This document shows positions 1-29,223 of a stretch of DNA of 29,223 nt, in pieces. Numbering within the stretch: the stretch's first letter is position 1; each line of letters starts with the position of its first letter. The notes under the pieces were generated by a model. The model saw nothing but the letters and a program-made list of their open reading frames with translations, was not told where the DNA came from and ran no database searches. The translations under genes and the position numbers were made by a program. The DNA comes from a virus (taxonomy: Duplodnaviria > Caudoviricetes), in IMG/VR virus record IMGVR_UViG_3300017756_000069, positions 1 through 29,223 of that record, one strand, 5' to 3'.

Positions 1-2
1 AA

Positions 3-10
3 GTGATTAT
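3..10 (+). promoter_or_regulatory. Putative phage promoter element GTGATTAT (GTRATWWT copy 1)
   Basis: Similar octamer lies 20-32 nt upstream of module-leading ATGs at 6330, 19153 and 28825; short AT-rich motif, so chance is not excluded. Confidence 0.4.
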
Positions 11-42
11 TTAACATATATATAACCAATAAATTATAAATT

Positions 43-402
43 ATGAATATGAGTTACGAGTGGGCGATTACGGCTATGAAAAAAGCACCCACGTTAGACG
101 GATTGTCAAATGTAATCACACACATTAATTTTAAATATACAGGAACAGACGCTGATTCAGGTCATGTAGCTATATTTAATGGCGCTTGTCCATTAGAAAC
201 CCCGGAGGAAGGTGCTGAGTTTATAGAACTAGCAGATCTTGCTGAAGCTAAAGTTATTGAATGGGCAAAAGCAGCGCATCCAACAAACCACATGAATCAA
301 GTCATTGCAGAAGAAATTAATAGCAGAATAACACCAACGAATGTAGAGGTGACTGGAGAAGAATTATCTTTTCTTGCGCCGCCCGCAGAAAGTGAAGAAT
401 AA
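43..402 (+). CDS. Hypothetical phage protein, 119 aa (start may be ATG at 49)
   Basis: Clean ORF with A/T-rich leader; pattern YEWAI..M...PT.DGL.NVI..I.F.Y.G resembles small proteins common near tail-fibre genes of aquatic phages; function not assignable. Confidence 0.8.
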   Translation: MNMSYEWAITAMKKAPTLDGLSNVITHINFKYTGTDADSGHVAIFNGACPLETPEEGAEFIELADLAEAKVIEWAKAAHPTNHMNQVIAEEINSRITPTNVEVTGEELSFLAPPAESEE

Positions 403-434
403 ATAACTATTAACCACAATTAAATTAAATTATT

Positions 435-683
435 ATGTCAAAAATTAAAAAGAAAGAGCTACAAGCTCTTCAAGAAGTAGTAAATAGAATACAATCAATA
501 CAATCTCAGTTAGGTTTATACGAAATAGAAAAACACGCTTTGTTGCATGAAATGGTTACAGCTAGACAACAAGTTCAAGCGCAACAAGCCGATTTAGAAG
601 AAAAATATGGTAAAGTTTCTATTGATGTAAAAACTGGTGAGTATAAAGAAATAGAGGAAGATGAAACTAATAAGGAAGATTAG
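435..683 (+). CDS. Small coiled-coil protein, 82 aa
   Basis: Q/E/L heptad-like helix followed by KYGKVSIDVKTGEY hairpin-like tail; overlaps the next gene by 23 nt. Confidence 0.8.
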   Translation: MSKIKKKELQALQEVVNRIQSIQSQLGLYEIEKHALLHEMVTARQQVQAQQADLEEKYGKVSIDVKTGEYKEIEEDETNKED

Positions 684-879
684 TATAGGCAGAGACTATA
701 AAAATGAAGCTATGCACTATGCTGTTGGGCAAGAAGTTTACGGTGGGCACTCTATACATCAAATAGTTGAAGAAGAAAAAAAGTATTCTGTATACATAGA
801 AAAAAATAACGAGGTTTTACCTTGGAAAGATTTTAATAAAAATATGGCAATAGCCGTAGAATATAATTTAGAATATTAA
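661..879 (+). CDS. Hypothetical protein, 72 aa, small beta-rich domain
   Basis: Stop overlaps next start (TAATG at 877-881), indicating translational coupling. Confidence 0.8.
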   Translation: MKLIRKISIGRDYKNEAMHYAVGQEVYGGHSIHQIVEEEKKYSVYIEKNNEVLPWKDFNKNMAIAVEYNLEY

Positions 880-1475
880 TGCGTAGTCCTTTTAACTTTA
901 TAGTAAAGCCAAAAGAAAAAAGGAGCACGTCTACTAAAAAAATAAAAGATAAAGAGCTTATATTAAACACAGAGCTACAAAATCATTTATATGTAAGTAG
1001 ACACGGTATTGTTTTAGAAACTCCTGTGTTAGAAAAAACTAACGTTAAAAAAGGAGATGAAGTAATAATACATCATAATGTTTTTAGAAGGTTTTATGAT
1101 GTTAAGGGTAATGAGAAAAACAGTAAAAGTTTTTTTGATGAAGAAGTTTTTTTTGCTAGCCCTGATCAAATATTTTTATACAAAAGAAACAAAGACTGGA
1201 AACCTGTAAAAGGTTATTGTTTTGTAAAACCTATAAAAAATGATGATATTTTTTCTGATAGCAAAGAAAAACCTTTAGTTGGTATAATGAAATACCCCGA
1301 TGAAGAGTTAATTAAAAACGGAATAAAGTCTGGTTTTAAAGTAGGTTTTAAACCTAGATCAGAATATGAGTTTATTGTTAACGGTGAAAAACTTTATAGG
1401 GTTAAATCTAATTTAATAACAATAAAATATGAACATAAAGGAAACGAAGTCGAGTATAATCCAAGCTGGCTATAG
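879..1475 (+). CDS. GroES/Cpn10-like co-chaperonin with two tandem GroES-like units
   Basis: Unit 1: MRSPFNFIVKP..mobile-loop-like segment..GIVLETP..VKKGDEVII; unit 2 from W107: KPVKGYCFVKP..GIMKY..GIKSGFKVGF..EFIVNGEKLYRVKSNLI; both follow the GroES pattern. Confidence 0.65.
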   Translation: MRSPFNFIVKPKEKRSTSTKKIKDKELILNTELQNHLYVSRHGIVLETPVLEKTNVKKGDEVIIHHNVFRRFYDVKGNEKNSKSFFDEEVFFASPDQIFLYKRNKDWKPVKGYCFVKPIKNDDIFSDSKEKPLVGIMKYPDEELIKNGIKSGFKVGFKPRSEYEFIVNGEKLYRVKSNLITIKYEHKGNEVEYNPSWL

Positions 1476-1701
1476 AGCTGTTGAAGAATTAATAAAAGTA
1501 GCTAAAGAACCTATAGTTGAAACTGAAGATGATGTTTCTGCTGATAGATTAAAAAATGCTGCAGCAACAAAAAAGTTAGCTATATTTGATGCTTTTGAAA
1601 TACTAAACAGGATTCAAGAAGAAAAATCTTTGCTAGAAAACAAACCTATAGAAAAGAAAACTGAAGCTTTTAAAGGTTTTGCAGAAAGAAGAAGCAAATA
1701 A
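1429..1701 (+). CDS. Putative terminase small subunit, 90 aa helical protein
   Basis: Immediately upstream of and coupled (TAATG at 1699-1703) to terL; helical with basic C-terminus FAERRSK; function assigned by position only. Confidence 0.5.
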   Translation: MNIKETKSSIIQAGYRAVEELIKVAKEPIVETEDDVSADRLKNAAATKKLAIFDAFEILNRIQEEKSLLENKPIEKKTEAFKGFAERRSK

Positions 1702-3914
1702 TGTACAAACAAAGTTTATATAGAATAATAAATCCTGTTAAGATAAACAAGTTAAAGAGATTTAATAAATCTAAAAGGTGGGAGTATGGCTACAATAAAG
1801 AAGAAGATCTAGTAATTATAAGTAAGACAGGTCAAATAGGAGATGTGTATAGCATACAAAACTTAAACATAGCTTTACCACCTATGCCTAAAATAAACAA
1901 GCAAGACAACAAGTGGGTTAAAAAAGAATACCCTAAAGAGCTTAGCAGAATAAAAACTATATTTGATTGGAAGACTTACCCAGATGATTTTAAACAAAAC
2001 TGGGAGCCGTATATAGATGAAGAATTTAAAAGACGTGACGAAGGGTATTGGTTCTACAATAAAGATGAGCCTACTTATGTTACTGGTACTCATTACATGT
2101 ACTTGCAGTGGACCAAGATTGATGTTGGGGCCCCTGAATTTAGAGAAGCAAATAGATTATTCTTTATATTCTGGGAAGCTTGCAAGGCAGACAGCCGCTG
2201 TTATGGAATGTGCTATCTTAAAAACAGACGATCCGGATTTTCTTTTATGGCGTCATCAGAAACAGTTAACTGGGCAACAATTTCATCTGATTCACGGTTT
2301 GGTATATTGTCCAAATCTGGGGCCGATGCTAAGAAAATGTTTACCGATAAAGTTGTACCAATATCAGTCAACTACCCTTTTTTCTTTAAACCAATACAAG
2401 ACGGTATGGATCGTCCCAAAACCGAACTTGCATATAGAGTACCCGCATCAAAGCTCACGCGTAAATCTATACAGTCAGGGCAGACGAGGGAAGAGCTTGA
2501 AGGACTTGATACAACAATCGACTGGAAGAACACGGGCGATAACTCCTACGACGGTGAGAAACTTAAACTCCTTGTACATGACGAATCGGGTAAATGGGAA
2601 CGGCCGGACAACATCCTCAACAACTGGCGGGTCACGAAGACAACGTTGAGACTAGGTAGTAGAATTATAGGTAAGTGTATGATGGGATCTACGAGCAATG
2701 CTCTAGACAAAGGTGGTGATAATTTTAAAAAGCTTTATTATGATTCAGACGTCACTAAAAGAAACCGCAATGGACAGACTCGCTCAGGACTATATAGTTT
2801 GTTTATACCTATGGAATGGAACTACGAAGGATTCATTGATTCTTATGGAGTACCTGTATTCGACACTCCAAAAAAAGAAGTTAAAGGTCCTTATGGGGAA
2901 AGCATAGATATAGGTGTTATAGAGCACTGGGATAATGAAGTAGACGGTTTAAGAGGTGATCAAGACGCTTTAAACGAATATTACAGACAGTTTCCGCGTA
3001 CAGAAGAACACGCGTTTAGAGATGAAACTAAAAACAGTATATTTAATTTAACAAAAATATACGAGCAAATAGATTACAACGAAGCTGTTGCAGATGGATT
3101 GATATCAAAAGGTAATTTTCAATGGAAAAACGGTGTTAAAGACACTGAAGTTGTTTTTATGCCAAATGATCAAGGTAGATTTTTAATATCGTGGGTACCA
3201 GATTTATCTATACAAAACAATGTTATACTTAAAAATGGCATGAAAAAACCTGGTAACGAGCATATTGGAGCTTTTGGTTGTGATAGTTACGATATATCAG
3301 GCACAACCGACGGTAGAGGATCAAAAGGCGCTTTGCACGGACTAACAAGGTTTAGCATGGAAAACGCACCTGCTAACTCATTTTTTTTAGAATATATAGC
3401 TAGACCTCAAACTTCTGAAATATTTTTTGAAGATGTACTTATGGCTTGTATATTTTACGGCATGCCTATACTAGCAGAAAATAACAAACCTAGACTTTTG
3501 TATTATTTTAAAAGAAGAGGTTACAGAGGTTTTAGTATGAATAGACCTGATAAAACCTGGAATAAACTATCGGTTGCAGAAAAAGAAATTGGTGGTATAC
3601 CTAACACAAGCGAAGACATCAAACAGTCTCACGCGGCCGCTATAGAAATGTATATAGAGAACCACGTAGGTCATATTAAAGAAGGTACTTACGGTAATAT
3701 ATATTTCAATAAAACATTAAACGATTGGGCTAGATTTGATATAAATAAAAGAACAAAGTTTGACGCTGCAATTAGCTCGGGATTAGCTATAATGGCATGT
3801 AACAAACATATGTATAGTCCAAAAAGTAGTTATAATAAAGACAAAGTAAATTTAAGTATCGCGAGATACCAGAACAAAGGAACAAGATCAAAACTAATAA
3901 ATAATTATGGCTGA
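1701..3914 (+). CDS. terL: Terminase large subunit
   Basis: Walker A-like LKNRRSGFS (K174), Walker B LLVHDESGK (D294/E295), motif III-like MGST, RNase H-like nuclease GAFGCDSYD (D528) and KFDAAIS; precedes the portal. Confidence 0.95.
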   Translation: MYKQSLYRIINPVKINKLKRFNKSKRWEYGYNKEEDLVIISKTGQIGDVYSIQNLNIALPPMPKINKQDNKWVKKEYPKELSRIKTIFDWKTYPDDFKQNWEPYIDEEFKRRDEGYWFYNKDEPTYVTGTHYMYLQWTKIDVGAPEFREANRLFFIFWEACKADSRCYGMCYLKNRRSGFSFMASSETVNWATISSDSRFGILSKSGADAKKMFTDKVVPISVNYPFFFKPIQDGMDRPKTELAYRVPASKLTRKSIQSGQTREELEGLDTTIDWKNTGDNSYDGEKLKLLVHDESGKWERPDNILNNWRVTKTTLRLGSRIIGKCMMGSTSNALDKGGDNFKKLYYDSDVTKRNRNGQTRSGLYSLFIPMEWNYEGFIDSYGVPVFDTPKKEVKGPYGESIDIGVIEHWDNEVDGLRGDQDALNEYYRQFPRTEEHAFRDETKNSIFNLTKIYEQIDYNEAVADGLISKGNFQWKNGVKDTEVVFMPNDQGRFLISWVPDLSIQNNVILKNGMKKPGNEHIGAFGCDSYDISGTTDGRGSKGALHGLTRFSMENAPANSFFLEYIARPQTSEIFFEDVLMACIFYGMPILAENNKPRLLYYFKRRGYRGFSMNRPDKTWNKLSVAEKEIGGIPNTSEDIKQSHAAAIEMYIENHVGHIKEGTYGNIYFNKTLNDWARFDINKRTKFDAAISSGLAIMACNKHMYSPKSSYNKDKVNLSIARYQNKGTRSKLINNYG
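2017..2649 (+). CDS. Candidate overprinted gene in the +1 frame of terL; putative lipoprotein, 210 aa (alternative start 2065)
   Basis: 633 nt open alternate frame in AT-rich DNA; KMSLLMLLVLIT-C lipobox-like segment (Cys codon 2098-2100); terL codons avoid NTA before purines throughout; local GC rise. Confidence 0.55.
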   Translation: MKNLKDVTKGIGSTIKMSLLMLLVLITCTCSGPRLMLGPLNLEKQIDYSLYSGKLARQTAAVMECAILKTDDPDFLLWRHQKQLTGQQFHLIHGLVYCPNLGPMLRKCLPIKLYQYQSTTLFSLNQYKTVWIVPKPNLHIEYPHQSSRVNLYSQGRRGKSLKDLIQQSTGRTRAITPTTVRNLNSLYMTNRVNGNGRTTSSTTGGSRRQR

Positions 3915-6333
3915 GTCAGTTGTAAAAAGTTATTTTCCTAGTCAAATAGCTAGCGATTTAGAAAAAGTAACCGAAGAATACGGTTTAAAAGTTGCTAAAG
4001 CTATAGAACATGAGTGGTTTAAAAGAGACTCCGGTACTAATAGGTTTTATAACAATCAAAATACATTTCACAGAAGAAGATTGTACGCGCGAGGCGAACA
4101 GTCTATACAAAAATATAAAGATGAGTTATCTATAAACGGTGACTTATCTTATCTAAATCTAGACTGGAAACCAGTTCCAATTATATCGAAGTTTGTAGAT
4201 ATAGTTGTTAATGGTATTTCAGAAAGAACTTTTGACATAAAAGCTTTCTCACAAGATCCTTACGGTGTTCAAAAAAGAACAGACTACATGGAATCTTTAA
4301 TTAGAGACATGCAAACAAAAGAATTAAATAGCTTCGCTCAAGAAGCTTTTGGTATAAGTTTGTTTGAAACAGATCAAAACAGTTTACCAGAAAACAAAGA
4401 AGAGTTAGAGCTTCACATGCAGTTAGACTATAAAGAAGCTATAGAGATAGCTCAGGAGCAAGCTATAAATACAATACTAGAAGGAAACAGATATGAGTTG
4501 CTTAGAAAAAGACTAAATTACGACTTAACTGTTTTAGGTATTGGTTGTGCTAAAACATCATTTAATAAATCAGAAGGTATAAAAGTAGAGTATGTAGATC
4601 CTGCTGATATTATATTTTCTTATACAGAGTCACCTTACTTTGAAGATATATATTATGTGGGTGAAATAAAGACTGTACCTATTAATGAACTTAAGAAACA
4701 GTTTCCAGAATTAACAAACGAAGATTTAGAAGAAATAACTAAGCAAGGCGTACAAAATACAGACTTCTATCACAGAACTATAAACGAAACAAACAACATA
4801 GATAAAAACTCTGTGCAGTTATTGTATTTTAATTATAAAACCTACGCTAACGAAGTTTACAAAGTAAAACAGACAGCAACAGGTGCTTCTAAAATATTAA
4901 TAAAAGATGATACTTTTAATCCACCTGCAGAAGTTTTAGATCGTAACTTTGAAAAAATATCAAGATCTATAGAAGTTCTTTATGAAGGTGTTTTAGTTTT
5001 AGGTACAAATAAAATGCTAAAATGGGAGTTAGCTAAGAATATGATGAGACCTAAAAGCGACCACACTAAAGTCAAAATGAACTACAGTATAGTTGCTCCT
5101 AGAATGTACAAAGGTCGTATAGAGAGTTTAGTTAGTAGAATTATAGGTTTTGCTGACATGATTCAAATAACTCATTTAAAACTACAGCAAGTTTTATCTC
5201 GCATGGTGCCTGATGGTATATATTTAGATGCTGATGGTTTAGCTGAAATAGACTTAGGTAATGGAACTAACTACAACCCACAAGAGGCGTTAAATATGTT
5301 CTTTCAAACTGGTTCTGTTATAGGTAGATCATTTACGTCTGAAGGTGATATGAATCCAGGTAAAATACCTGTTCAAGAAATACAATCAGGTTCTGGTAAC
5401 AATAAAATATCATCTTTAATAACAACGTATAACTATTACATGCAGATGATACGTGATGTGACGGGATTAAATGAAGCTAGAGATGGTAGTATGCCTGACA
5501 AAAATGCTTTAGTTGGCGTACAAAAACTAGCAGCCGCTAATAGTAATACGGCTACAAGGCATATACTGCAAAGTGGTTTATTTTTAACAGCTGAAATAGC
5601 AGAAGCTTTGTCACTAAGAATATCTGACGTTTTAGAGTATAGTCCAACAAGAGAAGCTTTTATACAAGCTATAGGAGTTCACAACGTGGCTACGTTAGAT
5701 GATATATCTGACATGCACTTACATGACTTTGGTATATTTATAGATTTAGCTCCAGATGATGAGCAGCAAGCTATATTAGAAAATAATATTCAAATGGCAC
5801 TTAGCCAAGGTACTATAGATTTAGAAGATGCTATTGACGTTAGAGAAATTAAAAACGTTAAGCTTGCTAATCAATTGCTTAAAATAAAAAGAAAAAAGAA
5901 GCAAGAAAAAGATATGCAGATACAGCAAGCTAATATGCAAGCTCAAGCTGATGCAAACGTGCAAGCTCAACAAGCTGCTGCTCAACTAGAAGTTCAAAAA
6001 CAACAAGCTTTAGTTGGCGCGCAGGTTCAACTAGAACAAGCTAAATCAAATTTTGAATCACAAAGGCTTTCTGAAGAAGCTAAATTAAAGAAAGATTTGA
6101 TGGCTTATGAATTTCAAATTAATATGGCTTTGAAAAGCAAAGAAGCTGAAGTTCATAAAACAAAAGAGTCTTATAAAGAAAACAGAAAAGACGATAGAAC
6201 TAAAATACAAGCTTCACAACAAAGCCAACTTATAGAGCAAAGACAAAGAAACACCGGGCCAAAAAACTTTGAATCATCTGGCAACGATATACTAAGTGGT
6301 GATTTTGATTTAGGTTCGTTTGAACCCAGGTGA
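3907..6333 (+). CDS. Portal protein, 808 aa
   Basis: Directly after terL (8 nt overlap); podoviral portal-like segments PVPIISKFVDIVVNG and MIRDVTGLNEARDG, plus a long Q/A-rich C-terminal coiled coil (barrel). Confidence 0.9.
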   Translation: MAESVVKSYFPSQIASDLEKVTEEYGLKVAKAIEHEWFKRDSGTNRFYNNQNTFHRRRLYARGEQSIQKYKDELSINGDLSYLNLDWKPVPIISKFVDIVVNGISERTFDIKAFSQDPYGVQKRTDYMESLIRDMQTKELNSFAQEAFGISLFETDQNSLPENKEELELHMQLDYKEAIEIAQEQAINTILEGNRYELLRKRLNYDLTVLGIGCAKTSFNKSEGIKVEYVDPADIIFSYTESPYFEDIYYVGEIKTVPINELKKQFPELTNEDLEEITKQGVQNTDFYHRTINETNNIDKNSVQLLYFNYKTYANEVYKVKQTATGASKILIKDDTFNPPAEVLDRNFEKISRSIEVLYEGVLVLGTNKMLKWELAKNMMRPKSDHTKVKMNYSIVAPRMYKGRIESLVSRIIGFADMIQITHLKLQQVLSRMVPDGIYLDADGLAEIDLGNGTNYNPQEALNMFFQTGSVIGRSFTSEGDMNPGKIPVQEIQSGSGNNKISSLITTYNYYMQMIRDVTGLNEARDGSMPDKNALVGVQKLAAANSNTATRHILQSGLFLTAEIAEALSLRISDVLEYSPTREAFIQAIGVHNVATLDDISDMHLHDFGIFIDLAPDDEQQAILENNIQMALSQGTIDLEDAIDVREIKNVKLANQLLKIKRKKKQEKDMQIQQANMQAQADANVQAQQAAAQLEVQKQQALVGAQVQLEQAKSNFESQRLSEEAKLKKDLMAYEFQINMALKSKEAEVHKTKESYKENRKDDRTKIQASQQSQLIEQRQRNTGPKNFESSGNDILSGDFDLGSFEPR

Positions 6334-6337
6334 TAAT
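6330..6337 (+). promoter_or_regulatory. Putative phage promoter element GTGATAAT (copy 2) upstream of scaffold/capsid genes
   Basis: Overlaps the portal stop; 30 nt before ATG 6368. Confidence 0.4.
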
Positions 6338-6367
6338 AGTAAATGTATAATTATATAATATTTTATC

Positions 6368-7555
6368 ATGGAAAACCAAGAAAATGAGTCTGTAATTGAA
6401 GAGGTTGTAGACAAAACTACTGAGCAGACTTTAGAAAACGAAGTAGAAAAACCTCAAGAAGAAGTTGAAACTAAAGATCAAGAAAGTGTATCTAGCGTAG
6501 ACGAAGATGGTACTATTAAAATTGATCTAAGAAAATTAAACCAAGATCAACCTGAAAAAGCAGAAGTTGAAAGTGAACAAACTGAACCAGAGAAGGTTGA
6601 AGCTGAGCAAGCTGATACAGCTGAAGATCAGGTTTTAGAAGAAGTCACTGAAGAAGAAGTTCAAGAACAAGTTGAAGAGCTTCAAGAAAAGGTAGAAGAG
6701 GTTATAGCCGAAGCACAAGAAACAGGTGAACCTCTACCTGAAAATATACAAAAAGTAGTTGATTTCATGAATGAAACAGGTGGTAGCTTAGAAGATTATG
6801 TAAAGCTAAACACTGATTATTCTAGTCTAAATGACAAACAATTACTTAGAGAGTATTATGAAAATACTAAACCACACTTAGATAAAGAAGATATAGATAT
6901 ATTAATGGAAGACTTTTCTTACGATGAAGAGTTAGATGACGAAAAATCTGTAAGAAAATCTAAAATAGCTTTTAAAGAAGAAGTAGCTAAAGCTAAAAAT
7001 CATCTAGAATCTTTAAAGTCTGAGTATTACGAAGAAATTAAAGCTGGATCAAAATTGACACCTGATCAGCAAAAAGCAGTTGATTTTTTCAACCGCTATA
7101 ATAAAGAATCTGAAGAAGAGAATAAAGTTGCTAAAAATAAATCAAATGTTTTTTTACAAAAAACTAATAAAGTTTTTTCTGACAATTTCAAAGGTTTTGA
7201 ATATTCTGTTGGCGATAAAAAATATAGATTTAATGTTAAAAATGCTAGTGAAGTTAAGCAAACACAAAGTGATATAAACAATTTTGTTAAAAAGTTTTTA
7301 GCGGAAGACAGCACGATGGGTGATGCAAAAGGTTATCACAAGGCACTTTTTACAGCAATGAACGCGGATTCAATAGCTAATCATTTCTACGAGCAAGGCA
7401 AAGCTGATGCTATTAAAAATAGTGTAGCTAAGTCTAAAAACGTCGACATGGACCCTAGAGGTGTTCATGAACCTGTTACGGAAGCTGGTGGACTTAGAGT
7501 TAGAGCAATAAGCGGTGACGATTCTTCACGATTAAAAGTCAAAATAACAAAATAG
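6368..7555 (+). CDS. Putative capsid scaffolding protein, 395 aa
   Basis: Between portal and MCP; highly acidic low-complexity N-terminal ~120 aa, helical core, basic C-terminal tip (SSRLKVKITK). Confidence 0.65.
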   Translation: MENQENESVIEEVVDKTTEQTLENEVEKPQEEVETKDQESVSSVDEDGTIKIDLRKLNQDQPEKAEVESEQTEPEKVEAEQADTAEDQVLEEVTEEEVQEQVEELQEKVEEVIAEAQETGEPLPENIQKVVDFMNETGGSLEDYVKLNTDYSSLNDKQLLREYYENTKPHLDKEDIDILMEDFSYDEELDDEKSVRKSKIAFKEEVAKAKNHLESLKSEYYEEIKAGSKLTPDQQKAVDFFNRYNKESEEENKVAKNKSNVFLQKTNKVFSDNFKGFEYSVGDKKYRFNVKNASEVKQTQSDINNFVKKFLAEDSTMGDAKGYHKALFTAMNADSIANHFYEQGKADAIKNSVAKSKNVDMDPRGVHEPVTEAGGLRVRAISGDDSSRLKVKITK

Positions 7556-7578
7556 AATAACTTTAAAAAACTAAAAAT

Positions 7579-9024
7579 ATGAGTTTTGCAACTGGCGGCG
7601 CGTTTCCAGCTGGATTAACGCCCGCACCATCAAAAACTGTCTTCGATAAAAACTACCTAGCAATCGGTACTTCCGGAGACTTTGATTTTACAAAACAGTT
7701 CTTACCAGAAGTATATGAAAAAGAAGTTGAAAGATATGGAAACAGATCTATCTCTTCATTTCTACGTATGGTAGGTGCTGAAATGCCAATGGCTTCTGAC
7801 GAAGTCGTATGGTCTGAACAAGGTAGACTACACGTCGCTTATGATTCAGTAAAAGTTAAAACAAATAACGACGCTACAGATCACACTTTAGTTGTGCTTG
7901 ACAGTGGAGGATCTGCTCAAGGTCACGCTATCAGAGCTAACCAAACTATCATCGTATCTAAAGGTTTTGTAACTGTAAAAGCTTTCGTTACTTCTGTTGA
8001 CGCTGCAACTGGAGAGCTAGAGGCATACCCTCTAACTCAAGCTGACTGGCCTGCTTCATTCGTAGCTGGTACTAACCCAACCGACCTTAAAGTATTTGTT
8101 TATGGTTCTGAGTTTGGTAAAGGTGCTGCAGGAATGCAAAAGTCTATCGACGCTGGATTCCAAAAGTTTACTAACAGCCCAATTATCATTAAAGATAAAT
8201 ACTCAATCAATGGTTCTGACACTGCTCAGATCGGTTGGATCGAAGTAACTACTGAGCTTGGAACTTCTGGATATCTATGGTATCTAAAGTCAGAGCATGA
8301 AACTAGATTAAGATTTGAAGATTACCTAGAGATGTCTATGGTTGAAGCTGAGAAAGCAACTGAAACAATCACAGACGCTAACTCTCAAACTGTAAAAGGT
8401 ACTGAAGGTCTTTTTGCTGCCATCGAAAGCAGAGGTCTTGTTTTCAATGATCATGACTTTAACAACGGTACTGGTTTAACTGGTCTTGGTGAGTTTGATT
8501 CAATCTTACAAGAGCTTGATAAGCAGGGTGCTATTGAAGAAAACATGCTTTTCTTAGATAGAGGTACATCTTTAGCTATCGACAACATGCTAGCAAGAGC
8601 TAATTCTTACGGAACTGGCGGTACATCTTATGGTGTATTTGACAACTCTGAGGATATGGCACTTAATCTAGGATTTAGCGGTTTCCGCAGAGGTTCTTAT
8701 GACTTCTACAAAACTGACTGGAAATATTTGAATGATGCTGCTACTCGTGGTTTAACTGATGATATCGACGGTGTACTTGTGCCTGCTGGTGTTTCTACAG
8801 TTTACGACCAAACGCTTGGCAAAAACATTCAAAGACCATTCTTGCACGTACGCTACAGAGCTTCTGAAGCTGACGATAGAAGAATGAAGTCTTGGATCAC
8901 TGGTTCTGTTGGTGGTAACTACACTTCTGACATTGATGAGATGAACGTACACTTCTTGTCTGAAAGATGTCTATGTGTTCAAGGTGCTAACAACTTTGTA
9001 TTGTTGAAAGACACTGCAAGCTAA
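7579..9024 (+). CDS. Major capsid protein (HK97 fold inferred), 481 aa
   Basis: Position; motifs QFLPEVYEKEVERYGNR, WSEQGRLH, GTEGLFAAIESRG, GFRRGSYDFYKTDWKYLND; marked high-expression codon bias (ATC/TTC/AAC/GAC, GCT/ACT); followed by a terminator. Confidence 0.88.
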   Translation: MSFATGGAFPAGLTPAPSKTVFDKNYLAIGTSGDFDFTKQFLPEVYEKEVERYGNRSISSFLRMVGAEMPMASDEVVWSEQGRLHVAYDSVKVKTNNDATDHTLVVLDSGGSAQGHAIRANQTIIVSKGFVTVKAFVTSVDAATGELEAYPLTQADWPASFVAGTNPTDLKVFVYGSEFGKGAAGMQKSIDAGFQKFTNSPIIIKDKYSINGSDTAQIGWIEVTTELGTSGYLWYLKSEHETRLRFEDYLEMSMVEAEKATETITDANSQTVKGTEGLFAAIESRGLVFNDHDFNNGTGLTGLGEFDSILQELDKQGAIEENMLFLDRGTSLAIDNMLARANSYGTGGTSYGVFDNSEDMALNLGFSGFRRGSYDFYKTDWKYLNDAATRGLTDDIDGVLVPAGVSTVYDQTLGKNIQRPFLHVRYRASEADDRRMKSWITGSVGGNYTSDIDEMNVHFLSERCLCVQGANNFVLLKDTAS

Positions 9025-9037
9025 AAAGCAGAATAAA

Positions 9038-9082
9038 GTAAGATTACCCTCGATATAATTCGGGGGTAAATCTTACATTTTT
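9038..9082 (+). terminator. Intrinsic terminator after the major capsid gene
   Basis: GTAAGATTACCCTCGA-tataat-TCGGGGGTAAATCTTAC inverted repeat (one G-U pair, one bulge) followed by ATTTTT. Confidence 0.8.
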
Positions 9083-9104
9083 AATAATTTTATTATATCA
9101 TATC

Positions 9105-9869
9105 ATGGCAAAAAAAGAAAAAACCGCACCTGCGGTATGGGAACAAAAAGACAGAGTATACGAACTAGTTGGTAATAAAAAACCCATCATAACTACAATA
9201 CCAGCAAAACACTCTGTTAAAAGATCTTTATTATGGTTTGATCCAGAAAAAGGTTATCAAAGAGAATTAAGATACGCTACAAACCAAAGCTCACCATTTG
9301 TTGATGAGCAAAAAGGTGAAGTTACATTACAACAAATTGTTTTTAGAGATGGAACTTTATTCGTGCCAAAGGCAAATGTATCACTACAAAAACTATTATC
9401 GCTTTATCACCCATTAAATGGTGGTATATATTACGAAGTAGATAATGTTAAACAAGCGAATGATGATTTAGCATATCTTGAAGCTGAAATTGAAGCTTTA
9501 AACTCTGCTAAAAACTTAGATATTGATCATTTAGAAGCTATATTAAGAGTAGAGGTTGGTAGTAAGGTTAATTCTATGACTTCTAAGGAGATTAAAAGAG
9601 ACGTGCTGTTGTTTGCGCGTAGAAATCCTATTTTATTCTTAGAACTAGCGTCTGATGACAACGTACAATTAAGAAATTTTGGTATAAAAGCCGTAGAAGA
9701 CGGTATTATTGACTTAAGTCAAGACCAAAGAAACTTTACTTGGGCATCAACAGGTAGAAAACTGTTATCTGTACCTTTTGAAGAAAACCCTTATTCAGCA
9801 CTAGCTGCTTGGTTTAAAACAGATGAAGGAGTAGAGATTTACTCAAGTATTGAAAAAAGATTAAAATAA
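9105..9869 (+). CDS. Hypothetical protein, 254 aa, probably virion-associated
   Basis: Clean ORF between MCP and ring proteins, flanked by two hairpins; no catalytic motif recognised. Confidence 0.8.
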   Translation: MAKKEKTAPAVWEQKDRVYELVGNKKPIITTIPAKHSVKRSLLWFDPEKGYQRELRYATNQSSPFVDEQKGEVTLQQIVFRDGTLFVPKANVSLQKLLSLYHPLNGGIYYEVDNVKQANDDLAYLEAEIEALNSAKNLDIDHLEAILRVEVGSKVNSMTSKEIKRDVLLFARRNPILFLELASDDNVQLRNFGIKAVEDGIIDLSQDQRNFTWASTGRKLLSVPFEENPYSALAAWFKTDEGVEIYSSIEKRLK

Positions 9870-9875
9870 AGTCAC

Positions 9876-9916
9876 TTATAGCGGTTAGGCCGCTTAACGT
9901 GGCCTAACTACTATAA
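9876..9916 (+). other. Intergenic RNA stem-loop without U-tract (processing/stability element or weak terminator)
   Basis: TTATAGCGGTTAGGCCGC-ttaac-GTGGCCTAACTACTATAA; 17 of 18 pairs including two G-U pairs that form only on the + transcript; followed by an A-run. Confidence 0.7.
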
Positions 9917-9926
9917 AAAATATAAA

Positions 9927-10643
9927 ATGGCAGTAAGTGTAGATACCGTATATCAAAGAGTGCTCGCTGTGTTAAATAAAGAGCAAAGAGGTTATTTAAC
10001 ACCTGAAGAATTTAATTTGTTTGCCAATCAAGTTCAAATGGATATATTTGAGCAGTATTTTTACGATATAAATCAATTTAGCAGATTGCATGGTAATGAT
10101 ACAGAGTATTCAGACGTGTTAAACATATTGAACGAAAAAATAAATATATTTGAAAAGCAAGCATCACTTGATTATGATGAAAACGCTACACCTCCACACT
10201 ACGATCTACCTACAGATATATATAGGTTAGGCACAGTTATATATAAAAGCTCTGAAGTTGAAAAAGTCAACAGAAACGAGTATTTATATATAAACTCTTC
10301 AGCCATAACCAAACCAACAGATGATTTTCCTATTTATACTAGAGATGAAAACGGTATAAGAGTTTATGGTACATCAGAAATAACTTCTGATTCAACTGTA
10401 ACGAATCCAGTAACTATAAACTACGTGAAAAGACCTGATAGAGTTATTTGGAACTATAACACTGTTTTAGGTAACGCTCAATATCAAGCTACAGGTAGTA
10501 ATGATTTTGATCTTCATGATTCAGAGGAAGTAGAAATTGTAACAAAAATATTAGCTTTAGCTGGTGTTTTAGTTAGAGATTTATCAGTATATCAATTAGC
10601 GATGCAAGAAGATATGCTTGCAGCACAACAAGAAAAACAATAA
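9927..10643 (+). CDS. Head-tail adaptor / tail ring protein, 238 aa
   Basis: LNKEQRGYLTPEEFNLFANQVQ, LPTDIYRL and INYVKRP patterns typical of tubular-A/ring adaptor proteins; position after the capsid genes. Confidence 0.7.
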   Translation: MAVSVDTVYQRVLAVLNKEQRGYLTPEEFNLFANQVQMDIFEQYFYDINQFSRLHGNDTEYSDVLNILNEKINIFEKQASLDYDENATPPHYDLPTDIYRLGTVIYKSSEVEKVNRNEYLYINSSAITKPTDDFPIYTRDENGIRVYGTSEITSDSTVTNPVTINYVKRPDRVIWNYNTVLGNAQYQATGSNDFDLHDSEEVEIVTKILALAGVLVRDLSVYQLAMQEDMLAAQQEKQ

Positions 10644-10646
10644 TAA

Positions 10647-11558
10647 ATGGCTTTATTTGAAGGAACACAGTATCAATACTATTACGGCCCTGATAATTTA
10701 TGGGGTACTAACGATGAGGTTTATGGAAACTACCAGTTTATAAAGCTAAAAGAGCTAGTTAATAATTTTATTATAGCTTATGTAGGTGAAGATAAAATTA
10801 TATCTAAAATAAAAAGAACAGATGTAGCTTTTCATGTAAAAAGAGCTATGCAAGAGTTTAGCTATGATATATTTAAAAGTGAAAAGTCTCAAGAAATAGA
10901 AATACCACCAAGCTTACAAATGCCACTACCACATGACTATGTTAATTATGTGAAAATTAGTTGGCTAGATCAAAGTGGTGTTGAAAGGCTTTTATATCCT
11001 GCTAGAAAAACTAGTAATCCACTACCTATACTTCAAGATGACAAATATGAATATTTGTTTGACTATCAAAGTGGTGAGATACTAACAGCCAACGAATCTG
11101 AAACTTGGAAGAAATTTAAATCAGACACTAGTAATGCATCAACTGACAACTTAGATGATTTAGAAAACGATCCTGGGTTGTTACAATTATTTGGCAGAAG
11201 ATATGGCATGGAGCCAGAAAATTCACAAACAAACGGTGTTTACTTTATAGATCCACTTAAAAGTAAAATATTCTTTGATTCGTCAATGACTGGCAAAGTT
11301 ATTACTTTAAAATACATAAGCGACGGTTTAGCTGTAGACGCGGATATGATAGTTCACAAGTTTGCTGAAGAAGCCGTGTATCAGCACGTTGCTCACGCTA
11401 TACTGTCAACAAGAGCTAATGTTCCAGAATATATAATTCAAAGATTTCAAAAAGGTAAATTTGCAAAAGCTAGACAAGCTAAGTTAAGACTATCTAATTT
11501 AAAAATAGAGGAGCTTACTCAAGTAATGAGAGGTAAGTCTAAAGTTATAAAACACTAA
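10647..11558 (+). CDS. Second tail ring/adaptor protein, 303 aa
   Basis: Shares the adaptor pattern (LPHDYVNYVKI...ITLKYISDG...VHKFAEEAVY); directly before the nozzle gene. Confidence 0.65.
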   Translation: MALFEGTQYQYYYGPDNLWGTNDEVYGNYQFIKLKELVNNFIIAYVGEDKIISKIKRTDVAFHVKRAMQEFSYDIFKSEKSQEIEIPPSLQMPLPHDYVNYVKISWLDQSGVERLLYPARKTSNPLPILQDDKYEYLFDYQSGEILTANESETWKKFKSDTSNASTDNLDDLENDPGLLQLFGRRYGMEPENSQTNGVYFIDPLKSKIFFDSSMTGKVITLKYISDGLAVDADMIVHKFAEEAVYQHVAHAILSTRANVPEYIIQRFQKGKFAKARQAKLRLSNLKIEELTQVMRGKSKVIKH

Positions 11559-11561
11559 TAT

Positions 11562-14500
11562 ATGCCTGAAATTAAAAATGTTTTTTCGGCAGGTAAAATG
11601 AATAAAGACCTGGACGAAAGATTAATTCCCAATGGCCAGTATCGAGATGCTTTGAATATAAAGATATCTAGTTCTGAGGGTGCGGACGTAGGTGCAATTG
11701 AAAATATATTAGGTAACACAGCTATTTTTAATAGATCTTATAATGAGGTTACTAACTCATACACTCAATGGGGTTTAAACGACTCTGACACAAACTACTA
11801 TGGTTTTGATAACTGTAAAACAGTAGGTGTTATAAGATACGATAGAAATGAAAAAATATATTGGCTTCTAAGTGGTAGCAATCAAGATGGTATACTAGAG
11901 TTTGATCAAACAACTAAAGTTGTATCTCCTGTTGTTATAGATAAAAACAACGTTTTAAAATTTTCATCAAATACTCTTATTACAGGTATAAATATAATCG
12001 ATGGCTTGTTGTTTTTTACTGATGACTTAAATGAGCCAAAATGTATCAACATAGAAAGATTCAAAACTGCAGCAGCAGCCTCAGGAGACACTTCTCACAC
12101 TGAAATTTACGGTAGAGATTTTATAGAATCAGATGTAACCGTAATAAAAAAATCACCTATTACAGCCCCCACTTTGGAGATGTACAGAACAAAGCAGCTT
12201 GACGATAATGGCAATGTTACTAATGTAGATACAGGTTGGTATGGAGCTTTAGGTAGCAATGTAGATGGTGAACCAACACCATTTGATCCAGGTACTGCTG
12301 TTACTATGTATTGGAATCAACCTTATCCTTTTTATAATGTTGGTGATACTTTAGTTTTAACGGCTTCAAACGGTGAAGATGATGAAGATCATATAGCTAG
12401 AGTTAAAGTTTTTGAAGTACCAACAGGTAATACTCAAAACTTTGCTAAAGTAAACGTGTTGTCTATTAACACAGCACCAGCAACGAGTACATTTTGGGAG
12501 GTAACTTTAGAACAAACTCCACCCATGTTTGAGTTTAAGTTTGCTAGGTTTGCGTATAGATATATATACAATGATAATCAAGTTTCTTGTTTTTCTCCTT
12601 TTTCTGAGCCAGCATTTTTACCTGACGAAAAAGCTTTTGAATATAACCCAGAGCAAGGTTACAATGTGTTAATGAAAAACACGGTTAGAAATTTAAAAGT
12701 AAAAAACTTCGCGTCAAGTGGGACAGTTCCATCCGATGTAGAAAAAATAGATATATTATATAAAGATTCTTCAAACCAAAATGTTTATGTTGTAGATACA
12801 ATTGAAAAAGACTCTTCTGGTAACTTTGCTAATCAGTATAGTATAAAATCTGAAATAATAAGCAAGGTTATAGAGTCTAATCAAATACTAAGACCGTTTG
12901 ATAATGTACCAAGAAAAGCAAAATCTCAAGAAATAATTGCCAATAGGCTAGTTTATGCTAATTATTTACAGAACTTTGATATAAAAAATGCAAACGGTGA
13001 CATTGTAAAACCTAAAGTATCTATAAACATTGACAATTACCCAACTTGGAATATTACTAATGAATCAGCTGGTAAATCAATAAAAACTTTAAGAACTTAT
13101 CAAATTGGCGTTGCTTATAGAGATGAACATGGTAGAGAAACACCAGTGTTTTCATCAGAAACAAGTTCTACTGTATTAGGTAAAACATCAGCAAACTTAA
13201 ATAATAGAATATCTGCGGTAATAGAATCAGATCCTCCAGAAGGTTTTACTCATTTTAAGTTTTTTGTTAAAGAAAATTCAAACGAGTACTATAATTTATC
13301 AATGGATAGATTTTACGTTGAGTCAGATGATAATGTTTGGATATCTTTTCCATCTTCAGAAAGAAATAAAATAAAAGAAGATGACTTTATTATATTAAAA
13401 AAACAACACGATAGCAACAACTTTGTTGATGAAGAAGCTAGATACAAAATTATAGCTTTAGAAAATGAAGCTCCAGACACAATAAAAACAAAAAATGTAA
13501 ACAAAGCTAAAATACAAGGTTCGGGTAATAATAACACCTTTGTATCTGACGGTCAGCCAGTTGAAACTGCTTTAACTTTAAAAATACTAAATCAAGCTTG
13601 GGTTGACTCTGGCGCTGATTCTAGAGACAACGCTTTGTTAGGTGAACCACAGCTTTGTTGTAAAATATTTACAGAAACAAATACAACACCTGTTTTTTAT
13701 GATATAGAAAGTATACAAAAAGTTGGATCTGGTAACGATGCTCATTACAAGATTACTTTAAATAAACCACTATCTGGTATGGCTTTTGCTACAAGTAATG
13801 GTCAAGAAGCTGTAGGTTTAGGTATAAATATATTTCAAAAAGAAATACAAAATAAACCAGAGTTTGCTGGTAGATTTTTTGCAAAAATATATAGTGATAA
13901 AGCTTTAGTTGACAGAATAACATCGGTAAACGAAAAAGAAGGTTATGCTATAGCTTCTACTCGCACTCTTGGTAAAATGACTAGATTTGGAGATAATGAT
14001 GATAACTGGAAATCTGGCGATAGAGGTTGGCATATAGATAATTCACAGCCTCGTTATCATACAGCTGTTCAAGGGGGATTGTTGCCACATAATAGTAATC
14101 TTCCTGGAGAAACGCTTAACGTTGGTGCGAAACGAGGTAGAGGGACTAGAGTGGGCTCAAAATACATAGATATATGTTATTTTAAATGGGGACCTGGTAG
14201 TGGTAGCGCGGCAAGAAACGCATGGGACGGTTATTGGTGGGGCTTTGAAAATAAAGTTCCAGACGCAGCTGATACAGCTAATTTTTTACAGTCACCTGGA
14301 CAAAAGATAAGATGGACTGATGATCCAGATGGCACTATATATGAAATAGTCGATTATGCTAGAGTTCATTGTGTTACTTATAAAGGCAGCAAAAAAGGAA
14401 AGTTCGCTTCATCGAGATTAATAAGATTTACAATTCAACTAGATAAACCTCTAACTTGGTCACCAGATGACTCTTTACAGTTAACAGAAGTAGGTGGAAG

Positions 14501-15803
14501 TACTACTACTAATTTAGAGTTTTTAAGAATAGTAGATGAAGACTCTGGAACGTACACATCAAAAAACCCTGCTATTTTTGAAACTGAGCCCGATGAAAAT
14601 GTTGACATTGATATATACTATGAAGCTAGTGATAATATACCAATCGCTCAACACGGAACTGAAGCGTTGCCATCTACTCACGATTTAGATTGGTTCAACT
14701 GCTATTCGTTTAACAATGGTGTAGAGTCTGACAGAATAAGAGATGATTTTAACGCTGTAAGAATAGGTAAAGGTGTAAAAGTATCTGCAACACTAGATGA
14801 GCCATACCAAGAAGAAAGAAGAGGATCAGGTTTAATATTTTCTCAAATATTCAACTCTTTAACAGGCACAAACAAACTTAATCAGTTTATACAAGCTCAA
14901 CCTATAACTAAAGACTTAAATCCAGCAAATGGATCAATACAAAAACTTCACGCTAGAGACACAGATTTAGTTGTAATGTGTGAAGATAAAGTTTTAAAGA
15001 TTTTAGCTCAGAAAGATGCCTTATTTAACGCAGACGGATCTGCTAACGTTACATCTAACGCGGCTGTTTTAGGTCAAGCGATACCTTTTGTTGGTGAATA
15101 TGGTATATCTAAAAACCCAGAGTCGTATGCTTATTATGGTTTTAGATCTTACTTCACAGATAAAAATAGAGGTGTTGTTTTAAGGCTATCAAGAGATGGT
15201 TTAGAAGAAATATCTTCAAACGGCATGAGCGATTATTTTTCAGATAAACTTGCTTCAGAAAACACAATGATTGGCAACTACGACGAAGACTCTGGATGCT
15301 ACAATGTTAGTTTTTCTGATGAAACAGTTTCTTTTGAAGAAACAGTTAGAGGTTGGCCAACTAGAAAATCTTTTGTAGCTGAAGCTGGTGTATCTTTAAA
15401 TAACATATATTACACATTTAAAGATGGTGTCATATGGTCACATGACAATCAAACAAGAAATAACTTTTATGGTACTCAATATAAATCAACAGTAAAGCTA
15501 GTGTTTAACGAGTCACCATCAAAAATTAAAAACTTTAAAACAATATTTTACGAAGGAGACTCTGGTTGGACTTGTCCAAAAATATCTACAGATCAACAAG
15601 ACGGTAGCGTTCCAGGCTTTTCTAATAAAGAAGGTATATATTATAACTTTATAAAAGGCATTGAAAACACATGGGATAATAACTTTCAAGCTGGTACTCT
15701 AGATACTAAAGAGTTTTCAACGCAAGGTATAGATATACTTGGATCAATAACTGGCACAACTAAGAGTGACTTTATTTTAACAATAGAAGAAGACGGAAAT
15801 TAA
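11562..15803 (+). CDS. Tail nozzle/muzzle (stabilisation) protein, P22 gp10/T7 gp12-like role, 1413 aa
   Basis: N-terminal F..GKMNKDLDERLIPNGQYRDALN, RFAYRY, YQIGVAYRDEHGRETPV and C-terminal propeller-like GEYGISKNPES..YFTDKNRGVVLRLSRDGLEEIS. Confidence 0.8.
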   Translation: MPEIKNVFSAGKMNKDLDERLIPNGQYRDALNIKISSSEGADVGAIENILGNTAIFNRSYNEVTNSYTQWGLNDSDTNYYGFDNCKTVGVIRYDRNEKIYWLLSGSNQDGILEFDQTTKVVSPVVIDKNNVLKFSSNTLITGINIIDGLLFFTDDLNEPKCINIERFKTAAAASGDTSHTEIYGRDFIESDVTVIKKSPITAPTLEMYRTKQLDDNGNVTNVDTGWYGALGSNVDGEPTPFDPGTAVTMYWNQPYPFYNVGDTLVLTASNGEDDEDHIARVKVFEVPTGNTQNFAKVNVLSINTAPATSTFWEVTLEQTPPMFEFKFARFAYRYIYNDNQVSCFSPFSEPAFLPDEKAFEYNPEQGYNVLMKNTVRNLKVKNFASSGTVPSDVEKIDILYKDSSNQNVYVVDTIEKDSSGNFANQYSIKSEIISKVIESNQILRPFDNVPRKAKSQEIIANRLVYANYLQNFDIKNANGDIVKPKVSINIDNYPTWNITNESAGKSIKTLRTYQIGVAYRDEHGRETPVFSSETSSTVLGKTSANLNNRISAVIESDPPEGFTHFKFFVKENSNEYYNLSMDRFYVESDDNVWISFPSSERNKIKEDDFIILKKQHDSNNFVDEEARYKIIALENEAPDTIKTKNVNKAKIQGSGNNNTFVSDGQPVETALTLKILNQAWVDSGADSRDNALLGEPQLCCKIFTETNTTPVFYDIESIQKVGSGNDAHYKITLNKPLSGMAFATSNGQEAVGLGINIFQKEIQNKPEFAGRFFAKIYSDKALVDRITSVNEKEGYAIASTRTLGKMTRFGDNDDNWKSGDRGWHIDNSQPRYHTAVQGGLLPHNSNLPGETLNVGAKRGRGTRVGSKYIDICYFKWGPGSGSAARNAWDGYWWGFENKVPDAADTANFLQSPGQKIRWTDDPDGTIYEIVDYARVHCVTYKGSKKGKFASSRLIRFTIQLDKPLTWSPDDSLQLTEVGGSTTTNLEFLRIVDEDSGTYTSKNPAIFETEPDENVDIDIYYEASDNIPIAQHGTEALPSTHDLDWFNCYSFNNGVESDRIRDDFNAVRIGKGVKVSATLDEPYQEERRGSGLIFSQIFNSLTGTNKLNQFIQAQPITKDLNPANGSIQKLHARDTDLVVMCEDKVLKILAQKDALFNADGSANVTSNAAVLGQAIPFVGEYGISKNPESYAYYGFRSYFTDKNRGVVLRLSRDGLEEISSNGMSDYFSDKLASENTMIGNYDEDSGCYNVSFSDETVSFEETVRGWPTRKSFVAEAGVSLNNIYYTFKDGVIWSHDNQTRNNFYGTQYKSTVKLVFNESPSKIKNFKTIFYEGDSGWTCPKISTDQQDGSVPGFSNKEGIYYNFIKGIENTWDNNFQAGTLDTKEFSTQGIDILGSITGTTKSDFILTIEEDGN

Positions 15804-15804
15804 T

Positions 15805-18780
15805 ATGGCACTAATAAATTGTAGTATAAATTCAGCTTCGTTAACTAAAACAGGCGGTCAAGCTATAGGAAGTGATAATGCGACTTTAACAATAACACCA
15901 GCTACAGGTTATGTTGTAAATGCTGCAGATTTTACTGTTTCTAATGTTTCGTTTTCATCAAACGGTAATAGTTTAACGTTTCAACATGGTCAAAACGGAG
16001 TTGTTTTACCCACTGGTGTAACAAGTGTTACTTTAATAAACACTGGAACTGGTGGCGGTGTTGGAAACACTATCGCGGTTGCTGTAGATTTAACTAATAG
16101 TTTTGTCATGCCTTCGTCAGATACTACGCTTATTGTAGATATCGATGGATCTGCAACTTTACAAGGTTTTACAGTTCAAGGTACTTTTGAGCAAATAGGT
16201 AGCGGTTTATCTGTAGCCAACACAACTACAGGCAACTGGGGCCCTGTTTCTGGTCAATTTAATTCTTCATCTACAGTTTTTACCCGCACTATATCAGCTG
16301 CAAGTGGTAAGTATTTTCCAACTGCACCAACTTGTGAAATAGCTATAGGTGATAGTTCTAGATACACCATAAGTAGCTCAGATGCAACTGACAGTGACAA
16401 CAATATAACAGGTAGAGCTTTTACAGTTTCTTACAATTTTCCAAATCAAAACGTAACTGGTGATAAAATAAAAATTACTGGTACAGCTATAGATATACCT
16501 TCAACTACAACAGAAATAACAGCTTATAGTATATCTACTAACAAAATACCAAATTCTGGAGAAACTAGATTGTATAGGGTGTATGGAACACCTGGCGCTA
16601 CTTTTAGCGTTGCTGTTGTTGATTCTAACAATAGTAGTGTTGCAGGAATATCAAATATAACACTAGACAGCACTGGTACTTATGATTATTATATAACTTT
16701 TCCAAGTATATCTTCAGGCAGCGAAACTTATACTATAACAATATCTGGAGACCTGTCTAGTACATTTGGCACGTCAAGTGGCCAACCTACATCAGTTAAT
16801 ATAGTTCAACAATCAAACGTTATATTAACTTTAGGGTTAACATGCTCAGATTCTACAGTAACTGTACCTGCAAATCAAAGCATAAATCTACCTATAGATG
16901 AGGTTGACTTTTCTACATCTTATACTAATGAACAATACACTTTCTACTTTACAGTAACACGAACGGTTGCTTTGTATTTAAAAACTATACCTACATCTGC
17001 TTTTAACAATCAAAGTCAAACTAGTGGTATAAATTTTGATGTACAGTCTATAACAATAACTAACAACAACACAACTAGCGTAACACTTGCTGTGCTTGTT
17101 AATTTAAACTCCACAGAAGACACAAATTTAACTAGTACGCTTAATTTAGATACGTATATAAACAACGTGCCTACTGGATCGCCTTTCACGTTTAATGTTA
17201 ACCAAGGAGATCCTATAACTTTAAACTTACAGTCGAGATCTAGCGCTAGTGATCCTGAAGGTGATGGGCTTGCGTTTATAATATCAGGTTTACCAACAAA
17301 TGGTAAACTTTTTACAGATGCAAATAGAACAGATGAAATATTGTCTAATGAGTTGCCAGCTACATTATCTGGTAATACTGTTTATTATGAACATGATAAT
17401 ACCAACACATCTTCAGACACTTTTACATTTAAAATATCTGATGGTAATTCTACAACAGCAAATATAACAGCTACAGCAAATGTTAATTTAAACCAAGCTC
17501 CTACAGCTAGCGGTTTTACTTTTTCTTTATTAAAAGGAGCATCAAAAGAATTAAACTTAGCAACACTTTCAAGCCCTTCAGATCCAGACGGTGACACTTT
17601 AAGTTATAAAATAACAGGTTTACCTTCTGCGGGATCAGATGCTAGCGGTCAGCTATTTACAGATTCAGCTTTACAAAACCAAATAACAAGCACACCAACA
17701 ACACTAAGCAGTTCAACTATATACTACAAACACGATAATAGTAATGATTTAACTGACTCTTTTACTTTTAGAGTTAGCGACGGATCTACTGAAACATCTG
17801 ATTTAACAGCATCGGCAACTATAGGCGTTGCTCCTGGAGCTGCAATTTCAACATCAGGTAACTCTGGTATTTTCTTAATAGCAGTAACGCTAGGGACTGC
17901 TGCTGGAACTTTTAAAGTTCATTGTGATTCTTTTGATGTTTTTGATAGATTTCAAATATTGTTTGATACAAATGGTAATTCTAATAACATAGCTGACATG
18001 GAAGTTGTTGCAGATTCGCTTTATGTTGGTGATAACGATTTTGGGAGTAATGATATTCCAAGTAACGGCCAAACGACAGGTTTAAGTGAATACACATACG
18101 TTGGATCAGGAGGAAATGCTCCGGTAGCTGACTTTAACGGGAGTACATCAGCTGCCGATAAGTGGAATAGAACCGGAAACGCTAATCAAACTATAACTAT
18201 AACAGATGATATAGTTTCTATTGCTTCTGCTGTAAATAGAAGTAATTTTCCTGCTGACACAAGCGAGTTAGCGCCTTCAAGAGGGTCAAACTCAACAACA
18301 ATAAAACAAGTTAATGTTCAAACTGGTAGAGTTGAATCTACAACTAGTAACAATTACAGTCTTATTACGGGTGGCGCTTTAAACAATGGTAACGTTTGTC
18401 TTTATTATACTAAGTCTGCTACTACTAACACAGTAGCATATATAAAAATATCTAGTCACCCTACAGAGGGTACAGGTTGGAATATTTTACACACTAGCTT
18501 CAATGCTAACTTTGGAACTGCTTATGTTCAAACAAATAATGGTTGTGGTGCAACTGCATATCATACTACTTTTTTAGCTTATCCACAGGATAATACATGG
18601 GCTAACGGTAAAATAGTGTATTTAGATCCAGAAGAAACTCAAGTTTTGGTAGGAAATGGTAATACATATAAATTTCACACATATGTAAATGATCCAGACA
18701 ACATAAGTAGTTATCAAGGTGTTACTGCTACTATAAGCAACACCGGTGTTATTAGTTCTAAGTTTACGTGTACAGCATAA
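15805..18780 (+). CDS. Ser/Thr/Asn-rich beta-sandwich virion protein (tail fibre/adhesin-like) with cadherin-like repeats, 991 aa
   Basis: Beta-strand periodicity throughout, very few basic residues, two ~110 aa repeats with N..P, SDP[ED]GD.L and D[TS]FTF.[IV]SDG. Confidence 0.75.
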   Translation: MALINCSINSASLTKTGGQAIGSDNATLTITPATGYVVNAADFTVSNVSFSSNGNSLTFQHGQNGVVLPTGVTSVTLINTGTGGGVGNTIAVAVDLTNSFVMPSSDTTLIVDIDGSATLQGFTVQGTFEQIGSGLSVANTTTGNWGPVSGQFNSSSTVFTRTISAASGKYFPTAPTCEIAIGDSSRYTISSSDATDSDNNITGRAFTVSYNFPNQNVTGDKIKITGTAIDIPSTTTEITAYSISTNKIPNSGETRLYRVYGTPGATFSVAVVDSNNSSVAGISNITLDSTGTYDYYITFPSISSGSETYTITISGDLSSTFGTSSGQPTSVNIVQQSNVILTLGLTCSDSTVTVPANQSINLPIDEVDFSTSYTNEQYTFYFTVTRTVALYLKTIPTSAFNNQSQTSGINFDVQSITITNNNTTSVTLAVLVNLNSTEDTNLTSTLNLDTYINNVPTGSPFTFNVNQGDPITLNLQSRSSASDPEGDGLAFIISGLPTNGKLFTDANRTDEILSNELPATLSGNTVYYEHDNTNTSSDTFTFKISDGNSTTANITATANVNLNQAPTASGFTFSLLKGASKELNLATLSSPSDPDGDTLSYKITGLPSAGSDASGQLFTDSALQNQITSTPTTLSSSTIYYKHDNSNDLTDSFTFRVSDGSTETSDLTASATIGVAPGAAISTSGNSGIFLIAVTLGTAAGTFKVHCDSFDVFDRFQILFDTNGNSNNIADMEVVADSLYVGDNDFGSNDIPSNGQTTGLSEYTYVGSGGNAPVADFNGSTSAADKWNRTGNANQTITITDDIVSIASAVNRSNFPADTSELAPSRGSNSTTIKQVNVQTGRVESTTSNNYSLITGGALNNGNVCLYYTKSATTNTVAYIKISSHPTEGTGWNILHTSFNANFGTAYVQTNNGCGATAYHTTFLAYPQDNTWANGKIVYLDPEETQVLVGNGNTYKFHTYVNDPDNISSYQGVTATISNTGVISSKFTCTA
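17161..17829 (+). repeat. Two tandem cadherin-like/bacterial Ig-like domains (aa ~453-562 and ~563-675)
   Basis: NNVPTGSPFTF..SDPEGDGLAFIISGLP..LFTD..YYEHDN..DTFTFKISDG versus NQAPTASGFTF..SDPDGDTLSYKITGLP..LFTD..YYKHDN..DSFTFRVSDG. Confidence 0.85.
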
Positions 18781-18791
18781 TATAAAAACAT

Positions 18792-19136
18792 ATGGCAACT
18801 ATAGTATTAAACTTTAACAACCCAATAAACGTATCTATACAGTCTAACAGCGACTCAAATACTGGTTACGCTGGAGCTGATATAGTTTATTTTAAAAATT
18901 CATCAGGTGTATTTCAAATAGGACCGTGTATAGGTGTAACTAAAACTTCAGTAACATGTGACACGCCTGACAACGCTTTAAGGCCTTCTAACGGTGATTT
19001 TATATTTTTTGCTAAATCACCAGTAACAAACACGTCAGGTGTTATAGGCTATTACGCAGACGTTGATTTTGAAATAACGTCTACAACTAAAAAAGAGCTT
19101 TTCGCTGTTAACTCAGAGATATTCTTAAGTAGTTAA
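18792..19136 (+). CDS. Small tail-associated beta protein, 114 aa
   Basis: Clean ORF closing the tail cluster; ends GYYADVDF...ELFAVNSEIFLSS. Confidence 0.75.
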   Translation: MATIVLNFNNPINVSIQSNSDSNTGYAGADIVYFKNSSGVFQIGPCIGVTKTSVTCDTPDNALRPSNGDFIFFAKSPVTNTSGVIGYYADVDFEITSTTKKELFAVNSEIFLSS

Positions 19137-19152
19137 TATTTAGTGATAAAGT

Positions 19153-19160
19153 GTAATAAT
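19153..19160 (+). promoter_or_regulatory. Putative phage promoter element GTAATAAT (copy 3) upstream of ejection-protein genes
   Basis: Context AAGTGTAATAAT closely matches ACGTGTAATATT at 28821; a partial GTGATAAA lies at 19143. Confidence 0.4.
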
Positions 19161-19180
19161 ATTAATATAAATAACTTATA

Positions 19181-19822
19181 ATGAATAACAATATGAAACC
19201 ATCACCGCTAAAAGTGCCAATAGGAGCCATAATGCAAGGCGTTCAAGGTCTAGCTGGTATAGCTGGAGGCATTATAGGTAGCCGATCAAGAAAACAAGAG
19301 CAACGTAATGCACAAGCAGAATATGAAAGAAGAAAAGCGGATTATCAAAGTTTAGACACATCTAATCCATACCTAAACCAAGAGAACGTTTATGAAGATT
19401 TAACAGTAAACACTCAAGCGGCTGATTTCGCAGCGCAACAACAACAACAAGCTGCTGCTAACACTATGGATACGATGGCTAGCGCTGCTGGTGGATCTGG
19501 TATAGCTGCGTTAGCTCAAGCTATGGCTGGTCAACAAGCTCAAAATTTACAAGGTGCATCAGCTAGTATAGCTCAACAAGAGTCTGCTAACGAGATGGCT
19601 CAAGCTAACATGGCTGGACAGTTACAATCGCAAGAAAGACAAGGTGAGGTTTACTCTAGAAACTTACAAAAGGATAAAGTTGAAACATTGATGGGTATGT
19701 CGCAGCAAAGACTAGCGGCTGCAAATCAAGCTAGACAACAAGCTACGCAATCAATAATGGGTGGTGTAGGTAATTTAGTTGGAGGAGCTGCTCAAGGCTT
19801 CGACGCAATGAAAAGAGATTGA
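19181..19822 (+). CDS. Putative ejection/pilot (internal virion) protein, 213 aa (start may be 19193)
   Basis: Gly-zipper-like hydrophobic segments at both ends (GVQGLAGIAGGIIG; IMGGVGNLVGGAAQG), Q/A-rich helical middle; first of three genes after the tail, as in T7 gp14-16 and P22 gp7/20/16. Confidence 0.7.
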   Translation: MNNNMKPSPLKVPIGAIMQGVQGLAGIAGGIIGSRSRKQEQRNAQAEYERRKADYQSLDTSNPYLNQENVYEDLTVNTQAADFAAQQQQQAAANTMDTMASAAGGSGIAALAQAMAGQQAQNLQGASASIAQQESANEMAQANMAGQLQSQERQGEVYSRNLQKDKVETLMGMSQQRLAAANQARQQATQSIMGGVGNLVGGAAQGFDAMKRD

Positions 19823-19824
19823 TA

Positions 19825-21357
19825 ATGGCAAAACAAAATGAATTAATAGCACAGCAAGGTCTTATCTACAATAGTAGATACTATGACCCTTCTTTGTCCC
19901 TAGCACAACCTTTTGCTAGAGCTGAAAGAGTTATAGATTACAATAACAGACGTAGAAGGGCTAATAAAGCTGCAGCTGAAGCTAAAGTTTCTCAATACGT
20001 AGAAAATCTAGCAGGTGATTTGCCAAACATAAGTAAGATATCTCCAAAGTACAGAAACAAAATAAACGAGTTTTTAGTAAGTAAAAGAAGAGAGTATACT
20101 AACGCAAGTAAAGTTATAGGTAGATTTGCACCAGGCACAACTGCATATATGGAAGCTGTGTCTAAAATGAACTCCATAAGTGACTCATTTAAAAACCTTA
20201 GTAATCAGTTTGATTTATTTAAAAAACTAAAAACAGAAGAGCTACCTGACTTTCAAAATAGATTATTGTCTGAAGCTAATAATCCAAACAATATAAGTTT
20301 AATGTCTAGTATACTTACGGATGAGCTTGACGTTGAGGTTGGTGAAGGTGGTAGTTTAAGTTTCGTTCAACAGGTTCAAGATGAACTAGGTAACATAAGT
20401 TTATCTCAAACTAGTTTAAACGATTTACCTAAGTATTTTAATAAAGACTTTGATACAGCCACAAAGATTATAGAAATGAATAAAACTTTGTATAATGGCA
20501 GTAAAAAAATGACGCCAGCTATGGCTAAGTTTGTTGAAATGCAACTTAGAAACCATATGATGCAAGGTGGTAGAGAAACAGTTTTGTCTTTAGCTGTTGA
20601 TGATTTTATCATACCAGATGGTTTAGGTTTAGATGACGATCTTCTTTTTAACGAAGAAAGACACGACGAACTTGTTGATGTTGTGGTAGATCAATACTTG
20701 AACATGTTAAAACAATCTGCTGATACTGGATACGAGTCAAGAAGAGCTGCTGATATTCAGACTATAAAAGACAGAAAAGCTGCAAGTGGAACTAGCAGTA
20801 CTAGTACTAGCAACGAAGAGACAGACTTGTTTACACCTGGCCAAAGACAAGATATTATGTTAAACCAACAGTTTGCTCAAAACATAAAAAATAGAGCTAA
20901 AGATATGTTTGATAGAATAAACGATCCTAGCATGCTAGCAAATTTTGATGGTAGATTTAATGAATTATCAGATTTATACATAAAAACTATAGGCATGAAT
21001 AGCCCAGACATGGCTAACAGATATATAGATAGAAATAGACACTACGAAATGTGGAAACAACAACACAAGGATGTTCCAGATTTTGACGTGCAAGGTGAGT
21101 ATAACAAAAGATTTGGTGCTGGTGATAGAATATTTGTAAACCTAACAGGCCAAGGTAGAGATTTAGGTAATGTATTTCAATATCAAGCCGTAGACCCTTT
21201 TGTTAACGCTGCCGATTTTGATCAATTCTACAGAGATTTACTTATAACATCTGGCATGGATCCAAAAACAGCTAACTACTTTGTTTATGGAATAGAAGGC
21301 ATGACAGGCGGTGAAGACGCTGCTGATGATGAAGGTGTATTAAACGTATCAAATTAA
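19825..21357 (+). CDS. Putative internal virion/ejection protein, ~510 aa
   Basis: Helical protein between the pilot-like and giant genes; ATG 19825 preferred over TTG 19819; S/T linker at ~20785-20815 splits two parts. Confidence 0.65.
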   Translation: MAKQNELIAQQGLIYNSRYYDPSLSLAQPFARAERVIDYNNRRRRANKAAAEAKVSQYVENLAGDLPNISKISPKYRNKINEFLVSKRREYTNASKVIGRFAPGTTAYMEAVSKMNSISDSFKNLSNQFDLFKKLKTEELPDFQNRLLSEANNPNNISLMSSILTDELDVEVGEGGSLSFVQQVQDELGNISLSQTSLNDLPKYFNKDFDTATKIIEMNKTLYNGSKKMTPAMAKFVEMQLRNHMMQGGRETVLSLAVDDFIIPDGLGLDDDLLFNEERHDELVDVVVDQYLNMLKQSADTGYESRRAADIQTIKDRKAASGTSSTSTSNEETDLFTPGQRQDIMLNQQFAQNIKNRAKDMFDRINDPSMLANFDGRFNELSDLYIKTIGMNSPDMANRYIDRNRHYEMWKQQHKDVPDFDVQGEYNKRFGAGDRIFVNLTGQGRDLGNVFQYQAVDPFVNAADFDQFYRDLLITSGMDPKTANYFVYGIEGMTGGEDAADDEGVLNVSN

Positions 21358-21368
21358 AATAAAATAAC

Positions 21369-24300
21369 ATGCTAGAAAAACTATACAATGTTTTGTATGA
21401 TAAAAAATTATTCACACAAGACTTTGATAAATTTAAACAAGCTTGGAGTAACGAAGAATATAAGAAAAAAGTATACGACGTTGTAAACTCTAAGAAACTT
21501 TTCACGCAAGATTATGATGTTTTTGTAAACGCATATAGCGAGGGAAAGCAACAGGGCGATGTTGCAACGGATGCAGCTGCAGAGCCCGCAGAAGATTTGG
21601 CATCCACATCGGCAATTACTTCATCGGACTTATCTTTACCAATACCTCAAAGTGAAGGGCCTGCTGATCCTGAAGCATACACTACAGATTTAGGATTAAC
21701 TTACGGCGATCAAAGAACATCTCAAGAACAAATAGACGACTTTATGAATAATATGTACCAAGCTTTGTCAGCTACAGGTACATATGAATTTTTAAAAGAA
21801 AAAGATTTAGAAGAAAGATACTACTACGCTGGTAAACTTATATCAAACCCTACAGGTTCACCTAAAGACATTAAATTATCTTATTACAATTACTTCAAAG
21901 ACATAAAGATAAAAGGTGTAAAAGATCCTAAAGCTATACTAGAACCTTTGTTTTTAGATAAAGATCAAATAAAAGAAGATTATTTTAAAATTAAAAACCT
22001 TAAAAACGATTTAAATATAAAAGACTTTTATGATCAAGGCGGAACAGAAGATGTGTTAATTAAAAACGCTGATGATGCTGTAGATGAATTGATTCACGAA
22101 AGTGATTACATGAACAAAGAGTTTTTACCTTACTTTTTTAAAAAATACGAAGAAGATTTTTACAATAAACAAATAGAAACAATAGAGTCAATGGAAGTAG
22201 ATTTTATCGGTCAAGATGAACTAGATAAAATCGAAGCTGAAATGGAGAACTATCAACTAGAGATGCTAAAACAAGAGCTAGCTTCAGATGTTGGTTATAA
22301 AGATTTAGTTAGTAAAGTAACGAGTGTTGTTTCAAATGATTTAGGTATAGATATAAAAGCTTTAAATAAAACTAAAGTAATACCTAATTGGGCTGAAGGC
22401 TCTGATTTTTTAGAAGGTATATACAGGTTTACTAAGCAATGGGCTAGCGGTGAAGCCGGTGAGAAAATGGCTAATATATCTAAAGAAAATAAAGGTATAG
22501 ATAACTTTTTAAAAGCTTACCAAAGCGGAGAATACACGGAGCAAGAATTAGCTGAGATAGCTAAAGAAAATTTAACAGATGCAGACTTAACGCTTTTATA
22601 TCCATCTAAGTCTGTAGCACTTAGTAGAGCTCAGTGGATTGGCGCTGATAATTACGAAGAACTGATAGATAAGGCTAGGGCAGGTATAAAAGATCCTGTC
22701 TCTTACTTGAAGAAAAAGAAAAAATTTCTAAATAAGCAGTTTATTAATAGCATGCAAGACAGCGAAGAGCTTTCTAAAGTGTTATCCATAATGGACAATA
22801 CTGAGTTTTTTGATGAAGATGGTGTTACTATTGATGATTTTCAAAGAATGGCAGGTGAACAGCTACCTCAAATGGCTCAAGCTATTCTAACTTTAGGTTA
22901 CGGTACTTATATACAGGAAGCTGGTGGTATATACGTAGAGTCAATGTATAAAATAGCGGAGGCTAAATATGGACCATTAGCTTTAGGTATGGCTAGTAAA
23001 GAACAAAAAGAACAAATGTTCTTAGAGATAATGGAAGCTGGAGAAGATAATCCAGATGCAGCTATTGAAGGTGGTGTTATAAACGCTGGTTTAGATTTTG
23101 GTTCATCAATTTTTGTAGTAACAAAGGCTGGTAAATTTATACCTAAACAAGCCTGGAGATCTTTGCTTAGAGGTGAGTTTAAAAAAGCCTTAAAAAAAGC
23201 TGGAGGTAAAGACTTGCTAGAAGATGCTTTAAAAATATCTATAGCAGAAAGTATTACAGAGGGTTCTCAAGAGACAGTTTCTATGCTTAAAGTAGGTAAA
23301 AGCACAGGTTACTACAATTTTGATCCAAAAAGAATAAAAGAAGGTGCAGCTCAAGGTTTTGCTAGTTCATTACTGTTTTTTGGTTTAGGTAAGAGTAGAT
23401 CTGCTTATAATTATTTAACAGATGGCATTGGTTTACAATACTCTAGATTTAAAAATAAAGATCACATATTAAATTTAATTAAACTAGAAAAACAAAAAAT
23501 AAAACAAGATCTTAAAAATGGCAATATAACAAAACAAGAAGCCATTGATAAAGTTAAGAAAGCCAACGCTAAAAGAGATGTTATAGTTGATAACGATGTT
23601 TACAATGTTTCTGAAAATAACAGACAACAAGCATTTGACGCTACAGAAGCTGTTGTTGATGAACAAGTTAAACTTGACACAGCGCTAGACAACCTAAAGC
23701 AAGCAAAAAACAACCCTTCTGCTACAGATCAAGATATTGAGTTTAGAGAGGCAGAGGTTAATAATCAAAAAGAAAGACTTGCAGATGCTAAATTTGAACT
23801 TAATAAAGCAAAGCAGAAAGACAATGCTAGTAAAGATATAAGCAGAGCTTCTAATAGAATTAATCAAACAAAAGAAGGTGAATTAGCTGATAAACAACTT
23901 ATTACATTTAGAACTAGAAAAGAAGCAGCTGCATTTGTAAAAAGATACAAAATAAAAGTAGACGCAAATATTGAAGGGTTACTAAATGGTGGGGCCTCAG
24001 GAGCAGCTTTAGCGCCTGGACAGACTATAAGATACAAAGGTGAAGATATAGTGCCAGCTTTTGTTGTGAAACAAACAATAAATGAGCAAATCGATAATTC
24101 TACTAGACAAAACGATTTTAGTTTACGATCTGCTTTTGCGGCTAGTCACGAGGTTAATCACTTTATATTAGATACCGTTGACCCAAAAGTGTTAGATGGT
24201 GTTGTATCTAAGTTAAAAAACGACATGCGTAATTCTGGAGACATCGAAACTAATGCGGTTTTAGAGATTGTTGAAACCATGATGGTGGAATATGTAAAAA

Positions 24301-27300
24301 AAGATCCAAAAATATCTAGAGACTATTTAAACCAAGAGTTTTTAGCTGGTTTAGGTGATGTGCTACAAACTTTTAAAGCTTTAAAACCTAAATCTCCATT
24401 TCAAAGAATGTTTATAGACTTTGGTGAATCTATTTCAAAAATTATAAACGCTAACACAGGATTAAATGTAAACTACAACGATGCTAATTCTGTGCTAGGC
24501 TTTCTTAAAAATTATAACAAATTTTTAGGTAAAAATGCACCTATAGTAATAAAAAGTGGTACTGATATTGATGGCGAGAAAAAGTCTAGAGCTCAAATAA
24601 GCTTAGAGCAGCAGAAGAAGCTTTTAGTAGATGAGAATAAGATTTTAGCACCTATGATGCGTACTAACGCTTCTGCCGCTAAAAAAATACAGGAAAACGT
24701 AGATAAGATAAAAGCTATAAGTGCTCAAATAATAGAAGAAAAAGAGCTAGCAGAAAACTTAAAGTTTGCTCCTGGTTTATCTAAAAAAGCAAAAGATATT
24801 ACAAGAAAAAATGAGCTCAATTGGAGTGAGCTTATGGATCCAGCTACTAAAGAATCTGACAAAACAGCTTTAAAAAATAAAATATACGAAGACAATCAAG
24901 GTACTATTATAAACATTATAAGAAAAACATTTAATCCAAATATAGAAAGCAATCTAACAGCTGAAGATTACGCACAAGCAATGCAGCTTGAAGCCTTGAA
25001 GATGATCGATTCTTACGAAAAGACATATAACAAAAAGAAAGCAGAAGGTACATTAGCACCGTGGAACTTTTATTTAAAAGATAACTTACCTAAGAGACAA
25101 GGAGCTATACTTAAAAAACTTATAGGTGATAAGTCTATGATGTTTATGGGTGATGCTACAGCTAGTATAGGTAGCGCTCAACTTGGTTATACACCTGATT
25201 ATGGTAATTTTAGTAATGAAGAATACATCGAACAACAAGGTGTAATAGTAGATGAAGTTTTAGCTTTCACACCAGAAATTAAAGCAGAAATAAGAGAGGC
25301 TGCTAAAAAAGTTTTATCAACTTTTAAAGGTGATTCAGGTGTTAATCTTAAAAAACAACTTGGCGATGCTCTTGAAGTAATGCTAAAGCCTTATATTCAA
25401 ACAAATGTATTGGGTAGTAAGGTAAAGAAAAACTACAAAGGGCAAACGTATAGAGAGTTTATGCAGCAAAACTGGGAAGATATATATTCTATAATAGGTT
25501 TTGACGTTATAAATACCAGACTTACATCTAGAACTAAACAAGAGAAAGCGGCTGGCATACCAAATCCTTTTATATTTAAAATAACTAAAGACGGTAAGCA
25601 AGTTAGAGATAGTAGATTAGAAGACCTAACTGGTAAAGGTAGAGGTAAAGCTAAAAAGAGAATAGTTAATCAAGAAGAGTTTATAAAATTCTTTTTTGGT
25701 GAATTAGTAAATCCTTCTACACAAGGTACTAGAAAAGATACTTTAGCAGAAATAATAGCTAGAGAAGCTGGCTTAGATCAAATAAGCTGGATGCTAGAAA
25801 ACGATACTGAGTTTTTAGATTTATTTAAACAAAAACAAGACTTGTTAGGTACTCTTATAGATAATGATTACATCGAGAGTATACAAAGACAAATTGACAG
25901 GTTTGATGGTTCAAGAAGACCAGGGTCAAGAGCACAGTTAGTCATAGACAGCGCTAACTACAACGGTTTAAGCTCTAGCGCTGCTATGAACGTATTAGAA
26001 GACATTAAAAACAACGAGATAATAGATTACAAGTCTCAACCATTAAATCGATTTAGAAATGATGTTTTAGACATGATAAGAGTTGGTAATGCTTACGCTG
26101 CTATAGATTTATACCATACCCCAACAGACGAAGACATTAAGGTTGATGGTAAGTATAAACTTAACAATGAAGGCTTACAACTATCAAATGTTAAATCGGA
26201 TGGTGATGTTAGTGTAAGAGTTAAAATTAGCTCAGCTGGAAACTTATTTGTGCCTAAAGAGTTTTCTTGGAATGGTGGATTTAGCATAATGAGATCTTTA
26301 GATATAGAGTTAAAAGGTTATGATGTTGCTATGTCTAGAATACCAGACGAAGATGGTAGTTATTTTGCTAAATGGTTAGTTGATAATAACATACTAACAA
26401 AAAAGCAAGTAGAAAAAGATGCTAGCGCTAGTGGTATAAGAGAAACTTTAGTGTCTGAAGGTTATACTTCAATAACATATCCTAAAGCTGATGGTAGCTT
26501 TGGCTATATAATACTAAACAACGAAGCTTTTGACTTGTCTTTTGATAATAAAATAAACAATCAAATAAAAAGCTTAATGAGTGATTCAGGCTCAAGAGCT
26601 CAGTTGGTTGGTATGAAGGGAAAAATGAGTGAGATCATTGAGCAGAAATCAAAAGGTAAAATAAAAGCCAATGAAGTATTATCTAACGCTGCTGCAAGAA
26701 ACATGCGTAGAAAAGCTGGACTTAACTTTAGCAATCTATATGTTCCTTATCAACTAGAAGACTTTGTAGGTTTAACATATGCTTTCACGCCAGAAGGTAA
26801 AAAAGGTGAAGCCGCTCAAGAGTTTATAAAAGAAAGAGTGATGAATCCTTATTTTGAAGCTAAAGAGCAGTATAGAGTTTTTCAGCAAAACTTAAACGCT
26901 AACTTTAATAGATTACTTAGTGATGTTGGTATTACAGCTAAAACACTTAAAGAAACAGTAGACATACTAGGTAAACCGTTTACTAAAGATCAAATAGTTA
27001 GAGCTTATTTGTTTTCTACACAAGGAGCTGATATAGATCCTTCTATATTAAGCCCAAAAGAAATACAAGCTTCATTAGACTATATAAAGTCAGATGAAAA
27101 GCTTTTGATGCTTGCAGCAATGCTACCAACAATACTAGATAACAAAGGCGGTTGGGTACGGTATAGAGGTGAAATGCACGAAACTTTATCTATTGATATA
27201 GTTAAGTTTGCAGAAGGTAAAAGAAAAATATTTTTTGAAAGATTTAAAGACAATATAGATATAATATTTGATCCTCAAATAAAAGAAAAGTTAAGAGGTT

Positions 27301-28811
27301 TGCTAGGTGAAACATACGTTAAAGAACTAGAAAGCTCCCTTAAAAGGATGTACACAGGTAGAAATGAAAGCCAAAACGCTAGTCCAATGGTTAACGAGAT
27401 TATGACTTGGTTTAATGGCTCTGTTAATACTATAATGTTCTTTAACATGAGATCTGCTAGCTTACAGTTGCTTTCTACAATTAACTTTGTTAACTGGACC
27501 GATAACAACCCCATAGCTGCTGGTGCTGCCTTTTCTAATCAAAAGCAGTTTTGGTCTGACGTGTCTATGCTTATGAATACAAGTTACATAAAAGACAGGA
27601 TGGGTAACATGAAGTTTGATGTTGAAGCTGATATTCTTGTTGAAATGGGCAAAACATCAAAAACATATAACGATCTTTTAGCTAAACTTTTTAAGCTAGG
27701 TTATGCACCTACAAGACTTGCTGACTCGTTTGCTATAACTTTTGGTGGTGCTACTTTTTACAGAAATAGATTCAACACTTACAAAAAACAAGGTATGTCA
27801 GACGCTAATGCTAATGCTAAAGCTTTGGTAGACTTTGAAAGAACGGCTGAGGTTAGCCAGCAGTCTAGTGATCCATCTAAAATAGCAAGTGCGCAGATTG
27901 GTAGTTACGGTAGATTCCTTTTTGCTTTTGCTAACACTCCATTTCAATATGCTAGATTATCAAAGAAAGCTGCTTTAGATATAATAAATAACAGAGGTGA
28001 TTTAAAAACCAATATATCTAAACTAACGTACTACACTTTTGTTCAGTCTATAATATTTTCAGCCTTACAAAACGCCGTGTCTTTAAAAGATTTAATTGAT
28101 TTGGGAGATGAAGAAGATGATAGAATGGACGAAACAACTAGAGGGGCTTTATATTTTGGAGTTAATTCTTTGATAGATGGTCAATTGAAAAACTTTGGTG
28201 CTAGAGTTGGTATTTCATCTATACTAGCAAAAAATGCTTTGTTGCTGCAAATACAAAGAGATCTTTACAGAGAGTTTGGTAAAGATGCTATTGGTGGACC
28301 TTTTGATTTAGTTAAAGCTGCTAGACCTGAAATTGGTCAAATGGTTCTTTTGGCTAGTTCTGTTTCTCCGCCAATGTCAACCAAGACTAGAAAATTATTT
28401 GCTATAGACAGAATGGATATCTATAATCAAATACGAGAGAAAAAAGAGTTTTACGACTTAACAGATACATGGTATGTATATCCACAAGATCCAACGTGGC
28501 AAACATACGCTACATATTTAAACGTAGCACTTAATATACCAGCTGATAGATTATTACAAAAATTAGAAAATATATCTTTCGCTATGTATGATGAGTTTGA
28601 TTATGCCACAAGATTTGCGTTTTTAGCTGGTTGGAGCAAATGGAACTTACTACCAAAAGATGACTTTAACATACCTTATCCTGAGATGGAAAGTTTAAAT
28701 TACTACGAAAGTAGACTTAGAAAAAAAATAAAAGAAAAATCTAAAAACACAGAGACTGTTAAAGACTACGAGAAAAGAATGAGAGAAAAAAGACAAGAAA
28801 AAAGTAAGTAA
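21369..28811 (+). CDS. Giant polyvalent ejection protein, 2480 aa: membrane-like segments, HExxH metallopeptidase, sigma-r2-like module, ART-like module, helical C-terminal region
   Basis: HEVNH (927-931) plus QEFLA (E990); EDN..IINIIRK..EDYAQ..LKMIDSY..WNFYL; LYH..GLQLS..GYTSITY..GYIIL; SRAQ[IL] at 1073, 1520 and 1742. Confidence 0.85.
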   Translation: MLEKLYNVLYDKKLFTQDFDKFKQAWSNEEYKKKVYDVVNSKKLFTQDYDVFVNAYSEGKQQGDVATDAAAEPAEDLASTSAITSSDLSLPIPQSEGPADPEAYTTDLGLTYGDQRTSQEQIDDFMNNMYQALSATGTYEFLKEKDLEERYYYAGKLISNPTGSPKDIKLSYYNYFKDIKIKGVKDPKAILEPLFLDKDQIKEDYFKIKNLKNDLNIKDFYDQGGTEDVLIKNADDAVDELIHESDYMNKEFLPYFFKKYEEDFYNKQIETIESMEVDFIGQDELDKIEAEMENYQLEMLKQELASDVGYKDLVSKVTSVVSNDLGIDIKALNKTKVIPNWAEGSDFLEGIYRFTKQWASGEAGEKMANISKENKGIDNFLKAYQSGEYTEQELAEIAKENLTDADLTLLYPSKSVALSRAQWIGADNYEELIDKARAGIKDPVSYLKKKKKFLNKQFINSMQDSEELSKVLSIMDNTEFFDEDGVTIDDFQRMAGEQLPQMAQAILTLGYGTYIQEAGGIYVESMYKIAEAKYGPLALGMASKEQKEQMFLEIMEAGEDNPDAAIEGGVINAGLDFGSSIFVVTKAGKFIPKQAWRSLLRGEFKKALKKAGGKDLLEDALKISIAESITEGSQETVSMLKVGKSTGYYNFDPKRIKEGAAQGFASSLLFFGLGKSRSAYNYLTDGIGLQYSRFKNKDHILNLIKLEKQKIKQDLKNGNITKQEAIDKVKKANAKRDVIVDNDVYNVSENNRQQAFDATEAVVDEQVKLDTALDNLKQAKNNPSATDQDIEFREAEVNNQKERLADAKFELNKAKQKDNASKDISRASNRINQTKEGELADKQLITFRTRKEAAAFVKRYKIKVDANIEGLLNGGASGAALAPGQTIRYKGEDIVPAFVVKQTINEQIDNSTRQNDFSLRSAFAASHEVNHFILDTVDPKVLDGVVSKLKNDMRNSGDIETNAVLEIVETMMVEYVKKDPKISRDYLNQEFLAGLGDVLQTFKALKPKSPFQRMFIDFGESISKIINANTGLNVNYNDANSVLGFLKNYNKFLGKNAPIVIKSGTDIDGEKKSRAQISLEQQKKLLVDENKILAPMMRTNASAAKKIQENVDKIKAISAQIIEEKELAENLKFAPGLSKKAKDITRKNELNWSELMDPATKESDKTALKNKIYEDNQGTIINIIRKTFNPNIESNLTAEDYAQAMQLEALKMIDSYEKTYNKKKAEGTLAPWNFYLKDNLPKRQGAILKKLIGDKSMMFMGDATASIGSAQLGYTPDYGNFSNEEYIEQQGVIVDEVLAFTPEIKAEIREAAKKVLSTFKGDSGVNLKKQLGDALEVMLKPYIQTNVLGSKVKKNYKGQTYREFMQQNWEDIYSIIGFDVINTRLTSRTKQEKAAGIPNPFIFKITKDGKQVRDSRLEDLTGKGRGKAKKRIVNQEEFIKFFFGELVNPSTQGTRKDTLAEIIAREAGLDQISWMLENDTEFLDLFKQKQDLLGTLIDNDYIESIQRQIDRFDGSRRPGSRAQLVIDSANYNGLSSSAAMNVLEDIKNNEIIDYKSQPLNRFRNDVLDMIRVGNAYAAIDLYHTPTDEDIKVDGKYKLNNEGLQLSNVKSDGDVSVRVKISSAGNLFVPKEFSWNGGFSIMRSLDIELKGYDVAMSRIPDEDGSYFAKWLVDNNILTKKQVEKDASASGIRETLVSEGYTSITYPKADGSFGYIILNNEAFDLSFDNKINNQIKSLMSDSGSRAQLVGMKGKMSEIIEQKSKGKIKANEVLSNAAARNMRRKAGLNFSNLYVPYQLEDFVGLTYAFTPEGKKGEAAQEFIKERVMNPYFEAKEQYRVFQQNLNANFNRLLSDVGITAKTLKETVDILGKPFTKDQIVRAYLFSTQGADIDPSILSPKEIQASLDYIKSDEKLLMLAAMLPTILDNKGGWVRYRGEMHETLSIDIVKFAEGKRKIFFERFKDNIDIIFDPQIKEKLRGLLGETYVKELESSLKRMYTGRNESQNASPMVNEIMTWFNGSVNTIMFFNMRSASLQLLSTINFVNWTDNNPIAAGAAFSNQKQFWSDVSMLMNTSYIKDRMGNMKFDVEADILVEMGKTSKTYNDLLAKLFKLGYAPTRLADSFAITFGGATFYRNRFNTYKKQGMSDANANAKALVDFERTAEVSQQSSDPSKIASAQIGSYGRFLFAFANTPFQYARLSKKAALDIINNRGDLKTNISKLTYYTFVQSIIFSALQNAVSLKDLIDLGDEEDDRMDETTRGALYFGVNSLIDGQLKNFGARVGISSILAKNALLLQIQRDLYREFGKDAIGGPFDLVKAARPEIGQMVLLASSVSPPMSTKTRKLFAIDRMDIYNQIREKKEFYDLTDTWYVYPQDPTWQTYATYLNVALNIPADRLLQKLENISFAMYDEFDYATRFAFLAGWSKWNLLPKDDFNIPYPEMESLNYYESRLRKKIKEKSKNTETVKDYEKRMREKRQEKSK
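21378..21545 (+). repeat. Tandem 30-aa repeat at the N-terminus of the giant protein
   Basis: KLYNVLYDKKLFTQDFDKFKQAWS versus KVYDVVNSKKLFTQDYDVFVNAYS. Confidence 0.85.
21542..21611 (+). promoter_or_regulatory. Putative -1 programmed ribosomal frameshift signal: G_GGA_AAG plus 3' stem-loop
   Basis: In-frame X_XXY_YYZ heptamer 21542-21548 (same as lambda G-T site); 8 nt spacer; CGATGT/ACATCG and GGATGC/GCATCC stems; -1 frame open for 35 codons to TGA 21653-21655. Confidence 0.65.
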
Positions 28812-28822
28812 CAAGCAAAAAC

Positions 28823-28836
28823 GTGTAATATTACAC
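28823..28836. promoter_or_regulatory. Perfect 14 bp palindrome GTGTAATATTACAC containing motif copy 4 (GTAATATT)
   Basis: Self-complementary sequence in the 44 nt gap after the giant gene. Confidence 0.5.
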
Positions 28837-28855
28837 ATATAACAACCTACATAAT

Positions 28856-29223
28856 ATGAAAAAAATAATTTTAATACTTTTACTGCTTTTTGCTAGCAAT
28901 GTAAACGCTCAATTTTTTAAAAGCATTTATGATGACTTTTTGAAATACGGCACCGTATACGCCGCTGGTAACGTTGGTAATGCTAAGTCAGAGCAAACAA
29001 AGTATTTTGTTAGAACAAACTCAGATAATTTATATGACATACCTCGTGTTATAGACCAAACGACATATCACCCTAACAACTATCGTGTTGGTGTTGGGTT
29101 GCGTAAGCTAGCGAGGTTTGGCTATGAAAGCAAACCAAATTTTTACAACGGCACAGAAAACAATGTAGGATTATCTGCACCCACAGCTGCAGTAAAAGGT
29201 TTAGAGTATTTATTGCACTGGGA
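28856..29223 (+). CDS. Partial secreted protein, possible outer-membrane beta-barrel; truncated by the window end and absent from the ORF track
   Basis: MKKIILILLLLFASNVNA|QFFKSIYDDFLKYGTVYAAG...YRVGVGLRKLARFGYE...GLEYLLHW; open for 122 codons; Sec/SPI signal with Gln at +1. Confidence 0.8.
   Translation, partial: MKKIILILLLLFASNVNAQFFKSIYDDFLKYGTVYAAGNVGNAKSEQTKYFVRTNSDNLYDIPRVIDQTTYHPNNYRVGVGLRKLARFGYESKPNFYNGTENNVGLSAPTAAVKGLEYLLHW

Follow-up and report, generated by a model that had tools for sequence, protein, structure and literature searches.

A putative envelope lipoprotein gene overprinted on the terminase ATPase core of a crAss-like phage, and its likely exchange with a free lipoprotein gene

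Does the long open reading frame that runs out of frame through the terminase gene of this phage encode a protein of its own and, if so, what would that protein do? The window, which is the whole 29,223-nucleotide stretch analysed here and comes from a source record consisting of a 29-kb contig only, is the late region of a crAss-like podovirus, with a GroES-like gene, the large terminase gene (terL), a portal gene, structural genes and a crAss muzzle domain. In terL, we found the 210-codon +1-frame ORF that a preliminary description had reported, and it spans both Walker-like stretches of the terminase. The features discussed below are these:

1701..3914, plus strand: terL, terminase large subunit, 737 aa, the host frame (PHROG 6681, E 8.9e-172; ORF list)
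2017..2649, plus strand: overprinted +1-frame gene, 210 aa, ATG start, predicted to encode an exported membrane-anchored (lipo)protein (shuffle null; open in 48/80 homologues versus 0.14 expected)
2017..2103, plus strand: predicted signal peptide, residues 1–29, with a basic n-region (charge, hydropathy, start context, model helix 4–30)
2068..2097, plus strand: hydrophobic h-region of the leader (hydropathy)
2104..2106, plus strand: Cys30, predicted lipid-anchor residue, in the context Thr-Cys-Thr / Cys-Ser-Gly-Pro (terL Leu135 codon choice)
2107..2646, plus strand: mature tail, basic, enriched in Pro/Arg/Ser/Thr, predicted to be disordered, no TM segment seen (composition; model)
2220..2243, plus strand: Walker A-like motif of terL, which we take to be Walker A, within the overlap (coordinates computed here)
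2568..2585, plus strand: Walker B-like motif of terL, presumably Walker B, within the overlap (coordinates computed here)
2740..2907, plus strand: another candidate ORF in the +1 frame of terL, 55 aa, containing a conserved Cys (stop counts, Cys codon use)
28856..29221, plus strand: start of an exported beta-rich protein of ~395 aa that opens the envelope/lysis module in relatives (ORF list, relatives); the contig ends here

By terL, the nearest cultured phages (31–46% identity) infect Flavobacterium, Cellulophaga, Maribacter and Tenacibaculum. Relatives were found in marine runs, in many Bacteroidota bins and also in unrelated bins; the host is therefore only presumably flavobacterial.

The preliminary description had proposed a codon-shuffling null model as a check on the ORF, and 210 codons were unmatched in 20,000 trials under either of two such models: the longest run was 200 codons when terL codons were shuffled synonymously within the gene and 177 when they were drawn from the codon usage of the window (0/20,000 reaching 210 in both). 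In the other 12 large genes of the window, the longest +1 or +2 open run is 72 codons. Our recount of the codons also agrees with the earlier one; within the overlap, A is the last base of 0 of 16 Leu/Ile/Val codons that precede a purine as compared to 9 of 14 that precede a pyrimidine, and a 17th such codon before a purine is the one that creates the hidden ORF's own stop. The corresponding counts outside the overlap are 13 of 17 with a purine next and 27 of 46 with a pyrimidine next. The rise in GC described at ~2400–2650 is likewise present (GC 0.47 over 2400–2700), and GC3 is 0.50–0.58 at 2400–2700 versus 0.20–0.30 downstream. The ATG at 2017 lies directly 3' of an in-frame stop and has weak predicted structure (–2.4 kcal/mol), and the alternative ATG at 2065 has a predicted structure of –12.6 kcal/mol. 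A sigma-70 scan returned 12 sites versus 8.9 ± 2.7 by chance.

We compared the window's terL with the best 80 of 609 terL homologues found (67–82% identical) and called a sequence open when it has no +1 stop over terL codons 106–240. The frame is open in 48 of the 80 homologues, one of which (L045) is shortened and begins only at codon 108. The expectation from the codon usage of the individual genomes is 0.14 open sequences among all 81. Stop counts are bimodal, with none in 49 of the 81 sequences and a mean of 4.7 +1 stops in the 32 closed homologues. Stops are avoided in a context-specific way: before a purine, NTA codons number 0/391 in open versus 140/285 in closed sequences, and the fraction of NTA before a pyrimidine is 0.63 in open versus 0.69 in closed sequences. 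Silent sites are near saturation (median third-position identity 0.49, and 0.62 for the window's nearest relative), and after de-duplication (thresholds 0.68 and 0.75) 41 of 73 clusters are open. The tree needs 15 changes between the open and closed states, 13 of them forced by strong branches. In a third collection of 61 loci (12 unscorable, 6 partial), we found that 27 of 43 fully covered contigs are open. An in-frame ATG lies upstream of the conserved part, at varying positions, in 47 of 49 open sequences; the other two are L037, which has TTG or GTG only, and the shortened L045.

An alignment of homologues had been proposed as a test for an open frame with reduced synonymous variation, and it showed both in part. 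The frame is closed by stops in 32 of the 80; relative to expectation, synonymous variation is lowered over the leader only (0.78, versus 0.86 outside) and is raised over the tail (1.06–1.08). Further out, seven cultured relatives and the environmental genome MW202828 (62%) have no long +1 ORF over the region, and the longest +1 run anywhere in terL of these eight annotated relatives is 39–87 codons.

The features of the leader follow the open state. We found that the net charge of the n-region (p 4e-5) and the hydropathy of the h-region (p 1e-6) are both higher in open than in closed relatives, in keeping with the basic N-region and hydrophobic stretch first noted. Two cysteines, Cys28 and Cys30, had been pointed out as well. 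Cys28 was rejected as the anchor: terL Met133 dictates it and 32/32 closed relatives have it, so that it is uninformative. Cys30, which requires that terL Leu135 be TTG or CTG, is the selected residue (37/39 open versus 7/32 closed de-duplicated sequences, p 9e-11), and its neighbours Thr29 (38/39 versus 13/32) and Ser31 (33/39 versus 9/32) show the same pattern. The leader Leu sites at terL 124, 128 and 130 and Thr29, Cys30 and Ser31 all follow openness at p 1e-5 or lower after de-duplication, and none of these sites played a part in defining "open". Of the seven closed sequences that have the Cys, three encode intact but short versions, with tails of 54, 83 and 88 aa.

A deeper second clade carries the frame with a different leader. 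All 80 of its loci (74 distinct, and including three such contigs of the first set) are open, the ORF starts near terL codon 88, and a Gly-Ser-Cys-Ala motif lies 16 codons upstream of the first-clade Cys site. Gly-Ser-Cys is present in 74/74 sequences, with Ser at –1 arising from the use of TTC for Phe118 (17% elsewhere). This lipobox has one of Gly/Ala/Ser at –1, and its –2 Gly falls outside the strict consensus. Where the first clade has its hydrophobic stretch, the second clade is hydrophilic. One origin with a leader that moved and two separate origins both fit these data.

Could the open frame exist with no second protein at all, as a product of chance, of GC content or of shared ancestry, or because terL contains an RNA or DNA element? 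Searches of Pfam, PHROG and NCBIfam with the hidden protein found no family match, the Atlas search found no match, and no confident fold was predicted, all of which would agree with such a reading. The 68 database relatives of the hidden protein, judged from the 11 inspected, are either calls of this very frame or chimeras of terL and the +1 frame, and are therefore not independent support; the chimeras are probably assembly indels. We nevertheless consider the absence of a second protein very improbable, since the stop counts are bimodal (49 sequences with none versus 0.14 expected), silent sites are near saturation, the open and closed states change repeatedly on the tree, the leader is placed in two different ways, and openness excludes an unlinked gene ~25–30 kb away, as described below. 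A frameshift fusion to terL was also rejected, by inference, because the leader must be N-terminal and ATGs are present. Taken together, the shuffle nulls, the conservation, the selected leader features and the second clade strongly support the preliminary view that the overprinted frame is a real gene, maintained by selection, for an exported envelope protein.

Whether that protein is lipidated in this clade is a separate matter. According to the relevant section of PMC12889592, a leader for signal peptide II has a basic n-region, a hydrophobic h-region and a Cys 15–35 residues from the start, and the hidden protein has all three. In contrast, the window's Thr-Cys-Thr-Cys does not fit the consensus lipobox [LVI][ASTVI][GAS]C given in the main text of PMC6139136. 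Among 64 flavobacterial lipoprotein candidates, which we chose by our own heuristic from ~0.9 Mb of DNA of this presumed host group, Thr is found at –1 in none (Ser 47, Gly 7, Ala 4), and a leader of 29 residues is near the upper limit, with 3 of 64 that long or longer. The literature searched gave no support for Thr at –1, a point on which the supplementary lipobox table of the spanin survey may bear. The –1 Thr and the long leader, together with the few open relatives that lack the Cys (L002, L036 and L398), would be expected if the protein of this clade were exported and not lipidated, with an uncleaved anchor or a signal peptidase I cut that leaves a basic protein tethered to the inner membrane or soluble in the periplasm. 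We think this quite unlikely, as Cys30 is the most strongly selected site after the h-region (37/39) while the +2 residue varies (Ser, Asn, Ala, Gly), L372 of the third collection has Ser at –1, the second clade has a canonical lipobox, and the excluded gene encodes a textbook lipoprotein. Thus the lipoprotein proposed in the preliminary description is supported by selection on Cys30, by the second-clade lipobox and by the exclusion of the free lipoprotein gene, with the –1 Thr of the window, absent from the 64 host candidates, standing against it.

Downstream of the Cys, the protein is defined by composition. The mature tail measures 108–183 aa from the Cys in first-clade relatives. In the structural model there is one helix (4–30), with pLDDT under 50 for residues 32–210 and a pTM of 0.16, and this agrees with the disordered T/S/G/R tail described at the outset. 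Compared with the corresponding frame of closed genomes, the tail is more hydrophilic and contains more Pro, Arg and Ser/Thr; the P/S/T/G/N/Q/R content is 50.5% in open tails, versus 30.4% for closed frames and 60.6% for the free protein of closed genomes, and hidden tail and free lipoprotein are both basic. Because synonymous diversity drops only over the leader and rises over the tail, the tail appears to be selected for composition more than for sequence.

In G001, a complete genome with the open frame, the sole lipobox-like ORF in a six-frame scan is the hidden ORF, and in G002, which is complete and closed, it is a free lipoprotein of 145 aa whose tail is Tyr-rich and then Pro/Thr/Asn/Ser-rich. 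The free gene of G002 overlaps the start of a gene for a protein of 94–96 aa with one TM segment and an acidic coiled coil (the TM-coiled-coil gene). We chose contigs by the TM-coiled-coil gene (80 loci) and searched 76 of these, plus 8 chosen by the lipoprotein, for terL, which gave 72 matches at 60 loci, 52 of them scorable (in G036 and G043, where terL is broken, the covered part was scored). In the 44 records chosen regardless of the lipoprotein, a whole-record profile search found the free lipoprotein in 12 of the 13 closed records and in none of the 31 open ones; most of these records are incomplete, each spans the usual site of the free gene, and 8 of the 31 open ones are 90% complete or more. 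One of the 12, G070, has a different lipoprotein at the same place, and the closed exception, G062, carries a short embedded version of 54 aa. Short 54-aa embedded versions also occur alongside the free gene in G056 and G088. All 8 contigs chosen by the lipoprotein are closed. Among 20 neighbour families with at least 4 members, only the free lipoprotein shows this pattern (p 6e-10; next best 0.008), and a 51-row tree, built without G085, holds 8 independent pairs, 7.7 of them in the same direction and none opposite (p about 0.008).

Neither the free nor the hidden version is universal, since G003 (99% complete, closed) has no lipobox ORF at all, and the exclusion is specific to the long-tailed family, since G007, G012 and G078 carry other small lipoproteins as well as the hidden gene. 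Profile–profile comparison of the free and hidden proteins gave a probability of 1.4%, covering the signal peptides only. The free protein's profile weakly matches the hidden frame of G004 and G018, and four open frames but no control frames score above 5 bits against it, a weak and compositional signal. Judged by sequence comparison, the free and hidden proteins are not homologous. Because the two are mutually exclusive yet non-homologous, the hidden gene likely replaces the free lipoprotein gene.

This genome's own module, with the TM-coiled-coil gene, the M15 endolysin and the site of the free lipoprotein, would lie beyond the contig end; a sequence search with the 395-aa protein that opens the module found no match. 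In closed contigs, the free gene mostly overlaps the start of the TM-coiled-coil gene, and a thioredoxin-like gene and the M15 endolysin follow; in G016 and G054 it lies after the endolysin, away from the TM-coiled-coil gene. The periplasmic part of the TM-coiled-coil protein is acidic (net –13 per 100), and searches with this protein found no spanin family match and only a weak holin match (E 0.02–0.04). A candidate for this protein is present in all 44 first-clade records by construction, and in G007 too; G006 (98% complete, open, second clade) has no single-pass TM-coiled-coil candidate.

Our preferred reading, which we hold tentatively and a little short of even confidence, is that the hidden product is likely exported, lipid-anchored at Cys30 and a replacement for the free lipoprotein, and that it acts most likely as an o-spanin-like outer-membrane lysis factor. 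We favour this function because the hidden ORF is a late gene and the sole lipoprotein candidate in a complete open genome; because the alternative gene is coupled to an i-spanin-shaped gene near the M15 endolysin; because a basic tail would meet an acidic coiled coil, with no acidic surface-export signal (described in a section of PMC12889592) after the Cys; and because o-spanins are unstructured and Pro-rich and need no secondary structure, according to the main text of PMC6139136. As in o-spanins, the mature part has no TM segment, is predicted to be unstructured and is enriched in Pro. Its position differs; the hidden gene lies in terL, and only the free gene that it excludes overlaps the TM-coiled-coil gene. 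The hidden protein matched none of the known spanin families, which is a weak test given that spanins are very diverse (PMC6139136, main text). A u-spanin of the T1 gp11 type, with a C-terminal TM segment and a beta-rich periplasmic domain, was rejected, as the tail is hydrophilic and the low-confidence model has no strands.

The same lipid-anchored replacement may instead serve a job other than i-spanin-coupled fusion, in late envelope remodelling or masking; for example, it could block a receptor against superinfection or progeny re-adsorption together with the beta-rich protein, or weaken the outer membrane alone as a tethered cationic protein. The module does hold an exported ~395-aa beta-rich and an exported thioredoxin-like protein that would be superfluous in a plain lysis cassette, G006 lacks an i-spanin candidate, the position of the free gene varies, and a cationic peptide can replace spanins according to a part of bioRxiv 10.1101/515445. 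However, the hidden gene sits in a late structural gene and the alternative gene beside the endolysin, the acidic surface-export signal of PMC12889592 is absent after the Cys in the sense given in that section, and a tail so poorly conserved in sequence fits specific receptor binding poorly. We regard this other envelope role as somewhat unlikely. The preliminary description had left the product as "spanin-like or exclusion factor", and of the two, spanin-like is probably the better.

For an o-spanin-like factor, we infer the following steps from translation onward. Ribosomes would start at the ATG at 2017 on the late terL message, and Sec export would be followed by lipidation and cleavage at Cys30, with Thr as the smallest –1 residue that terL Tyr134 would permit. 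Since the Cys is followed by no acidic export signal, the protein would sit in the outer membrane and point into the periplasm. Holin and M15 endolysin would remove the wall first, and the long, basic, unstructured tail would then meet the acidic coiled coil of the i-spanin-like protein, which has 94 aa and crosses the inner membrane once, and help to break the outer membrane. The job seems to need composition and length, not a fold, and so could be re-created inside an essential gene, with lineages swapping between the free and hidden versions.

Known spanins offer a partial parallel. Lambda Rz1 in Rz and T7 18.7 in 18.5 are likewise lipoprotein-type genes that lie out of frame inside a late gene (PMC6139136, main text; T7 record, these entries); embedded o-spanins, like the hidden protein, are Pro-rich and unstructured, and non-consensus lipoboxes occur among o-spanins (PMC6139136, main text). 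Unlike embedded spanins, the carrier here is a terminase ATPase ~25–30 kb from the candidate partner, the hidden product is 3–4 times longer, with a mature tail of 108–188 aa that exceeds the 40 aa of lambda Rz1 (PMC6139136, main text), and the hidden gene alternates with a non-homologous free gene. In the main text of Kongari et al. 2018 (PMC6139136), the embedded, overlapped and separated architectures all relate the o-spanin gene to the i-spanin gene, and the word "terminase" occurs 0 times. The hidden gene would resemble an embedded o-spanin in its working, but it departs from one in position and in strict lipobox, and we do not file it as one. Elemovirus, Pachyviridae, Pervagoviridae and Maribacter phage Panino have the same terL family (31–46%) and, in most, the GroES–terL–portal order; these and MW202828 are without a long +1 ORF over the region. 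In the literature that we searched, mostly the main texts of open-access papers, no paper on this hidden gene was found, and the portions consulted of PMC8776804 and PMC10136315 describe no such gene.

A second +1 ORF lies just behind the first, over terL codons 336–400. Its observed versus expected +1 stops in three groups are 20 versus 80, 16 versus 60 and 0 versus 184, its Cys arises through TTG or CTG in 140 of 152 sequences versus about 24% and 6% elsewhere, and it is kept in open and closed relatives alike. RNA structure was rejected as the cause of this conserved stretch (none found, mean z –0.13). T7 also has two out-of-frame ORFs annotated in terL, genes 19.2 and 19.3 inside gene 19 (NC_001604.1); these are "hypothetical protein" entries of 85 and 57 codons in a terminase from an unrelated phage group, and the likeness is one of annotation only. 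The phiKT gp28 "disruptin" is described in a part of bioRxiv 10.1101/515445 as a cationic protein without a family that handles the outer-membrane step where spanins are unrecognised; at 56 aa it is near the size of the second ORF, a likeness by description only. Unlike this short amphipathic peptide, as it is described there, the main hidden ORF combines a leader with a Cys under selection and a long tail.

These observations may amount to a fourth spanin architecture, in which the outer-membrane half would have been born de novo in the terminase ATPase core with two leader solutions, tens of kb from its partner, and would be swapped with an unrelated free lipoprotein gene across abundant marine crAss-like phages, with a second hidden 55-aa peptide just behind; we regard this as possible, if on the doubtful side. 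The locus appears to be an unusually clean natural example of a gene arising by overprinting, one that standard annotation misses, and it lies where an essential motor gene is most conserved. A control is built in: some close relatives have the hidden gene and others lack it, and an ordinary, unrelated gene turns up exactly where it is lacking. One can thus test what is replaced by a gene born de novo, and how little sequence suffices for an envelope lysis factor. The locus is also a lead to the outer-membrane step of lysis in phages of flavobacteria, and to the ~13% of genomes that yielded no spanin (PMC6139136, main text). If the fourth architecture is true, some "spanin-less" phages would hide the missing gene in their packaging gene.

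Within terL, the +1 frame holds a second open stretch downstream of the 210-aa hidden gene for a predicted exported (lipo)protein. The features considered here are as follows.

Window 2740-2907, + strand, at approximately terL codons 347-402: second ORF in the +1 frame (55 aa), showing a stop deficit and a conserved Cys.
L089-L168, terL codons 88-122: second-clade leader and lipobox, in the same overprinted +1 frame as the main hidden gene.
L361:16552 onward (G070): second free lipoprotein family, at the site before the TM-coiled-coil gene.
Window 28856-29221 and L185:2805-3998: conserved exported protein, about 395 aa in full.

Over the 55-aa ORF, +1 stops are strongly depleted, and this depletion is alike in relatives with an open main frame, in those where it is closed and in the second clade. 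The Cys is near-invariant (140/152) and the C-terminus is basic; we found no signal peptide in this ORF and no RNA structure over its region. In size and basic end it may resemble the phiKT disruptin (gp28, a cationic 56-aa peptide), which we offer as a lead only. On the reverse strand of terL, antisense frames in L084, L085 and L088 (phi18:3, phi46:3 and phi13:2), L081 and L086 are open for 197, 175 and 160 codons as raw run lengths.

In the main overprinted frame, the second-clade homologues have a different leader and a canonical lipobox, Gly-Ser-Cys; forms resembling this leader and lipobox are found in L388, L400 and L404. Six related database proteins (P0043, P0056, P0063, P0065, P0067 and P0068) read partly in the terL frame and partly in the +1 frame, with changeover points that differ among proteins; these switches are probably assembly indels.

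The free lipoprotein of G070 belongs to a second family that occupies the same place ahead of the TM-coiled-coil gene; its tail is Tyr/Trp-rich and then Pro/Ser/Asn-rich, with unknown bases within the stretch. Around the endolysin and chaperonin genes of G001-G004 there are numerous short genes rich in Lys/Pro/Ser; their N-termini are basic and resemble one another, and their number is variable.

The approximately 395-aa exported protein had no family match; its model (mean pLDDT 69) predicts a succession of long beta-hairpins, resembling an outer-membrane barrel. Next after its gene come the TM-coiled-coil gene and that of an exported thioredoxin-like protein, and together the three form an envelope module that is unusual for a phage.
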